Part shown: positions 1 to 55,777 of the stretch, piece by piece | Layout: the number at the start of each line of letters is the position of its first letter | Position numbering within the stretch: the stretch's first letter is position 1 | IMG/VR virus record: IMGVR_UViG_3300025280_000039 | Coordinates: 1 to 55,777 of that record | DNA from: a virus | Lineage: Duplodnaviria > Caudoviricetes | DNA length: 55,777 nt | Reading direction: 5' to 3' (one strand) | Program-made: the position numbers and the translations under genes | Notes under the pieces: model-generated | The model's database searches: none | Seen by the model: the letters and a program-made list of their open reading frames with translations, nothing else | What the model was told of the DNA's origin: nothing

Positions 1-353
1 CGACAACGCACCACCAACCCCGATTCCCCCGACCTCAAACCATTGACCACGAGCTCCCGACCCTGCTCCCCCCCGAATAAATACAGGTTGGGGGAGGAGA
101 GAGGGTGGGCTAAGAAGAAACTTACCCCGCCAGATCGGTAAAAAGCGTAGTGCCACGCAATTTGGTGAGACGACAGATTTAGCCGGTAATTTTTAGTCGT
201 TTTGAGCTCAATCCAAAATGGCACTCCCTCGGCGCACACAAAAACGTCTGGAATCCCTCCTCCAAAGCGGTTTTCAATCCGCGTCAAGTGCCAATCTTGA
301 GGTATTTTCTTCTTCAGCCGATTCCACAACAGCGTCTCCGGTTTCTGCGACAT
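1..353 (-). CDS. PD-(D/E)XK nuclease (VRR-NUC / Holliday junction resolvase-like), runs off window edge
   Basis: Not in ORF track; manual translation from ATG at 353: MSQKPETLLWNRLKKKIPQDWHLTRIENRFGGGIPDVFVCAEGVPFWIELKTTKNYRLNLSSHQIAWH... with GIPD...IELK motif; no stop before position 1. Confidence 0.8.
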   Translation of the reverse strand, partial: MSQKPETLLWNRLKKKIPQDWHLTRIENRFGGGIPDVFVCAEGVPFWIELKTTKNYRLNLSSHQIAWHYAFYRSGGVSFFLAHPLSSPNLYLFGGEQGRELVVNGLRSGESGLVVRC

Positions 354-864
354 CTACCACCTCGTATTGTGCCTCGAGAAAGACTGATGGATGCTGCCGG
401 CGCAGCTCGAGCAGCCGCACCTCTATCTCCTCGCGGCTCATACTCTCGACAGCGTGGTAATGATTCGTCTCACGTCTATCTACAGTCAAGCCGCCCAAGG
501 CCGAGCGGGTTTTCTCGGCGTTAATGGCCGCCGAGAATTTCCCACCTTCCTCAGCACCAATCGAGAGCTCGCGCAGTCGCTTAAGCTGGCCCAGCAGAGT
601 TACGCCATATTTCCTTTGTCGATCCTCACGGAGCTCATTGATATATTCCGCGACGTGGGGAAACAAGCCAGGGTCAAGAAGTTTATACGCCTGGGCCTTA
701 GCCACCCCGGGTCCATCACTGTAGCCGGCGAGGCGCACGCACTCCGCGTTTGAGTTCTGGCCATCCACATAATATCGCGCGAACTGTTTCTGACGGTTCG
801 TTAGCGTCCGCCCAGTTTTTTCTTCGATTGCTTCGGCTCTTCGAGCCATTCCAGGTTTACTCAT
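274..864 (-). CDS. terS: terminase small subunit
   Basis: N-terminal LTNRQKQFARYYVDG...AECVRLAGYS helix-turn-helix typical of TerS; C-terminal SAAINAEK..G segment. Confidence 0.75.
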   Translation of the reverse strand: MSKPGMARRAEAIEEKTGRTLTNRQKQFARYYVDGQNSNAECVRLAGYSDGPGVAKAQAYKLLDPGLFPHVAEYINELREDRQRKYGVTLLGQLKRLRELSIGAEEGGKFSAAINAEKTRSALGGLTVDRRETNHYHAVESMSREEIEVRLLELRRQHPSVFLEAQYEVVDVAETGDAVVESAEEENTSRLALDAD

Positions 865-868
865 TAGG

Positions 869-1247
869 TTTGCCCCGTATAGCAGGTAAAATATGAAAAC
901 AGTTTTCAGATCTTAGTTCAACGCCTCTTCGCACGACTAGAAATTTTTATTTGATATAAATCATTACAAACAAGTACTTACATTACAAACAAAGCATGAA
1001 ACACGTAATCATAAAACATGACAAAAAGTGTTACGAATGAAAATCTGTAGAAACAATGACTTACAGACCTAAAAATTACGAAGTGTTACAAGTGTTACGA
1101 AAACAGCGAAAAGTGTTACGGATCTTTTGTCCATGTTTCAATGACTTACGGCCGAAAACCCCAAATCCGTAACACCGTAACACTTTTTTTGACCAAAAAA
1201 ACGTTTTCAAAAAACGTTTTCAGATTTTGCCTGCTATACGGGGCGAA
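869..1247. repeat. origin-like region: 32-bp inverted repeat (869-900 / 1216-1247) enclosing AAGTGTTAC(G/A) iterons
   Basis: IR arms differ at 3 of 32 positions; iterons at 1026, 1081, 1090, 1111 and inverted at 1168 (partial) and 1176; AT-rich; between divergent transcription units. Confidence 0.7.
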
Positions 1248-1322
1248 GTCATTTTCCTTGATCCTATGTCCCCCATCATTTATTATTAGGTTGTAGTTCC
1301 AGAAAGCAGAGAGGAGAGCATT

Positions 1323-1607
1323 ATGAAAGACCCTACCCCAGACATCAAAGAGATGCCGCTGCAAGACGTGCGCGTTGAGTTCGAGCGCCTTGGCGGTATG
1401 TTTCTGGACGTCGATGTCAGTTACCACCTTGAATTTGAAGCCGGCGAGCGTTACCCCATCGTCCACGTGGACGATGTCATAGGGTTCGTTGCTCGGTTGC
1501 AGAAATACATCAGCGTGAAGCACGAGGTCGTTAACATGGCCGGCCTTGAGCAGCGTCTCGAGGACCAGGTCATCGAAAACATGTGGGCGGATGGAGAGCT
1601 GCCATGA
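1323..1607 (+). CDS. hypothetical phage protein
   Basis: ATG with strong GAGGAG SD; first gene of a translationally coupled chain. Confidence 0.65.
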   Translation: MKDPTPDIKEMPLQDVRVEFERLGGMFLDVDVSYHLEFEAGERYPIVHVDDVIGFVARLQKYISVKHEVVNMAGLEQRLEDQVIENMWADGELP

Positions 1608-1798
1608 GAACAAAAGAGCGCACCCCAGAGCATTTGTTTGCGGAGGCTTGTCTCAGCGACAACACGTTGGAAGAGCTCCAGGTGGCCGTTGCGTTGCCGC
1701 CGGACAGCTATGACATGGCCGAGTTTGGCATACCCTCAGCGGCTGCGTATTACGCTGCACTGAGGGACGCTATCGAATGGATGGAGGAGAGGACATGA
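1604..1798 (+). CDS. hypothetical phage protein
   Basis: ATGA overlap with upstream stop; GGAG SD. Confidence 0.6.
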   Translation: MRTKERTPEHLFAEACLSDNTLEELQVAVALPPDSYDMAEFGIPSAAAYYAALRDAIEWMEERT

Positions 1799-2250
1799 AA
1801 ACAATCACGATCAACAAGACTGAGCTGAACATTTCGGCAGCCGAGCAACGCGCGTTGGGCATCTTGGCGGACCACGATTTTACTGTGCCACTGAGCGCAT
1901 TTGAGGAGGGGCGGTCATGGCGGCACAAGAAATTTATTTTGCCGCGAGGATCTAGAGCGAAGAAACTCGGCATTGAGGTTATTGATCTGGATATTTTGTG
2001 TAATCTTTTTGGCGGTATTTCGCACCAGAGAAACATGAGAAAGGACGTTATTGAGAGAGGAACGGCAGCGATTATTCGATTTTGGGCTGCCGGCGCCGGA
2101 ACGTGGATGGGAACACCTCCATGCTCTCAGCAAGCAGCAAGCAGGCTTAAACGCTTTTTTCGTGAACATCCGCGTCACAAGAAATGTGTGCTTGGTGACC
2201 CCCGAAAAATAAATCTCATTTTGGCAAAGTGCGGGGGAGCGTTGTCATGA
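1795..2250 (+). CDS. hypothetical phage protein
   Basis: ATGA overlap; GGAGGAG SD; MKTITINK start. Confidence 0.6.
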   Translation: MKTITINKTELNISAAEQRALGILADHDFTVPLSAFEEGRSWRHKKFILPRGSRAKKLGIEVIDLDILCNLFGGISHQRNMRKDVIERGTAAIIRFWAAGAGTWMGTPPCSQQAASRLKRFFREHPRHKKCVLGDPRKINLILAKCGGALS

Positions 2251-2447
2251 GCCCTGGACCGTGCGAGAGGTGCCACCAACCGATTTTGGATGAGGATGAT
2301 TACCATTCGGATGATTCGGGCGAACATCACCAAGCCTGTTTTGACGAGTGGTTCAAGGAGGAGGGGGCCTATTGGCGTCCGATTTACGATCGGGAAAAAC
2401 GTGCTGGACTGATACCGAAACGAGGAGATGATAGTGACCGTATTTGA
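2247..2447 (+). CDS. small hypothetical protein (CxxC...HxxC, possible Zn-binding)
   Basis: ATGA overlap; CERC...HQAC. Confidence 0.5.
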   Translation: MSPGPCERCHQPILDEDDYHSDDSGEHHQACFDEWFKEEGAYWRPIYDREKRAGLIPKRGDDSDRI

Positions 2448-3300
2448 TGAGAGTAAAATTGAGCAGAATGTTCGTGACAGGTTTGCAGCGGAAGAAGACG
2501 CAATCCGGATACCAGTACGAAAACTGGACCGGGACATACTCAAGGCCGCTTCGGAGTTGACATCGACGGAGGCGAGATTTCTGGTCGATGCTTATTACTC
2601 GATGCAAGCTGGGCGCATCCGCGCCAACAACCAGATTCGTGCCCTCACGGAAAGCGGGGAACCGCATGAGAGCATCGGTTGGCTTTCAACCGAGAGCCGT
2701 GTGCTGGAGGAGAGTGTCAAACGCGCCTTGGACGTCTACTCGGATAACCACCCTGTCGGAACCAGAATGCGGACCGTCGTGGGGGTCGGGCCTGTTATTG
2801 CAGCAGGCTTCCTGGCCCACATCGATATAAACCGAGCGCCAACAGCGGGTGCAATCTGGCGCTATGCAGGACTCGACCCAACCAGCGAATGGCGCAAGGG
2901 TGAGAAGCGACCCTTCAACGCGGCGCTCAAAACCTTGTGCTGGAAACTCGGCGAGTCCTTTGTGAAGGTGTCAAACCACCCCGACTCTCTTTACGGACAA
3001 ATCTATAAGGAACGCAAGGACATCGAGCTCAGCAAGAACGAGGCCGGCGACTTTTCCGACCAGGCTGATGCTAAATTGGAAAGGTACAAAATCGGGAAGA
3101 CTACCGACGCCTATAAAGCGTATTCCATTGGCAAACTGCCACCGGCCCACATTCATGCGCGCGCCAAGCGGTATGCTGTGAAAATGTTCATCTCACACCT
3201 CCATGAAATCTGGTACGAGATCGAACTTGGGAAACCGGCACCCGTTCCCTACGTCATGGCGCACGGCGGCCATGTCCATAAGATCGAGCCGAACTGGTAG
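2428..3300 (+). CDS. tasA: TIGR-associated Nop-domain protein, nuclease-less (TasA-like; IS110/Nop superfamily)
   Basis: Coiled coil (LVDAYYSMQAGRIRANNQ), then VVGVGPVIAAGFLAHID...AGAIWRYAGLDP...FNAALKTLCWKLGESF...YKERK...HIHARAKRYAVKMFISHL, the IS110 C-terminal/Nop fold; no N-terminal DEDD RuvC; no SG serine loop after GLDP; GGAG SD; repeat-spacer array starts 7 nt after the stop. Confidence 0.85.
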   Translation: MIVTVFDESKIEQNVRDRFAAEEDAIRIPVRKLDRDILKAASELTSTEARFLVDAYYSMQAGRIRANNQIRALTESGEPHESIGWLSTESRVLEESVKRALDVYSDNHPVGTRMRTVVGVGPVIAAGFLAHIDINRAPTAGAIWRYAGLDPTSEWRKGEKRPFNAALKTLCWKLGESFVKVSNHPDSLYGQIYKERKDIELSKNEAGDFSDQADAKLERYKIGKTTDAYKAYSIGKLPPAHIHARAKRYAVKMFISHLHEIWYEIELGKPAPVPYVMAHGGHVHKIEPNW

Positions 3301-3306
3301 CATCAT

Positions 3307-4120
3307 CCACGAACCAAGATGGGAGAGAGGTCCAGGCAAGCAGAGCGAACCAACGCGTGAGAGAGAATCATGGGTGTTGACAGAATCAATTGGAGAAAAT
3401 GATCCAACCGGAGACGAGGGAACCAAGTGAGAAGAGAGATCCACACTTGGCAAGCAGGGCGAGAGGTCCATTGAAGGAGAGCGAACCAATGGGTGAGAGA
3501 GAATCAGGATCCAGGGAACGAATCAGGTAAACAGAATGATCCAGGGAACGCGAGCAGTTTTACATGCGGAACGAGAGGTCCATCCGAGGCGAGGGAACCA
3601 TCTGCGAAGAGAGAATCAAGAATGTTGAACGAATCAACAACTCCGAATGAATCAAGCTTTTGTGAACGAATCAAAGGTTCGGAATGATCCAGTTCCATCT
3701 GAGCGAATTTTGCCAATCAAGAAGAGAGAATCAAGGTAGATGACTCAGAAGCAGTCAGACCGACGTTTTAAATCCACTCTTGGAGACCAGAACCACCAAT
3801 GATGAGAGATTCAAATCCATTAGAGGAGAGAGATCCAAATCCATATCCACGGAGAGATCCATCCGGGGCGAGCGAACCACAAACCAAGAGAGATTCAAAT
3901 CCACTCGACAAGAGAGAACCACCTTCTCTGAGAGATCCATTTACCGGAGAGCGAGCCAGTGCCAGAGAGAGAATCGAAGAACAGGAACGAATCAGGTACC
4001 ACGAATGATCCATGAAAAAAGAGGGAACCATCCGCGAAGAGAGATCCAACGGTCTACAGGGAACCAACGATGACGAGAGATCCACCCAGTCAGAGGGAAC
4101 CAATTGAGAAGAGAGAACCA
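3307..4120 (+). ncRNA. TIGR-like tandem interspaced guide RNA array (~43 repeats of ~10 nt, spacers 8-9 nt)
   Basis: Repeats such as GAGAGGTCCA (3325), GAGCGAACCA (3343), GAGAGAATCA (3361), GAGGGAACCA (3416), GAACGAATCA (3516), GAATGATCCA (3534) ... GAGAGAACCA (4111) recur every 18-19 nt with variable spacers; directly downstream of Nop-like gene. Confidence 0.85.
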
Positions 4121-4134
4121 TTTAGGAGTGTGAA

Positions 4135-4530
4135 ATGATAACTGAGCGAAGTTTCGATCGCAGCATTAAGAGGATTATTTCCGGCGTGACATACAACACC
4201 GAGACAGCGACGGAGGTCGCGGGGGTGGTTGGTGAGGCACTCTTTAAAACTCGGTACGGTTCTTATTTCATCGCTTACGAAAACTCGGAACGTGAATGTG
4301 ACAGGGGGCTGTCCCCGATATCTAGGGAAGAGGCTAGAACGTGGCTAAAAACCCACTATCGGCGGGAGTTGCCGCCATGGACGTCCAACGCAGAGCGTCG
4401 GATTACGCTGCGCATGCCGAGCACGCTAGGAATCCAAATTGACGCTCTGGCGAAGAGCAATGATCAATCGACAAATGCTTGGATCATCCGGTGCCTCGAG
4501 CGCTGTGTCCGAGCTCAAGGAACTAACTGA
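4135..4530 (+). CDS. protein with C-terminal ribbon-helix-helix (Arc/HicB-like) DNA-binding domain
   Basis: C-terminal RITLRMPSTLGIQIDALAKSNDQSTNAWIIRCL; AGGAG SD just after last array repeat. Confidence 0.7.
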   Translation: MITERSFDRSIKRIISGVTYNTETATEVAGVVGEALFKTRYGSYFIAYENSERECDRGLSPISREEARTWLKTHYRRELPPWTSNAERRITLRMPSTLGIQIDALAKSNDQSTNAWIIRCLERCVRAQGTN

Positions 4531-4621
4531 TGGGATTACTAGGAAAAAGCAGCAGAGGTCGTACCTACTGCAATGTCATATGTTATGTGCAGTTTTCATC
4601 CACTTTACATTTCAGGGGATA

Positions 4622-4837
4622 ATGATGAGGGACATAAAAAGCACCCGCGACATGCGCGGTTTCCTGCTTGAGCAAATGCAGGGAGTGGCCGAAGGAACTA
4701 CCGATTTGGGGACGGCCAAGGGCGTTGCCAACATCGCGCAACAGGTCTACAACACAATCAACATCGAGCTTAAGGTGGCCCAAGCCAAGGAAAAGCTTAA
4801 AGGACTGACAATTGACTCTGTCAACTTTGACGATTAG
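4622..4837 (+). CDS. hypothetical phage protein
   Basis: Start reassigned to ATG 4622 after AGGGG SD; MMRDIKSTRDMRGFLL...AKGVANIAQQVYNTINIELK. Confidence 0.6.
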   Translation: MMRDIKSTRDMRGFLLEQMQGVAEGTTDLGTAKGVANIAQQVYNTINIELKVAQAKEKLKGLTIDSVNFDD

Positions 4838-5462
4838 TGGCGTTGACGCCGATATCATCGCCGACGCTATTGCGTCCGCCAAAGCCCAGCAGGATAGCAG
4901 GAACCTAACCAAGAAAATTTTGGAGTGCGATGAAGCATTTGCTGAATACATAGCGAAAACCTCGTTCAGGAGAGAGCCGTGCGTTCGGCAGGGCACCTAC
5001 GGAGGGAGGCAGATGCCCATTTATTGTCACTGGTACGGCTTCCCCTGGGAGGACCCCCGCAGTCCTGTCGTGATGCTGGGGTCACGCTATAGTTTGATTC
5101 GACGATTTTCTTGGAGCACCTCCGCCTGCGCCAACGGTTGGGCCTATGAGGTTTTTCTGCGCTACATGCGACGGTCCAAATTCACCTCTATGGACAGACG
5201 TGAAATTTCCAATTTCATAAGGGATGTGGAACACAGACTCTATAGAAAATTTTCGCTTTCGTATCATTTCGACAATCGCGTCGCGCCTCTCGTATATGAA
5301 CATTGGTGGATTGGCGGGGAGGCTTTTTTTCGGCAAGGCCCCATCAGTGAGACGATGATGCGGCTACTAATGCAGGTGTACAAAAAGTTTGGCACGTTGA
5401 GCGAGAAGGCTCTCCGGTATGCCGAGAAGGCGTCGGCTGAGGAGGTGGAGAGTGAAAAATGA
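4812..5462 (+). CDS. hypothetical protein
   Basis: 216-aa ORF overlapping both neighbours; start uncertain. Confidence 0.55.
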   Translation: MTLSTLTISGVDADIIADAIASAKAQQDSRNLTKKILECDEAFAEYIAKTSFRREPCVRQGTYGGRQMPIYCHWYGFPWEDPRSPVVMLGSRYSLIRRFSWSTSACANGWAYEVFLRYMRRSKFTSMDRREISNFIRDVEHRLYRKFSLSYHFDNRVAPLVYEHWWIGGEAFFRQGPISETMMRLLMQVYKKFGTLSEKALRYAEKASAEEVESEK

Positions 5463-5922
5463 GCTGCTTGCAGCATTGTTAATGCTTCCGCTTTGTGTGG
5501 CGGCGGTGGACGACTTTCCGCCGGTGACAAGTGACGAGCAGTACTGTATGGCCGAAGCCATGTATTTTGAGGCTCGAGGCGACGGTTGGCGGGGGATGGT
5601 AGCTGTAGGAGCGGTGGTGATGAACCGTGTGGCTGACCGCCGTTATCCGGACACGGTGTGTGAGGTAGTGCACCAGGGAGCGGAGCGCAATGACCGGCTC
5701 TGCCAGTTCAGCTACTTTTGTGATGGGCTTCCGGAAGCGTTTGGTGACAGTGAGCTCCGGGACTTGGCATATCGGATGGCTGATGCGGTCTTGAGCAGTG
5801 GGCGGGTGTCGGTGGTCGGCGTAGCCAACGCAACACATTACCACGCAATGCGCGTAGCACCGTGGTGGGCCGACACTCTCGAGCTCCAGGGATGCGTGGG
5901 CGACCACGTCTTCTACCAATGA
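5452..5922 (+). CDS. SleB-like cell wall hydrolase (Hydrolase_2) with N-terminal signal peptide
   Basis: CMAEAMYFEARGD...AVGAVVMNRV...YPDTVCEVVHQ...CQFSYFCDG...ATHYHA...PWW...GDHVFY; GTG start with GGAGG SD; hydrophobic N-terminus. Confidence 0.9.
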   Translation: MKNELLAALLMLPLCVAAVDDFPPVTSDEQYCMAEAMYFEARGDGWRGMVAVGAVVMNRVADRRYPDTVCEVVHQGAERNDRLCQFSYFCDGLPEAFGDSELRDLAYRMADAVLSSGRVSVVGVANATHYHAMRVAPWWADTLELQGCVGDHVFYQ

Positions 5923-6440
5923 AAAACATGGACTTTGACCGAGATGAGTGGCGCACTCCAGCGTGGCTGTTTCGGGTTGCCTCTCGAAACTTCGGCCCTT
6001 TTTCGCTGGATGTCGCGGCAACTGACGAGAATACGCTATGTCCATCCTTTTTTACCAAAGACACAGATGCACTGTCGCAAAAGTGGCCTTCCCAAGATGA
6101 AGAGGACGATTTTGGGATTGACGTGGTCTGGTGCAACCCGCCTTATTCCAACATTACACCTTGGCTCGAGCACGCTATTGAGTGTCGATCTGAGGTGGTG
6201 TTTCTCTTGCCGACGCCGAACGGTGAGAAGCGTGACAGACTGATTTTCGGATACGCCACGGACATTTTGTTTTTCGACAAGAGAGTGGCTTTCGTGCAGC
6301 CGAACGGGACGCCCAGAATAGGCAATCCCCGAGGTTCGTGTTTAGTGAGGTTTGCGCCTCTGGTCCCTGGCCGTTACGGTTGGCGTCCCAGGCACAAAAA
6401 AGACAGGGTCAGAGCAGATTTATATGAGGGTGCCAGCTAG
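5919..6440 (+). CDS. dam: phage DNA N6-adenine methyltransferase (Dam-like)
   Basis: DEWRTP...FSLDVAA...DALSQKW...VWCNPPYS motif; ATGA overlap. Confidence 0.88.
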   Translation: MKNMDFDRDEWRTPAWLFRVASRNFGPFSLDVAATDENTLCPSFFTKDTDALSQKWPSQDEEDDFGIDVVWCNPPYSNITPWLEHAIECRSEVVFLLPTPNGEKRDRLIFGYATDILFFDKRVAFVQPNGTPRIGNPRGSCLVRFAPLVPGRYGWRPRHKKDRVRADLYEGAS

Positions 6441-6688
6441 CTTCCTCGATCTTTGTGGCCGGCCCCTTCTCCAGATGTTTTGATTGCATCCAGATCGTAG
6501 TTCATGGCTGCCAGCAATGCCTCCATTTTATAGATGGAGGGCTCGAGGATCTTCTTTCTTTCGTAGTTTTCAATGGTTGAGATGCCGACCCCAGACCGCC
6601 TGGAGAGCTCGGTGCGCGTGAGCCGAGTCTCTTTCCGAGTCTCCAGCAGAATGCTGGACCAGTGGTCTGGAATCGGTCCCTTCATCAA
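6437..6688 (-). CDS. XRE-family helix-turn-helix regulator
   Basis: RKETRLTRTELSRRSGVGISTIENYERKK...PSIYKMEALL. Confidence 0.85.
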   Translation of the reverse strand: MMKGPIPDHWSSILLETRKETRLTRTELSRRSGVGISTIENYERKKILEPSIYKMEALLAAMNYDLDAIKTSGEGAGHKDRGS

Positions 6689-6948
6689 TGCGTCGTGTGG
6701 TCTTCTTCGCCCTCGAACTCTTCAAGAATAGACGCATAACTGGTGTAAGGCGACCCGCGGTCAAATGCGAGTGTAATGGCCAAAAGCCGACTCATCATGT
6801 ACCCCAGCGTGGGAACGCCCATGTGCGAGGCACCGTATTCAATGGCAACTCGGAATAGAGCAATGGTCTTGGCCGTGGGCGATACGTCCTCGGAGCATTT
6901 GTCGGTCAGATCGCAAACATTTTCGTAAAATTTGTCTAGATCGTTCAT
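6685..6948 (-). CDS. hypothetical protein
   Basis: Coupled by 4-nt overlaps on both sides. Confidence 0.6.
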   Translation of the reverse strand: MNDLDKFYENVCDLTDKCSEDVSPTAKTIALFRVAIEYGASHMGVPTLGYMMSRLLAITLAFDRGSPYTSYASILEEFEGEEDHTTH

Positions 6949-7184
6949 GAGATAAAGCTAACGTTGTCGGGAAGAGAATCTTGCTCTTTGTGAATCTCGG
7001 CATAGAACTCCAAGACTTCTTTGTTGCTAGGGAAATCCTTAGCCAAATTCACCAAAAAAGCAATCTGTTGTGCCGGCGAGCGGTGGTCCGTTTGCGCCAT
7101 TTGCCACAAATCGGCCCACACCTCGAGAGGCACTGCCACGGATCGGAACTTCCGGTTTTCTTTCTCTGATACAGTTTTCACCAT
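6945..7184 (-). CDS. small ribbon-helix-helix-like DNA-binding protein
   Basis: FRSVAVPLEVWADLWQMAQTDHRSPAQQIAFLV; AGGAG SD. Confidence 0.55.
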   Translation of the reverse strand: MVKTVSEKENRKFRSVAVPLEVWADLWQMAQTDHRSPAQQIAFLVNLAKDFPSNKEVLEFYAEIHKEQDSLPDNVSFIS

Positions 7185-7194
7185 TGTACTTCTC

Positions 7195-8640
7195 CTATTT
7201 AGTCAACCAGTTTCTAAGATTTTCGCCCAGCACTTCGCTGGCGATGTCCATTTTGTTGCGGAGGGCCTTGACGATCCGCTCGTCAATGGTTTTCTCCGCA
7301 ATGAAATCAATGTAAGTGACGCTTTTGTGTTGCCCAATTCTGTGAGCTCGGTCCTCGGACTGCATTCGCACTGCCAGGTCAAAACTATTGCTGAAGTAGA
7401 TGACCGTCTGGGCTGCCGTTAGAGTGATGCCGTACCCGCCGGTCTGGGGGTTGCCTACGAAATACATGGCCTTCCCGTTTTGAAATCGCTCGATGCCCCG
7501 GGTCCGTTCTTCGTCGCTGGTGTCCCCATAGTAGAGAACGGTGGAGTCGGCACCATATTTTTTGATAAGGGCTTGGCTGATGCGCTGCACGTCGTAGCGG
7601 AACCGCGACCAGATAATGACTTTGCCTTCCATTTCTTCGAGGCAGGTCAAGAGCTCGTTCAGGCGGTTGTCATTGATCTCGATCAGGTCGCCACCGTCGG
7701 ATTTGGTATGGCCGCTCAACACCTGCTGTAGGCGTAGGAGCTGGGTCATGACGTTTGTGGTGGTCATAAATTCGTCATCGCCTATTTGCGCCAACGCAAA
7801 TTCTCGGAGCTCGTTATATATACGAGCCTGGTCCTCGCTCAGCGTGATGTTTCTCTGTGTATAGATCTTCGGAGGAAGATCGAGGCACTCATCCTTGCGG
7901 ATACGGTGGCTGAATCGCTTCAGCAGCCAGGAAAGTCTGTCCAGGTCGCGATATCCGACCACCAGGTTAAATTCGTGAGTGCCCACCTGCCGGCGCTTCA
8001 TGACAGCGTAGCGATATTGGTACTGGTAGAAGTTGTTTCCCACCTCCCCCAGCAGGTGTTTGTCCAGAAATCGGCATTGAGACCACAGATCCAACGGAGA
8101 CTGGGTCACCGGTGAGCCGGTCAAAATCCGCCGATACTTGGCCAATTCCCCCAGTTTGATGACCGCTTTGGTGCGTCTCGCCTTCGGACTCTTGATGGCG
8201 GTGGACTCGTCAATGGCCAATAACGCCTGAGACTCTCTTAAAAGCTGCCCAAGGAACTTTTGTCCTTTGGCAGTGGATAGGGACTCTATATTCATAACGA
8301 GGATTCTGAGGCTTTCTGAGGGCTCTAAAACCTTCAGCAGCGTCTGCTTCTGAGCTTTATTGGGGGTTGGGGTCCAGACAGCCAAATGCCTGTCGATTGA
8401 GTCGGGCAGGTGCTTTGGGATCTCGAGGACAGCCCAGTTGCGGTAGACGCCTTTCGGGGCCACCACCACAAAGGTGTCAATGAGATCGTGTTGGAACAAC
8501 ACGGCGACGTTGTCGATGCATATTTTGGATTTACCGGTTCCCATGTCCAGGAACAGAGCCCAGTTTTCATGAGCCCAGCATTCTTTGAGAACGGTGGATT
8601 GATGAGCGAACGGTTTCGTTTTGAACTTATACGAGTTCAT
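7195..8640 (-). CDS. SNF2-family (SF2) helicase
   Basis: DMGTGKS Walker A, DEST Walker B, LTGSP motif III, QSEDRAHRIGQ motif VI. Confidence 0.92.
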   Translation of the reverse strand: MNSYKFKTKPFAHQSTVLKECWAHENWALFLDMGTGKSKICIDNVAVLFQHDLIDTFVVVAPKGVYRNWAVLEIPKHLPDSIDRHLAVWTPTPNKAQKQTLLKVLEPSESLRILVMNIESLSTAKGQKFLGQLLRESQALLAIDESTAIKSPKARRTKAVIKLGELAKYRRILTGSPVTQSPLDLWSQCRFLDKHLLGEVGNNFYQYQYRYAVMKRRQVGTHEFNLVVGYRDLDRLSWLLKRFSHRIRKDECLDLPPKIYTQRNITLSEDQARIYNELREFALAQIGDDEFMTTTNVMTQLLRLQQVLSGHTKSDGGDLIEINDNRLNELLTCLEEMEGKVIIWSRFRYDVQRISQALIKKYGADSTVLYYGDTSDEERTRGIERFQNGKAMYFVGNPQTGGYGITLTAAQTVIYFSNSFDLAVRMQSEDRAHRIGQHKSVTYIDFIAEKTIDERIVKALRNKMDIASEVLGENLRNWLTK

Positions 8641-8876
8641 TCTTTCTCCTTTCAGGGTCTGACATCACAATACATGATACAGCAGGTCGACGGAGGTTGT
8701 ATAGGAGGTACGTCTTGGAACCACATTGGGTACGTCTTGGAGCCATATTCCAGGTCCAAAACGTGGTAGACGCCTTCTCAAGAGAATTTGCGTTGACGGA
8801 CGCTGCACCGCAGTCCATAATAAATGGCGTGAGGGAACTCTTTTCCATTCCCTTACAATCAGAGAGGAGAAAGCAG

Positions 8877-9212
8877 TTGGAATCGACCGTCTTTGTAGTG
8901 CAGGAAAACCCCCGAGTCGATGTGGTATCGGCGGCTCAGTGGGGCAACCTCATTGCCCTCTCGAATCCTTTCGACCAAGTTCATCTCAATCCAGGTCGGA
9001 TCGTTTCTCAGTTCCGTCGCAAGCTACGCCGATACAGTGATAATGACTGGCTGTTGCCCTTGGGCGACCCAGCCATGATCGGTATTGCGTTTGCTGTTGC
9101 CGCGGATGCCAATGAGGGGCGAGTAAACTTACTCAAATGGGACCGACTGGAGAAGCACTACTACCCTGTGAAAATCAGTGTACGTGGAGGAATTGAGGAA
9201 CTCACAACCTGA
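8877..9212 (+). CDS. conserved hypothetical phage protein (replication module)
   Basis: TTG start after GAGGAG SD; DWLLPLGDPAMIG...LKWDRLEKHYYP. Confidence 0.6.
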   Translation: MESTVFVVQENPRVDVVSAAQWGNLIALSNPFDQVHLNPGRIVSQFRRKLRRYSDNDWLLPLGDPAMIGIAFAVAADANEGRVNLLKWDRLEKHYYPVKISVRGGIEELTT

Positions 9213-9225
9213 CGAGGATAAACGT

Positions 9226-9795
9226 ATGAGCACGAACGATGTCTGGGAGACCATTACAGCGGACGCATCGGCTTTTGAAGGGTTGACCACCGAGGGTGGG
9301 TCGGAGCTTTCAGATTTGGTCCGGCAGATTGGCCGTGTCAACAAAGAAGTTTCGGCACTGGATGAGCAGCTCAAGGCGCTGAAGCGCAAGCGCGACCACT
9401 ATATCTACGATCTCATTCCCGCAAAAATGCAGGAAACCGGCTTGGACAAGGTTGTGGTGGGAGACAATACCGTCAGCCTGTCCACGTTTGTTTCCTGCAC
9501 AATGCCGAAAGATCCAATGCAGAAGCAGGTAGCCCTGCAACATTTGCGGTCAATTGGCGCTGGGGATTTCATCAAGAACACAGTCAGTGTTGATTTTGGT
9601 GTCAGTCAGGACAAGGAGGCCAAAAGTTTCCAAGCTGACTTGAGTGATCGTGGGCTACAGCCAGAGAGCAAGACTTGGGTTGAACCGATGACGCTGAAGA
9701 AGTTGATCAAAGAACGTGCGGAGAATGGCCAAGAAATAGATTTGGAACTTTTTAACGCATATATCGGAACAGTAGCGAAGATCAAAGGAGCATAG
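9226..9795 (+). CDS. hypothetical phage replication-module protein (coiled coil)
   Basis: ATG after GAGG SD; DLIPAKMQE...DFIKNTVSVDFG...VEPMTLK. Confidence 0.7.
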   Translation: MSTNDVWETITADASAFEGLTTEGGSELSDLVRQIGRVNKEVSALDEQLKALKRKRDHYIYDLIPAKMQETGLDKVVVGDNTVSLSTFVSCTMPKDPMQKQVALQHLRSIGAGDFIKNTVSVDFGVSQDKEAKSFQADLSDRGLQPESKTWVEPMTLKKLIKERAENGQEIDLELFNAYIGTVAKIKGA

Positions 9796-9797
9796 AG

Positions 9798-10559
9798 ATG
9801 GCAAAAGGTAATGGGAAAGACGCTGCACTGAAACGTGCATTCGAAGCGGATGCAGGAATCGGGTTTGAGGAAGTCACATCATCAGACATCCAAATCCCCT
9901 TTCTGCGAATCATTCAGGCATTGTCGCCTCAAATTAAGAAGAGTGACCCAGCGTTCATTGAAGGCGCGGCACAAGGCGATATTTTCAACACCGTAACCAC
10001 TACGGTGTGGGATGGGGGGGACGGTGTTTCCGTTTTGCCCGTCTATTTCGAAACCAAGATGCTCGAGTTCGTGCCCAGGCATCAAGGTGGAGGATTTGTG
10101 GGGGAACTGTCCACCGGGAGTGATGAAGTGCGCCGGGCAGTGCGAGACACGGACAGTGGTTTGGAACTGCTGGAAAACGGAAATGAACTGGTCAGGACTG
10201 CCAGTCACTACATCAAGATTGTGCATGACAACGGCGATCTTGAGAACGCAATCGTGGATATGAAAAAGACCCAGCTTAAGAAGTCCCGGCTGTGGTTGTC
10301 CATGATGATGATGCAGAAGCAGAACGGCGTCACTTTGCCCAGTTTTGCCAACACCTACCGTTTGAAAGCGGTCGAGGACGGCAACGACAAGGGAAGTTGG
10401 TTTACATGGAGTATCAGCTTGGAGGGCATGGTGCCGACTCTTGAGGCTTACACCGAGGCAAAGGAACTGCACGGCAGCATCAAGCGCGGTGAAATGCGCC
10501 TCACGCCTCCTCCAACAGAGGCGGTACTCGGGGCACCTTCAGAAGACTTGCCGTTCTGA
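9798..10559 (+). CDS. probable ssDNA-binding protein
   Basis: IPFLRIIQALSPQ...GDIFNT; acidic C-terminal EDLPF tail; directly before primase. Confidence 0.6.
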   Translation: MAKGNGKDAALKRAFEADAGIGFEEVTSSDIQIPFLRIIQALSPQIKKSDPAFIEGAAQGDIFNTVTTTVWDGGDGVSVLPVYFETKMLEFVPRHQGGGFVGELSTGSDEVRRAVRDTDSGLELLENGNELVRTASHYIKIVHDNGDLENAIVDMKKTQLKKSRLWLSMMMMQKQNGVTLPSFANTYRLKAVEDGNDKGSWFTWSISLEGMVPTLEAYTEAKELHGSIKRGEMRLTPPPTEAVLGAPSEDLPF

Positions 10560-10565
10560 TTTGTG

Positions 10566-10594
10566 AGCCCCCCGTTCGCGGGGGGCTTCTTTTT
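10566..10594 (+). terminator. intrinsic terminator
   Basis: AGCCCCCCG-TTCG-CGGGGGGCT followed by TCTTTTT. Confidence 0.75.
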
Positions 10595-10596
10595 CG

Positions 10597-12126
10597 ATGT
10601 CAGAACTCGAACGTTTCTTCCGCTTGTTTCGCGGCTACTCTAACGCCTACGGCACAACCACCGTAACTGGGACCGAGGCGAATGGGAAGGCTAAGGCCAA
10701 CTCGTTCATTGTCCGTGAGCCGTTGACGCTGGAGCTCATGGAGCAGCACCTCGGTGGTTTTATGGGAATTGGTGCCATCCCCATTGATGAGAAGAGTCTT
10801 AGCTTTTTCGGTGCGCTCGACATTGACGATTACAATTTAGACCTAGTCGGGTTGCTCGAGAAGATACGCAGATTCAAGTTGCCCCTAGTTTTGTGTCGGT
10901 CGAAAAGCGGCGGGGCACATTTATATTTGTTCCTGTCGGAAGCCATTCCAGCGGTTGAGATCAGAGACAAGCTCGCCGAGTTCGCATCGATTCTGGGCTG
11001 GGGTACTTGTGAGATTTTCCCTAAGCAGGATGAGGTCCGCACCGAACGTGGAGACGTTGGTAACTTCATCAACCTGCCTTACCACAACGCAGAGTACACA
11101 ACGCGATACGCGCTGGATAAAGACGGTGAACCGCTTACTCTTGCCGAGTTTTTAGATCTGGCTGAGTCTTGCTGCTGCACACCGGATGCGTTGAGGTCCA
11201 TCAAAGAAGACAAGGAGAGTGTCCTGCCGGACGGCCCTCCTTGCTTGCAGCAACTGAGTTGTGGCGGGATCCCAGAAGGTGGCCGAAACAACACTCTTTT
11301 AAACGTGGGCGTCTACTTCCGCCAAGCTCATCCGGAGACGTGGGCTGAGAAGCTCGAGGAATACAATCGAGACTTTTGTTCTCCTGCGCTGCCGGCCAGG
11401 GAGATTGTCACCATACAGAACCAGTTGGAGAAGAAAGACTATTACTACACCTGCAAGCAGGAGCCGTTGCACAGTCATTGCAATCGGGCTAAATGCAGAC
11501 TGCGCAAATTCGGTATAGGCAATGGCCAGGCTCTTCCAATGCTCAGTGGCTTGACCGTCGTGGAGTCTGAGCCGCCGGTATGGTTTTTGGATGTGGATGG
11601 TTCGAGGCTCGAGCTCTCCACCAAGCAGTTGCAAATGCAGCAGGAATTTCAGCGTGCTGCGATGGAGCAGATGTACAAGATGCCGGCCAAGATGAAAGAG
11701 GCCGAGTGGCGTGATTTGGTTGACGGTCTTCTCGAGAATGCGACCAAGATAGATGTTCCGGATGAGCTTACGCACAAAGGGCTTTTTGTCGAGCTCGTGG
11801 AGAATTTCTGCATCAGCCGGCTGCAAGCGCATTCCGCAGAAGAGTTAGTGGTGGGCAAACCGTGGACAGAAGACGGTTACACATACTTCAAGTTGAGTGC
11901 ATTACAGGACTTTTTAAAACGACACAACTTTACGCATTACACCCGCGGACAAATCACTGAACGTTTGAAGGAAATGAACGACGGTGATAAGGCGATGCAC
12001 CAGTATCGCTATAAAGATGACCGTGGCGAGTGGAGAAATGTGCGTGTTTGGGGTGTTCCGGAAGTTAACAAGGGTGATGTAGAGCTCCCCGCCGTGGAGG
12101 TGGAAGATGACGAGGTACCGTTCTGA
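10597..12126 (+). CDS. AEP-superfamily primase with PriCT-like domain
   Basis: ALDIDD, SKSGGAHLY, EIFPKQ...GNFINLPY; PPCL...GIPEGGRNN. Confidence 0.85.
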   Translation: MSELERFFRLFRGYSNAYGTTTVTGTEANGKAKANSFIVREPLTLELMEQHLGGFMGIGAIPIDEKSLSFFGALDIDDYNLDLVGLLEKIRRFKLPLVLCRSKSGGAHLYLFLSEAIPAVEIRDKLAEFASILGWGTCEIFPKQDEVRTERGDVGNFINLPYHNAEYTTRYALDKDGEPLTLAEFLDLAESCCCTPDALRSIKEDKESVLPDGPPCLQQLSCGGIPEGGRNNTLLNVGVYFRQAHPETWAEKLEEYNRDFCSPALPAREIVTIQNQLEKKDYYYTCKQEPLHSHCNRAKCRLRKFGIGNGQALPMLSGLTVVESEPPVWFLDVDGSRLELSTKQLQMQQEFQRAAMEQMYKMPAKMKEAEWRDLVDGLLENATKIDVPDELTHKGLFVELVENFCISRLQAHSAEELVVGKPWTEDGYTYFKLSALQDFLKRHNFTHYTRGQITERLKEMNDGDKAMHQYRYKDDRGEWRNVRVWGVPEVNKGDVELPAVEVEDDEVPF

Positions 12127-13679
12127 TGGATAAAACAGAAATTACATATCTAGGTCCGCCGGGCACTGGTAAGACGCAAAACAATTCCAACTTGGTGCGC
12201 AACTGCATTGAAGAGGGCATAGCGCCAGACAGAATAGCTAATGTGTCTTTTACCAGGCGTGCGGCTCGTGAATGTCGGGAGCGCGTGCATAAGGATTGGG
12301 GCTTGGAGCAAGATACTCTTCCCTTTTTCCAAACGCTGCACAGCATGGCGTTCAGGGCAGGCGGGTATAAGAAGGATGATGTGATAGGCGTCAAGGATCT
12401 AAGAGCCATTGGCGACTATTTGGGACTGACCTTCAGTTTTCCGGACAGGAGTGCTGAGACAGACATAGACCGGTTCGGAATGATTACGGAGGGGGACAAA
12501 TACCTAAACCTGTACAGTTATGCTCGAAGCATCTGCCAGAGCTATGAGGAACGCTTCAGACTTCTTGGAGATTATGATCTGAAGTGGCCCATTCTGAGTC
12601 GGTTTGTCACAACGTATGAAGACTACAAGCGGACCAATCAAAAGATAGACTTCACCGACATGATAGAGGAGTTCATTGCAATGGATGAGTGTCCGCCCAT
12701 TGACGCTCTCTTTGTCGACGAGGCTCAAGACCTTTCGACTTTGCAATGGAAAATGATTGATGTTCTTAGAAGGAGGGCGCTCACCCAGGTTTTCAGTGGC
12801 GATGATGACCAAGCAATCATGTCGTTTGCCGGCGCGGACGTGGGTGCATTTCAGCGATGCACAGAGAAAAAGCAGGTTCTCACGCAGTCGTACCGAATAC
12901 CTAGGGCCATTTATGAAATAGCCAACATGGTTTCCAGCAGGATCGTCAACCGTGTTCCAAAGGAGTGGAGGCCCACAAAAGAAAAGGGCGCTATCTTCGA
13001 GCATATGGGTTTGGACAGCATTCCTCTCGAGCAGGGCGAGTGGCTCCTGATGACTCGAACCAACAGACTTGCCCATGCCTATGGAATACGGCTAAGACAG
13101 CAGGGACTGATCTATCAAGATCGTCACGGTAATCCTTCTATCCCCTCCAAGTTGTTTGATGCGATCGTTGACTGGGAGGCTTGGTTGCGGGGGGCGAAGA
13201 TACTTCCTTCCCAGATAAAAGGCATCTACTCCTATATGAAGTCCGGCGTTGGGTATTGCCGGGGTTTCGGACCCAATTCGAAAAACTTGTTAGAGCTCGA
13301 TGCCAATATTCCTTTGACCATGGAAGAAGCTCGTACGTCGGCGGGTCTCACAGCTCCTAAAGAGATGTGGAAACTGGTAATGACGGGCCGCAACATTGAT
13401 GAGGAGACCAAGCAGTACATCCTCAGCGCCCGGCGCCGTGGAGATAACGTAAAGAAGCCTAGGATTACTATCAGCACTGTCCATTCGATGAAGGGCGCGG
13501 AGCGCGACAACGTGATTCTGGTTCCGGAGTTGAACTGGAGAAGCTACAAGGGATATCAGACGGACCCAGACCCGGAGCATAGGGTGTGGTATGTGGGGAT
13601 CACCAGGGCCAAGGAAACCCTGCACATTTTGAATCCCACATACACGAATGGCCAAAAAACATACAAGTACGATATTTAA
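12126..13679 (+). CDS. UvrD/Rep-like SF1 helicase
   Basis: GPPGTGKT, VDEAQD, GDDDQAI, QSYR, STVHSMKGAE, YVGITRAK. Confidence 0.92.
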   Translation: MDKTEITYLGPPGTGKTQNNSNLVRNCIEEGIAPDRIANVSFTRRAARECRERVHKDWGLEQDTLPFFQTLHSMAFRAGGYKKDDVIGVKDLRAIGDYLGLTFSFPDRSAETDIDRFGMITEGDKYLNLYSYARSICQSYEERFRLLGDYDLKWPILSRFVTTYEDYKRTNQKIDFTDMIEEFIAMDECPPIDALFVDEAQDLSTLQWKMIDVLRRRALTQVFSGDDDQAIMSFAGADVGAFQRCTEKKQVLTQSYRIPRAIYEIANMVSSRIVNRVPKEWRPTKEKGAIFEHMGLDSIPLEQGEWLLMTRTNRLAHAYGIRLRQQGLIYQDRHGNPSIPSKLFDAIVDWEAWLRGAKILPSQIKGIYSYMKSGVGYCRGFGPNSKNLLELDANIPLTMEEARTSAGLTAPKEMWKLVMTGRNIDEETKQYILSARRRGDNVKKPRITISTVHSMKGAERDNVILVPELNWRSYKGYQTDPDPEHRVWYVGITRAKETLHILNPTYTNGQKTYKYDI

Positions 13680-15627
13680 AATGCCTGAAGATCTCTTTGA
13701 CGAATCGGTTTGGACTCCTCCCGCGGAGCTCCCAAACCTGTCGGACGCGACAGTCATGGCGATTGACGTAGAGACACGAGATCCACATCTCAAAACGCTT
13801 GGGCCTGGATGGCCCAGGAAGGATGGCAATCTGATTGGGGTGGCTGTGGCCGTTGATGGATGGAATGCCTACCTGCCCTTCGGTCATGGGCCTGTTGGCG
13901 ATAATCGCGGTCATGGAAACATGTCCAAGACGCTGGTGCTGCGATGGCTGAGGGATCAACTGTCGCACGGTATGCCGGTAGTGTTTCACAACGCCCAGTA
14001 TGATTTGGGTTGGCTGCTGACCGAGGGGGTAGAGGTTAAGAACCCCATACTGGACACAATGATTGCTGCCCCGTTGCTCGATGAGAACCGCTTCAGTTAC
14101 GCATTGAATTCGCTGGGCGCTAGCTATCTAGGTGAGCGTAAGCAGGAGGAGGACTTAAGACGGGCCGCGGCACAGCACGGCGTGGATGCAAAGGCTGAGA
14201 TGTGGAAGCTCCCGGCGGCCAGGGTTGCGTTGTATGCCCAGACAGATGCCCGGTTGACCTTGGACCTTTGGCATGTGTTGAACCGCAAGCTCCGTGAGGA
14301 CGGCTGCCAGTCCATCCTGGACCTAGAGCTCTCGTTGTTGCCGGTGGTGTTTGAAATGCGCCGGCGTGGAGTGCGTGTTGATTTAGAGAAGGCAGCGCGC
14401 ACCAAGAAGGGACTTCTGGATCTAGAGAATTCACTGCTAACGGAAGTTAAAAAGCAGACAGGTATCTGGCTGGAGCCATGGAACGCCCAGAGTTTGGCCA
14501 GTGTTTTTGACAAGCTTGGGCTAGAGTATGGCCGAACGGCCAAGAGCGGAGCTCCAAGCTTTACAAAGCATTTTTTGAAGACGCACGAGCACCCTATCGC
14601 CAAGACCATTCTTGAGATCCGCGAGTACAACAAGGCGAATACGACTTTTGTCGATACGATCTTGAACCATCAGCATGAAGGCCGTATCCATTGTGAGTTC
14701 AATCAACTGCGCTCAGACGGCGGCGGTACGGTGACGGGGCGGTTTTCTTCGAGCCATCCTAATTTGCAGCAGATGCCGGCAAGGCACCCTGAGATCAAGA
14801 AGTTGATACGAGGGCTGTTCCTGCCGGAAGAGGGCTGCCAGTGGGGGAGCTTTGACTACTCAGCCCAGGAGCCACGGTGGCTGGTGCATTACGCATGCCA
14901 GACAAAGATAGGTCTCGAGGACGATAAGGTCCAAGAGATAGTGAGGCAGTATCACAAGGACGATTTGGACTTCCACCAAAAGGTCGCTGACATGGCCGGG
15001 GTGGATCGAACATTGGCCAAGACCCTGAATTTGGGAATCATGTACGGGATGGGTGTGGCGAAGATGGCGACGGTGCTTGGGGATATCTCCTTTGAGGAGG
15101 CCAAGGCCCTACGCAACGAGTATGAAAGGGAGGTGCCGTTTATCAGAGAGTGCGCCACCTTGGTTATGGAGAGGGCAAAGAAGCGCAAGGAAATTAAGAC
15201 ACTGCTGGGGCGTAAGTGCAGGTTTCCAATGCGGGAGAAGCACGGTGAGAAGCTCTCACTGATTCACTACGAAACGGTAGAGGCGCAGTGGAAGGAGATT
15301 ATGGATACGCCCGGCGATGAACGAGAGGCCAAATACGGCCCTCTCTGGAAGTGGAGAGATCCAGACAAGCAGAAAGTAGCGTTTGTATATAAGGCGTTGA
15401 ATAAGTTGATTCAGGCGTCAAGCGCCGATCAGACAAAGCAGGCAATGGCCGATTGTAGCAGTAATGGCTATTTACCCATGCTCACTGTTCATGACGAGCT
15501 CTGCTTTTCAATTGAAAGCGATGAGCAGGCAGCTCATATCAAGCAGCTCATGGAGACGTGCATCGAGATGAAGGTGCCGTCAAAAATAGACATTGGTATT
15601 GGCGATAATTGGGGAGAAGCAAAATGA
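13648..15627 (+). CDS. polA: family A DNA polymerase with 3'-5' exonuclease
   Basis: DVET exo I, FHNAQYD exo II, TGRFSSSHPNLQQ, DYSAQEPR motif A, KTLNLGIMYG motif B, VHDEL motif C. Confidence 0.95.
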   Translation: MAKKHTSTIFKMPEDLFDESVWTPPAELPNLSDATVMAIDVETRDPHLKTLGPGWPRKDGNLIGVAVAVDGWNAYLPFGHGPVGDNRGHGNMSKTLVLRWLRDQLSHGMPVVFHNAQYDLGWLLTEGVEVKNPILDTMIAAPLLDENRFSYALNSLGASYLGERKQEEDLRRAAAQHGVDAKAEMWKLPAARVALYAQTDARLTLDLWHVLNRKLREDGCQSILDLELSLLPVVFEMRRRGVRVDLEKAARTKKGLLDLENSLLTEVKKQTGIWLEPWNAQSLASVFDKLGLEYGRTAKSGAPSFTKHFLKTHEHPIAKTILEIREYNKANTTFVDTILNHQHEGRIHCEFNQLRSDGGGTVTGRFSSSHPNLQQMPARHPEIKKLIRGLFLPEEGCQWGSFDYSAQEPRWLVHYACQTKIGLEDDKVQEIVRQYHKDDLDFHQKVADMAGVDRTLAKTLNLGIMYGMGVAKMATVLGDISFEEAKALRNEYEREVPFIRECATLVMERAKKRKEIKTLLGRKCRFPMREKHGEKLSLIHYETVEAQWKEIMDTPGDEREAKYGPLWKWRDPDKQKVAFVYKALNKLIQASSADQTKQAMADCSSNGYLPMLTVHDELCFSIESDEQAAHIKQLMETCIEMKVPSKIDIGIGDNWGEAK

Positions 15628-16238
15628 AAGATTACTTAATTCAGGTCCGCGTCAAGAACGGCTATTTGCATAGGAGAATGCGCGAAATGGGCTTTCCCTC
15701 AAACGCAGCCCTGAGTCGAGAAAGCGGGGTCAGCTCGTCGCGTATCGGGGAGTTTTTGAACCTCAAAAGCTACCCGATGAGCAGAATTACGGGACAATGG
15801 CTTGCGGGCGTGCAGGCGCTGGCCGACACACTCAATTGTCTTCCAGAGGACCTGTTTCCGCCGCAGCACATTCAAGACCCGCTCACAAAAAATAAAGTGG
15901 AGTTCGAGATGAATTTGGATGAGGTGCGGTTGCTGGAAAGACAAAGCGACCCTGAGGCCCTCTTGCTTGAAGATGAGTCTCGGACCCTGGTCCATGCGGC
16001 GTTGGCCAGCTTGGCCAAGAAAAATCCCAGGGAAGCGCAGGCTGTTCAGCAGCGGTTTTTCGAGGACGCCACTTTAAAAGAAATCGCCGATAAACTGCCA
16101 TACACAATTCGGCCCCCTAGCGGGAGCGGTCCCCGAGAGACAAAAACAGTGTCTGTGGAACGAGCACGACAGATGGTTAAAAGCGGTATACGAGACCTGA
16201 AAAAAATTCTGGAGATCCCACAGGAGTTTTGGCGATGA
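15624..16238 (+). CDS. HTH plus sigma-70 region 4-like transcription regulator
   Basis: N-terminal XRE-like HTH (NAALSRESGVSSSRIG); C-terminal PREAQAVQQRF...TLKEIA...VSVERARQ. Confidence 0.7.
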   Translation: MKDYLIQVRVKNGYLHRRMREMGFPSNAALSRESGVSSSRIGEFLNLKSYPMSRITGQWLAGVQALADTLNCLPEDLFPPQHIQDPLTKNKVEFEMNLDEVRLLERQSDPEALLLEDESRTLVHAALASLAKKNPREAQAVQQRFFEDATLKEIADKLPYTIRPPSGSGPRETKTVSVERARQMVKSGIRDLKKILEIPQEFWR

Positions 16239-16272
16239 CTAGGGGAAGCAGAGAAATTATTTTCGTCAGGCC

Positions 16273-16548
16273 ATGGCGCTAAAGAAGTTTCCGACAAATT
16301 GGGTGTGGAGAAGCAAAATGAATTGCACGTACACGTACAGCTTTCCTGTAGATGAGTGGGGCCGTCTCGGTGGTTTGTATTCGACGGCAGATGTGCCGGT
16401 TGCCAAGTTCCAGGACTTGACTCGAGACGGCATTATCATAGCGCAGAATGAAAAAGGGTCTGCGTACAAGGTTCGGGATGTGAAGGAGGGATTTGTTCGG
16501 TGGATTCCCTCAAACAACGTGGAGGTTGAGGACGATTCGTCTATATGA
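16273..16548 (+). CDS. hypothetical protein
   Basis: 91-aa ORF continuing the + strand operon. Confidence 0.45.
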   Translation: MALKKFPTNWVWRSKMNCTYTYSFPVDEWGRLGGLYSTADVPVAKFQDLTRDGIIIAQNEKGSAYKVRDVKEGFVRWIPSNNVEVEDDSSI

Positions 16549-16960
16549 ATTCGTCAGGATAATTTTCATCCAGCCATTTTCCGTAATTCTTTTTAGATCG
16601 GCTCCATTCATCGTGGCACGTTAGGTTTAAATCAATTTCGGTGCCACCTTCCCAGGTAACGCCATAGCAGATGAATGAGTGGTTACCCTCGGTATTCCCT
16701 TTGCCCCAGTATCCGTAGCAATAACCATCCTTCTTTGCCTCCTCAATCATGGTAGACAGCATTTCAGGAGACAGCATTCTATTGGTGTGCTGATGGAAAG
16801 ACAGGACATGAGCTTTTTTACATAGCTCGATGCCTTTTTCCAGGCTGTCAGTGTGCTTGATTGATGGCCCGGGATACGTGGACTTTACCCTGTCCCGGGG
16901 ATACGTGGGGATAGCCCACAATGTCAAAGTGACCGCGATAGCTAGGACGATGCGTAGCAT
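16541..16960 (-). CDS. hypothetical exported protein
   Basis: N-terminal signal-like segment MLRIVLAIAVTLTLWA. Confidence 0.55.
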   Translation of the reverse strand: MLRIVLAIAVTLTLWAIPTYPRDRVKSTYPGPSIKHTDSLEKGIELCKKAHVLSFHQHTNRMLSPEMLSTMIEEAKKDGYCYGYWGKGNTEGNHSFICYGVTWEGGTEIDLNLTCHDEWSRSKKNYGKWLDENYPDEFI

Positions 16961-17075
16961 CAGAGTTGCTCACTAGTACCGTCATCACGACTACGTAGAA
17001 GTTTCAGTGCAAGTGCAGGTCTCGCAGCGGTAACGGCCTTCGATAAACACTATCTTGGGCTTAGTGCAGCCACAC

Positions 17076-17522
17076 TTAGGGCAGACTGCTCCATGTGAGT
17101 CCGTCGTACCTTCCAGATTTTCTTCGGTTTTCTTCTCCGACATAGCTACAGTGAACCCATCCAGAACTAGGTTCACCCTCCTTGTAAAATTCCAGAATCA
17201 GTTGATCGAAATCCAGCACGTTCTTCAGCCATAGACCTATTTCTAGGTTAGATACGCCAGGTAGCTCGAAGTCCACAGCTTGTCCATTGATATGTTGGCT
17301 GGTATCAGAGGAACCAATCTGTCTATTCAGAAGCACGCAGCGATAGCCGCTCGAGGGGCTGAAGGGCTTATTATAATACTTCCTGACTGGCTCTAGGATG
17401 TGGAGGCACAGTTTCTTGAGGTTTTCGATGTGTTCTGGGCCAGGGACATTAGCTATCCCATATCTTTGAGCTATCTGGGACTTGGTGAGCTCTTCAAGAG
17501 TGAAGTGCCTTGAGAGCCTCAC
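17076..17522 (-). CDS. peptidase M15A endolysin
   Basis: RLSRHFTLEELTKS...SSGYRC..LN..IG....SQH..GQAVDF...WVHCSY; GTG start overlapping upstream stop. Confidence 0.9.
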   Translation of the reverse strand: MRLSRHFTLEELTKSQIAQRYGIANVPGPEHIENLKKLCLHILEPVRKYYNKPFSPSSGYRCVLLNRQIGSSDTSQHINGQAVDFELPGVSNLEIGLWLKNVLDFDQLILEFYKEGEPSSGWVHCSYVGEENRRKSGRYDGLTWSSLP

Positions 17523-20500
17523 TATTGTGTGCCATAAATTTTTTGCCACTCTTCTGCCGCAAGAACTTCTTTGGCTCGTCCAACGGCGCTACGTGGACCC
17601 GTGAGGGCTTCACTAACGCTTCCTGGTCTTTCTCCCCCTATGCCAAAAAGACCTTCCGGAACAACGCTTGCGACACCTTGCAGTTTTGGTAAGGCTACTT
17701 GTGCGGCTTTCTCAATGACGGGACCGTATTCCTCAATGGCCCGATCGAGTTGCTCCCCGGAGGCGGAAGTGACATCAATGCCCATTGCGGCGGCGATCAT
17801 ACGAGCTTCTTGAGCCACTCTTTCCCTGAGCTCAAGGAGTGCCGGACCTTGCTTCAACCCCATAAAAGGAGGCAGATTTATATCGATGCCTTGTTCCACG
17901 GCCCTTTGGTACATTCTTCTACCGCCTCGAGTGAGTACCGGCATTTTCCCTTTGCGAGTGACCCCCCAAAAACCGGCGCGTAGATTAGGTTTAAGAAGGC
18001 TGTTCAAAAACCATTTCTGACGCATGATACGACCCACGGTGTAAATGCTGGCCGCTTCCCCGGCAAACGCAAGCGGGTTAGTCAGGAATCTGACAAAAGC
18101 ACCGGCAGCAAACGCCGCTGGCGCTAAAGCTGCTTGGCTTTTTAATGCTTTGTTGGAGATGCCTTCTCCAATTCTTGATAGTTTCAGAAGATCGTCAATC
18201 GTGTCTTGTCCTAAGATTTTGCTCAAAGCGCCATTAGAGTTAAGAGTAGTTATGGCTTTCTTCATCGCGGGAGCCCATGCGCCAGTAGCGACTCTGTCAA
18301 GACCAGGCTCCCCCACAATCCCTTCGGGAAAAGCAACCTCCATGATTCTCGCCATTGTCATATCTTTGAAGCCCATAGGAACATCGAGCTCGGTTTCCCC
18401 AAATTCATTTTTTATGCGTTCGTAGTACTTGGGGTTCTTCAACACAGCCGTGACCACTTCGTCAGCGTTACTGAGATTTCCTTTTGCAACGGCTTGGAAA
18501 AACTCATCTTCGCTCTGCTCCAGAGCGGTTTTTGCTACCTGCTGTAAGTTACTTATTTCATCCGCTAGGGTTCGACCGCCTACTATGTCTTCAGCTCCGG
18601 CCCTTAGAGCCGCGCCTTCTGCCGTTTGTATAGGGGCAGCCGCTTCCTCTACAAACCGCTTATTGTTAAAGCCCATCCGGTAGTAATCCCGGGTAAGCTC
18701 CCTAATGGCGGCAGCCTTCGTATCTCCAAACAGGAGGTTTTGCATTTCCAGGTCAAGACCGTCAAATTTTGTTGCGAAGCTTGGTCCTGAAAAAACCCCA
18801 TTTTTCAAGGAGCTTCTTTCCGCTTGTTTTAACCATTCTGCTGCAAGCCTATCCCTTGCTGCGTGTTTAAACTTTTCTGGGTTAGCTCGTTGGGCAGCGT
18901 ATCTTCCAAAGGTTTCTAGAGTTTCTTCGAATTGTTCAGTTAGTAAAACTCGATACGCATCGTTTCGTGGTAAGTTTTCTACAAAATCAGGTATTCTTTT
19001 AATTACTTCTTCAGTTAACCCAGCGTTTGCGAGAACTTCATTGGCTTGTTTAATTTGACCTTGTTTAGCGAAAGCTGCTGCTTGTAGAAATACCCTCTCA
19101 TTAGTTCCCGCTAAAAGACCTGCTTTGCTTGTAGAAGGAGTAACTCTATCTAGGAAAAATTTAAGTTTATCAGCACTCCCGGGAGTAACTATTGCCTCCA
19201 GTACATCTTTGTCTGCGACAGTTACTCCGGTTTTAATATCTTTAAAGAGTTTTTCAGTAGAAAAAGCTGTGAATTTTTCCATTCCCTCAGAGTAGAACTT
19301 GTCGGCTTGTTTTCTAGCATGCAAACCTTTTGCAAAAAGGGCCGCCGTCTCTTTGTCAAACCCCGGAGGATACTTATTATTTACTTTAAACTCATTAAGA
19401 TATCCTAGTTTGTCGTCTACAGTTTCGTTAATTGATTTTATTATTTTGCCAATATGGCGATCACTAACTGCCGGCATTAAACTAGGATCTTTTCCGGTAA
19501 GTTGTAAAGCGGAACGTAAAGACATTAGTTCCTTAAATGAGAAATCTTCTTCTCTTCCCAGCATTTTTTTGAAAAAGCTTGAGTTAAAAAGATCTCCGCT
19601 AATATCCTTGGCCATTCTGGTGTCATCTCTAACTTCCGTAACTGCTTTTTTTATTAGCTCAGGAGAAAACCTAACTAAACTTTGTCCTCGCGAATCTACA
19701 ACTTGGTCAAAAAGGTCATCCGCTTTTCGGTACAGCCAAGCTGAATCTTGGTCAAAAAGTCTTCCGGCATCTGAAAGAGCCTGAAGCCATGTTGTAGTCA
19801 CACCTTCAGTTGGGTTGTAGAAATCTCTAATTAACCTAAATTCATTTTCTATAACTTTTTCCAAATGCCGGTATGCTAATTTAGACGCTTCGTCTACATT
19901 AGCTTCCTTCATATAGGCATTGATGTTTTTACTGATTTGCGCGGAAACATCATCGAGTATTCGCTTACTGGCCCCAACGGAAACGCCATCGTCATCGAGC
20001 ATGTTAAGACGCTCTCTGACATACCTGAAGTTTTTCTCGGCAGCCGCGTTATTGGGAAAGATACCCTCATAAATCGCTTGTATTCTTCCCGTGATAGCTT
20101 TGCCGCTAATGGTACGTATAGTCGGCCTTGCGCCTTCTTTTATGGCTTCTCGATAAAGGCCCTTGGATTTTTCTCTAGCAAGAATCGCAGCCTGTTTGTT
20201 TGAAAATCCCTGCCTTTTAAAAGCGTCAACTGCAACGGGATCTACGACCGGACCCTTCCCTTTCAGTAGATATCGTCCTATGCCAAAAAGAGCGCGTCCA
20301 ACGCCCTCGCCTAAACCATAATATAAGCCCCACTTGCCGATATCTCCGTATATCTCTTCATCGGTCTGCTTTTGATGACCTTCTGCTTTTTCAACTATCA
20401 GTTCATCAATCGCCTTTCCGCCAGCGCCAGCAGCGGCCATAAAAAGCATTGAAGGAATTATCCCAGTACCACCGGTAAGAACCCCTACACCAAGGGCCAT

Positions 20501-21052
20501 GCCTAGGGGTAGGGCTTCCTCACCAAAAAAGGTAGCCACGTCATACCCGCTAAACCCGGGTTGGTTGACCATGATTGTGCCTTCCTCTGGAAGGCCGTGA
20601 TCTTCTTTGATTTGCGGGTCTATATTATCCAGCAGCAGTGCATACTGGTTGCCGCCGACATTTTTAAAGGTTCCGGGGCCAAAGCTTTCTGTTAGACGAG
20701 ATTCACGTTCTTCGTTGTCGTCAGCCCTTCCATATTTAAAGTGAAACCAAGCGTTCTGTACCTCTCCCTTGTGGTCAGGAACAAAGGAAGTGGAGCCTTC
20801 TTGCCCAGAGAGTTGAGCTCGAGCTTTACGCCGTTGTTTTCTTCTCGCTTGTCTTTGAGCAGATAAAGCTTCAAGATTTGGCAAACCACTCTCTCTTTCT
20901 TGCGGAAGAGACTGAGCCAGTTTCTCCCTAGCGATTTCCTTTACTAAAGAACTAATGTCGCCAAGTTCTTTCTCAGTCGGTTTTTCGCCTCTGATCTCAA
21001 ATTCCGAGAATCCAGACTCGGTCCAAGGAGTTTCTACTTTAATGAGATTCAT
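17522..21052 (-). CDS. large internal virion / DNA ejection protein
   Basis: 1176 aa, helical-looking, Gly/Ala-rich hydrophobic segment; podovirus ejection-gene position. Confidence 0.65.
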   Translation of the reverse strand: MNLIKVETPWTESGFSEFEIRGEKPTEKELGDISSLVKEIAREKLAQSLPQERESGLPNLEALSAQRQARRKQRRKARAQLSGQEGSTSFVPDHKGEVQNAWFHFKYGRADDNEERESRLTESFGPGTFKNVGGNQYALLLDNIDPQIKEDHGLPEEGTIMVNQPGFSGYDVATFFGEEALPLGMALGVGVLTGGTGIIPSMLFMAAAGAGGKAIDELIVEKAEGHQKQTDEEIYGDIGKWGLYYGLGEGVGRALFGIGRYLLKGKGPVVDPVAVDAFKRQGFSNKQAAILAREKSKGLYREAIKEGARPTIRTISGKAITGRIQAIYEGIFPNNAAAEKNFRYVRERLNMLDDDGVSVGASKRILDDVSAQISKNINAYMKEANVDEASKLAYRHLEKVIENEFRLIRDFYNPTEGVTTTWLQALSDAGRLFDQDSAWLYRKADDLFDQVVDSRGQSLVRFSPELIKKAVTEVRDDTRMAKDISGDLFNSSFFKKMLGREEDFSFKELMSLRSALQLTGKDPSLMPAVSDRHIGKIIKSINETVDDKLGYLNEFKVNNKYPPGFDKETAALFAKGLHARKQADKFYSEGMEKFTAFSTEKLFKDIKTGVTVADKDVLEAIVTPGSADKLKFFLDRVTPSTSKAGLLAGTNERVFLQAAAFAKQGQIKQANEVLANAGLTEEVIKRIPDFVENLPRNDAYRVLLTEQFEETLETFGRYAAQRANPEKFKHAARDRLAAEWLKQAERSSLKNGVFSGPSFATKFDGLDLEMQNLLFGDTKAAAIRELTRDYYRMGFNNKRFVEEAAAPIQTAEGAALRAGAEDIVGGRTLADEISNLQQVAKTALEQSEDEFFQAVAKGNLSNADEVVTAVLKNPKYYERIKNEFGETELDVPMGFKDMTMARIMEVAFPEGIVGEPGLDRVATGAWAPAMKKAITTLNSNGALSKILGQDTIDDLLKLSRIGEGISNKALKSQAALAPAAFAAGAFVRFLTNPLAFAGEAASIYTVGRIMRQKWFLNSLLKPNLRAGFWGVTRKGKMPVLTRGGRRMYQRAVEQGIDINLPPFMGLKQGPALLELRERVAQEARMIAAAMGIDVTSASGEQLDRAIEEYGPVIEKAAQVALPKLQGVASVVPEGLFGIGGERPGSVSEALTGPRSAVGRAKEVLAAEEWQKIYGTQ

Positions 21053-21054
21053 AG

Positions 21055-23913
21055 CTAACCTTTAGTAAGCACGTAAACGCCTTTATCATTAAGCTTGTAT
21101 GTTCCCGTAGCATCAAGTATTTCCTGTATTCTGGTCAAGTGCTCTACCGGTACGCTAGTACCAAATTGTCCTTCTTGGGCAGCAAAGGCAAGAATATTTT
21201 CCCGAGTAGGATTGACAACAACTTCTTGCACAGTCGGTCTAGGCAAAGGAAGTCCTGCTTCGTCTGTTTTTATCGGACCCACACTATAAGCTCCCCACTG
21301 ATCTTCAAACTGATTCATTTTGGTAACTGAATTGGTGTAGGATTTCCTAATTCCTAGCTCTATTGCCATCAATCTTTCTTTTAAAACCTCGGGGTCAGCG
21401 AACAGGTAGTCTTCATAAAGACCCACTATCTGTTGTGCCAAGTCTCTGTCTATGTTCGATATGTTTTTAGATCCTTCTCCCAATAACTCCCTAATCAGGA
21501 GGTTAGCAAGACGCTGCTGTTGCATCTCGTACATCGCAATATTCTCTCCGGTTCGCACATTTTCCTCAAACCAGGCCCATAGACTTCTCTGCTCTTTATA
21601 ATCATTAAGACGCTCGTCTGCGTTTCTCCAGTGTTGCTCCTCATGCTCCCCGGCTTTTATAGCTGCTTCCGCGAGTTGTTCGTCAGTGGCGCCTGCCATA
21701 CGGCTACCCAAACTGTTCCCTGCGTCTTCATCTTTTCTTCTCAGCTCCAAGTTGAGAAAGTTCGCACCTTGATTTAAAAGTTTCGCAACGTGCCCCTTAA
21801 AACCCGTGATAGTATAGTCCTCCGCTATATCCAAAGAACTACTTATAAGGCCGAACATATTCAACTGTTTCTGGACGTTCTGAGCGGCTTCATTGTAGTC
21901 TTTCGCCGCTGTCGCATACTGTCTCACTTTCTCTGCTGTATTACCCCCCGCTTGCTTAATAGCTGCTTCTATTACTTCCGTAAAAGCAGTCGCGTTTTTT
22001 ACGCGGGTGTCTATCGCTGCTTGTATTGCTAACTCTCCTCCAAACAATTCCGGATTGCCTTGAACCGTAGAATAAGGAACGTAAGCGATCTTGCCTTTTT
22101 TGTATAGTACGTTTCCGTCCTCGTCCGTGATGTCCCTCACAGGCATTACTTCTATGGGTTTTTTGCCCTCTAATTCCAACGCTCTTGTGTCTTCTCTTCT
22201 CTTGTTGTTCGCGGCAAGCGCGTACTCTGCGGCAGAAAGTTTAATCTGGCGTTCATACTCACGCTTTTCTTTAGCGCCCTCTGTATGATCATCTATTGTG
22301 GCAAGAAACCCGTCCGCTATGTTTTTAATTGCGAAAGGGCTTGTGCCGGCGGCAATCGCCAATCCGGTTTTTACCCAAGCCATTGACTTTTCAAAATCAC
22401 TTGCGCCCTCGTACTCAGGAGCTGTCTCTATAAACTCTTCCTTAAAGGTCTTTAACCAATCTTTCAGATCCTCCGGGTCGTCGTCCTTCGCCGTTGTTAA
22501 TATTCCCTCCGTAACTACTTTCTCACTACTAATAAGTTTTGGTCTAACCCCTTGCTGGCCGCTGTCTTCGTCTTCGGCTTCGTTTTTCAACTTCTTTAAG
22601 TTAGTTTCCGCCTGTTCGGTTAAGTTACTTTGGTCGTCGCTTAAACCGGCTATTATTTTCTTTTTTACCCTAGAGGCTATATGGGATGCTCGTTCGTCTT
22701 CAAAAGCAGAAGAGGCTACCGCAGCTTCGGCTTCATCCTCTTCGGTAAATCGGTCCTCAAGGTCCATATAAGCATTAGGATCTATTACAACAGGTCCTGG
22801 AGCTAACTGAGGAGGTAACATAGCATCTTCGATTCGTTCAGATGTTGTCTTTCCGGTAAATCGGTCCGCGGGATCCCTACCTACAGCATGTCTACCGGCA
22901 CCTATGAACGGTTGACTGTCCGAGCCCCAAGAAATTTGTTCGTCACCTGTTACAAAATCCTGCACGTTCTCGGCAACTGTCGGATCGGGATAATACCGTC
23001 TCACGGGTTCCTTAATACCTGTAGGATCTTGCGCGAAAGGTGGTAAGCCGGTTTGACGTATTAAATTGGCAGCGGCTTCATCACCTAGCTTCATAGCTTC
23101 GCCCCTTATCTGCGTGGCCATGTCCGTTGTAGTTGGTCTGCCCACAGCTTGAAGAGCCGCATCATATGGATGCTGATGCTGACCCAGTCCCTCCGACCAT
23201 CCAGTGGCCTGTCTCAACAACTCCCCGGGAACAATCGTCTCGCCAGAATGGAGCGTTGCCGCTCTGCCTGGGTCCTCTCCGGCATACGCGATCGGATCGG
23301 CAACATAATCATAACGTGCTTGTAGGGCTTCTTGTGACGGGGGCTGAGTTGCGCCTATTTCCAAAGCTACTTCGCCACCGGGAAAATCAAGAGCATTTGC
23401 CTGCGCCGAACCGGATTCGCCTAATGTAAATGTCTCCTCACCAGGCCCTGGTAGCACGTCGCCTGACCAAAGAGCATCTTGTGCATCTAGGCCACGACGC
23501 CAAGCTTCTTTTGCCGTTCCGGCTGCTACGTCCGTTACTTCTTGAACAAGACTGGCGGCATTATCTAGACTTTCTCCCGTCACACTGGCCACATGCGTAA
23601 CTACCTGCTCAAATGTTTTGGCACCAGCGGCAAACGCCTGCTGTATTAACTGAGACAACTGAGCTCGACGTTGTTTTGCGTTTTCCGCACTTCTTTGGCT
23701 GAACTCAGCGATTGTGCCACCTAATGCCTGCGGAGGAGTGCCCATAGCAAGACCCCCGGTTTGAAAATTAACCGGTCCACCCTCGTTCATGGTCACTGAA
23801 TCTATGAGAGGCGAAGAGGAAGCCAGGATGCCTGCCGCTTGACTGGGAGGGACGAGCCCCCCACCACGGAACATCATACGGTTAGCCAGGATTGATTTAA
23901 TAAGCTTTGCCAT
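21055..23913 (-). CDS. internal virion / ejection protein
   Basis: 952 aa; GLAIAAGTSP..IKNIADG motif; synteny. Confidence 0.6.
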   Translation of the reverse strand: MAKLIKSILANRMMFRGGGLVPPSQAAGILASSSPLIDSVTMNEGGPVNFQTGGLAMGTPPQALGGTIAEFSQRSAENAKQRRAQLSQLIQQAFAAGAKTFEQVVTHVASVTGESLDNAASLVQEVTDVAAGTAKEAWRRGLDAQDALWSGDVLPGPGEETFTLGESGSAQANALDFPGGEVALEIGATQPPSQEALQARYDYVADPIAYAGEDPGRAATLHSGETIVPGELLRQATGWSEGLGQHQHPYDAALQAVGRPTTTDMATQIRGEAMKLGDEAAANLIRQTGLPPFAQDPTGIKEPVRRYYPDPTVAENVQDFVTGDEQISWGSDSQPFIGAGRHAVGRDPADRFTGKTTSERIEDAMLPPQLAPGPVVIDPNAYMDLEDRFTEEDEAEAAVASSAFEDERASHIASRVKKKIIAGLSDDQSNLTEQAETNLKKLKNEAEDEDSGQQGVRPKLISSEKVVTEGILTTAKDDDPEDLKDWLKTFKEEFIETAPEYEGASDFEKSMAWVKTGLAIAAGTSPFAIKNIADGFLATIDDHTEGAKEKREYERQIKLSAAEYALAANNKRREDTRALELEGKKPIEVMPVRDITDEDGNVLYKKGKIAYVPYSTVQGNPELFGGELAIQAAIDTRVKNATAFTEVIEAAIKQAGGNTAEKVRQYATAAKDYNEAAQNVQKQLNMFGLISSSLDIAEDYTITGFKGHVAKLLNQGANFLNLELRRKDEDAGNSLGSRMAGATDEQLAEAAIKAGEHEEQHWRNADERLNDYKEQRSLWAWFEENVRTGENIAMYEMQQQRLANLLIRELLGEGSKNISNIDRDLAQQIVGLYEDYLFADPEVLKERLMAIELGIRKSYTNSVTKMNQFEDQWGAYSVGPIKTDEAGLPLPRPTVQEVVVNPTRENILAFAAQEGQFGTSVPVEHLTRIQEILDATGTYKLNDKGVYVLTKG

Positions 23914-23927
23914 TTTAAGTATTCGCG

Positions 23928-24959
23928 TTAGGTGGGGGTAAAGAAACTACCCAAGGGATTTCCTAGAGCTTCATTCAACTTAATGCCGGCGATACCTGCG
24001 CCAATGCCTTGGGATAAGAAACTTGGTGAAGGAGCCGTTGACGCAGCCAACGTGGATTGACCGCTACCTATTTGAGGTTTGAATATGTCGCTCATAAAGC
24101 TTAGTCGCTGGAAGGGCTCGCCTTGCTGCTGTAACTGGGACTGTCGCGCTGCATCGAGTTCTCGTTGCGCTTGAGTCTGACCCAGTGCGCCCAGTTGTGA
24201 CTGGATCTGTGCTTGCTGGCCGATTAAGCCTTGGCCGGCACTGGCAATCCCTAGCTGCTGGGCGCCAAGCTGCCCTATGCCCTGAGCGCCAAGAATGCCT
24301 GTTTGAGCCTGCCCTTGGCCAACGTTGGTGAGTAATTGCGAAATGTTCTGTTGGCGCTTCTGTTGATTCTCAAACGCCGTCTGTGCGGCGTTCTGCGCCT
24401 GGTTAAAGTTCCGTGACAAGTCTTCAAAAATGCGACGGCTTTGCAGATCGAGAAGGTTGCGGTTCAGCTCTTGCTGCGCAATCCCCTGCCGGCTACCACC
24501 CAGAGCTCCGGTTGCTGCTGCTTGAGCGCCAAGTTGGTTTTGCTGAAAACTGGCCTGACGCGCCATCTCACGAAGCGCGTCTTGAGTAACCAGTTGCTGG
24601 AACGGGTCCATAAAAGGCGCAACTTGCGTTGCCGGGTCAAACGCACCCCCAGTTGCCTGTGCCGCCTGTGCCGCATCCAGAAGAGATTGCTGCGCTACTG
24701 GTAGTTGCTGCTGCAAGCCAGCAAGACCACCGGCAATGGTCCCTGCACCGGTTTGCAAGAACGGCTGAAACTGGCCGATACCTTGTCCGGTTGCAATCGC
24801 CTGCTGAGTGAGGGGGTCAAGTCCAGCAACCTGTATGGGCGGAATGGCAGCCGGCGTCTGCCCTCGAGCTGCTGTTAGGTCAAGCAGCCTCCTTTGAAAG
24901 TCCTCAAGAAAAGGAGCTTGCCTAAGAATTTGCGATTGGGTTGTGGTATCAGTAGCCAT
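23928..24959 (-). CDS. Gln/Gly-rich internal virion (DNA transfer) protein
   Basis: FMDPFQQLV...GALGGSRQGIAQQE; Q-rich; synteny. Confidence 0.65.
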   Translation of the reverse strand: MATDTTTQSQILRQAPFLEDFQRRLLDLTAARGQTPAAIPPIQVAGLDPLTQQAIATGQGIGQFQPFLQTGAGTIAGGLAGLQQQLPVAQQSLLDAAQAAQATGGAFDPATQVAPFMDPFQQLVTQDALREMARQASFQQNQLGAQAAATGALGGSRQGIAQQELNRNLLDLQSRRIFEDLSRNFNQAQNAAQTAFENQQKRQQNISQLLTNVGQGQAQTGILGAQGIGQLGAQQLGIASAGQGLIGQQAQIQSQLGALGQTQAQRELDAARQSQLQQQGEPFQRLSFMSDIFKPQIGSGQSTLAASTAPSPSFLSQGIGAGIAGIKLNEALGNPLGSFFTPT

Positions 24960-26278
24960 TACGCGACTCTCTCAAATTGGTGCATTAGGTCATACATTCT
25001 CGCGGCACCTCGTTGTCTATTGCCGTTACCTGCGCCCCTGACGGCATCTGCCGTCATGACAAACTCTCCGTCTGAAAGACGGGCCGGGATATCGTCGGAG
25101 GTTCCCGTGCCGGGTCCGCTTATCGCTCCACCGTGCGCCGCAAGCGCGGTCTGGTTTCCAAATTGGCCAAGGTACGCTAAGGCTTCTGACAACGAAATCC
25201 CCGTTGCGTCTGCTATCTGCTGTGCGTTAAATAATGGACCCACGCCGGCTTGTTTAAGGAGATCTTGACCAATCGAGCTCTGCTGGTCTTGCGTGGAAAG
25301 TGCTAGGAATTTGTTGTAAGCTTCAATCTGTGGGTCACCCGCGGCTTGGTTCTCCTCATCTTCTTTCTCATCGAAAGCACCAACAGCCAAAGCGCCGAGG
25401 CCGAGACCACCGCCTATAAGGCCGGCTTGTTGCCAACCGCCAAGGTTACTGAACCAGTTGCCTTTGTCTGGTATCGTTCCGCGTGTAGAGTCACGCAATC
25501 CTCCCACACCTTTAAGAGGGCTTGGCGCGTATTCTCCGGTCCAAAATTTAGGATCACCTCCGCCTCCATGAATACGTGTGTTAATTGGCGCCCTACTTAG
25601 CCCGATGTTAGCGTCACTTAAAGGATGAGCTGCAAGAACCGGTGCTCCAGATGTACGAGCCGCGCCCGGTATTCCTCTCCCCATAGTGGCCCCATAAGCA
25701 CTGCCTAAGGTACCACCGCCAAAAATGCCCTGCTGCCATGCGGCTGATGGTGACCTGAACATCTGTCCTAACGATGATTGAGCACCTTTCATGAACCCTA
25801 CCCCGTTCTTGCCCATACCACCAATGCCGCCCATTAAGGCTTGCGTGCCGCCAGCAAACAACCCGGCCATAAGCGCATCTTTGGTCGAACCCCCGGTTAG
25901 TTTAGTCGCCAGAGCTGAAGCAATAGGACCACCCATGCCAGGCAAAATCAGGTTGCCTATGATGGGAGCCGCTATGGGGAGAATCTTCTTGAAAAGCTTC
26001 TTGAAGAAAAACTCAGGCTGCCCTGTTACAGGGTTGATTGAATTCAGGTCATTCCCAACCACGTAACGATTGGGGTCTTCCACCCCCATCATGCGCATCT
26101 GCTGGAACAGAGCTTCCTTTAGCGGGGGGTTGGCTTCTAGAACATCACCAGGAACAACGGTCTCGCCGTCACTGGCGTGAACCATGTAGTTGTCGCCATA
26201 GCGCCCCAAGGTGCCTAAGCCGGTTGCTATTGATTTATAGGTAGGCTCACCAATTAACTTCGGTCCTGTTCTCATCAA
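24959..26278 (-). CDS. internal virion protein (GPGTGTSDDIPARLSDGEFV domain)
   Basis: INPVTGQPEF and GGAISGPGTGTSDDIPARLSDGEFVMTADAV motifs common in phage virion proteins. Confidence 0.65.
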   Translation of the reverse strand: MMRTGPKLIGEPTYKSIATGLGTLGRYGDNYMVHASDGETVVPGDVLEANPPLKEALFQQMRMMGVEDPNRYVVGNDLNSINPVTGQPEFFFKKLFKKILPIAAPIIGNLILPGMGGPIASALATKLTGGSTKDALMAGLFAGGTQALMGGIGGMGKNGVGFMKGAQSSLGQMFRSPSAAWQQGIFGGGTLGSAYGATMGRGIPGAARTSGAPVLAAHPLSDANIGLSRAPINTRIHGGGGDPKFWTGEYAPSPLKGVGGLRDSTRGTIPDKGNWFSNLGGWQQAGLIGGGLGLGALAVGAFDEKEDEENQAAGDPQIEAYNKFLALSTQDQQSSIGQDLLKQAGVGPLFNAQQIADATGISLSEALAYLGQFGNQTALAAHGGAISGPGTGTSDDIPARLSDGEFVMTADAVRGAGNGNRQRGAARMYDLMHQFERVA

Positions 26279-26595
26279 GAAAGCTCCAATACGCTAGCAA
26301 AGACGTAAATTTTACTTGCGGTGTCGCAATTTAATTGCAGCGTATCGCCGGCCTCGAGGACAAAAGGACCGGTGAGAGACGTTTCGGCGTCTGACGCCAT
26401 GCTGGTACTATCCAGCGTTATCAATGTCGAGGCGGAGCTATCGTTTATTTTAGTCAAAACAACGATTGCCCCACTATGACTATTGAACAAATTGATGTTT
26501 TTTACAATAGCCTCAGTGGCCGAGGGGCAGGTGTATATGGTGACATTTCCGGTCGCCCCTACCAAAGCAGCCGCATTTTTGTAGGCGGAGGCCAT
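26275..26595 (-). CDS. small virion structural protein
   Basis: TIYTCPS...LEAGDTL beta-rich pattern; coupled in operon. Confidence 0.6.
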   Translation of the reverse strand: MASAYKNAAALVGATGNVTIYTCPSATEAIVKNINLFNSHSGAIVVLTKINDSSASTLITLDSTSMASDAETSLTGPFVLEAGDTLQLNCDTASKIYVFASVLELS

Positions 26596-26762
26596 TACTC
26601 AATGAACCAGGTCATTGAGTTGGTGTCATCCACGCCGCTGACTATTTCGGGGAACTCAATCTTGGTCAGGGCCATCTCCAAATCCCTCATGATTCTGGCG
26701 AAAACGTCAGGATCGTAGATTTCAGGGACTTCAGGGAAATTATGGTCAAGTAGGGAAGCCAT
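26595..26762 (-). CDS. small hypothetical protein (55 aa, not in ORF track)
   Basis: MASLLDHNFPEVPEIYDPDVFARIMRDLEMALTKIEF...; 1-nt overlaps with both neighbours. Confidence 0.6.
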   Translation of the reverse strand: MASLLDHNFPEVPEIYDPDVFARIMRDLEMALTKIEFPEIVSGVDDTNSMTWFIE

Positions 26763-29032
26763 TACCTTCTCCCATCCGGGCGTATATCAAGCCTGGTTTC
26801 GCCCAACGTCCAAGCCGTAGTCGTGCTGGCGCTGGATATCCTTAAAACCGCCGTTCGACCACGGGCGCGTACGTCGGCCTTTGTAGTCGCGGCCAGCACG
26901 GAGGCCGTCGCCTCGGTAACCGCTGTGCTGCTGGGGAAGTCCCGGGTTTTAAGGATGTAACTGACTTCCGCATCCGTCCCGGAGAGCTCTATGTCCGGAA
27001 TAATCTTGCTTACGAACATGAAGTTGTTGCCGTCTTGAAGGTCAAAGTCAGAGGACTCTATATAAGAGGTCATGGCTGAGCCGTCATCGCTCTCGGCATT
27101 CTCGTGAATGAATACAAACGAGGTCTCGCTGACAAGCCCAGCTCCTCTCGGCTTTTGGTGGATACCGGCATCAACCCAGGCGGTTCTGGCCAAAGTACCT
27201 ATGTCCCAGGTTCCTTCGGTGTAGTTGAACTTGACGTACCGGTCTATCTCGGTAGCCGAGGAGGACACATAGAAAAAGAAGATCTCGTCAAACAAGCGAT
27301 TGGGAGCAGCAAAGAATTTTCTGGCCTGCTCGAGGTTAATGTCATCGAACACGTACCGTAGGACGGTGCACGAAAGCGTCTGCAAACGCCCCGTGTAGGC
27401 GTAAAAGTTCTCCAAGTCCATCCAGAAAACCTTGTCGCCGATGCTCGCAATGGCGTTGGGGGACAGCACTGATACGTTGTTGGAAATCATAGCGAAACCA
27501 AACGTAAAAGGTGGACCCACAAACCGCATGGAGTACAAAGACGTGTCGGTGAGAATCAAGGTTTCCTGCCGAGTTCTAATCCCGGCAATAATCTCAGACC
27601 CTGCGGAAATACGCTGGCTGCCAGCGGTGTTGGTGGCCGTAGGCGTCCAGTCAAAAGGTGATTCCTGGTCGGACCAGCGAACCATCATCAAATCCTGAGC
27701 AGTTTCCGAAATGGGGTTGCACCCTAAGCAGATGATATGGCGGTCTACGCTGGAAACCAGAATCTGCCTGGTAAGGGTTGGAGCATCCGAGGCCCCGGTT
27801 TGGGAGGCAAAAGTAGTGGCTCTGGTGTTAAGGCCCAGGGTTTTGTCCCAGTAATAAGGAGTGCTGTCGGCGACGCAGAAAATCAGGTCTTCTCCCCAGT
27901 TGTCCTGGGGCCAAAGTCTTAGAATATCGGTGATATTAACAGCTGACGCACCGCCAAAAGTGACAAAAGAATTAGCTTCCTTCACAGCATCACCATCACT
28001 GTGGGCCACTGCGGTCGTGCCTCTTACCCCCCTTACAACACCAGCATCCAGAGTCTGGCTGGTTTTTCCGGTGTATTGGATAAGCTCCTGGTCAATTAAA
28101 ATCAGCCCAATGAAGGTTACACTCGCACTACTGCTATGCGCGGCTGCGGTTGTGCCATCCGCTCCCCTACTTAAATCATTTAAGACATTCCCTGATTTGC
28201 TGGCATAGCCAATGTTTTCGCTTCCTATCTTTATGGTCCCTATGTCAGGGAGCCCGGAAGCGTCCGCCAGGGTTATAGCCCCTGTTTCATCTATAGCCAC
28301 ATTAGCGGAAATTGACGTGGAAGCCGTTTCAAACAGAGCCGCACTTGTCAGAATTATCGACGTAGCCGAATCGGAAATGTCCCCGTTCAGCGTGGTTTCT
28401 GAAAAAGATGTCGTTACGCCGCCAAAAAGACTTGCCCCAAAGCCTGTTCCACTGGAGGCCGTCACCAGACCGATGCTCAACTGATATTTGGCTACGGTGC
28501 TGCCACCACCGGTACCGGTGTCAGATGCGTTGGCTGTAGCGGTTGCCGTAATCGTATAGGTGTTGGACGTTGGAACCGTCTGAATCTCGTATTCCTGGTT
28601 CAACACTGCTGCCGTGATATTGCCTCCCAGGGAGGCCGCACTGTTATAAGTTACGAAATCCCCGGCGATGGCTCCATGAGAAGCATCCGTAACCGTCAGG
28701 GTCGCAGAGCCATTGGTCGCGGCAAAAGTCGCGGTTCCCGTGGTTGTGGAACGCAAAGGTGTAATGTCGTTATAAGACCCGCCTTCCTCTACATAAAACT
28801 TGGAGTCAGTGCCAACGCCCATGAATTTGGAGGCATCGAGAGCCGACCATGCGAACAAAGACCTGACGGTCCCTTCAATGGTACCGCTGCTAAGCTTGGT
28901 CCAGCCGCCGATTTTCTCCGGTCGACCTTTCCTGAACCGTATCAAGTCGGAGTCGTACCAACCCTGCTCATTGGCATAGGAGGTGCTCTCTCGATTGACA
29001 CCCGGCTTGAAGGAGATTTTAAATAAAGGCAT
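26762..29032 (-). CDS. tail nozzle / packaged-DNA stabilisation protein (tail tubular B or P22 gp10-like)
   Basis: FKPGVNRESTSYANE..WYD...RFRKGRPEKIGGW, VRWSDQE, beta-propeller-like repeats. Confidence 0.7.
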   Translation of the reverse strand: MPLFKISFKPGVNRESTSYANEQGWYDSDLIRFRKGRPEKIGGWTKLSSGTIEGTVRSLFAWSALDASKFMGVGTDSKFYVEEGGSYNDITPLRSTTTGTATFAATNGSATLTVTDASHGAIAGDFVTYNSAASLGGNITAAVLNQEYEIQTVPTSNTYTITATATANASDTGTGGGSTVAKYQLSIGLVTASSGTGFGASLFGGVTTSFSETTLNGDISDSATSIILTSAALFETASTSISANVAIDETGAITLADASGLPDIGTIKIGSENIGYASKSGNVLNDLSRGADGTTAAAHSSSASVTFIGLILIDQELIQYTGKTSQTLDAGVVRGVRGTTAVAHSDGDAVKEANSFVTFGGASAVNITDILRLWPQDNWGEDLIFCVADSTPYYWDKTLGLNTRATTFASQTGASDAPTLTRQILVSSVDRHIICLGCNPISETAQDLMMVRWSDQESPFDWTPTATNTAGSQRISAGSEIIAGIRTRQETLILTDTSLYSMRFVGPPFTFGFAMISNNVSVLSPNAIASIGDKVFWMDLENFYAYTGRLQTLSCTVLRYVFDDINLEQARKFFAAPNRLFDEIFFFYVSSSATEIDRYVKFNYTEGTWDIGTLARTAWVDAGIHQKPRGAGLVSETSFVFIHENAESDDGSAMTSYIESSDFDLQDGNNFMFVSKIIPDIELSGTDAEVSYILKTRDFPSSTAVTEATASVLAATTKADVRARGRTAVLRISSASTTTAWTLGETRLDIRPDGRR

Positions 29033-29034
29033 AT

Positions 29035-29988
29035 CTATTCACGTCCACCTTGCGGGTCCCTGTAAACGCGGGGAGGTGGAAGTCCCTGCACGGCAGGAAG
29101 CCCTAGTCTGTCCCTGATATTCGCCCCCGTAAGGAACTGCTTTCGTCCTTGCCCCTCTTGACGTACCACCCGTGGTACGAATAAGCCTTCCCGTTGGTCA
29201 CCTTTCTCTCCACCAATATTAAATTGTATGCCCCCGATACCTTGTTGCAGTTGCGGTAAAAGCAGATCCCCAGCTCCCTGGTTCTGAGCAAATAAGGCGT
29301 TCTTCATCATTTGCTTTAAGAACTTGCTTTTAGGGTCGACAAACGGACCGCCTCCGCCAGCACCGCCTTCCCGTCGGAGATCGCGTACATCCGGGCGCAT
29401 GTTGAGGAAGTTCTGGTAATCCCAATTAGCTTTCTCCGCCCGTTGTTTAGGGGTTATTTTAGGAGCCATGGCTGCTTGAAGAACCAACAGACCAACCCCC
29501 AACCCAGGCAAAGCTGCCGCAAATGGCGCTGCCGCAGGACCGGCCATCGATAGCGCTCCTGCTGGTCCATACAAACCCCCGGCAAAAGAGGCGGGCATAG
29601 ACCCAAAAGCCGCCCCCGGAAATAGGGGAGCGGCGGGAGAAACCAATCCCAACTTAGTCCCAAGACTGCTTATCCCTCCACTGACCTTGGTACCTATATT
29701 GCTCAGGCCGGAAATAAGAGGATCTAATCCCAGTTTGGAAATAGCCCCGGCAGGTATTTGTGAACCAATAAGATTTAAGCTCGGACCTATAAGAGGATTC
29801 GACTTAACTGTAGGTGCCGGCACGGTGAGTCCCTGCGCCACAGTGGTCCCTTGCGGCACGGTATCTGTCGACCCTTCCTCGAGAAGGGCTAATTGCCCAG
29901 CAGCCTGCTCTGGCGTCAAGCCAAGATTTATAAGATCGGCCTCGGTCACAGGACCACCGGCCTGGTATCTCTGAATGGGTCTAAACAC
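29035..29988 (-). CDS. hypothetical Gly/Pro-rich protein
   Basis: Long ORF in structural operon; probable GTG start overlapping upstream stop. Confidence 0.55.
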   Translation of the reverse strand: MFRPIQRYQAGGPVTEADLINLGLTPEQAAGQLALLEEGSTDTVPQGTTVAQGLTVPAPTVKSNPLIGPSLNLIGSQIPAGAISKLGLDPLISGLSNIGTKVSGGISSLGTKLGLVSPAAPLFPGAAFGSMPASFAGGLYGPAGALSMAGPAAAPFAAALPGLGVGLLVLQAAMAPKITPKQRAEKANWDYQNFLNMRPDVRDLRREGGAGGGGPFVDPKSKFLKQMMKNALFAQNQGAGDLLLPQLQQGIGGIQFNIGGEKGDQREGLFVPRVVRQEGQGRKQFLTGANIRDRLGLPAVQGLPPPRVYRDPQGGRE

Positions 29989-30268
29989 TTTTCGGATACT
30001 TATCTTTAATGGCTTTGATGCTCGCTTTCCATCCATCAAAATCATGATATATCTGGTCGAGCTGTTCCTTCAGTTCAGGATATTCATCTTTTCTTTTGCT
30101 GAAATACTGGAAAGATTCCACCTTCGCCAAAATATCCGCCTTTGAAATCACGTCAGCTTCGTTGTCCCAGGTGATTCTGTCGGGGTCGTTGTCAACGACA
30201 GAGCATCCCGCGTCTGGGTTAATCGCCTTGATGGCTTCAATTACCGAACCTGTCTCTAAATAACTCAT
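29981..30268 (-). CDS. tail fibre assembly chaperone-like protein
   Basis: KRKDEYPELKEQLDQIYHD..GWKASIKAIKDKYPK; directly after tail fibre. Confidence 0.65.
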   Translation of the reverse strand: MSYLETGSVIEAIKAINPDAGCSVVDNDPDRITWDNEADVISKADILAKVESFQYFSKRKDEYPELKEQLDQIYHDFDGWKASIKAIKDKYPKSV

Positions 30269-31869
30269 GCTCCGATCTCCACTAAAACGATTGTTGATTT
30301 ACCCGCCGAACCACTGGAATTTTTTTGAATGTTAATGGTCCCTACCTGATCATATCTCGACATCTGTGTTTTATATGTGGTCGCACTTGTCGTAGATGGA
30401 GAATCCAAAAACGCCGCAAAATGTAACGTGCGCTGATCGTCGGCATCACCAATTTGTATGGTGTCATAAATATTTGTTGTGGCTCTCAGAAGGACCAGTC
30501 TGCCTTCTGACCGGCCAAAATGAGACACACTTTGAGAGACTAAGCATAGGACTTTACTGGATGTGGCAGAGGGGGTAATCGCCGCACTAAGCCCAGTGTC
30601 AACAAGAGTCGTACTGTCTGTGTCGACTTGAGTAGTCGTTGTTCCGGTAACAACCTGTAGTACCTTACCCCCCGCAACACTTGCCCAGGTAGTGCCATCA
30701 GAAGTCAAAACATTGCCGGATGTCGATGGGGCTATCATCTGGGGGGCAGAGGTCCCATTCCCAAGCAACACGGAATTAGCCGTTAGCGTAGATGCTCCAG
30801 TTCCCCCATTGGCTACGCTCAGATCAGTTCCCAAAGTCAACGCGCCAACTATCTCTACGCCCGTTCCACCCGTTGCGATTTTAATAACCGCTGCGTCAGC
30901 GTCATTTTTGATGGTTACGTCGTTGGTCGAGCCCTGCCCGGTTAAAATTAGCCCTTCTGCGGCGGTATATCCCATTGCTGCATTATCTGCCGCAGCCGTA
31001 TCTCCATCAGCATTTACTGTGGAGGCAGTGACATCCCCTACGATATCTACGTTTGTTGCACCAGTCGCAATCGTAATTACATCGGCATCGGCATCGTTTT
31101 TAATCGTTACATCGTTAGTGGACCCTTGGCCGGTGAGGATTAATCCCTCGGCAGAGGTGTAACCAATAGCAGCAGTGTCGCTAGCGGAGGTATCCCCATC
31201 CGGTTTGAATGTCGCGGCGGTAGCATCTCCAACGATATCTACATTTGTCGCGCCCGTTGGAATAACCAGGACAGCCGCATCCGCATCGTTCTTTATTGTG
31301 ATGTCGTTCGTCGATCCCTGCCCGGTCAGAATAAGACCTTCCGCGGCGGTATATCCCATCGTCGCATCATCACCAGCAGCGGTGTCAGCGTTAGCACTTA
31401 CCTTTCCAAAAACAGGATTCAATAAAGCGTTGACAACAGCGGCTCCGCTACCGGCCCCATCACAATACACAATGGCGCTCGCCCCATTAGTGATGGTTAT
31501 ATTTGCCCCACTGCCTTGACTGATGACTACGCTGTAGGGACCGCTGGACCCGGAATCAGTAGTTGAGTTGGTAAAGATAAAGAAAGCCGCAGACGTGTTG
31601 GGGGCCACAGTGACCGTGTTATTTGCACCAAGAGCACCGGTGAATTTAATAACCCGGTACATACCATCTTGAAGGTTTTCTGTGCCTTGGCCCGGGGAGG
31701 CTTCCCTGACTGTTAAGGTATGTGTAGTACCGGAGAGAGCGACTGACCCGTAAGAAGCTATTCGATCAAGAATGTCAAAATTGAAGTTGGTGGTTACCCC
31801 CCAAGTCCCTGACTGTTCTCCAGTAGCTACTTCTTCGAAGCCGAAATTAGTTGTAAATGTGGAAGCCAT
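30265..31869 (-). CDS. tail fibre protein 2
   Basis: N-terminus paralogous to fibre 1; three ~64-aa internal repeats (GYTAAEGLILTGQGSTND); C-terminal GKVLQVV...AAITPSATSSKVL domain. Confidence 0.8.
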   Translation of the reverse strand: MASTFTTNFGFEEVATGEQSGTWGVTTNFNFDILDRIASYGSVALSGTTHTLTVREASPGQGTENLQDGMYRVIKFTGALGANNTVTVAPNTSAAFFIFTNSTTDSGSSGPYSVVISQGSGANITITNGASAIVYCDGAGSGAAVVNALLNPVFGKVSANADTAAGDDATMGYTAAEGLILTGQGSTNDITIKNDADAAVLVIPTGATNVDIVGDATAATFKPDGDTSASDTAAIGYTSAEGLILTGQGSTNDVTIKNDADADVITIATGATNVDIVGDVTASTVNADGDTAAADNAAMGYTAAEGLILTGQGSTNDVTIKNDADAAVIKIATGGTGVEIVGALTLGTDLSVANGGTGASTLTANSVLLGNGTSAPQMIAPSTSGNVLTSDGTTWASVAGGKVLQVVTGTTTTQVDTDSTTLVDTGLSAAITPSATSSKVLCLVSQSVSHFGRSEGRLVLLRATTNIYDTIQIGDADDQRTLHFAAFLDSPSTTSATTYKTQMSRYDQVGTINIQKNSSGSAGKSTIVLVEIGA

Positions 31870-31884
31870 AACTCGTTCCTATAA

Positions 31885-32325
31885 TTATGCGGGCGCTACA
31901 GGCCAAGTAGGATTAGCTGGATCAGGGGTATTGGCAGGCAGATCACGAAGAGCTTGGCGATAAGTTTTCCAATCGCTCGGGATCTCTGTCCCAGCATCGG
32001 AAGCCCTAATAGACACCCAATCAGTATCTTCTAAAAAGTGATTTCTTTCGTCTCTAAGATATTTGAATTGCTGCGCAAGAGTATCTGCTGATTCTTGCGT
32101 AGCACTATATGTAATCGTTTTTGTAGATGGATCAACAACAACATACTTAATATCCCATCCTTTTGCTGGCATCTCCACATAAAAAGAATTGGGTGCTCTT
32201 TTAGCTACTGGTAATTCATTGATTAATCTATTTACAAGAGCCTGTGCGTTTTCTTCTGTATCCACAGTATTACTTCTAGTCACATGAAAAGATTCATCCC
32301 AATCAGCTACAATTAAATATCTCAT
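31885..32325 (-). CDS. phage tail assembly chaperone
   Basis: LRDERNHFLEDTDW...WKTYRQALRDLP...WPVAP; ATG 32325 after AGGAG SD. Confidence 0.8.
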   Translation of the reverse strand: MRYLIVADWDESFHVTRSNTVDTEENAQALVNRLINELPVAKRAPNSFYVEMPAKGWDIKYVVVDPSTKTITYSATQESADTLAQQFKYLRDERNHFLEDTDWVSIRASDAGTEIPSDWKTYRQALRDLPANTPDPANPTWPVAPA

Positions 32326-32338
32326 TTTTCTCTCCTTT

Positions 32339-34300
32339 TTATGCTGAATTCTTGAATCCGTACATATGGATAAAACAATCTCTGAAATCAACTGGATCGG
32401 TGGAGTTATCTACTTCTAATTTAAATTTAACGGCATCTACTACAAAAGTGAGACCGGCTCCTCTACTATTACCTACACCTATGTATCTAAAAGCTTGCCC
32501 CCCACTATTAATAAACCCATCAAAAACTACTTGGGCTTGCGCTAAATATGATGTAGTACCGGGGCACTCAGGATGTTCCATTGTAATTTCCATAGATAGA
32601 TAACGACCAGTGGTTGAATCCAATTGTTGAGCACCGGCCATAGTCAGGCGTATGGCCGAGTCACCATTTGAATATTCAGCATTCTTCCAATTGTCATTTG
32701 CACCACTAACGTCACCCAGCGTTCCAAGCTGCCATATATAATTAGACGAAACATAACTTGATCCATTGTCTTCACTGAACTGCATAAGTAATTTTGAGGC
32801 GGAGTCTGGGGCTATATACAGATGCCATTTATATGCAAAATAAACGGAGTCATCTATCAAAGAAGTAAATGTAACTTCTGAACCAGTTGTAACTACTTGA
32901 CTACCTAACCATACACAGGAACCACCACCACCCGCCGCAGCGCTTGCCCAAGTACTGCCATCAGAAGTCAAAACATTTCCCGATGTCGACGGTGCGATCA
33001 TCTGGAGTGCTGAGGTGCCATTTCCGAGTAATACAGAATTCGCCGTTAAGGTACTTGCCCCCGTCCCTCCATCAGCTACAGGAACATCCGTCCCTCCCGC
33101 TCGATAGATGGCATTACCCTCGACAGTCAAATCTCCCGCACCCGACCTCGCTAGAGTTGTGTCAGTAGCAGCACCAATATTTACTGCTGTAAATTGCGGA
33201 CTATCTCCTGTTCCAACCCCAATCGAGGTCCGTAAGGTAGCTCCTGACTCGGCCACTGGATCAGTGGAACCATCCCCAACGATCATTTGTCCATCACTCA
33301 ATACTGACATCGCCGTAATGGCACCAGTACCTGAGCCCAGCAGGACACCCCCGTCGGTTAATGAGCTTGCCCCCGTTCCCCCATCAGCTACAGGGACGTC
33401 GGTGCCACCGGCTCGATAAATTGCGTTACCTTCTACCGTTAGGTCACCAGCACCTGATCTAGCCAGGGTTGTATCAGTGGCAGCTCCAATGTTCACCGCC
33501 GTGAATTGCGGACTATCTCCTGTTCCAACTCCAATTGAGGTCCGCAGGGTAGCTCCGCTTTCGGCAACGGGATCCGTGGAGCCATCTCCAACAATCATTT
33601 CGGAGTCGGCCAAAACGGCCAAGGCAGTCACCGCTCCGGTTCCCGAGCCCAGCAACACGCCACCATCGGTTAAGCTGGTTGCCCCCGTACCTCCGTTCGC
33701 TACGGGGAGGGTTCCGGTTACTCCTGCCGTCAAACTTACCTGTCCCCACGAGACATCAGTCCCATCCGTCAGCACTACATTGCTTGCCGAACCTACGGCC
33801 AAACGGGCCGTTAAATTGGAGGCATTTCGTACAACGATGTCCCCCCGTGTGGTCAACGGTTCCACAAGGGCTGGGGCAACTACCGCGCCGCTTCCTGCTC
33901 CATCACAATAAACCAGGGCACGAGTGCCACTGGCTAACGTGTAATTAGCTCCGCTGCCTTGGCTAAAAATTAAAGAGAAGCCGCCAGAAGTTCCATCGAT
34001 GAAAACAAAAAAGGCAGTCGTGGTATTAGGCGCTATCGTAATTGTGCAGTTCTGACTTAACGACCCGGTAAACTTAATGACTCTGAACATCCCATCCTGA
34101 AGATTTTCAGTGCCCGATCCGGGGGAAGCTTCTCGAACAGTGAGGGTGGCTGTCGAGGCATCGGACAAGGCAACCGCCTTGTAAGCCGTAATGCGATCGA
34201 GGATGTCAAAATTGAAGTTGGTAGTGGTTCCCCAATCTCCGCTTTGATCACCGGTTGCCATCTCCTCGATGCCAAAATTTGTCGTATACGATGAAGCCAT
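32339..34300 (-). CDS. tail fibre protein 1
   Basis: MASSYTTNFGIEEMATGDQSGDWG; VPVADGGTGA repeats; ~104-aa internal duplication. Confidence 0.8.
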   Translation of the reverse strand: MASSYTTNFGIEEMATGDQSGDWGTTTNFNFDILDRITAYKAVALSDASTATLTVREASPGSGTENLQDGMFRVIKFTGSLSQNCTITIAPNTTTAFFVFIDGTSGGFSLIFSQGSGANYTLASGTRALVYCDGAGSGAVVAPALVEPLTTRGDIVVRNASNLTARLAVGSASNVVLTDGTDVSWGQVSLTAGVTGTLPVANGGTGATSLTDGGVLLGSGTGAVTALAVLADSEMIVGDGSTDPVAESGATLRTSIGVGTGDSPQFTAVNIGAATDTTLARSGAGDLTVEGNAIYRAGGTDVPVADGGTGASSLTDGGVLLGSGTGAITAMSVLSDGQMIVGDGSTDPVAESGATLRTSIGVGTGDSPQFTAVNIGAATDTTLARSGAGDLTVEGNAIYRAGGTDVPVADGGTGASTLTANSVLLGNGTSALQMIAPSTSGNVLTSDGSTWASAAAGGGGSCVWLGSQVVTTGSEVTFTSLIDDSVYFAYKWHLYIAPDSASKLLMQFSEDNGSSYVSSNYIWQLGTLGDVSGANDNWKNAEYSNGDSAIRLTMAGAQQLDSTTGRYLSMEITMEHPECPGTTSYLAQAQVVFDGFINSGGQAFRYIGVGNSRGAGLTFVVDAVKFKLEVDNSTDPVDFRDCFIHMYGFKNSA

Positions 34301-34309
34301 AATCCGTTC

Positions 34310-34645
34310 CTATGCAGCTATTTGTGTCCAATCCGGTGTTTGTGCCGCATCGATCTCGCTAAATCCGGACGTTTGCGAAGCATCAATTATGCCCCAAACA
34401 TTAACCGTACTTATTGCACCTGTGGCAGAAACTCCAGTTACAGTAACTTCAATACTTGGAGTAACGGTTGCGGTTCCAACGGCTCCAGTTGCACTGACAC
34501 CTGTCGGAACTGTAACGGAAGTTCCCGTCGCATCGGCGGTTCCAACAGCCCCAGTTGCACCGACACCGGTAACTTCAACAGGAAGTTGTTGCCCCCACGA
34601 GGAGGACCCCCAAGTACCTCTTCCCCAACCAGTGACACTAGCCAA
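34310..34645 (-). CDS. virion structural protein
   Basis: GWGRGTWGSSSWG and VTGVSATGAVG repeats. Confidence 0.6.
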   Translation of the reverse strand: MASVTGWGRGTWGSSSWGQQLPVEVTGVGATGAVGTADATGTSVTVPTGVSATGAVGTATVTPSIEVTVTGVSATGAISTVNVWGIIDASQTSGFSEIDAAQTPDWTQIAA

Positions 34646-34659
34646 AACACTACTACCCG

Positions 34660-35115
34660 TTAAGCAATTCGAATAATTGCGGTAGAAGCAGCGGCGGCAG
34701 GAAACTGCACAGTGAAAGTGCCTGCCGTACTTGTCTTATTGCCACCAAAATCCAACGCACAAACGGCCTTGTTAGAATCAGTGTCGTTATAAATAAGAGC
34801 CCCGCGAGCCGTTATAGTAGCCGTAGTGTAACTATGGTCAGCAAAATCCGTTATCCCCGTGGTTCCATCAAGACTTGGGTCTATACGGGTAAGTGCCGTT
34901 CCACCTGTAACATACGAGCCACTACTAGCCACTTCTCCCGTAGTAACAAAAACTGTAGTTGCGGCACCAAGAGTAGCTGTCGTACTACTTTTGCCCCCGC
35001 TGCCAATAGCATATAGGGCCAGATTGAAGGTGTCCCCTCCACTCAGTTTGAAGTTATGCACAGCCTCTAGAAGCTCTTTCTTAAAGCTGCTGCACATTGC
35101 GTTAGTTATTGCCAT
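34660..35115 (-). CDS. virion structural protein
   Basis: MAITNAMCSSFKKELL...TITARGALIYN...LDFGGNKTSTAGTFTVQFP. Confidence 0.7.
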   Translation of the reverse strand: MAITNAMCSSFKKELLEAVHNFKLSGGDTFNLALYAIGSGGKSSTTATLGAATTVFVTTGEVASSGSYVTGGTALTRIDPSLDGTTGITDFADHSYTTATITARGALIYNDTDSNKAVCALDFGGNKTSTAGTFTVQFPAAAASTAIIRIA

Positions 35116-35116
35116 T

Positions 35117-35407
35117 TCACAAACTCCTTAAATGATTAGCTAAATCTGAGTGTCCTGATTTTCTCAGCTTATAGCACAACGTAGCCCTATCTTGTTCAAC
35201 TGCCATTTTAATATAAAAATCCAATACTCCTCTAAGACTTGACCTAAAAGCAAAAGCTTGGTCTCTAATAGGAGCCGGAGCCCCCTCAGAAACATTTATC
35301 AGCTTGTTTAACGCCATATCCACCACTTTCTCTAATGGAAAACCTCCATTATCGCTAGTTACAACATCAACCATCCCCGTCTTTGCGGAAGCGTCAATAG
35401 TAAGCAT
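35117..35407 (-). CDS. hypothetical protein
   Basis: APAPIRDQAFAF; coupled in operon. Confidence 0.6.
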   Translation of the reverse strand: MLTIDASAKTGMVDVVTSDNGGFPLEKVVDMALNKLINVSEGAPAPIRDQAFAFRSSLRGVLDFYIKMAVEQDRATLCYKLRKSGHSDLANHLRSL

Positions 35408-36168
35408 TAGGAAACTGCTTCAAAAGGAACAATTTTATCGTTCCTGTCATAAAGCCCTTTAAGTGAATCAACGGGCTCGGGGGGAGAAGCTTCCGACTGT
35501 TTAGTTACCGTAAGCTGGTTGTTTTCTATTTGCATTACCATAGGATCTTCAAGTCTGTGATACCCATATAATCTTTCATTTTCTGGGACATTTGTATCCA
35601 ACAAAGATGAAGAGAAAGCTACTTCAATTTTCATCCCATAATTAACGCAACACGCCAGCCAAAATTCCGTACACGCTCGGCCAGCCTCAGCCATATGAAC
35701 ATCGGTTTTATAGGAGTAATCAATCCCGTAAAGAAATATTTTTTCAACTTCTTGAAACAGGGCAAACGCAATCGCATAAGGAACTGTATTGTTAAAATAA
35801 CAAAGACCCGTCGCCTTCACTATTTCTTCCAAAGGGTACAAAACACACCCTGGCACTCTTTTATCCAGAACACATGTGTAAATTGGTCCTGGATGGATGG
35901 CCAAACATTTTCTAAGGGCTACTGTCTGGTTCCCAGCATTTTCTGTATCTAAAAATCTAGAGGGAGGGTCCATCATAAAAACTCGATCATGCTTTATAGG
36001 AGCCATCATTGAGTTGATAGCCCACACTTCATCATAATCTTTCCCATTGGCTACTGAAGAAGTAAATATCCCTTGAGAGCCCCCTAAACCTACAATCGCT
36101 ACTGAAGAACCTTTTAAAGAAGGGTCCTTAGAAGATATTTTAGGTAACTGGTTTTCTAATGCAGGCAT
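35407..36168 (-). CDS. glycosyltransferase-like protein (sialyltransferase / MptE-like Rossmann fold)
   Basis: VAIVGLGGS...VWAINS...NNTVPYAIAFA...IFLYGIDYSY; start placed at MPALENQ. Confidence 0.55.
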   Translation of the reverse strand: MPALENQLPKISSKDPSLKGSSVAIVGLGGSQGIFTSSVANGKDYDEVWAINSMMAPIKHDRVFMMDPPSRFLDTENAGNQTVALRKCLAIHPGPIYTCVLDKRVPGCVLYPLEEIVKATGLCYFNNTVPYAIAFALFQEVEKIFLYGIDYSYKTDVHMAEAGRACTEFWLACCVNYGMKIEVAFSSSLLDTNVPENERLYGYHRLEDPMVMQIENNQLTVTKQSEASPPEPVDSLKGLYDRNDKIVPFEAVS

Positions 36169-36190
36169 ACCTGTCCCCAAGGTTTTTAAC

Positions 36191-36835
36191 CTAAGCCACA
36201 TCCCTTCTAACACGGTCATACCTGTACTCATCTCTAGTCTGCATACCTTCCCCAAGATTTTTAAGCCATCTGATGGATTCCTGGAAGCGGCTTTCATACG
36301 CAGACAAAATATCCTGTTCCCCTTTCATGAAGATATATGCCTCCACTAAAGCTCCATACAACAAGGCGAGCTCGGCATTGTCCCCAAGCCATGTCGTACC
36401 ACTACTGGCCGCCGTTATGGATTCCGGTCTATAAAAGTAATGCAGCTCGACATTTAAGGCGCTGCTTGGGGTTGGGGCTACAAGCAGAGTTTCATCATTC
36501 CAATCGGCGTAATAAAGAGGGACACCCTCCGTAGCCGGATTGGGTGTGTAATCCTGAGCAAACGTCACTTGCTTATACAGGAGAAACTCATTATTTGAGC
36601 TATTTACAACGCTCAAGGAAAAAGGAGCCAAGAAATCAGTGGGTTTCGTTAAAAATTTATTTGACGCAGTTAAAGAGCCGGCAACATTTTTGCGAAACAC
36701 ATCCAGTTGGCATTCTTTTAGAATTCTCTCTTCTGCGTTTAGAATAAACCTGGTCAATTGACTAACAAACGTAGACTCTGAGTTATCTGTGTAGTCTTCT
36801 ATCGCAGTTTTTAATGTCGTAAATGTAAAGGCCAT
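36191..36835 (-). CDS. head-tail adaptor / tail tubular protein A-like
   Basis: FTTLKTAIEDY...FILNAEERI...LVAPTP...LLYGALVEAY. Confidence 0.7.
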   Translation of the reverse strand: MAFTFTTLKTAIEDYTDNSESTFVSQLTRFILNAEERILKECQLDVFRKNVAGSLTASNKFLTKPTDFLAPFSLSVVNSSNNEFLLYKQVTFAQDYTPNPATEGVPLYYADWNDETLLVAPTPSSALNVELHYFYRPESITAASSGTTWLGDNAELALLYGALVEAYIFMKGEQDILSAYESRFQESIRWLKNLGEGMQTRDEYRYDRVRRDVA

Positions 36836-36836
36836 T

Positions 36837-37340
36837 TTATGCGCTCACGGTTACCGGGCCAGCGGAGGCGAAACCTCCTCCCCCTCTAGTATTACCTACA
36901 GTGGCAGTTCCACTGCTCGCGGTAAAAGTATATGTGTCGTCATCTACCTTGGTTATAGTTCGACCAGCAGCAATCTCAAGAACTGCTTCCGTAAACCCGT
37001 CAAAAGCTTCCGCATCTCTAAAGCGTACGGTGTCCCCTGTGCTTCTACCGTGCCCGGGTTCCGTTACGGTTATTACATCTGACCCACTCGAGGAAGATTC
37101 AAACGGGTTAAAGGGCAACAAAACCGTTACCGGAGGTTCCGTACGATCCGGCCTGCTGATTCTTAAAGCTTGAGGATCTGACCTGTGAGGACTTGGAGTT
37201 AACTGAGGCTGTTTAGGCTCGTATTCATCCCTTCCTACTAAAAGACCGTTCCACTCCTTAATCATATCGTTAAGGTGGTAGGCCCTTCCGGATCGATCTG
37301 AGATCCCTAATGCATGTTTCCCACTGGCGAATCTAGGCAT
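36837..37340 (-). CDS. hypothetical virion protein
   Basis: FASGKHALGISDRSG...EWNG...EPKQPQL; C-terminal ITVTEPGHGRSTGDTV domain. Confidence 0.6.
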   Translation of the reverse strand: MPRFASGKHALGISDRSGRAYHLNDMIKEWNGLLVGRDEYEPKQPQLTPSPHRSDPQALRISRPDRTEPPVTVLLPFNPFESSSSGSDVITVTEPGHGRSTGDTVRFRDAEAFDGFTEAVLEIAAGRTITKVDDDTYTFTASSGTATVGNTRGGGGFASAGPVTVSA

Positions 37341-37341
37341 C

Positions 37342-38244
37342 CTAAATCCTCAATGAAGCGTAACTTGGAACCAGTCTAAGAGGTACGCCGTGGTCTATGT
37401 CTTCAGAGGAAGCCCTTTGGAACTCCTCTTCATACATCATTTTTAACGCATCAATCCTCTGGGGGGAACGTTTAAGAGCTATCTGGTAAGAGAGACCAGC
37501 AACCAGGCAGGGCAGGAATCGGAAAGGTATCTGGGCTGTGTTGACCGCAGCATCCGCATCTTCCAGGCGTTTCATGCGGTAATAAATTATCGTATCCGTA
37601 GAATTCTCTGGTACGGGCCATACGGTAATAGTTGGGGTTATCTGTCTATCAACATAGAACTCCGTTGGCCGACCTTGTGTAGTCTTTTTAGGAATACTCA
37701 AATACTCTTGCCGGCTCATCCTCGTTATAGACAAATCCTCACTATCTCTTTGGATTACAGCCTCGAGCACATCAACCGTGGCCTGCACATCAGCAAGAGA
37801 CGGATCGGCACTGATGGTAGTGCTAGCGGAACTACTTGATCCGGTAATTGTCTCGGATGTGGTAAAAGCCCCACTGGGGACCGTCAAGGTCATGGTCGTA
37901 CCGGACGGCTTAGTGATAATTTCGGCGGTTACCCCACTGCTGCCGCCAGTAATGGTCTCTCCAATAGAAAAACTGCCAGAGGCGCCAACGGTGGCGGTTA
38001 TGGTTCCTATGGGGTAAGTAGCAACGGCGGAGGAAGTAGACAATTGAGCCATCGCTTGGGAAATCTGCTCAACTGTCCATAAGTTAAGCCCTCTGTTCGC
38101 CCAATCAGCGAACAGGAGGTTTAACGACCTACGAGCTGTTTTTGAATCATATCCAGTACGAAGTTCAAGGCCGCATCGCTCAAAGGCTTCCTCGGTAACT
38201 TCCGCCATATCTAGGTTGAAGTCGACCGATCCAGATGTCGCCAT
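37342..38244 (-). CDS. head completion / adaptor-like protein
   Basis: EEAFERCG...TARRSLNLLFADWANRGLNLWT...VWPVP...IPFRFLPCLVAGL. Confidence 0.65.
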   Translation of the reverse strand: MATSGSVDFNLDMAEVTEEAFERCGLELRTGYDSKTARRSLNLLFADWANRGLNLWTVEQISQAMAQLSTSSAVATYPIGTITATVGASGSFSIGETITGGSSGVTAEIITKPSGTTMTLTVPSGAFTTSETITGSSSSASTTISADPSLADVQATVDVLEAVIQRDSEDLSITRMSRQEYLSIPKKTTQGRPTEFYVDRQITPTITVWPVPENSTDTIIYYRMKRLEDADAAVNTAQIPFRFLPCLVAGLSYQIALKRSPQRIDALKMMYEEEFQRASSEDIDHGVPLRLVPSYASLRI

Positions 38245-38253
38245 GTTTCCTCC

Positions 38254-38469
38254 TCAAGGCCAAATAGCGAGGCGGATTGCGATCACTAATTGTCCTACTA
38301 TCAAAAAGCCCACTCCCCATAGAACTTTTGACATGGTGTCAATAGATCTTTGAAGATGAAAAATGTCGTTGGTTTTCAAAACCTCGATCTTCTCTGACAT
38401 CAATTTAAGCTCGCCTTTGATCTTGACGAGTTCCAGCTCATTCCGGCGTTCTAGGCTGTCATCAGCCAT
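38254..38469 (-). CDS. small membrane protein (coiled coil plus C-terminal TM)
   Basis: VLWGVGFLIVGQLVIAI hydrophobic C-terminus. Confidence 0.6.
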   Translation of the reverse strand: MADDSLERRNELELVKIKGELKLMSEKIEVLKTNDIFHLQRSIDTMSKVLWGVGFLIVGQLVIAIRLAIWP

Positions 38470-38876
38470 TAGAACTCTTTCACCATCTCCAGAACTATGG
38501 AGTAGGTGTCCCCAGATGTGTGTCCAACAGTTGTAAATTGAATATCCCCGGTCTTTCCGGAACCCGATGCATTGGGTAGCCCACCGAAAGAAGAGAAATC
38601 TAGAGTGTCGCTCCAGTCAGCCTGGAGTTGAAGCGCAATAACATCTGCGGTTGCATCCCACAGAACCTTAACTCCCATCCCTACAGTGGAATACCAAACC
38701 TTGGTTATACGAACTCCGGTGCAGGTAACACCTGCACCATCCGGATAAGCGCCCAAGGCGGATACATCTACCTTTGTAACGGCAGATTCCCCAGTCCCGT
38801 CGCTGGTATTGGTGAAGTACATAACGGCCTTTCGAGGGCCGTCATCAACGGTCGTTGAAGTAACAGCGTCAGCCAT
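38469..38876 (-). CDS. hypothetical virion protein
   Basis: SDGTGESAVTKVDVSAL...DFSSFGGL; AGGAG SD. Confidence 0.65.
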   Translation of the reverse strand: MADAVTSTTVDDGPRKAVMYFTNTSDGTGESAVTKVDVSALGAYPDGAGVTCTGVRITKVWYSTVGMGVKVLWDATADVIALQLQADWSDTLDFSSFGGLPNASGSGKTGDIQFTTVGHTSGDTYSIVLEMVKEF

Positions 38877-38890
38877 TTTAAGCTCCTTTT

Positions 38891-38914
38891 AAAAAGGAAG
38901 GGGGCGAGCCCCCT
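38891..38914 (-). terminator. intrinsic terminator
   Basis: Minus strand AGGGGG-CTCG-CCCCCT then TCCTTTTT. Confidence 0.6.
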
Positions 38915-38921
38915 AACCTAG

Positions 38922-39470
38922 TTATGCAACCTGCACATACTCAATGACGAACGTAAAAGAGCCTGCCGTAGTGGCATCCACTGTGTTGGTGATATTGCAA
39001 TAAATAGTTCGTTCAGCAGAAGCGTATTGCACAGAAGCTGGGGCAGTTGTCGTATTTTGGGTCTGAACAACCAAAGTAGTCGTAGTTACGTTGCCTACCA
39101 CAACGGTAGTTCCACCATCCAGAATCTCATCTGTTATGGCCGCAACAATCTGAGCGCCAGAGCTACTAGTACCTACCTCATATCCAATATCCCCCGTTCC
39201 AATAACCGGAGCAGTGACACAGAAAATCTTGATATCGGTCATGATGGTATTGGCAGGCTGCGTAAACTCGCCGATAGCGGGACTATCGCCAGCAGTCGTA
39301 TTGACCGTTACGCCTGTAGCCAAACCAACATGCTTTATGTATTTGTCAGTTACAATTCCCGTAGAGGCAATGTCAAAAGTATTCGTGACAGCACCCGTTC
39401 CTGACGCAATATTGATTACTTCGAATCCGTTTTCTGAACGAACCGGACCATTAAAAGTTGTATTAGCCAT
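38922..39470 (-). CDS. capsid-associated structural protein
   Basis: MANTTFNGPVRSENGF start; directly downstream of major capsid gene. Confidence 0.65.
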   Translation of the reverse strand: MANTTFNGPVRSENGFEVINIASGTGAVTNTFDIASTGIVTDKYIKHVGLATGVTVNTTAGDSPAIGEFTQPANTIMTDIKIFCVTAPVIGTGDIGYEVGTSSSGAQIVAAITDEILDGGTTVVVGNVTTTTLVVQTQNTTTAPASVQYASAERTIYCNITNTVDATTAGSFTFVIEYVQVA

Positions 39471-39559
39471 CTCGGCTAACCTCCTTACAAAGGTTTTGTT
39501 CTAGCGTCTTGTAAGCGTCTGCTGGGGCAGTCTCTAGAACTTATAGTTCCCAGTTAAAT

Positions 39560-39584
39560 GAAGGGGGCGAAGAACGCCCCCTTC
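39560..39584 (-). terminator. hairpin downstream of major capsid gene (probable terminator)
   Basis: Perfect 10-bp stem GAAGGGGGCG/CGCCCCCTTC, 5-nt loop; weak U tract. Confidence 0.55.
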
Positions 39585-39597
39585 GATACATCACAAA

Positions 39598-40506
39598 TCA
39601 CGCACCAGGCGAACCGTAGACACAACGTGGATCTGAGTACCCGAAGCTATAACGCTCTCGAGCCTTAAATCGTACGTTACCAGTATCAAAGTCACCTTCC
39701 ATCTTGGTGGACATGGACATCCGCTCAAAATGGATAAACCCACGAGGTGCATCAGTTTTGATGAACCAAGCATCGGTATCAGTGAGATAGTGGTTAATGA
39801 CATAACCCTGCGGCAACATTCCCATGTTGCGAACAGCGTTGATGTCATTGTCTGCCGTACCCGGACGAAGAGTGGACTCAAGCAGTCGATCCGCTATGAA
39901 CTGTCCTGCCGGCGGAACAACCAGTTTCATTCCACGAACACTTACCTTCAAACCACGCTCATCAACATATGCAGCAATGTCGATCAGGCCGTTCTCGAGG
40001 CTAGTCTCGTTCAGGTCAGCGGCGGTGCTAGGCTCATTCCGAAGAGTGTTACCACTCACCAGAGGATGGTCCGTCGCACACAGCTCTTTGGCATCGCCGC
40101 CTGGGAAACTGCTATCAAAAGCATTGTTCAGCGTAGCTGCACCCTTCACCTGTTTGGTGTTGGCCATGCTACGAGCCAAAGCTTTCGTGTAACGTGAAGC
40201 AAGACGGTCATACAGATTATCTTCAATTGCTTCCTCAGTAATTGAGAATGCAAGAGCGATAGTCTCATGCGTATATCTTGCCGTGTAGGCTTCCTGCGCA
40301 TCATCAAAAGAGATCGCCGTCCCTTCCGACTTCACAGGAGCCGCCCCAAAGCCAGAGAGCATCACTTCTTCTTCGAAAGCACGTTCCGAAGATTCAGTGT
40401 CATAAATCTCTTTAGCTTCATTGTCATACCTGGCGTACTCCAAACCAAACAGAGCATTAAGGCCAGGCTCTAGCTCTTTAGCTAGTTGAGCTCTACTAAT
40501 AGCCAT
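39598..40506 (-). CDS. major capsid protein
   Basis: MAISRAQLAKELEPGLNALFG...ITEEAIEDNLY...DFDTGNVRFKARERYSFG. Confidence 0.9.
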   Translation of the reverse strand: MAISRAQLAKELEPGLNALFGLEYARYDNEAKEIYDTESSERAFEEEVMLSGFGAAPVKSEGTAISFDDAQEAYTARYTHETIALAFSITEEAIEDNLYDRLASRYTKALARSMANTKQVKGAATLNNAFDSSFPGGDAKELCATDHPLVSGNTLRNEPSTAADLNETSLENGLIDIAAYVDERGLKVSVRGMKLVVPPAGQFIADRLLESTLRPGTADNDINAVRNMGMLPQGYVINHYLTDTDAWFIKTDAPRGFIHFERMSMSTKMEGDFDTGNVRFKARERYSFGYSDPRCVYGSPGA

Positions 40507-40518
40507 TTCTCAATACTC

Positions 40519-41163
40519 CTATATGCCAGTGGTTGAAACAGTACCACCAGCAGCAGCGCCGTTAGGACTGTTGAAGTGGTTGTTCAACCGTACGATGGCA
40601 CCAATGCCGGCTGCGCCAAAATCTGCGTTCTCTGGATCGTCCACCCACCCCATGATTCTCATATTAAGAGTATTGGTGGTATTGATCGTACTGATAGCCA
40701 ATCGCCCCAGAGAAATGCCAGTTGAATCTGTGCCAGTTATTGCCGTGGAAAAATTAGCATTCGCAAACCTAGCTGCCAATGCTGTGGCCTTACTAGTCCA
40801 CGTAGCGTCCGTTGCAACTACAAACAGTTGCATCGGATCATCAGCAATAAACGCCTTTACGGGATGATTGCTGTCCGCTCCGCTGCCAGGCCAATAATTT
40901 TTCCATACCGTTTTTCCAGTGGTGGAATCTACATACTCACAACCCTGAAAAGCGCCCAACAACCCAACAGTCCCACCAGCAGCCGCCCCGCAAAGATCTA
41001 TGTACCCCGTAGATAGGGGTATGACGGGCATGCCATGATAAAGCTTGTTGGTATTGCCGTTTGCAATTTCATACATTGTGTAGCCAGATACACCAGTGGA
41101 ATTGGCATTCGACCCCAGTTTACTTAGAGGTCTCAGGCCAAAACTACCATTGATGTTAGCCAT
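40519..41163 (-). CDS. capsid-associated (cement/decoration-like) protein
   Basis: MANINGSFGLRP...GAFQGCEY...ADDP; directly upstream of MCP. Confidence 0.6.
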   Translation of the reverse strand: MANINGSFGLRPLSKLGSNANSTGVSGYTMYEIANGNTNKLYHGMPVIPLSTGYIDLCGAAAGGTVGLLGAFQGCEYVDSTTGKTVWKNYWPGSGADSNHPVKAFIADDPMQLFVVATDATWTSKATALAARFANANFSTAITGTDSTGISLGRLAISTINTTNTLNMRIMGWVDDPENADFGAAGIGAIVRLNNHFNSPNGAAAGGTVSTTGI

Positions 41164-41176
41164 TTAAATTAACTCC

Positions 41177-41668
41177 CTAGTCCTCTTCTTTACGAGGACC
41201 GCCTAAAGTCACACTTGAACGCCGCTCAGGTTGACTGATCGGCATCGCCGGATGCTGCTCACGAGCAAGGTCGTTATCGACAGCAGTCATTTGATCGCGG
41301 GTCATACCCTGAAAATAACTTTTGCGTTCTTCAACGATTTCGAGAGGAACCCTGGCTAGAAGCAATCCTCCTACTCCAATCACACCGGCATGTTTCCCAT
41401 CTTCGATGGTCGGCGCTTCGAAGTCCGGATATTCATCACCGCGAACAAGCTCATAGCCTTCACGAATACGAGCGGCTATGTTCTTGCGGTCATCAAAACC
41501 CATCACTTCGGCTCTCACCCACCTGTGCTTGTAGCCCTCAGGTGGAGGGGGAGCGTCCAATATGGACGGTGGTTTCCAAGGTTCTCTGCGTGCTTGCTTT
41601 GCACGAGTTTGATTTGCGCGTGGCGTCCTAGTGGTTTTCTGGCTAACTGTGTTTTCAATTTCATTCAT
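41177..41668 (-). CDS. conserved head-module hypothetical protein
   Basis: WKPPSILDAPPPPEGYKHRWVR...REGYELV...IGVGGLLLAR. Confidence 0.7.
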   Translation of the reverse strand: MNEIENTVSQKTTRTPRANQTRAKQARREPWKPPSILDAPPPPEGYKHRWVRAEVMGFDDRKNIAARIREGYELVRGDEYPDFEAPTIEDGKHAGVIGVGGLLLARVPLEIVEERKSYFQGMTRDQMTAVDNDLAREQHPAMPISQPERRSSVTLGGPRKEED

Positions 41669-41670
41669 GG

Positions 41671-42537
41671 CTAATCCCTCACGTATTTTGCATATTCTTC
41701 AAGAGGCACATTCAGCCTCTTGGCAATCGCAACCTGTGAAGGCGATAGCCGCACAGTTTTTCGTCCACTGCTCTTATTGCGGGATGCAGAAGCCTCGGCT
41801 GACGCAACCTTACGGCTTCCCCCGTTTGACCTAGGTTTCTGGTCGAACTTATGTGGGAACTCCGACCTCATCCTACTGTCAAGTTCAGAATAATACTCGT
41901 CAGAGGAGGGATCAAACCCATCATCCTCCACTAACCGTCTATGCACACCAAAAGCGGCATATGTCATAACTTCATCCTGGCCAAACCAGTTATTTTTGGC
42001 AGCCCACGCTTCCGCCTTAGGATCTGGCGGTGCAGGGGTCTGTGGCTGAGATGGAGTCTGTGGCGCAGATTGTGCAGGTTCTTCACGTTGCGCCCTGGCT
42101 AAAGTGCCTTTTTCATAAGTAAGACTGGAAAGGGCCTCTTGAGCCTCTACAAGCTTATCTACATCACCGCTTTCATGCGCTTCTTTTAAAATTCTCTTAG
42201 CCGTGTCCAACTGAGACTCGACACGATCTCCAAACTGCTTTTGATAACCCTTATCTAGGTCATCTATGCGTTTTTTAAGAGAATCGTTTTCTTGCTTGAC
42301 GTTTTCCGCAAACTGAATGGCGCTCTGCTTCTGGCGCTCTTCTTCACGAAAACGTTTGGTGAGTTCGCCTATTCGAGTCTTAACCCCAACACTATATTCC
42401 TCCAACTCTTCATCTTGAGTGGAGACTTCTAGGGCTTCGGTTTTCGGCTCTTCGGCTTCGGTCTCGGGGTTTAAATCAACATTTACTGAGGATTCTTCAG
42501 AATCCCCTACATCAATATCTTTTTCTTCAGGAGGCAT
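41671..42537 (-). CDS. capsid scaffolding protein
   Basis: Acidic N-terminus, coiled coil, PDPKAEAWA..N.WFG, C-terminal QVAIAKRLNVPLEEYAK; between portal and MCP. Confidence 0.7.
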   Translation of the reverse strand: MPPEEKDIDVGDSEESSVNVDLNPETEAEEPKTEALEVSTQDEELEEYSVGVKTRIGELTKRFREEERQKQSAIQFAENVKQENDSLKKRIDDLDKGYQKQFGDRVESQLDTAKRILKEAHESGDVDKLVEAQEALSSLTYEKGTLARAQREEPAQSAPQTPSQPQTPAPPDPKAEAWAAKNNWFGQDEVMTYAAFGVHRRLVEDDGFDPSSDEYYSELDSRMRSEFPHKFDQKPRSNGGSRKVASAEASASRNKSSGRKTVRLSPSQVAIAKRLNVPLEEYAKYVRD

Positions 42538-42567
42538 GTCATTTTTCCCATAGCTCCTTTCTGCTTT

Positions 42568-43029
42568 CTAGACATGTTTAATATCATCAGGATCGATAAT
42601 AGTAGCAATGACCTCATCATCATTGATGATACGCACTTCGCCATCATCTAGCTTAAACCTAGAACCGGCATAACGACCAATGCAAATCCATTGGCCTTCC
42701 TCGCACCACGAACCCATATCCCCAAATTTTGCGGAATCTTTATAGGCCAATGGACCAATTTTAAGAACATAGGCAACAACGGTACCTAAAGCTTCCCTTT
42801 CTCGTACAACATCTGGAATGTGGATGCCACCGTCTGAGGTGGCTCTGCCCATATAGGGCATTACCAAAACCCTCCAGCCCGTAGGCTGCGGCAGACGTTC
42901 CTTGAGGTTTTTCGATAATCTGGAAGGGTCTAGATACCTATCTTTCTCTTCAACATAGGCATTTGCTATCGAATGTTCGGCTTTCTCACTTTCTGCGATG
43001 TGCTCAGGTACTAATAAGGGACTACTCAC
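42568..43029 (-). CDS. groES: GroES-like co-chaperonin
   Basis: PTGWRVLV...TSDGGIHIP...GPLAY...RYAGS..K...EVRIINDDEVIA. Confidence 0.85.
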   Translation of the reverse strand: MSSPLLVPEHIAESEKAEHSIANAYVEEKDRYLDPSRLSKNLKERLPQPTGWRVLVMPYMGRATSDGGIHIPDVVREREALGTVVAYVLKIGPLAYKDSAKFGDMGSWCEEGQWICIGRYAGSRFKLDDGEVRIINDDEVIATIIDPDDIKHV

Positions 43030-43223
43030 TCGTCATCCTCCGATCTCAGGGTGTCCTTGACCTCTTGCTCGGCAAACTCGAGCCCTGACAGCTCGCCGAC
43101 CAATTGGCGGTAACTCTCCATGTCCTTGGGAGTACCGTGTAAAATCGCATCTTCAGTCAACTTTATCCTGCCCTGGATGGCCCTGAGGACAGAATATGCA
43201 AACGTTACGGGGTCAGCCATCAA
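43026..43223 (-). CDS. small hypothetical protein
   Basis: DMESYRQLVGELSGL; directly before groES. Confidence 0.65.
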   Translation of the reverse strand: MMADPVTFAYSVLRAIQGRIKLTEDAILHGTPKDMESYRQLVGELSGLEFAEQEVKDTLRSEDDE

Positions 43224-44191
43224 AAATTCCTTTCATACAAAGGCTTGTCTACAAAACCGCCGTGGGCTTTAGTTATATCCAGACTTTCTGATTGTTCCGG
43301 GTCATATTCTGCCGAAATACTAGAACGGATATTTTTGGGGTTTAAAATGCCTATGGTTTTCTGGCCCTGCTCTGTCATTTTAATCGAATCAAACCCAGCC
43401 AGTCTCATTAGGTCACGAATTGCCTGCGCCCCGCCTTCGCCAAATATCTCTTCTGGTTCAAACCAAAAGTTATGTCTGTCAAATTTCTGGTTAACTCTCG
43501 CCGCCCGCCTTTGGGGGCTAAACGACTCAACCCAATCGTCACCGTACTTCTCTCGGTTTTCCTCATCATTGACGATCCGCATTATCGCTTCGTCGTCTTC
43601 TCGCATAAATGCGGCGCGTATCTTCGCCAATTGTTCCTTTGCTTTTGGCATGTCCACCTTGTGTCCCGCATTTAGCGCCTGCGTTATCAATTCGTTAGCA
43701 AACAAGTTTAGGGTCAGATATTTGGGCAGCGTGTCGGCATCAAACGATTTGCCCGGCTTTATCCTGATTGGATACACAACGTCATCGCCGCCCATGCTGC
43801 CTCGCGTCGCTGCGTATTTATTAGCTAAAAGCGGCTCTTCGCTACTCCACGTTATCCCCTTAAACTTATCAATATCCGCCCCCGTTCCATGATACAAAAC
43901 CTCTTCGCCAAACCCCATGCGCCGCGCCCGTTCCATCCGGCTTGCTTTGTCCATTGGCAGAGAAGTTATGCCGGTCTCTGCCGCCTGTGCTAAGTCCGCG
44001 ATACCTCCGGCGGCATCTTGCGCTGCTTTCAACCGCAGTTCCGCGGCTTTCTCCCGTGATTTGTCCCATATGGATTGGCCCCTCTGACCGCCCCGGCCCG
44101 GGGGATTGGACCCCCCACCGATAGTGGGAGTATGTGGGTGCGCTCCGGGGGGGAGTTTCACTCCACCTGGGGGTATCCATCCTCTAGCCAT
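43220..44191 (-). CDS. protein with ADP-ribosyltransferase-like (ART-PolyVal-type) domain
   Basis: VLYHGT..DIDKF...ANKYA...VVYPIRIK...GFDSI...ILNPKNIRS....YDP. Confidence 0.55.
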   Translation of the reverse strand: MARGWIPPGGVKLPPGAHPHTPTIGGGSNPPGRGGQRGQSIWDKSREKAAELRLKAAQDAAGGIADLAQAAETGITSLPMDKASRMERARRMGFGEEVLYHGTGADIDKFKGITWSSEEPLLANKYAATRGSMGGDDVVYPIRIKPGKSFDADTLPKYLTLNLFANELITQALNAGHKVDMPKAKEQLAKIRAAFMREDDEAIMRIVNDEENREKYGDDWVESFSPQRRAARVNQKFDRHNFWFEPEEIFGEGGAQAIRDLMRLAGFDSIKMTEQGQKTIGILNPKNIRSSISAEYDPEQSESLDITKAHGGFVDKPLYERNF

Positions 44192-44316
44192 CAAAAATTC
44201 CTTAGATAGGTAGACGGCTCCGTGTCTACCCAATCGTCACTAGGAAGCTGTACAAAATTTCCTTGCCTATACCGCATCAGAGGCGTTGATACTGGTGGAG
44301 CGCCACGTCCTGGCAT
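44191..44316 (-). CDS. small hypothetical protein (41 aa, not in ORF track)
   Basis: MPGRGAPPVSTPLMRYRQGNFV...YLRNF; GAGG SD; TGATG coupling to next gene. Confidence 0.45.
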   Translation of the reverse strand: MPGRGAPPVSTPLMRYRQGNFVQLPSDDWVDTEPSTYLRNF

Positions 44317-44328
44317 CAGCTTGTCCTC

Positions 44329-44553
44329 TTAGTAGGAACCTGAAAAGCTCTTACCTTTGACCGCCCCACCTTTGGAGTATTTGATAGGGCCACGCTTTTC
44401 ATGCACCATTCCACCGCCCATGTAACCTAGTTCGTCTACTTCATCTACTTCGACAGTAAAGCCATCGGGGGAACTTTCTACTCTTCCACCTGGAACTGTG
44501 GCTGCATATTCTTGCGCGGAAATCTCGTCATCGTAAATAACACCTTTTGGCAT
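44329..44553 (-). CDS. small hypothetical protein
   Basis: GYMGGGMV...YSKGGAVKG; coupled. Confidence 0.55.
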   Translation of the reverse strand: MPKGVIYDDEISAQEYAATVPGGRVESSPDGFTVEVDEVDELGYMGGGMVHEKRGPIKYSKGGAVKGKSFSGSY

Positions 44554-44708
44554 CAGAATGTCCTCGTAGGCTTTTTAGCCCTCTTACGGTCCTGATCAGA
44601 TATGGTTCTACCGCTTTCGTTAAGCTTCTTCTTAGCCAAGGCTTTAGCCCTCTTACGGTCCTGATCAGATATGGTTCTACCGCTTTCGTTAAGCTTCTTC
44701 TTAGCCAT
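44553..44708 (-). CDS. small basic protein with internal tandem duplication (51 aa, not in ORF track)
   Basis: MAKKKLNESGRTISDQDRKRAKALAKKKLNESGRTISDQDRKRAKKPTRTF; TGATG overlaps on both sides. Confidence 0.6.
   Translation of the reverse strand: MAKKKLNESGRTISDQDRKRAKALAKKKLNESGRTISDQDRKRAKKPTRTF
44574..44707. repeat. exact 65-bp direct repeat (69-bp period)
   Basis: 44574-44638 identical to 44643-44707. Confidence 0.9.
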
Positions 44709-45142
44709 CAGAATGTCCCCTTACCGTCATTGTTGTTGAAATAACGACCACGAACCTGAAATTCAGTACTTTGGATAAGCTGCTCAGTACCGCTATCTAG
44801 CTTCTTACGACCCCACTCCATGGGAACGTCCTCGGACCCATGCGTGACGTCATAAGCCATTCCACCATGCTCCATTTCCTTTGGCTTTTTCACAAGACCA
44901 CCTCTGTTCAGTTGTGTTCCACGTGGAACATCCACCGTTCCACCTTCAGCAAAGCCACTCACATTCTTGGCGAACTGCGCCCTTTTACGAGTAGTCGGCG
45001 AAAAATCATCAGGGTTTGCCAATACCTCGTTAGCATACCCCGCGGTGGACTTATCTGCGCGTTTTGCTGCCGCACTAAAGGAGCCAGTAGTCCCCTTCCG
45101 CTTCATTTCCCTCGTAGCTTTCTGAATCCACTTCTTAGCCAT
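44708..45142 (-). CDS. basic hypothetical protein
   Basis: MAKKWIQKA...RAQFAKN; after portal. Confidence 0.6.
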   Translation of the reverse strand: MAKKWIQKATREMKRKGTTGSFSAAAKRADKSTAGYANEVLANPDDFSPTTRKRAQFAKNVSGFAEGGTVDVPRGTQLNRGGLVKKPKEMEHGGMAYDVTHGSEDVPMEWGRKKLDSGTEQLIQSTEFQVRGRYFNNNDGKGTF

Positions 45143-45144
45143 GT

Positions 45145-47586
45145 CTATTCTCCTCGACCAGCGCTTCCCATCTCGCCAATCCTTTCCAAGTTAACATCGG
45201 CCCTGAGCAGGGCAATATCCTCCTGCGAATCCATCTTCTCGCGGGTCAAGTCCTGACGTTCTGCCTCGCGTTGTTCCTCAAACGCTTGCTTAGAAGAAAA
45301 CTCATCGGCTTTACGCTGCATGTCCAAAGCCTTAATGTCGAGCTCCTTATCACGTAACTGCACAAGCGGGTCAATCTCGCCGGCAGGCGGCGGCAGCAAT
45401 ACGGCCATAACCTCTTCGGTGTATTGCGCGATGTACTGCGCAACCTTGGCCTCCACGTCCACCTGCATTTGCTGCTGGGCCTCCTGCGGAGAAATCTGCC
45501 CCGTAGCCTGCATCTGTTGCATCTGCTGAGCTTGCTGCATCATCTCGGCTTGCGCAACTCCTCTGGCCTTAAACGCAATATGCTCGCACAAATGCGCCTG
45601 TAGTAACGCAAAAATAGCGGGTGTAGCAGCAGGCGTTGGCGTCTTCATAAACATAAGGTGAGCGGCTATGTGCGCGTCATGATCCTGCGTCGGAAACGCC
45701 TGTAATGTCTCCTGAATGATGGATTTAGCATTCTCTATCGCCGGATCGGTGGGCTGCGGAGGTGTCGGTGTCGGTAAAACACCCTCGATGTTCGGAACGC
45801 CAATGGCTTCATAAATACGCCGGTAAGCCTCATACAAATTGTGCATTTGCGGGTTGGTCTGAGCCAACTGCAACTGCGTCTGCGCAAGTGCCAACCTTTG
45901 CGACATCGAGAAGATGTTGGGGTCGCTGACAGGCATGATATCGATACGATCGTCAAAATCAGCCTGTTTTATCAGCGTCTCAGCACCCCATACGTTGTAG
46001 GGGTACATGGGCGGCAAAGATTCGGCAAATACTTTGGCCAACATCTGAAATTCAAGCTTTTGAGCGTAATGCAACCGCTTATGGACCGCCGACATCACCT
46101 TAGAACCGCGCTCGAGGAGTGCCACCGTGGTCCCAACCGCCGCCTGCTGGTTGCCATCGCCTACCTGCAAGTCCGCAATGGCCGCAAACCGCTGGCCAGC
46201 AGCAACTACAAAGCCCAAAAGCTGCATTAAGGTCTGAGACGGCTCCTTATACGGCAACGGGAGGATACTTTGACTGAGAACTCCACCAGGAACGTCAATA
46301 TCACGAAATTCACCAGGAGAAAGAGGTACATCAGCATCACGAATGCGGATGCCGCGAGCTTTGAAGCCAGCAGGAAGATTTGCCAAGGTGCCTGCATCAA
46401 TAAGTTGCCTCAAAATGGAGGTTGCGGAACGCCCCAACCCCCCAATCATGTGCAAAAGGCCAAAACCGTAAAATCCAAGCCCCGGGAGGAACTTGTAATG
46501 AGTGAAATAAGGGATTTTGCGGAAAAGATCGTCACCTTCACGCCAATTTCGCCGGATAGAGAGGATTTTCGAGCTTCCTTCGTCCATTGTGACGATATAT
46601 GGCAGCTTTATGCCCGTCGGCTCGCCATCGATAGGGTGCATATGCTCAAAACCAGGTAGATCCAGGTCCGTATGCACCTCTAAAAGCGTACAATCCTTGT
46701 CATCTGTGGTTTTTTGAATACCGGACAGCTCTCTTTCCTTGTCCCTGACCTCATCGTCCTCGTCATACGGCACCAATTCCACTTCCCGGTAGAACATACC
46801 GGCCTGAAACTTACGAACATCGTTCTCCGACATGCGAATTACATGCGTAATCCGGGCCGCGGAGTTCAAATCGGTCGCGTTATAAGGAACCACCAGGTCG
46901 TCCGCCGGCACAAACCGTGCCACCGCCCGGTCCAAAAGGTCATCGAAGTAGATTTTCTTGAAAGCACTCCCGGCTAACGGCAAATAAAACAACAACCGAT
47001 CAGTCTCAGGGTCGAATTCATCCATCACATGGATGATCTGGTAGTTCATGAACTCCTTGACGCGCTCGGACTGAGCCTCAGTCTCAGGAGTGGAAACCCC
47101 TATAATCTGTGTGCGCACCGGCCCTGAACTGGGCAAAAGCTCCTTGTAGGCTTGTGCCTGGAACTGGGTGACCGCCTCAGCAATCAACGGGTGGGTAACA
47201 CCGCTCGAACCCCTGAACGGCTCTTCACGCTCCTCATACTTAATGCCTAGCAACCCTAGACCATTTACATAGGCGTCTTCCCAGTCATCACGACTGGCAC
47301 GATCGTCCTTATACAAACCAAGCAGATCGTTGGCAATCCTCATGAGCTCCCGCTCATCGAGAACCTCCGCCAGATTGGCGTCAGGCTCAGCCTGGAGCTG
47401 CTCCTGCATCTGCTTTTCAAAATTCAAAACAACAGAGCCGTCTTCCTCCTCAATCATCCCGGTCGGCTCTTCTATCTGCTCAACCTCGATGTCCTCCTCC
47501 GTCATGCCACCAAGAGGCATTCCCTGAGCAGGCATGATTTCGTCTACAAGAGAGGGTCTTCCATTAGCCATTACATCACCACTCAA
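45145..47586 (-). CDS. portal protein
   Basis: HPLIAEAVTQFQAQAYKELLP..GPV, LPLAGSAFKK, LPGLGFYGFGL, LIDAGTLANLPAGFK; start may be MANGRP at 47571. Confidence 0.9.
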   Translation of the reverse strand: MSGDVMANGRPSLVDEIMPAQGMPLGGMTEEDIEVEQIEEPTGMIEEEDGSVVLNFEKQMQEQLQAEPDANLAEVLDERELMRIANDLLGLYKDDRASRDDWEDAYVNGLGLLGIKYEEREEPFRGSSGVTHPLIAEAVTQFQAQAYKELLPSSGPVRTQIIGVSTPETEAQSERVKEFMNYQIIHVMDEFDPETDRLLFYLPLAGSAFKKIYFDDLLDRAVARFVPADDLVVPYNATDLNSAARITHVIRMSENDVRKFQAGMFYREVELVPYDEDDEVRDKERELSGIQKTTDDKDCTLLEVHTDLDLPGFEHMHPIDGEPTGIKLPYIVTMDEGSSKILSIRRNWREGDDLFRKIPYFTHYKFLPGLGFYGFGLLHMIGGLGRSATSILRQLIDAGTLANLPAGFKARGIRIRDADVPLSPGEFRDIDVPGGVLSQSILPLPYKEPSQTLMQLLGFVVAAGQRFAAIADLQVGDGNQQAAVGTTVALLERGSKVMSAVHKRLHYAQKLEFQMLAKVFAESLPPMYPYNVWGAETLIKQADFDDRIDIMPVSDPNIFSMSQRLALAQTQLQLAQTNPQMHNLYEAYRRIYEAIGVPNIEGVLPTPTPPQPTDPAIENAKSIIQETLQAFPTQDHDAHIAAHLMFMKTPTPAATPAIFALLQAHLCEHIAFKARGVAQAEMMQQAQQMQQMQATGQISPQEAQQQMQVDVEAKVAQYIAQYTEEVMAVLLPPPAGEIDPLVQLRDKELDIKALDMQRKADEFSSKQAFEEQREAERQDLTREKMDSQEDIALLRADVNLERIGEMGSAGRGE

Positions 47587-47933
47587 TAGTTAACTTGCAG
47601 TTCACCACTTACACCGGCGTCATCAGATCCGTTGACCGACCATATCTTAATAGTGATCTTGGTTTCTCCAAAATTGGTTTTTATGTCAAATGTCTCAGAC
47701 TGCCCGGTGGGAATATCATCGTACTCCTTCTTCCACCCCTGGCTCGAGGATACCTTGATGTTCCAATCATACCCGGCGGGACTCGTGATGGTACCAGTAA
47801 CCTTGATAGTGGTCCCCACGGTCGGATAGGTTTTGTCGTCTTCCCATTCTCCCGTGGAATCCAATGTGAATTTCATGCTGTCAGAAGAACCTAGCAACCC
47901 ATCAGGCAACTCGTCCCACCACATAATCGTCAT
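47583..47933 (-). CDS. hypothetical beta-rich protein
   Basis: 116 aa, coupled to neighbours. Confidence 0.55.
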   Translation of the reverse strand: MTIMWWDELPDGLLGSSDSMKFTLDSTGEWEDDKTYPTVGTTIKVTGTITSPAGYDWNIKVSSSQGWKKEYDDIPTGQSETFDIKTNFGETKITIKIWSVNGSDDAGVSGELQVNY

Positions 47934-48334
47934 TTAGTAATTCCCTTGTACTTCTCCCAGCTCCTCAAACCCCCAAGACCCAACATCCCCAAAAGTACCG
48001 GCATCATCGCCCCTAAGTCCACGGGGGGAAGGTCCACGTACACCCCCCGCTGAACCAGAACAAATGTCAACACGGGCTGAGCCAGATAAGTATAAAACAA
48101 CGCCAACCCACACGACCATCCTATAAATGGCCGCCAGCCGGCTATAAAGATATTGCGATGAGCCGCTTCCTGCTGGTTAACCTGTATCTGCGCAAGATCG
48201 ATATTTGCAAGATGATCGGATAACCGCGCCTCAATCTCCCGCTGCGCTTTCGCCTTCTCTTCCTTGTTCGGAAAAAACCGGTCGAGTACATCCCCCACAA
48301 TCGGCAATAACCCAGGAAGTATGGCCCCCAGCAT
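47930..48334 (-). CDS. 3TM holin family protein
   Basis: AQIQVNQQEAAH...AGWRPFIGW...LLGMLGLGGLRSWEK. Confidence 0.85.
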   Translation of the reverse strand: MLGAILPGLLPIVGDVLDRFFPNKEEKAKAQREIEARLSDHLANIDLAQIQVNQQEAAHRNIFIAGWRPFIGWSCGLALFYTYLAQPVLTFVLVQRGVYVDLPPVDLGAMMPVLLGMLGLGGLRSWEKYKGITK

Positions 48335-48495
48335 TATTTCTTGCCCCGCTCTCTAACCAACATGGCAACACCAGCCACCGCAATCCCTACAAAAATAACC
48401 AACTCAACCTGACTGATAACACCAACCCCTACCAGGGCACAACCAACCCCGGCCCAAGTGGAAGGCTCGCACAACCTCTGTCCCATCCATTCCAT
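48334..48495 (-). CDS. small two-TM membrane protein (53 aa, holin-like; not in ORF track)
   Basis: MEWMGQRLCEPSTWAGVGCALVGVGVISQVELVIFVGIAVAGVAMLVRERGKK; GGGGG SD; TAATG coupling. Confidence 0.6.
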   Translation of the reverse strand: MEWMGQRLCEPSTWAGVGCALVGVGVISQVELVIFVGIAVAGVAMLVRERGKK

Positions 48496-48507
48496 TGCTA
48501 TTTCCCC

Positions 48508-50007
48508 CTAATAATAAACACGCGGCCTTAAATCATAAAAAGGCTCCACATCTTCCTCATCAGTGTCAAGTCGTAGAAACCCGCCTTTACGATACCTTAT
48601 TAAAGCCATGCTCATCGAATCACAGTAATCGTCATAATCCCCATTGGGAAAAGCCGCACACTCGTCAATCACTTCCTCAGAAAAACGCTTCTGCGGAGCC
48701 CATACCTTCCCGCTCTCGAAAATAGGAGCCACCATGTGCATCCGCGTGTGCTTGTCCTTCCCCTTGGATGGAGTGTAGTTCACAACCGGTATGCCTATGT
48801 TCCGCAGCTCATCAGTCAACGGCGTACCCGTCGCCTTGGCCTCAATCAATACCATGTCCGGCTCCCAATACTTATACTCCTCGAGCGCCTTGGCCTTCAA
48901 CTCAGGAAAATCCCAACGACCACGCTGCGCATCCATCAAAATAAGACTGTCAGGACCATACTCGTTAGGCTTGAATACCCCCCACGTCGTAATGGCCGAA
49001 TAATCCGCCGTCTCCTTCTTCGAAAACGCCGTATCGTAACTCTGCATGATGTAACTGACCGCCGGCGCCTCCTCCTTCTCCCACTTGTTCCACCACTCCT
49101 TCTTTATAATCGCCCCCTCTTCAGCCGTGGGATTCTGCTGCCACTGCGCATTCCACTTGCTAAGCGATAACGACGCCTTGACCTTGAGCAACTCGTCCTT
49201 GTTCCAAAACTCAGGCCAAAGAATAGAACCACTAGGCAGTATCGCCGGGAACTCCACCAAGTCCCACTGGTCCGCCATTACATCCGTCGCCTGCGCCCTA
49301 ACCAACTTCCCAGTCAAATCCTTCAACGACCACCGGGTCATTACTATAACTATCGATCCCCCCGGCTGTAATCTCTGACGCGGTCCAGACGTGTACCACT
49401 CGTACGCATGCTCCATGGCCGTCTCAGAAAGTGCATCCTGCTCCGAATGCGGATCATCAATGATGAGCAAATCAGCACCACGACCAGTAATCGCGCCTCC
49501 AACACCAGCCGCATAATATTCACCCCCCTGCGCAGTCTCCCACCGACCAGCAGCCTTAGAATCGGCACGTAAATCGACATCCGGAAATACCTCTCTGTAC
49601 TCCTTCATCTCCATCAGATTCCTCACCTTACGACCAAACCTAACCGCTAACTCAGCCGTGTGAGTAGTCTGAATAATCTTTAACTCGGGATTCTTACCTA
49701 TCAACCACGCCGGCAACAGATAACTCGCAAACTCACTCTTAGTATGCCTCGGCGGCATGTTCACAATTAACCGTGAACCATGATCCACCGCCAATTTCTC
49801 AAAACACTTCGCTACCTGTATGTGATGCGACCCCTGTATAAATCCAGGATATACATGCCTGACAAATGTCAAAAAATCACTCTGACGCTTGTCCCGCTTG
49901 CTAAGCGTGCGCTTCGCTTCCTCCAAAACAAGTACTTCACGAACAACCTCGTCAGGCGCATTCAGCACAAATAACTCCAGGCTCCCAGCCATGAGACCAC
50001 GGACCAA
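48508..50007 (-). CDS. terL: terminase large subunit
   Basis: NMPPRHTKSE, TGRGADLLIIDDP, VMTRW, SYDTA...ADYSA, FPNGDYDDYCDS. Confidence 0.93.
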   Translation of the reverse strand: MVRGLMAGSLELFVLNAPDEVVREVLVLEEAKRTLSKRDKRQSDFLTFVRHVYPGFIQGSHHIQVAKCFEKLAVDHGSRLIVNMPPRHTKSEFASYLLPAWLIGKNPELKIIQTTHTAELAVRFGRKVRNLMEMKEYREVFPDVDLRADSKAAGRWETAQGGEYYAAGVGGAITGRGADLLIIDDPHSEQDALSETAMEHAYEWYTSGPRQRLQPGGSIVIVMTRWSLKDLTGKLVRAQATDVMADQWDLVEFPAILPSGSILWPEFWNKDELLKVKASLSLSKWNAQWQQNPTAEEGAIIKKEWWNKWEKEEAPAVSYIMQSYDTAFSKKETADYSAITTWGVFKPNEYGPDSLILMDAQRGRWDFPELKAKALEEYKYWEPDMVLIEAKATGTPLTDELRNIGIPVVNYTPSKGKDKHTRMHMVAPIFESGKVWAPQKRFSEEVIDECAAFPNGDYDDYCDSMSMALIRYRKGGFLRLDTDEEDVEPFYDLRPRVYY

Positions 50008-50139
50008 TGATAAGTGCTTGTGATCGTTTGTTCAAAACCCTTCGGCTACACCACTACCCGAAGGAGGCCCGGGCCATGCTGCGATCGAGGTGGTTTCTGA
50101 TCGATTCACTTTGTTGTCGATCGGTGTAAGTACCTAGGG

Positions 50140-50260
50140 TAGTGAGTACTTACTAACATCGATGCTCCCGACATAGATCTGGGTTAGTGAGTACTTACTA
50201 ACATCGATGCGCGCAAGGTCGACTCAAGCGGGGTTAGTGAGTACTTACTAACATCGATGC
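50140..50260. repeat. three 26-bp direct repeats with near-palindromic core
   Basis: TAGTGAGTACTTACTAACATCGATGC at 50140, 50185, 50235. Confidence 0.9.
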
Positions 50261-50312
50261 GCGCTCGAACCAATGGCGAAAGCATGTTGTTTCTACCCTA
50301 ACATGGACGCTG

Positions 50313-50401
50313 TAAGTTGTTGATATCTCTACTGTTTTTCTTGAGAAAACTGTCAGAAAAGAAGAAACTGAGTCGAAAAAAGTACCTGTAAGTCGTTGAT
50401 A
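50313..50401 (-). promoter_or_regulatory. two IHF-consensus sites within an imperfect direct repeat
   Basis: Minus strand TATCAACAACTTA (50313-50325) and TATCAACGACTTA (50389-50401) match WATCAANNNNTTR. Confidence 0.55.
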
Positions 50402-50422
50402 TATCTACTGTTTTATCAGTTA

Positions 50423-50452
50423 TTGACACCATATGGTAAATCATGGTCTAAT
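50423..50452 (+). promoter_or_regulatory. sigma70-like promoter for ardC operon
   Basis: TTGACA-18 nt-TCTAAT with TG extension. Confidence 0.55.
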
Positions 50453-50751
50453 CTACCTACAGACACGGCAAAAGGAAAACTTATAGAACAGCTCACGCGC
50501 GACACCCCCAGGGGTCCAGACCCTGACATTAAAAGACCTGGCGACACTTGATAACTCTGATCCTTGTTATAGGGGTAAGACCTGACCAAGATGACGAAGC
50601 CCTCCCAGAGAATCTAGCGAGAATGGCGCTGAAGTCTAAGGTAGCTACTCGGGAATTAATCAACTTATGCATGGCAAGCTTGTCAGCCATAACGTCTTCT
50701 CGGGCGCTATGGCTGACATGTTTGTCAGGTACACAAGCAAGGGGATAGCAA

Positions 50752-51687
50752 ATGAAGAAACGCAAAGATGTGCGCGCACTTGTTACGGCGGCACTTATCG
50801 AGCAACTAGCCGCCGGCACAAAACCTTGGTCAAAGTCGTGGAGTATCTCTGGCACTGGGTTACCCAAACGCCACACTGGCGACTTGTATCACGGGATCAA
50901 TCGGCTGCTACTTATGATGCTAGGTTACGATAACCCATATTTTATGACGTTCAATCAAGCTGCAATATTGTCTGGAATGACAAAAGATAAGGGTTGCAAT
51001 TGGATACGCGAAAACGGTAAAGGTGTTAGGTCAGGTGAGAAATCACCTGCTCACGTTGTCTACTCTGCACAGAAAACGGTCCGCGACTATGACAGCGATG
51101 CGCCAGACGCCAAGAAAGAAGTCTACTTATACTGTCAAAGTGCGGTTTTCAACGCTTCGCAGATCGACGGTTTGCCAGATCGATATTATCCAGCAACTAT
51201 CGAGATCGATGCTAACAAGACACTGGAACATCACACTGCAGCGGACGCACTAGTCAAAGCAATGGAAGATGAAGCTCCTATTGAATATCAAGGTGACAGT
51301 GCATTCTACGCACCAAGTCGAGACACAATTCGATGTCCAGTGCCACAAGCTTTCGAAAGCATGGACGCATTCTACGCAACCCTGTTACACGAGGGTGTGC
51401 ACCGTACTGGCCACAAGTCTCGGCTAGATCGGACACACGACTACTCTGAGAAAACTGGCAGAGCTCGAGAGGAGTTAGTGGCCGAAATTGGTGCAGCGAT
51501 GTTGTGCTGTGCAATTGGACTCAGCGATAAGCCTAGAGAAGACCATGCGAGTTATATCCATAGTTGGATCCAGTTATTGGAAAATGACAAGAATGCGATC
51601 TTCTCAGCCGCGAAACAAGCCGATAGCGCTATGGCCTACATGCTGGATCAAGCAAACCAGTTTCACGGACGTGTCATAGCGGCGTAA
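50752..51687 (+). CDS. ardC: ArdC-like anti-restriction protein (ssDNA-binding plus zincin-like domain)
   Basis: KPWSKSW...YHGINRLLL...FMTFNQA...GVRSGEK...VFNASQIDGL...AFYAPSRDTI...LLHEGVHRTGH..RLDR...REELVAEIGAA. Confidence 0.9.
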   Translation: MKKRKDVRALVTAALIEQLAAGTKPWSKSWSISGTGLPKRHTGDLYHGINRLLLMMLGYDNPYFMTFNQAAILSGMTKDKGCNWIRENGKGVRSGEKSPAHVVYSAQKTVRDYDSDAPDAKKEVYLYCQSAVFNASQIDGLPDRYYPATIEIDANKTLEHHTAADALVKAMEDEAPIEYQGDSAFYAPSRDTIRCPVPQAFESMDAFYATLLHEGVHRTGHKSRLDRTHDYSEKTGRAREELVAEIGAAMLCCAIGLSDKPREDHASYIHSWIQLLENDKNAIFSAAKQADSAMAYMLDQANQFHGRVIAA

Positions 51688-51748
51688 TCCTACTGATGAC
51701 CTGGGATGGTAACCCAGCGAAACCAGCCGCATAGCGGCTGGTATAGGA
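51688..51748 (+). ncRNA. type I hammerhead ribozyme motif 1
   Basis: TCCTA-CTGATGA-C-CTGGG/CCCAG-C-GAAA-CCAGCCGC(ATA)GCGGCTGG-TA-TAGGA; GUA triplet, predicted cut after 51743; lacks canonical G10.1. Confidence 0.7.
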
Positions 51749-51770
51749 AAACCAAAAGGGGAGTAGAAGC

Positions 51771-51950
51771 ATGAAACCCAAGAAGCGCAAGCCTGGTGCC
51801 TGGTGCCTGGTGCCTAGTGATAGCCAGTTGAATGAGGAAGAAATAGACGCGATCGTAGAGCTCTACCGAGATCGATTTAACGGACAATGGAATAACTCTA
51901 CTGAGCTCAGAATTCTATGCATGAATGCATACGAACGGCAATTGGATTAA
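51771..51950 (+). CDS. small hypothetical protein (59 aa) between the two hammerheads
   Basis: MKPKKRKPGAWCLVPSDSQLNEEEIDAIVELYRDRFNGQWNNSTELRILCMNAYERQLD; GGGGAG SD. Confidence 0.55.
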   Translation: MKPKKRKPGAWCLVPSDSQLNEEEIDAIVELYRDRFNGQWNNSTELRILCMNAYERQLD

Positions 51951-51953
51951 TCG

Positions 51954-52017
51954 TTCCTACTGACGAGCCTGGGATGGTGACCCAGCGAAACCAGCCGCTA
52001 TGCGGCTGGTATAGGAA
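51954..52017 (+). ncRNA. type I hammerhead ribozyme motif 2
   Basis: TTCCTA-CTGACGA-GC-CTGGG/CCCAG-C-GAAA-CCAGCCGC(TAT)GCGGCTGG-TA-TAGGAA; full core; predicted cut after 52011. Confidence 0.85.
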
Positions 52018-52043
52018 AACCAACCAAGAAAGGATAGAGACAG

Positions 52044-52379
52044 ATGCTTATACCGAAACTGACAATCGAATGGGTAGAGTCGAGGACAGCGAACAAGTCT
52101 GCGAGTATCCACTACGAAAACACTGTGGCTATGAAGAAAGTATCTGAGCACCAACCCAAGATTCTGGGATGGATTGCGCCACGGGAAACGGACTTGATGA
52201 GCCGGTGGGGATTCGGCGAAGTAAAGGAATTCTCACGGAAAACTCTCAATACGAAGAGTGTCAAACCTAACTTGCAGAATCAATTAGCGATCGGCGCGGT
52301 AACATCACAAGAGTTTGACGGATTTTGGAACACCAGCATTATTCCCGCGCGCTACACGCTCAAGAACAGAGACGTTTAA
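52044..52379 (+). CDS. hypothetical early protein
   Basis: Preceded by ACCAACCAAGAAAGGA leader. Confidence 0.6.
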   Translation: MLIPKLTIEWVESRTANKSASIHYENTVAMKKVSEHQPKILGWIAPRETDLMSRWGFGEVKEFSRKTLNTKSVKPNLQNQLAIGAVTSQEFDGFWNTSIIPARYTLKNRDV

Positions 52380-52439
52380 CCAGCACCATTGAGGGCGAGC
52401 AATGCTCGCCCTCACCACCAACCAAGAAAGGATAAAGAC

Positions 52440-52589
52440 ATGACCAGATTTATAGACAGTCCAGAGATTATCAATCGTAAACGGTTTCATTTTCTCGGTT
52501 ACGTGCTAGCTGTAGTGCTAGCACTAATAAGCGGTTTCATCTTGTACCCATTAACCGCTTGGATCTTTGATCGCATAGGAGGATTCTAA
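52440..52589 (+). CDS. small membrane protein
   Basis: MTRFIDSPE...FLGYVLAVVLALISGFILYPL; same leader. Confidence 0.55.
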   Translation: MTRFIDSPEIINRKRFHFLGYVLAVVLALISGFILYPLTAWIFDRIGGF

Positions 52590-52590
52590 C

Positions 52591-52830
52591 GTGGCTGTTA
52601 CCATGCAACGATACCTCAAACTTGCTACCGGATATGATGGTAGCGCCTACACGATTGGCGATCGAGTGGAACTTCATCCCGGTACAGATCTTTGGATGAT
52701 GGGCGCTCGCTATGGTGAGGTAATCGGCATGAGCTTAACGCCTAACGATAGAGTGCGCGTCAAGCTTGACGCATTCCCAGATAGGAAAACTCCATTCGCT
52801 GGATCTGCGGATACCTTTAGAAAGATATAA
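52591..52830 (+). CDS. hypothetical early protein
   Basis: AGGAGG SD; IGDRVELHPGTDLWMMGARYGEV. Confidence 0.6.
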   Translation: MAVTMQRYLKLATGYDGSAYTIGDRVELHPGTDLWMMGARYGEVIGMSLTPNDRVRVKLDAFPDRKTPFAGSADTFRKI

Positions 52831-52857
52831 GCTGACCAACCAAGAAAGGAAAAAGAC

Positions 52858-52998
52858 ATGGCGAAACATAGAAATCCTAGGAAGAAGTCAAGCTTAGCGC
52901 GTAGAAGAAAAGGGAAGAAATCACAATGGTCTATGCGCTCACTCGACAAAAGCGGCACCATTGTGGAAGTAGAGATGCCATTTACTAAGCAATTGTAG
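52858..52998 (+). CDS. small basic protein (46 aa, not in ORF track)
   Basis: MAKHRNPRKKSSLARRRKGKK...; same ACCAACCAAGAAAGGA leader. Confidence 0.5.
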   Translation: MAKHRNPRKKSSLARRRKGKKSQWSMRSLDKSGTIVEVEMPFTKQL

Positions 52999-53013
52999 CC
53001 AGCCTACCAACCT

Positions 53014-53046
53014 AACGCGCCTAGGCAACTAGGCGCGTTTTATTTT
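53014..53046 (+). terminator. intrinsic terminator closing the ardC operon
   Basis: AACGCGCCTAG-GCAA-CTAGGCGCGTT then TTATTTT. Confidence 0.8.
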
Positions 53047-53347
53047 GTCTGGAGCCCAGCTGGGCTCCGGCTCGGCAACCAACGCCGGCGAGCTCGACTC
53101 GAGGTAGCTTAGCATTCACCAGGTCACGGCAGCCGCGGCGACCAATGCCGGCTTTGCCCCGACCCCGACCGTCCCGACCCCGACCGTCCCGACCCCGACC
53201 CCGATTTAAGGGTATGCTAGGGTATTGCCCCGACCGAGATCGTCGCTCACAAGGCAACTGGTGAGGTCGGATCTTGCCCCGACCCCGAAAAAAGACAAAA
53301 AAATGCCCCGACTAGCGGGGCTAAGGTAATAACGATCGATGACCGCT

Positions 53348-53575
53348 TTAAAGCATCGCTCTCAATTCTTTCTTTATGCGCCTCGCATCGTCGCCTCGAT
53401 AGGATCCGGCATTACATAGAAATCTAATAACCTGCTCCTTAGCACTCTCGTACATATAATTATCATCAATGGAACTGATCTCCCGCATAGCATCCAAGTA
53501 CGGGACAGCCGCATAATTTACCTTCTTCCAAGTACGGCGGATTTCACTTGCTATCTCATATATAGGTCTAGCCAT
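53348..53575 (-). CDS. hypothetical early protein
   Basis: MARPIYEIASEIRRTWKKVNYAAVPYLDAM...; GGAG SD. Confidence 0.65.
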   Translation of the reverse strand: MARPIYEIASEIRRTWKKVNYAAVPYLDAMREISSIDDNYMYESAKEQVIRFLCNAGSYRGDDARRIKKELRAML

Positions 53576-53589
53576 TTTAACTCCCATTG

Positions 53590-53853
53590 CTATTTGTTGC
53601 GTTGCATTGCGCGAACATTGAACTCGTCGTTGCACTCACGCTCTTTGAATATCAACTCAGCCCTCTCACCAACCGCACGGATGAAAATTCCGGCGTCGCA
53701 ATCTTCTTCTAAATAAAGGTCGACCCCATCAGTGTAGGAATACTTCGAGAAGTGTTGCGGCGTCAATTCAAAATCTTCGAGCGTTTGCCTGTTGACTTGT
53801 AACCAAGCATGCCCGGGATCGGAAAACCAAGTGCAGGTTATTTCACGTTCCAT
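53590..53853 (-). CDS. conserved hypothetical phage early protein
   Basis: SDPGHAWLQV...SKYSY...YLEEDCDAG; GGAG SD. Confidence 0.65.
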   Translation of the reverse strand: MEREITCTWFSDPGHAWLQVNRQTLEDFELTPQHFSKYSYTDGVDLYLEEDCDAGIFIRAVGERAELIFKERECNDEFNVRAMQRNK

Positions 53854-53884
53854 TTTGATTACTCCGGTTAGTTGACGAACTGCA

Positions 53885-53914
53885 ATTGTCTCATGATGCT
53901 TTACCATGGGTCAA
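53885..53914 (-). promoter_or_regulatory. sigma70-like promoter
   Basis: TTGACC-18 nt-GACAAT upstream of gene starting at 53853. Confidence 0.45.
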
Positions 53915-53920
53915 GCATTA

Positions 53921-54066
53921 CATCGGTTGGCCAGAGCTCGGGACATCGGTTGGCCGGGGTCGGGACGCCGGCTGGCCAGAGCTCGGGACACCATCTGGCC
54001 GGAAGCTCGAGACATCGGTTGGCCAGGGCTGCCGTGCCGTTCGGTTGGCCAGGGCTCGAGACATCG
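53921..54066. repeat. ~6 degenerate 22-24-bp tandem repeats
   Basis: Unit CATCGGTTGGCCAGAGCTCG(G/A)GA. Confidence 0.8.
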
Positions 54067-54214
54067 AAGCGCCGGCAATGTCTCCCCGACCCCGACCCTA
54101 GCTTGACTAGATATGGATCTCCCGACCCCGACCGACCCGACCCTAGCTTGACTATTGTATGGTTTACCATGTCGTGGTAAGATCGGATCTCGTCAACGAT
54201 CGGGGTCTAATATC

Positions 54215-54931
54215 ATGAGTTTAAATTGTGTAACCATGTCTGGCGCGAAGAAAACTGCCGGATGCGCCGTAACGTATCGGTCAGGCGATCAAAACATGTT
54301 CGGCACGTGTCCTGATACATGCAAGCTTAAGCCTGCTGACAAGTGTGGATCGCCTAAACTGGATCGCGCTTATTGGAAAGCGGTACGCAATGCCAAGCCT
54401 AGGCGCGGCGCTTCGTTTACTTACTCTCATTTCTCACCAAGCCTGTGGCCAGACGCTAACCGCGATGGTGTAACTACCGTTAACTATTCTGCCGATACGC
54501 CACGCGCCGCGGCCATGCATACCGCCAGCGGTACCGCTAGCGTTACGGTGGTTCCGCAAACATGGTGGGGATCGAACCACAAGCATACGTTTGTCGATGG
54601 CGTTCGAGGCGTTAGATGTTTGGCCGAGTACATAGACAATGTGACATGTGCTAATTGTGGTGGTGGGGATCCATTGTGCGCGCGGTGGGATCGTGACTAC
54701 TTTATAGTATTCACGGCTCACGGTGCATCAAAGCGGTTAGCCGAAACCTTAGACGAGGACGGCGGTTGCTATGGTAACGGTGGCAACGTGCGGCTGCATT
54801 GGGATCGGTTGTCGAAAACCCAGCAAACCGAAACGGACGCCCAAAAGCTAAAGCGATGGGTACGCGATGAACTACCGGCGCGTGCTATTCTCCGTCACCA
54901 CGTAGTCGGCGACATGGGGAAAGAATCGTAA
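54215..54931 (+). CDS. Cys-rich hypothetical protein (possible metal/Fe-S binding)
   Basis: TCPDTC, VRCLAE...TCANCGGGDPLC, FTAHG, GGCYG, LRHHVVGD. Confidence 0.65.
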   Translation: MSLNCVTMSGAKKTAGCAVTYRSGDQNMFGTCPDTCKLKPADKCGSPKLDRAYWKAVRNAKPRRGASFTYSHFSPSLWPDANRDGVTTVNYSADTPRAAAMHTASGTASVTVVPQTWWGSNHKHTFVDGVRGVRCLAEYIDNVTCANCGGGDPLCARWDRDYFIVFTAHGASKRLAETLDEDGGCYGNGGNVRLHWDRLSKTQQTETDAQKLKRWVRDELPARAILRHHVVGDMGKES

Positions 54932-55069
54932 GAAACGTAGCCGGCGCCTCGAGCTCGAGGCGCCGGCTTGACCTGGCAGCCAAGCTCGAGTTAGATTGCT
55001 CCCCACTCCTCTGCGCACCGTTGGGGACCTTCAAGCACACGCTGCCTTAAGGCCCCGACCTGCGCCTTC

Positions 55070-55098
55070 GGCCCCGACTCACATCGGGGCCTTTTTTT
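55070..55098 (+). terminator. intrinsic terminator
   Basis: GGCCCCGA-CTCACA-TCGGGGCC then T7. Confidence 0.7.
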
Positions 55099-55242
55099 GC
55101 CCCGACCCCGACCCGAAACGCCAGCGATGAATCCCCGACCCCGACCCGAAACGCCAGCAATGAATCCCCGACCCCGACCCGATTTGACGGGATATGTGAA
55201 ATCGTGATAAAGTGGGCGCTCGTCAACAAACCGGAGTTCGAA

Positions 55243-55506
55243 ATGAAAAACTACAAACAAAAGATTAAGGAATTGGGCTTTTCCGTTATGCGCGGTGGTT
55301 ATCACGGCACCACCGATGACCGCATTGACCGGTGGTACGTGGAGCACCCGGCCACAGACTGTGTAGACCATCGTGGATCTGGATTCAAAACATTGCGAGA
55401 CGCATATCACGCCACCGCTGAGGTAGTAATGATGTGGAGAGTCGATGAGGAGGAAATCATCAGGTCAGAAACTTGCTCGACGTCAGCAAGTTCTCGGAGA
55501 CCTTAA
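55243..55506 (+). CDS. hypothetical protein
   Basis: GGAG SD, MKNYKQKIK start. Confidence 0.55.
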   Translation: MKNYKQKIKELGFSVMRGGYHGTTDDRIDRWYVEHPATDCVDHRGSGFKTLRDAYHATAEVVMMWRVDEEEIIRSETCSTSASSRRP

Positions 55507-55777
55507 GATGTGAGACTATTCCAAGCACAACCCGGTTTTGCCCCCCTCCGGTTGTTGACGCTACTTAAAGGGGGCAATCGGCCACCGGGGTTTCTATCCC
55601 TTCCCCGGTGGCCCGGTCGGAGCTCTCAGCCCCTTGCTAGAGCTCCGACCACCTTTTCCTCACCCAGCTACGCTACCCCGCCGGCGCTACCTGGCCTCGA
55701 GACTCTGAGCCCGACCCCCGACCCCGACTCCCGACCCCGACCCGACTATTACGGTTCCCGAACCCCGACCCCGACTA

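What the first reader, a model, noticed from the sequence alone, without database searches (positions are those of the whole stretch)
2428..4120. Phage-encoded RNA-guided system: nuclease-less Nop/IS110-like protein plus tandem interspaced guide array (TIGR-Tas, TasA type)
Seen: a 290-aa protein with the IS110 C-terminal/Nop fold, followed 7 nt after its stop by ~43 short repeats (consensus GAGNGAWYCA, nearly all ending CCA or TCA) separated by variable 8-9-nt spacers. Repeat ends fall at 3316, 3334, 3352, 3370, 3388, 3406, 3425, 3443 ... 4066, 4084, 4102, 4120, an 18-nt period (36 nt per pair). Known: TIGR-Tas systems pair Nop-domain Tas proteins, related to IS110 and box C/D snoRNP proteins, with arrays processed into ~36-nt guides carrying two short spacers that read both DNA strands; TasA lacks a nuclease domain. 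Inference: this phage encodes roughly 20 dual-spacer guides and a programmable, non-cutting DNA binder, possibly used against competing phages/MGEs or host genes.
Basis: partly seen in the sequence, partly recalled or inferred. Interest (0 to 1): 0.96.

Follow-up and report, generated by a model that had tools for sequence, protein, structure and literature searches.

The report
Phage TIGR-TasA guide-RNA locus
A marine phage carries a nuclease-free RNA-guided DNA-binding protein (TasA) followed by its array of short two-part guide RNAs; the locus is real, but it belongs to the TIGR-Tas family published in 2025 and this very protein is already in that paper's catalogue.

Summary
ORF 2428-3300 (+) encodes a 290-aa protein. 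Its sequence and predicted fold match the solved TasR and TasH structures best, with IS110 recombinases second. It has no nuclease domain, so it is a TasA. From 3310 to 4120, on the same strand, lie 39 clear 10-nt repeats with mostly 8-nt spacers and an 18-nt period. 29 of the window's 31 exact motif matches fall there, against 4.6 expected.

Two repeat types alternate, as in the tested Salicola phage array. All 12 of 12 related loci carry such arrays.

I count about 13 usable guides (9 canonical), not 20. The array is also partly eroded by short deletions.

TasA keeps the Tyr/His pair (Y275/H282) that cuts guide precursors in SpTasH.

No target was found in the phage itself or in 740 kb of related phage DNA.

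The identical protein is a row of Table S1 in Faure et al. 2025. This scan has also met TIGR-TasA arrays on other DNA. Already known; low interest.

The parts
2428..3300 (+). tasA: 290-aa nuclease-less Tas protein (coiled-coil helices, then Nop domain). The start may instead be GTG 2434.
   Evidence: ORF. PF02371. PDB sequence hits 9mty_A 1.2e-14 and TasH 21kl_A 5.6e-12. Fold hits. Identical row in Table S1 of PMC12045711.
3250..3273 (+). Codons of Y275 (3250-3252) and H282 (3271-3273), the putative guide-processing dyad.
   Evidence: BLASTP aligns them with Y289 and H296 of SpTasH. Those two residues are named as catalytic for pre-tigRNA cutting in PMC13421893. H282 is conserved in at least 90% of the 36 aligned homologues.
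3310..3316 (+). 5'-truncated edge repeat (CGAACCA) that opens the array.
   Evidence: [quoted passage not shown] L004 and L005 open the same way.
3317..3443 (+). Regular block with three complete guide units; the block closes on the loop repeat of a fourth unit. Edge is GAG[CG]GAACCA or GACAGAATCA; loop is GAGAGRWYCA or AAATGATCCA.
3444..3460 (+). Broken joint: 17 nt where 26 are expected (spacer B, edge, spacer A). The edge is reduced to a remnant.
   Evidence: my reading.
3461..3700 (+). Second regular stretch, with guide units that use the repeat pair GAACGAATCA / GAATGAWYCA. A 13-nt edge variant sits at 3552-3564.
3701..3795 (+). Scrambled stretch: an edge with lost box C (GAGCGAATTT), one isolated loop repeat at 3724-3733, and degenerate remnants.
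3796..3939 (+). Irregular stretch with three 24-nt periods. At 3813, 3837 and 3897 a loop repeat is followed directly by AATCCA. I read this as a loop fused to a 5'-truncated edge, with spacer B lost.
Evidence: TRF period 24..
3940..4120 (+). Terminal regular block with four units (the first has a loop damaged to TCG at 3967-3976). The array ends on loop repeat 4111-4120 with no closing edge.
4135..4530 (+). Next gene (131 aa), with an RBS 7-11 nt after the last repeat and a weak ribbon-helix-helix (HicB-family) match at its C-terminus. Probably co-transcribed with tasA and the array.
   Evidence: Pfam PF05534 E 5e-4, just below cutoff. No + strand terminator-like site between 4120 and 4135.

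Best explanation
This is a dual-repeat TIGR-TasA system of a tailed marine phage.

Shown here:
- A Tas-fold protein without a nuclease domain.
- Directly downstream on the same strand, an array of alternating edge repeats (GAG[CG]GAACCA, GAACGAATCA) and loop repeats (GAGAGAWYCA, GAATGAWYCA), separated by 8-nt (sometimes 9-nt) spacers. Its architecture is the same as the experimentally studied SpTIGR array.

Inferred from studied homologues:
- tasA, the array and the downstream genes are transcribed together.
- A TasA dimer binds each edge-A-loop-B-edge unit through box C (YCA) and box D at the repeat ends.
- TasA cuts the precursor inside edge repeats with Y275/H282, giving roughly 36-nt guides.
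- Each guide reads a 16-17-bp DNA site, with spacer A pairing one strand and spacer B pairing the other.
- With no nuclease, binding blocks transcription or replication rather than cutting.

The targets are not in the phage itself, so they are most likely in the host or in competing mobile elements. About 13 units look usable. The rest are eroded by 9-12-nt deletions.
For: Protein:
- PDB sequence hits to TaTasR (1.2e-14) and SpTasH (5.6e-12).
- AF2 model pLDDT 89.4, pTM 0.81.
- The 10 best Foldseek PDB hits are all TasH or TasR chains.
- Only PF02371 is found, and residues 1-106 are helical.
- Y275 and H282 align with SpTasH Y289 and H296 (role from the passages of PMC13421893 seen, and section 10 of the 2026 preprint).

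Array:
- 29 of the window's 31 motif matches lie in 3343-4120 on one strand, against 4.63 expected.
- 27 of 38 intervals are 18 nt.
- The repeats resemble SpTIGR's AAGCGAGCCA / AAGACAACCA, which also has 8-nt spacers.

Conservation:
- Arrays stand next to 12 of 12 homologous loci. In L007, box C is changed to CCG in both repeat types.

Catalogue:
- The identical sequence is in Table S1 of Faure et al. 2025.

Function of TasA:
- Repression and EMSA binding were shown for another TasA (MbTasA) in preprint 10.64898/2026.09.09.750476, sections 12-13.

Phage context:
- Terminase, portal, head, polymerase and primase genes are present.
Against: - Nothing here shows transcription, processing or binding.
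- Box C is mixed within one array (26 CCA, 12 TCA).
- Several joints are broken, and the array ends without a closing edge or a terminator. Part of the array may therefore be non-functional.
- No target was found. 0 sites with up to 2 mismatches occur in the phage for 30 adjacent spacer pairs in either geometry, and the 3-mismatch counts equal the control.
- 0 perfect sites occur in 93 related loci (about 740 kb), with only 3 one-mismatch sites.
- The tested TasA proteins (FpTasA, MbTasA, PlTasA) are distant from this one. The closest solved relatives are nucleases at 20-27% identity.
Confidence: 0.88

Rival explanations
1. The locus is a decaying relic. TasA is intact, but the array has been eroded by deletions and repeat mutations and no longer supplies working guides, or supplies only a few.
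For: Broken joints occur at 3444-3460 and 3701-3795. Three 24-nt periods lack a spacer B. One loop has TCG and one edge has TTT in place of box C. There is no closing edge or terminator. Contigs of two public runs carry 12 more nt behind 3309, which complete a spacer and the GAG of the first edge.
Against: 9 units are fully canonical and 4 nearly so. The array is identical, without a single change, in an independent contig that is 99.79% identical over 6,297 nt. The protein is intact with its conserved residues.
Confidence: 0.08
2. The ORF is a fragment of an IS110-family transposase, as the PHROG and Pfam names suggest, and it lies next to an unrelated short tandem repeat.
For: The Pfam hit is PF02371 'Transposase IS116/IS110/IS902'. 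PHROG 4285 is labelled 'transposase'. IS621 and ISCro4 recombinases appear in the fold search at E 2e-3 to 1e-2.
Against: Tas structures score about five orders of magnitude better than IS110 recombinases. There is no DEDD/RuvC-like N-terminal domain. Arrays accompany 12 of 12 homologues. The locus sits inside a phage operon, not between insertion-sequence ends.
Confidence: 0.01
3. The periodic region encodes a repetitive protein. Open frames cross it on both strands, for example 3768-4121 (-), 117 aa.
For: Several ORFs of 46-117 aa overlap the array. An 18-nt period equals six codons.
Against: Frames are open on both strands and in several phases at once, and they break wherever a spacer has 9 nt. 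Only the 10-nt repeat is conserved, while the 8-nt spacers vary freely. Related arrays keep the repeats but share no spacers.
Confidence: 0.01

Closest known systems
SpTIGR-TasH of Salicola phage CGphi29 (NC_020844; PDB 9w03, 9w04, 21kl)
   Same: Both are phage-encoded, with the array directly downstream on the same strand. Both have 10-nt repeats, 8-nt spacers and an 18-nt period. The repeat pairs are alike: AAGCGAGCCA / AAGACAACCA there, GAGCGAACCA / GAGAGAWYCA here. The Nop domains align at 27% identity over 190 residues and include the Y/H processing dyad. It is the best fold match.
   Different: SpTasH carries an N-terminal HNH nuclease and cuts DNA. This protein has none. The SpTIGR array ends in a 3'-truncated edge and a terminator hairpin, whereas this one runs straight into the next gene.
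Dual-repeat TIGR-TasA systems (FpTasA of Flavonifractor plautii; Faure et al. 2025, PMC12045711)
   Same: A solo Nop-domain Tas protein with a dual-repeat array. FpTasA was shown to bind 36-nt RNAs (section read).
   Different: FpTIGR has 9-nt spacers and different repeats. It did not appear among my sequence hits, so it is a distant relative.
MbTasA, and the catalytically dead TasR repressors (Xu et al. 2026 preprint, 10.64898/2026.09.09.750476)
   Same: A nuclease-free Tas acting as an RNA-guided DNA binder and reversible transcriptional repressor (sections read). This is the function I infer here.
   Different: That system is bacterial (Minisyncoccota) and was tested in E. coli reporters. 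I did not compare sequences, because that protein was not available to me.
IS110-family bridge-RNA recombinases (IS621, PDB 8wt6/8wt9)
   Same: A shared RNA-binding Nop-like domain, which explains the PF02371 hit and the secondary fold hits.
   Different: Here there is no DEDD catalytic domain, no single bridge RNA and no transposon ends.

Membership tests
TIGR-Tas (Faure et al. 2025) | Tas protein with a Nop domain related to the solved TasR and TasH | tested here: met
   phmmer against PDB: 9mty_A 1.2e-14, 21kl_A 5.6e-12. Foldseek: the top 10 hits are all TasH or TasR, E 1.2e-8 to 5.8e-7, TM 0.52-0.72.
TIGR-Tas (Faure et al. 2025) | Adjacent array of two alternating 8-12-nt repeats separated by spacers of about 9 nt (36-nt unit) | tested here: met
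   39 repeats of 10 nt, 8-9-nt spacers, 27 of 38 intervals exactly 18 nt, and edge and loop types alternating outside the broken joints.
TIGR-Tas (Faure et al. 2025) | Box C (CCA-like) at the 3' end and box D at the 5' end of both repeat types, covarying between edge and loop | tested here: inconclusive
   38 of 39 repeats end in YCA and 34 of 39 begin with GA. Within this array, however, CCA and TCA are mixed in both types. Across loci, L007 has CCG in both types, which fits covariation. Which bases make up box D in this clade is my inference.
TIGR-Tas (Faure et al. 2025) | [quoted passage not shown] | tested here: inconclusive
   The start is met (CGAACCA at 3310-3316). The end is not: the last element is a loop repeat, no terminator-like site follows, and the next ORF starts at 4135. 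The paper says 'typically', so this is not a strict criterion.
TIGR-Tas (Faure et al. 2025) | Array transcribed and processed into Tas-bound tigRNAs of about 36 nt | not testable with these tools
   No RNA data could be used here. This needs small-RNA sequencing of a pulldown.
TIGR-Tas (Faure et al. 2025) | Listed in the published catalogue of Tas proteins | tested here: met
   The ProteinInfo sheet of Table S1 holds a row with the identical 290-aa sequence. Its coordinates (3423_4296) match the place of the gene in the contig of L001.
TasA subtype | No N-terminal HNH or RuvC domain | tested here: met
   Pfam finds only PF02371 at residues 113-153. The model shows helices at 8-41, 46-76 and 81-106 before the Nop domain. 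Only 108 residues precede the stretch that aligns with SpTasH, against 137 there.
Dual-repeat (self-processing) Tas | C-terminal Tyr/His dyad (SpTasH Y289/H296) | tested here: met
   Y275 and H282 align with it at the same 7-residue spacing. H282 is at least 90% conserved, and the Tyr position is aromatic in most of the 36 homologues. Catalysis itself was not tested.
IS110-family transposase | N-terminal DEDD (RuvC-like) catalytic domain together with the PF02371 domain | tested here: not met
   There is no PF01548-type hit and the N-terminus is purely helical.

The most novel reading that the evidence does not exclude
The array sits inside a polycistronic phage operon with no terminator of its own, between tasA and a ribbon-helix-helix gene that is followed by lysis and methylase genes. 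When TasA (Y275/H282) cuts the guides out, it would therefore also sever the mRNA. This could tie expression of the downstream genes to TasA level, making the array a built-in RNA-processing switch as well as a guide store. In addition, the near-identical half-guides recombined into different units, and the recurrent 12-nt 'loop fused to truncated edge' scars, suggest that this array grows and shrinks by unit duplication, half-unit recombination and point mutation rather than by acquiring foreign spacers.
Probability: 0.15. Interest if true: 0.45.

Novelty: already known. Interest (0 to 1): 0.2.

Why it matters
As a find it adds little. TIGR-Tas was described in 2025, TasA was shown to act as a repressor in 2026, and this exact protein is already in the published catalogue.

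Its practical value is as a clean specimen. It is a near-complete 55.8-kb phage genome with a compact TasA, an SpTIGR-like array of 8+8-nt guides, and natural variants of the array in public metagenomes. That makes it usable for the questions still open in the field: what phage TasA guides target in nature, and how arrays change without any adaptation genes.

Tried and rejected
**Self-targeting.** I joined all 30 adjacent spacer pairs in both possible geometries: A followed by the reverse complement of B, and the reverse complement of A followed by B. I scanned these against the window with the array masked. There were 0 sites with up to 2 mismatches. The 3-mismatch counts (11 and 17) matched random pairings (11.2 and 12.4).

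**Targets in relatives.** The same search over 93 fetched loci (about 740 kb of tas loci, terminase loci and two named phages) gave 0 perfect sites and 3 one-mismatch sites, which is about chance. One of the three lies in the SpTIGR array itself; I take it as coincidence.

**Shared guides.** No unit of this array recurs in the other loci. There were 24 hits, all with 2 mismatches and none with a repeat between the halves.

**Self-referential spacers** (a lead from earlier notes). 2 of 34 spacers share a 6-mer with a repeat in each orientation, against 1.7 and 0.6 expected, and none shares a 7-mer. Rejected.

**Collection-wide target search.** Not done. The collection scans take typed patterns, and a predicted target is a joined sequence that I was not to type.

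**RNA evidence.** No RNA holder is listed among the 20 runs.

**Other blanks.**
- Rfam gave no family hit in the window.
- Megablast of 2000-4600 against the phage collection gave no match.
- tblastn found only 3 distant phage records.
- This scan has no earlier notes on this genome.

**Edge and loop assignment.** I first took the GAGAGA-type repeat as the edge, because blocks seemed to begin and end with it. I dropped that for three reasons. SpTIGR, L004 and L005 open with a truncated GAGC..CCA-type repeat. TaTIGR's non-A-rich repeat TGCGAGCCA resembles it. And this array opens with CGAACCA.

**Contig joints.** These skips and back-steps between repeats came from short contigs at 85% likeness and may belong to related phages. 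I use only the 12-nt insertion, which was seen in two runs.

Full report
**The thing itself**

The window is the whole assembly held for this genome: one contig of 55,777 bp with 50% G+C. It is a tailed phage. PHROG matches cover:
- large and small terminase, portal, major head protein and a virion structural protein;
- DNA polymerase, primase and two helicases;
- an endolysin, a Dam-type methylase and an ArdC-like protein.

An independent viral contig (L001) is 99.79% identical over 6,297 nt without gaps. It also bridges the window's end to its start, so the genome is circular or circularly permuted and nearly complete.

**The protein**

ORF 2428-3300 (+) gives 290 aa. Library names point to transposases: Pfam PF02371 (E 1.5e-5, residues 113-153) and PHROG 4285 (3.5e-50). 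The solved relatives say otherwise.

- By sequence, the best PDB chains are TaTasR (9mty, 1.2e-14) and SpTasH (21kl and others, 5.6e-12).
- An AlphaFold2 model built on 36 homologues has mean pLDDT 89.4 and pTM 0.81.
- The ten best Foldseek matches in the PDB are all TasH or TasR chains (E 1.2e-8 to 5.8e-7).
- IS110-family recombinases come next, at E 2e-3 to 1e-2. Everything below that is noise.

Residues 1-106 form three long helices, which is the coiled-coil part of Tas proteins. No HNH or RuvC domain is present. It is therefore a TasA.

BLASTP against SpTasH, translated from the Salicola phage record, gives 27% identity over 190 residues. It places Y275 and H282 opposite Y289 and H296. Passages of PMC13421893 name those two residues as the catalytic pair for metal-independent pre-tigRNA cutting. 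[quoted passage not shown] H282 is conserved in at least 90% of the 36 aligned homologues.

**The array**

The array starts seven bases after the stop codon and runs to 4120, on the same strand. It holds 39 clear 10-nt repeats.

- 29 of the 31 exact GARNGAWYCA matches in the window lie in 3343-4120, all on the + strand. Shuffles give 4.63, and 0 of 100 reach 31.
- 26 repeats end in CCA, 12 in TCA and one in TCG.
- 27 of 38 intervals are exactly 18 nt.
- Spacers are 8 nt, sometimes 9.

Two repeat types alternate. One has C or G at position 4: GAGCGAACCA, GAGGGAACCA, GAACGAATCA. The other has A or T there: GAGAGAWYCA, GAATGAWYCA.

I take the first type as the edge repeat and the second as the loop repeat. 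The reasons:
- The array opens with a 5'-truncated CGAACCA (3310-3316), as the 2025 paper says arrays do.
- L004 and L005 open with a truncated GAGCCA-type repeat.
- SpTIGR opens with a remnant of AAGCGAGTCA and closes with a 3'-truncated GAGCGAGCC before its terminator.
- The TaTasR repeat that is not A-rich, and so is the edge by the paper's description, is TGCGAGCCA.

This assignment is an inference.

**State of the array**

Nine units are canonical (edge, 8-9 nt, loop, 8-9 nt, edge). Four more have one variant repeat:
- two flank a 13-nt edge variant at 3552-3564;
- one ends on an edge that has lost box C, at 3701-3710;
- one has a loop ending in TCG, at 3967-3976.

The rest is damaged:
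- a 17-nt joint at 3444-3460, where 26 nt are expected;
- a scrambled stretch at 3701-3795;
- three 24-nt periods where a loop repeat is followed at once by AATCCA (after 3813, 3837 and 3897). I read these as a loop fused to a truncated edge, with spacer B lost.

The very start shows the same kind of scar. Contigs of two public runs carry 12 more bases behind 3309, which supply a spacer and the first three bases of the edge.

The array ends on a loop repeat. No + strand terminator-like site follows, and the next ORF (4135-4530) has its ribosome-binding site 4-8 nt after the last repeat. That ORF has a weak ribbon-helix-helix match.

The array has no differences from the copy in L001.

**Relatives**

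The family is large.
- 3,692 proteins have E <= 0.001 among 5,159 candidates in the word-indexed search.
- 3,358 cluster representatives at 50% identity have E <= 0.001, and 1,366 have E <= 1e-30.

All 12 of the 12 viral-contig loci fetched with the protein carry 18/36-nt arrays beside the gene, upstream, downstream or both.
- L002 has a very regular array of about 56 repeats.
- L003-L005 use GAGCGAGCCA with a second repeat.
- L007 has CCG in place of CCA in both repeat types, the kind of covariation the paper describes.

None of these arrays shares a guide unit with this one.

**How it most likely works**

The steps below rest on studied homologues, not on anything shown here.
1. The array is transcribed with tasA.
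2. A TasA dimer binds the repeat ends.
3. The Y275/H282 loop cuts inside edge repeats, giving guides of about 36 nt.
4. The two spacers pair with opposite strands of one 16-17-bp site.
5. The bound complex blocks transcription or replication.

The sources are the 2025 paper (sections read) and the 2026 preprint, which showed repression and specific binding for another TasA.

From the reported 8-nt 3' overhangs, I derived that a target reads as spacer A followed by the reverse complement of spacer B. I tested both arrangements.

**Targets**

No target was found.
- The phage itself has no site with up to 2 mismatches for any of the 30 adjacent spacer pairs. Three-mismatch sites are as frequent as for random pairings. 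Regulation of the phage's own genes is therefore unlikely.
- 93 fetched loci of related phages (about 740 kb) hold no perfect site.
- I could not search the large collections. They take typed patterns only, and a predicted site is a joined sequence.

**Array evolution**

Some half-guides recur with one change in other units:
- 3583 and 3862;
- 3601 and 4031;
- 3426 and 4103.

That is 3 pairs at up to 1 mismatch against 0.41 expected, and 26 of 2,000 column shuffles reach it. In addition, 11 of 20 spacers before loop-type repeats end in AA or GA, against 3 of 14 before edge-type repeats. Both are modest signals. They fit growth by duplication and mutation. Spacers do not mirror the repeats beyond chance.

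**Novelty**

Table S1 of Faure et al. 2025 has a sheet headed as the proteins 'of all TIGR systems'. It contains a row with exactly this 290-aa sequence, at the coordinates that the gene has in the contig of L001.

For that paper I read sections 4-6, 8, 10, 24 and 49, single passages, and parts of that table. The large supplementary PDF could not be read. For the 2026 preprint I read sections 5, 10, 12 and 13. Its TIGRSafari resource is not yet public, so I cannot say whether this array has been annotated there.

Earlier notes of this scan describe several other TIGR-TasA arrays on other DNA.

The finding is correct and well read by the first stage, but it is a catalogued member of a known family.

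Noticed in passing
window 53157-53204, 54084-54143, 55100-55182, 55710-55743: Clusters of CCCCGA / CCCGAC-type short repeats occur in the last 2.7 kb of the contig, including a 33-nt unit repeated 2.5 times. Their function is unknown; they might mark an origin or be regulatory repeats.
   Followed up: no
window 1 and 55777; L001 1-573: L001 joins the window's end (55269-55775) to its start, with about 61 nt in between that the window lacks. The genome is therefore circular or circularly permuted and almost complete.
   Followed up: partly
window 33054-33688 and ORFs 30265-31869, 32339-34300 (-): There is a 312-nt tandem duplication (76% matches) inside a 653-aa ORF. Two neighbouring ORFs share the same N-terminal PHROG 31104. 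They look like paralogous tail-fibre-type genes.
   Followed up: no
window 50140-50268: A 50-nt tandem repeat, 2.7 copies, lies just upstream of the large terminase gene.
   Followed up: no
window 50752-51687 (+) and 5862-6440 (+): An ArdC-like anti-restriction protein (ArdcN plus zincin peptidase domains) and a Dam-family adenine methylase. These are further counter-defence genes in the same phage.
   Followed up: no
window 2428 vs 2434: The ATG at 2428 follows the GGAG by only 1 nt, while the GTG at 2434 has normal spacing. A 99%-identical database protein has 288 aa. The true start may be 2434.
   Followed up: partly
homologues P0130-P0270: Many relatives match in two stretches that break near residue 158-160 of this protein and carry 50-100 or more extra residues there. 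The 2026 preprint mentions guide units lying inside tas genes in disordered regions. I did not check whether these insertions are such units.
   Followed up: no
L007 54-372, 1856-2065, 2529-2755, 4062-4396: A 48%-identical TasA locus has at least four array stretches on both sides of the gene. Both of its repeat types end in CCG instead of CCA.
   Followed up: partly
L014 (Microcystis phage Mvi-JY20, record 21367-22092): A cultured cyanophage has a 'hypothetical protein' that matches this TasA at 28% identity over 79% of its length. It is probably an unannotated Tas gene. I did not examine its surroundings for an array.
   Followed up: no
window 3193-3489, 3504-3716, 3768-4121 (-): Open frames of 70-117 aa run across the array on the minus strand. 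They are by-products of the stop-poor periodic sequence, and gene callers may annotate them wrongly.
   Followed up: partly

Follow-up and report, generated by a model that had tools for sequence, protein, structure and literature searches.

Results

Two hammerhead motifs lie beside an anti-restriction gene in a marine phage genome

The window, by which we mean the whole stretch of DNA analysed here, is one entire IMG/VR virus record (55,777 bases, completeness rated at 96%) from an uncultured marine tailed phage whose identity is backed by terminase, portal, primase, helicase and DNA polymerase genes. Of 21 sequencing runs listed as containing this DNA, none is registered as RNA; the DNA runs are marine metagenomes, and a blastn comparison of positions 50700-52900 with the GenBank phage collection returned no match. 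Terminase and portal belong to a structural-gene block on the minus strand that also contains a virion protein gene; the primase, helicases and DNA polymerase lie in plus-strand blocks. From 50752 on, the plus strand carries an ArdC-like anti-restriction gene and then small ORFs, in the order ardC, HH1, ORF59, HH2, ORF111 and onward, where HH1 and HH2 are the two hammerhead motifs under study. The features of the region are as follows.

10.6-15.6 kb, plus strand: primase, helicases and DNA polymerase (plus-strand blocks)
45145-47586, minus strand: portal (structural-gene block)
48508-50007, minus strand: large terminase (structural-gene block)
50140..52018, plus strand: accessory block made up of tandem repeats, ardC, HH1, ORF59 and HH2 (absent by blastn from the related contig L011)
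50752..51687, plus strand: ArdC-like anti-restriction gene, 311 aa, whose stop abuts HH1 (Pfam, PHROG)
51771..51950, plus strand: ORF59, an orphan 59-aa ORF with a Shine-Dalgarno (SD) sequence, starting 27 nt past the predicted HH1 cut site
51791..51819, plus strand: 7-nt tandem repeat, 4.1 copies, within ORF59 (Tandem Repeats Finder)
52044..52379, plus strand: ORF111, the gene that opens the conserved block downstream, starting 32 nt past the predicted HH2 cut site
53014..53039, plus strand: terminator-like hairpin and T run (consensus scan, pattern match only)

The ArdC-like gene matches Pfam families PF18818 (1.7e-39) and PF08401 (4e-18) and PHROG 7245, annotated 'anti-restriction protein' (5.6e-71), and its product has 1517 homologues, many of them labelled ArdC by their source. 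ORF59 matches no Pfam or PHROG family, finds only itself among 5.8 billion proteins and has no informative Atlas neighbour (scores < 0.8); its AlphaFold2 single-sequence model consists of two helices at a pLDDT of 61, too weak for a fold search. Because the unit of the repeat inside ORF59 is 7 nt, not a multiple of three, a change in its copy number would shift the reading frame. One metagenome run has a loose end at 51789 with a short repeat of another kind. The transcription unit probably ends at the 53014-53039 hairpin. Elsewhere in the genome, a 290-aa ORF at 2428-3300 (plus strand), inside a plus-strand gene block, matches a PHROG annotated as transposase (3.5e-50).

Both motifs have the core and topology of type I hammerheads

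HH1 and HH2 are near-identical elements of 68-69 nt on the same strand, each with a full hammerhead core, and can be laid out as follows.

51688-51755, plus strand: HH1, type I hammerhead (core motif, fold, score under the covariance model R2 described below)
51688-92 with 51744-48, plus strand: HH1 stem I, its first base directly after the ardC stop
51693-51699, plus strand: HH1 core CUGAUGA (motif)
51700-18, plus strand: HH1 stem II region (fold)
51719-21, plus strand: HH1 GAA; GAAA begins at 51719
51722-42, plus strand: HH1 stem III hairpin (fold)
51743/51744, plus strand: predicted HH1 cut, after A51743, the end of GUA (motif)
51751-54, plus strand: HH1 pseudoknot partner ACCA (complementarity)
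51955-52023, plus strand: HH2, type I hammerhead with canonical core (core motif, fold, R2, sub-threshold RF03152)
51955-59 with 52012-16, plus strand: HH2 stem I, beginning four bases past the ORF59 stop
51960-66, plus strand: HH2 core CUGACGA (motif)
HH2 stem II, plus strand: G10.1-C11.1 pair, then one bulged C (fold, comparison of the copies)
51987-89, plus strand: HH2 GAA; GAAA begins at 51987
51990-52010, plus strand: HH2 stem III hairpin (fold)
52011/52012, plus strand: predicted HH2 cut, after A52011, the end of GUA (motif)
52019-22, plus strand: HH2 pseudoknot partner ACCA (complementarity)

An earlier note, made from the letters of this sequence, had proposed two near-identical hammerhead motifs here, and core, fold and positions are all as it described. 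The first motif does follow the ardC stop directly (TAA at 51685-51687, stem I from 51688). The cut positions that it gave, 51743 and 52011, and their spacing of 268 nt likewise agree with our reading, cleavage itself being a prediction; the fragment between them would carry ORF59 (51771-51950) together with its SD.

Each copy combines an open stem I of 5-6 bp, a stem II of 5-6 bp with a 7-nt loop and a stem III of 9 bp, which is the type I topology. The 5' core C3 U4 G5 A6 N7 G8 A9 is present in both, as are G12 A13 A14, the A15.1-U16.1 pair and an A, not a G, at H17. The minimum free energy (MFE) fold of either copy is a three-way junction (z = -4.1 and -4.3). The minus strand folds equally well, so that the strand was assigned by the core motifs and the orientation of the genes.

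The only differences between the copies are N7, the one G, a single base in loop II and three bases in loop III. With a palindromic stem and three loop bases that are complementary between the copies, the loop III differences look like a single inversion of the hairpin loop. The 12 nt past each cut (51744-51755 and 52012-52023) are identical between the copies. Stem III was also considered as a transcription terminator and rejected: no U tract follows it, and the consensus scan lists no terminator there.

A covariance model built without the window copies recognizes both

A loose core pattern matched the window three times against 0.23 expected, a count reached in 1 of 100 shuffles. The search with Rfam hammerhead models that the earlier note had recommended gave no match in the whole window at gathering scores. 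In E-value mode over 51400-52300, HH2 matched RF03152 below threshold (31.4 bits against a cut-off of 56.3); no other hammerhead family matched in that interval, and HH1 went unmatched. Because the gathering scores yielded nothing in the window, relatives were gathered by pattern scans, which gave 6 viral loci, 8 metagenome loci and, from a further viral scan, additional loci among the matches listed.

A covariance model built from 12 sequences (R1) and run over 93 sources returned 47 hits, 44 of them distinct rows. Paired bases fill 94.1% of the cells in these rows against 63.5% after shuffling, in an alignment that was fitted to the model and thereby favours pairing; the covariation score is 0.739 against 0.172, and 12 of the 14 pairs show changes on both sides. 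When the partners were slid by 1-3 columns, pairing dropped to 28-46%, which argues that the signal is real despite the model-fitted alignment. Covariation is strong in stems I and III, A15.1-U16.1 is invariant (44 of 44 rows), and the presence of G.U pairs fits a structure at the RNA level.

We built a second model, R2, from 43 hits in other phage and metagenome contigs, leaving out the window copies and their nearest relative, L020. On the window it gives 59.9 bits to HH2 (E 7e-13) and 49.8 bits to HH1 (E 3e-10), and its next best match on either strand of the 55.8 kb reaches 13.6 bits; the genome has just these two copies. Both elements look like genuine type I hammerhead ribozymes, with predicted cleavage.

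R1 has 25 hits in 18 related loci, and not one of them comes up to the gathering score of an Rfam family; in these loci Rfam found only a tRNA and a type II hammerhead elsewhere in L077. That locus has a type I member and the Rfam-recognised type II hammerhead (52.1 bits) at 216-286 and 734-798, both on the minus strand and ~450 nt apart. An 18-mer of stems II and III that matches the viral contig L001 was set aside as chance, the sequence being unrelated and free of any hammerhead pattern. A pattern scan of a genome collection gave two matches, of which R2 scored one, L216, at just 16.9 bits and the other, L217, not at all, and which thus provide no clue to the host.

The copies share the layout of a family of intercistronic hammerheads

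These comparisons place HH1 and HH2 in a family of type I hammerheads that lie between the cistrons of phages. Among the 44 distinct members, 33 have a frame of 40 codons or more upstream that stops within a few nt of stem I, and in 35 a SD and a start codon lie 15-45 nt past the cut, usually before a small ORF. The layout is strict: stop codon, ribozyme, ~27 nt (about 25-35), start codon. The window copies match it, with gaps of 0 and 4 nt between stop and stem I and leaders of 27 and 32 nt, and ORF59 occupies the spot where other members of the family have small genes.

Arrays recur within the family. Two same-strand R1 hits are found in each of L005, L006, L009, L016, L066 and L096, and three in L035. 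In L066 the order is an ArdC gene (40% identity), a hammerhead, small ORFs, a second hammerhead and a GP88-like gene. The nearest relative of the window hammerheads, at 1145-1224 on the minus strand of L020, carries a compensatory change from G-C to A-U in stem III and an A opposite C at 10.1-11.1; it is followed by a terminator-like hairpin and a T run, with no gene start.

Two sub-classes can be told apart. In the first, stem II is 4 bp long and capped by a pentaloop; the second, to which both window copies belong, has a longer stem II and a loop with UGGU, whose complement ACCA lies 1-2 nt past stem I, in HH1 and HH2 as well. At least four complementary bases between loop II and the 3' flank occur in 22 of the 44 rows, against a mean of 9.7 and a maximum of 17 with shuffled loops (1000 trials). 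The 3' motif was required in the further viral scan; among the 12 rows that were not chosen for the motif (A2), six have the UGGU/ACCA pairing. A control with reversed flanks is uninformative because the motif reads alike when reversed, and the shuffled-loop control alone counts. In L073 the pair reads UAGU/ACUA, a compensatory variant. A pseudoknot between loop II and the 3' flank is likely in the window copies. Perreault et al. report such a pseudoknot in ~40% of hammerheads and show that fast cleavage requires it, its disruption lowering the rate by orders of magnitude (Perreault 2011, PMC3088659).

The first copy carries a mispair beside the core

The G that closes stem II in HH2 had been noted as missing from the first copy, and comparison of the two confirms it: without a partner for C11.1, HH1 has a C.C mismatch at 10.1-11.1, directly beside the core, where HH2 has its G10.1-C11.1 pair. 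In the family alignment position 10.1 forms a G-C pair in 33 rows, and HH1 is the only one of the 44 distinct rows with a gap there. The suspicion that this copy may be weaker is accordingly justified. The mismatch leads us to expect a slower ribozyme, and HH1 is probably slower than HH2 and possibly inactive. In the alignment A3, 7 distinct rows have an extra U between A9 and G10.1, and an A stands opposite C at 10.1-11.1 in 3 (L020, L014 and L065).

We tentatively entertain, as a possible but less favoured course, that only HH2 works and that HH1 is decaying or very slow; the transcript would then be cut once, between ORF59 and ORF111, and no 268-nt RNA would be released. The lost G and the unique gap that it leaves point this way, as does the score of HH1, 10 bits below that of HH2 under the independent model R2, and a mispair of this kind has been treated as a ground for rejecting candidates unless their activity was shown (Perreault 2011, PMC3088659). 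However, HH1 is intact at all its other core positions, in its three stems and in its pseudoknot partner, and departures at 10.1 recur in the family in the form of the inserted U and of the A opposite C. The HH1 form is moreover inherited and no error of assembly, since variant metagenome contigs ~2% diverged in ardC span HH1, or most of it, without an indel.

HH2 marks the edge of an accessory cassette

The block that contains both hammerheads is accessory. L011, a 7.7-kb contig ~88% identical to the window, is syntenic with it (~87-89%) up to 50139 and again from 52019, and has 279 nt of other sequence in place of the 1,879 nt of the block. The right edge of the block is the 3' edge of HH2, and because homology to L011 resumes there, HH2 marks a cassette junction. 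The ORF111 homologue of L011 (87% amino-acid identity) has no hammerhead upstream. The left edge of the block opens with a 50-nt tandem repeat (2.7 copies, 50140-50268). The corresponding stretch of L011, ~2737-3015, includes a long run of GGGTT-like repeats, and a short hairpin just precedes the ORF111 homologue.

Two marine metagenome runs have loose ends at 52019 that show junctions of the L011 type, and one joint in the metagenome contigs, labelled 'skips 673', has sides of just 18-30 letters. The ardC gene itself occupies different genomic places in related phages, as indicated by L136 (1370-2926), where an ArdC gene (61% identical) lies directly upstream of a gene 92% DNA-identical to window positions 15624-16248, with no hammerhead between the two. 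A search for related loci with this ArdC sequence alone found none, and ArdC loci were gathered with an alignment. R1 has a hit in 2 of 80 phage ArdC loci, and a strict pattern finder places hammerheads in at least 4 of the 80, with none in a reversed control; the latter count is a lower bound, since the finder tolerates no bulge and fails to pick up HH1 and HH2 themselves. A general link between ardC and hammerheads was rejected at these counts, and the association is occasional. In one ArdC locus, L209 (2135-4772, plus strand), the strict finder (reversed control 0) marks four motifs that resemble type II hammerheads, all on the strand of ardC, and two of these stand on either side of the gene.

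The boundary at HH2 raises the idea that the hammerheads are mainly portable cassette boundaries, ~68-nt linkers whose homology would serve the swapping of accessory genes, with cutting then insulating the cassette. We rate this as rather unlikely to be their main role, somewhat below a single cut by HH2. Besides the absence of the block from L011, with its edge at the end of HH2, and the other location of ardC in L136, it would account for contigs that link HH2 to other upstream or downstream sequence (loose ends at 51958, 52019 and 52022), for a summed contig depth that peaks over both hammerheads, and for two copies that are near-identical between unrelated flanks. Yet no metagenome contig shows a hammerhead-to-hammerhead deletion of ORF59, the metagenome pieces are short and may stem from several phages, and the copies within other arrays, such as L005 and L016, are often quite different. 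A boundary role would also add to a cleavage function and not replace it.

Discussion

Probable processing between cistrons

We consider it probable, on the strength of the sequence comparisons and published precedent, that HH1 and HH2 are both type I hammerheads that cut a polycistronic RNA between its cistrons, HH1 probably more slowly, and that they thereby uncouple and insulate the cistrons. The motifs, their family membership, the layout and the cassette boundary are observations; cleavage, its rate and any effect on expression we infer from the family and from published arrays. One transcript, running from upstream of ardC to the hairpin at 53014-53039, would carry both ribozymes. HH2 would cut itself after A52011, and HH1, probably at a lower rate, after A51743. 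Each upstream cistron would stay whole with its stop codon and end in a folded ribozyme with a 2',3'-cyclic phosphate, and each downstream cistron would receive a 5'-OH leader of 27-32 nt bearing its ribosome-binding site. The cistrons would thus be uncoupled without the help of any protein, so that their stability and translation could differ, and HH2 in particular would act as an insulator between the inserted ardC/ORF59 cassette and the conserved operon that follows. The effect of such 5'-OH and cyclic-phosphate ends on RNA stability depends on the host.

Several observations run against this reading: the mispair of HH1, scores below the Rfam gathering thresholds, a long-range fold that competes with the two ribozymes (see below), and the fact that the hammerheads are not conserved with ardC. 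The earlier note had likewise favoured processing of the polycistron. What stands of its proposal is that two same-strand motifs bracket a small ORF after an ArdC-like gene, for which processing is the standard, if hypothetical, reading in phage arrays; the 'early operon' and 'stabilised units' of which that note spoke are interpretations.

There is precedent for such processing. The 2011 survey describes multiple hammerheads that flank single genes or short gene blocks in prophages, and reports that three clustered arrays cleaved during in vitro transcription (Perreault 2011, PMC3088659). In A. tumefaciens the array flanks the anti-restriction gene ardA together with a gene of unknown function, and for this array cleavage was observed upon expression in E. 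coli as well (PMC3088659); the authors proposed that long phage transcripts are processed into single-gene mRNAs (PMC3088659). A 2019 review repeats the processing hypothesis, calls the function unresolved and asks for more work (PMC6765202). Our literature search on the function of phage hammerheads found nothing newer than these two; a 2026 paper describes type I hammerheads as usual in bacteria and phages.

Two further fates of the RNA seem very improbable. Hammerhead cleavage leaves 5'-OH and 2',3'-cyclic phosphate ends, which can be ligated. The earlier note suggested a coding circular RNA. RNA 51744-52011 with ORF59 could in principle be circularised, through reversal of the hammerhead reaction or by an RtcB-type ligase of the host, to give a stable circular coding or regulatory RNA. 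The 12 nt past the two cuts being identical, the 5' end of the excised 268-nt RNA could dock into HH2 as HH2's own product would, and ligation would then yield, free of protein, an exonuclease-resistant and translatable circular mRNA. Compatible ends are all that speaks for this scenario, to which we give very little weight: HH1 may be weak, the layout of the family is that of ordinary cistron junctions with stop codon, ribozyme and ribosome-binding site, and circular or spliced products were looked for in comparable arrays and none was detected, as the 2011 paper states for the arrays it describes (Perreault 2011, PMC3088659).

The stem III hairpins at 51722-51742 and 51990-52010 are exact reverse complements, and the MFE fold of the 441 nt from 51640 to 52080 pairs them over 21 bp in place of the two ribozymes. 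It is just as hard to credit, however, that this duplex, with ORF59 looped out, serves as a processing stalk cut by RNase III of the host, since perfect palindromic hairpins present in two copies are bound to be largely complementary to each other, since local hairpins should form first during transcription, and since the invariant core, the covariation in 44 rows and the many single-copy members of the family would be left unexplained.

We keep self-cleavage between cistrons as the preferred reading. On that reading, the locus offers a compact test case, in which a canonical and a naturally impaired ribozyme sit in the same operon, with a clear cassette boundary at the edge of a ribozyme and a close relative that lacks the cassette. 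Nothing about it would surprise a ribozyme specialist. Because Rfam models miss the family, elements of this kind are probably under-annotated in phage genomes.

Comparison with known systems

Insulators of the RiboJ type are engineered elements derived from a plant satellite RNA, in which a hammerhead placed before the ribosome-binding site fixes the downstream 5' leader. The window shares with them a hammerhead between upstream sequence and a ribosome-binding site; it differs in that its arrangement is natural and that insulation is suggested only by the cassette boundary.

The RAGATH-1 hammerhead (RF03152), the only Rfam family to match at all, resembles the window elements in its 5-bp open stem I, its CUGAUGAG core, its long stem III and its GU(C/A) cut site. 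It differs in that HH2 reaches 31.4 bits against a gathering score of 56.3, with the 5' hairpin of the model largely deleted, and in that HH1 does not match.

HHphage, described from the haloviruses HF1 and HF2, is likewise a phage hammerhead that precedes a start codon, that of an early-region gene, by a few nt, and a transcript 5' end was mapped within three nt of its cut site (Perreault 2011). In contrast to the standard core of the window elements, it is a structurally unusual variant, present in single copy in archaeal viruses.

The closest parallel is provided by the arrays of the same study. As in these, same-strand hammerheads lie in one phage transcription unit and bracket a small gene beside an anti-restriction gene, and polycistron processing has been proposed; there, a pseudoknot, likely in the window copies, often provides the contact between stem I and stem II (Perreault 2011). 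Unlike in those arrays, of which the triple array around ardA in Agrobacterium tumefaciens is an example, the neighbour is ArdC-like and not ardA, the sequence is an uncultured marine phage contig and not a prophage, the two ribozymes are both type I and near-identical, one has a mispair beside the core, and their activity is predicted. The type I subfamily may already be among the supplementary datasets of that paper. With two same-strand hammerheads 268 nt apart flanking a single gene in a phage genome, the locus is a new example of the layout described in phages in 2011.
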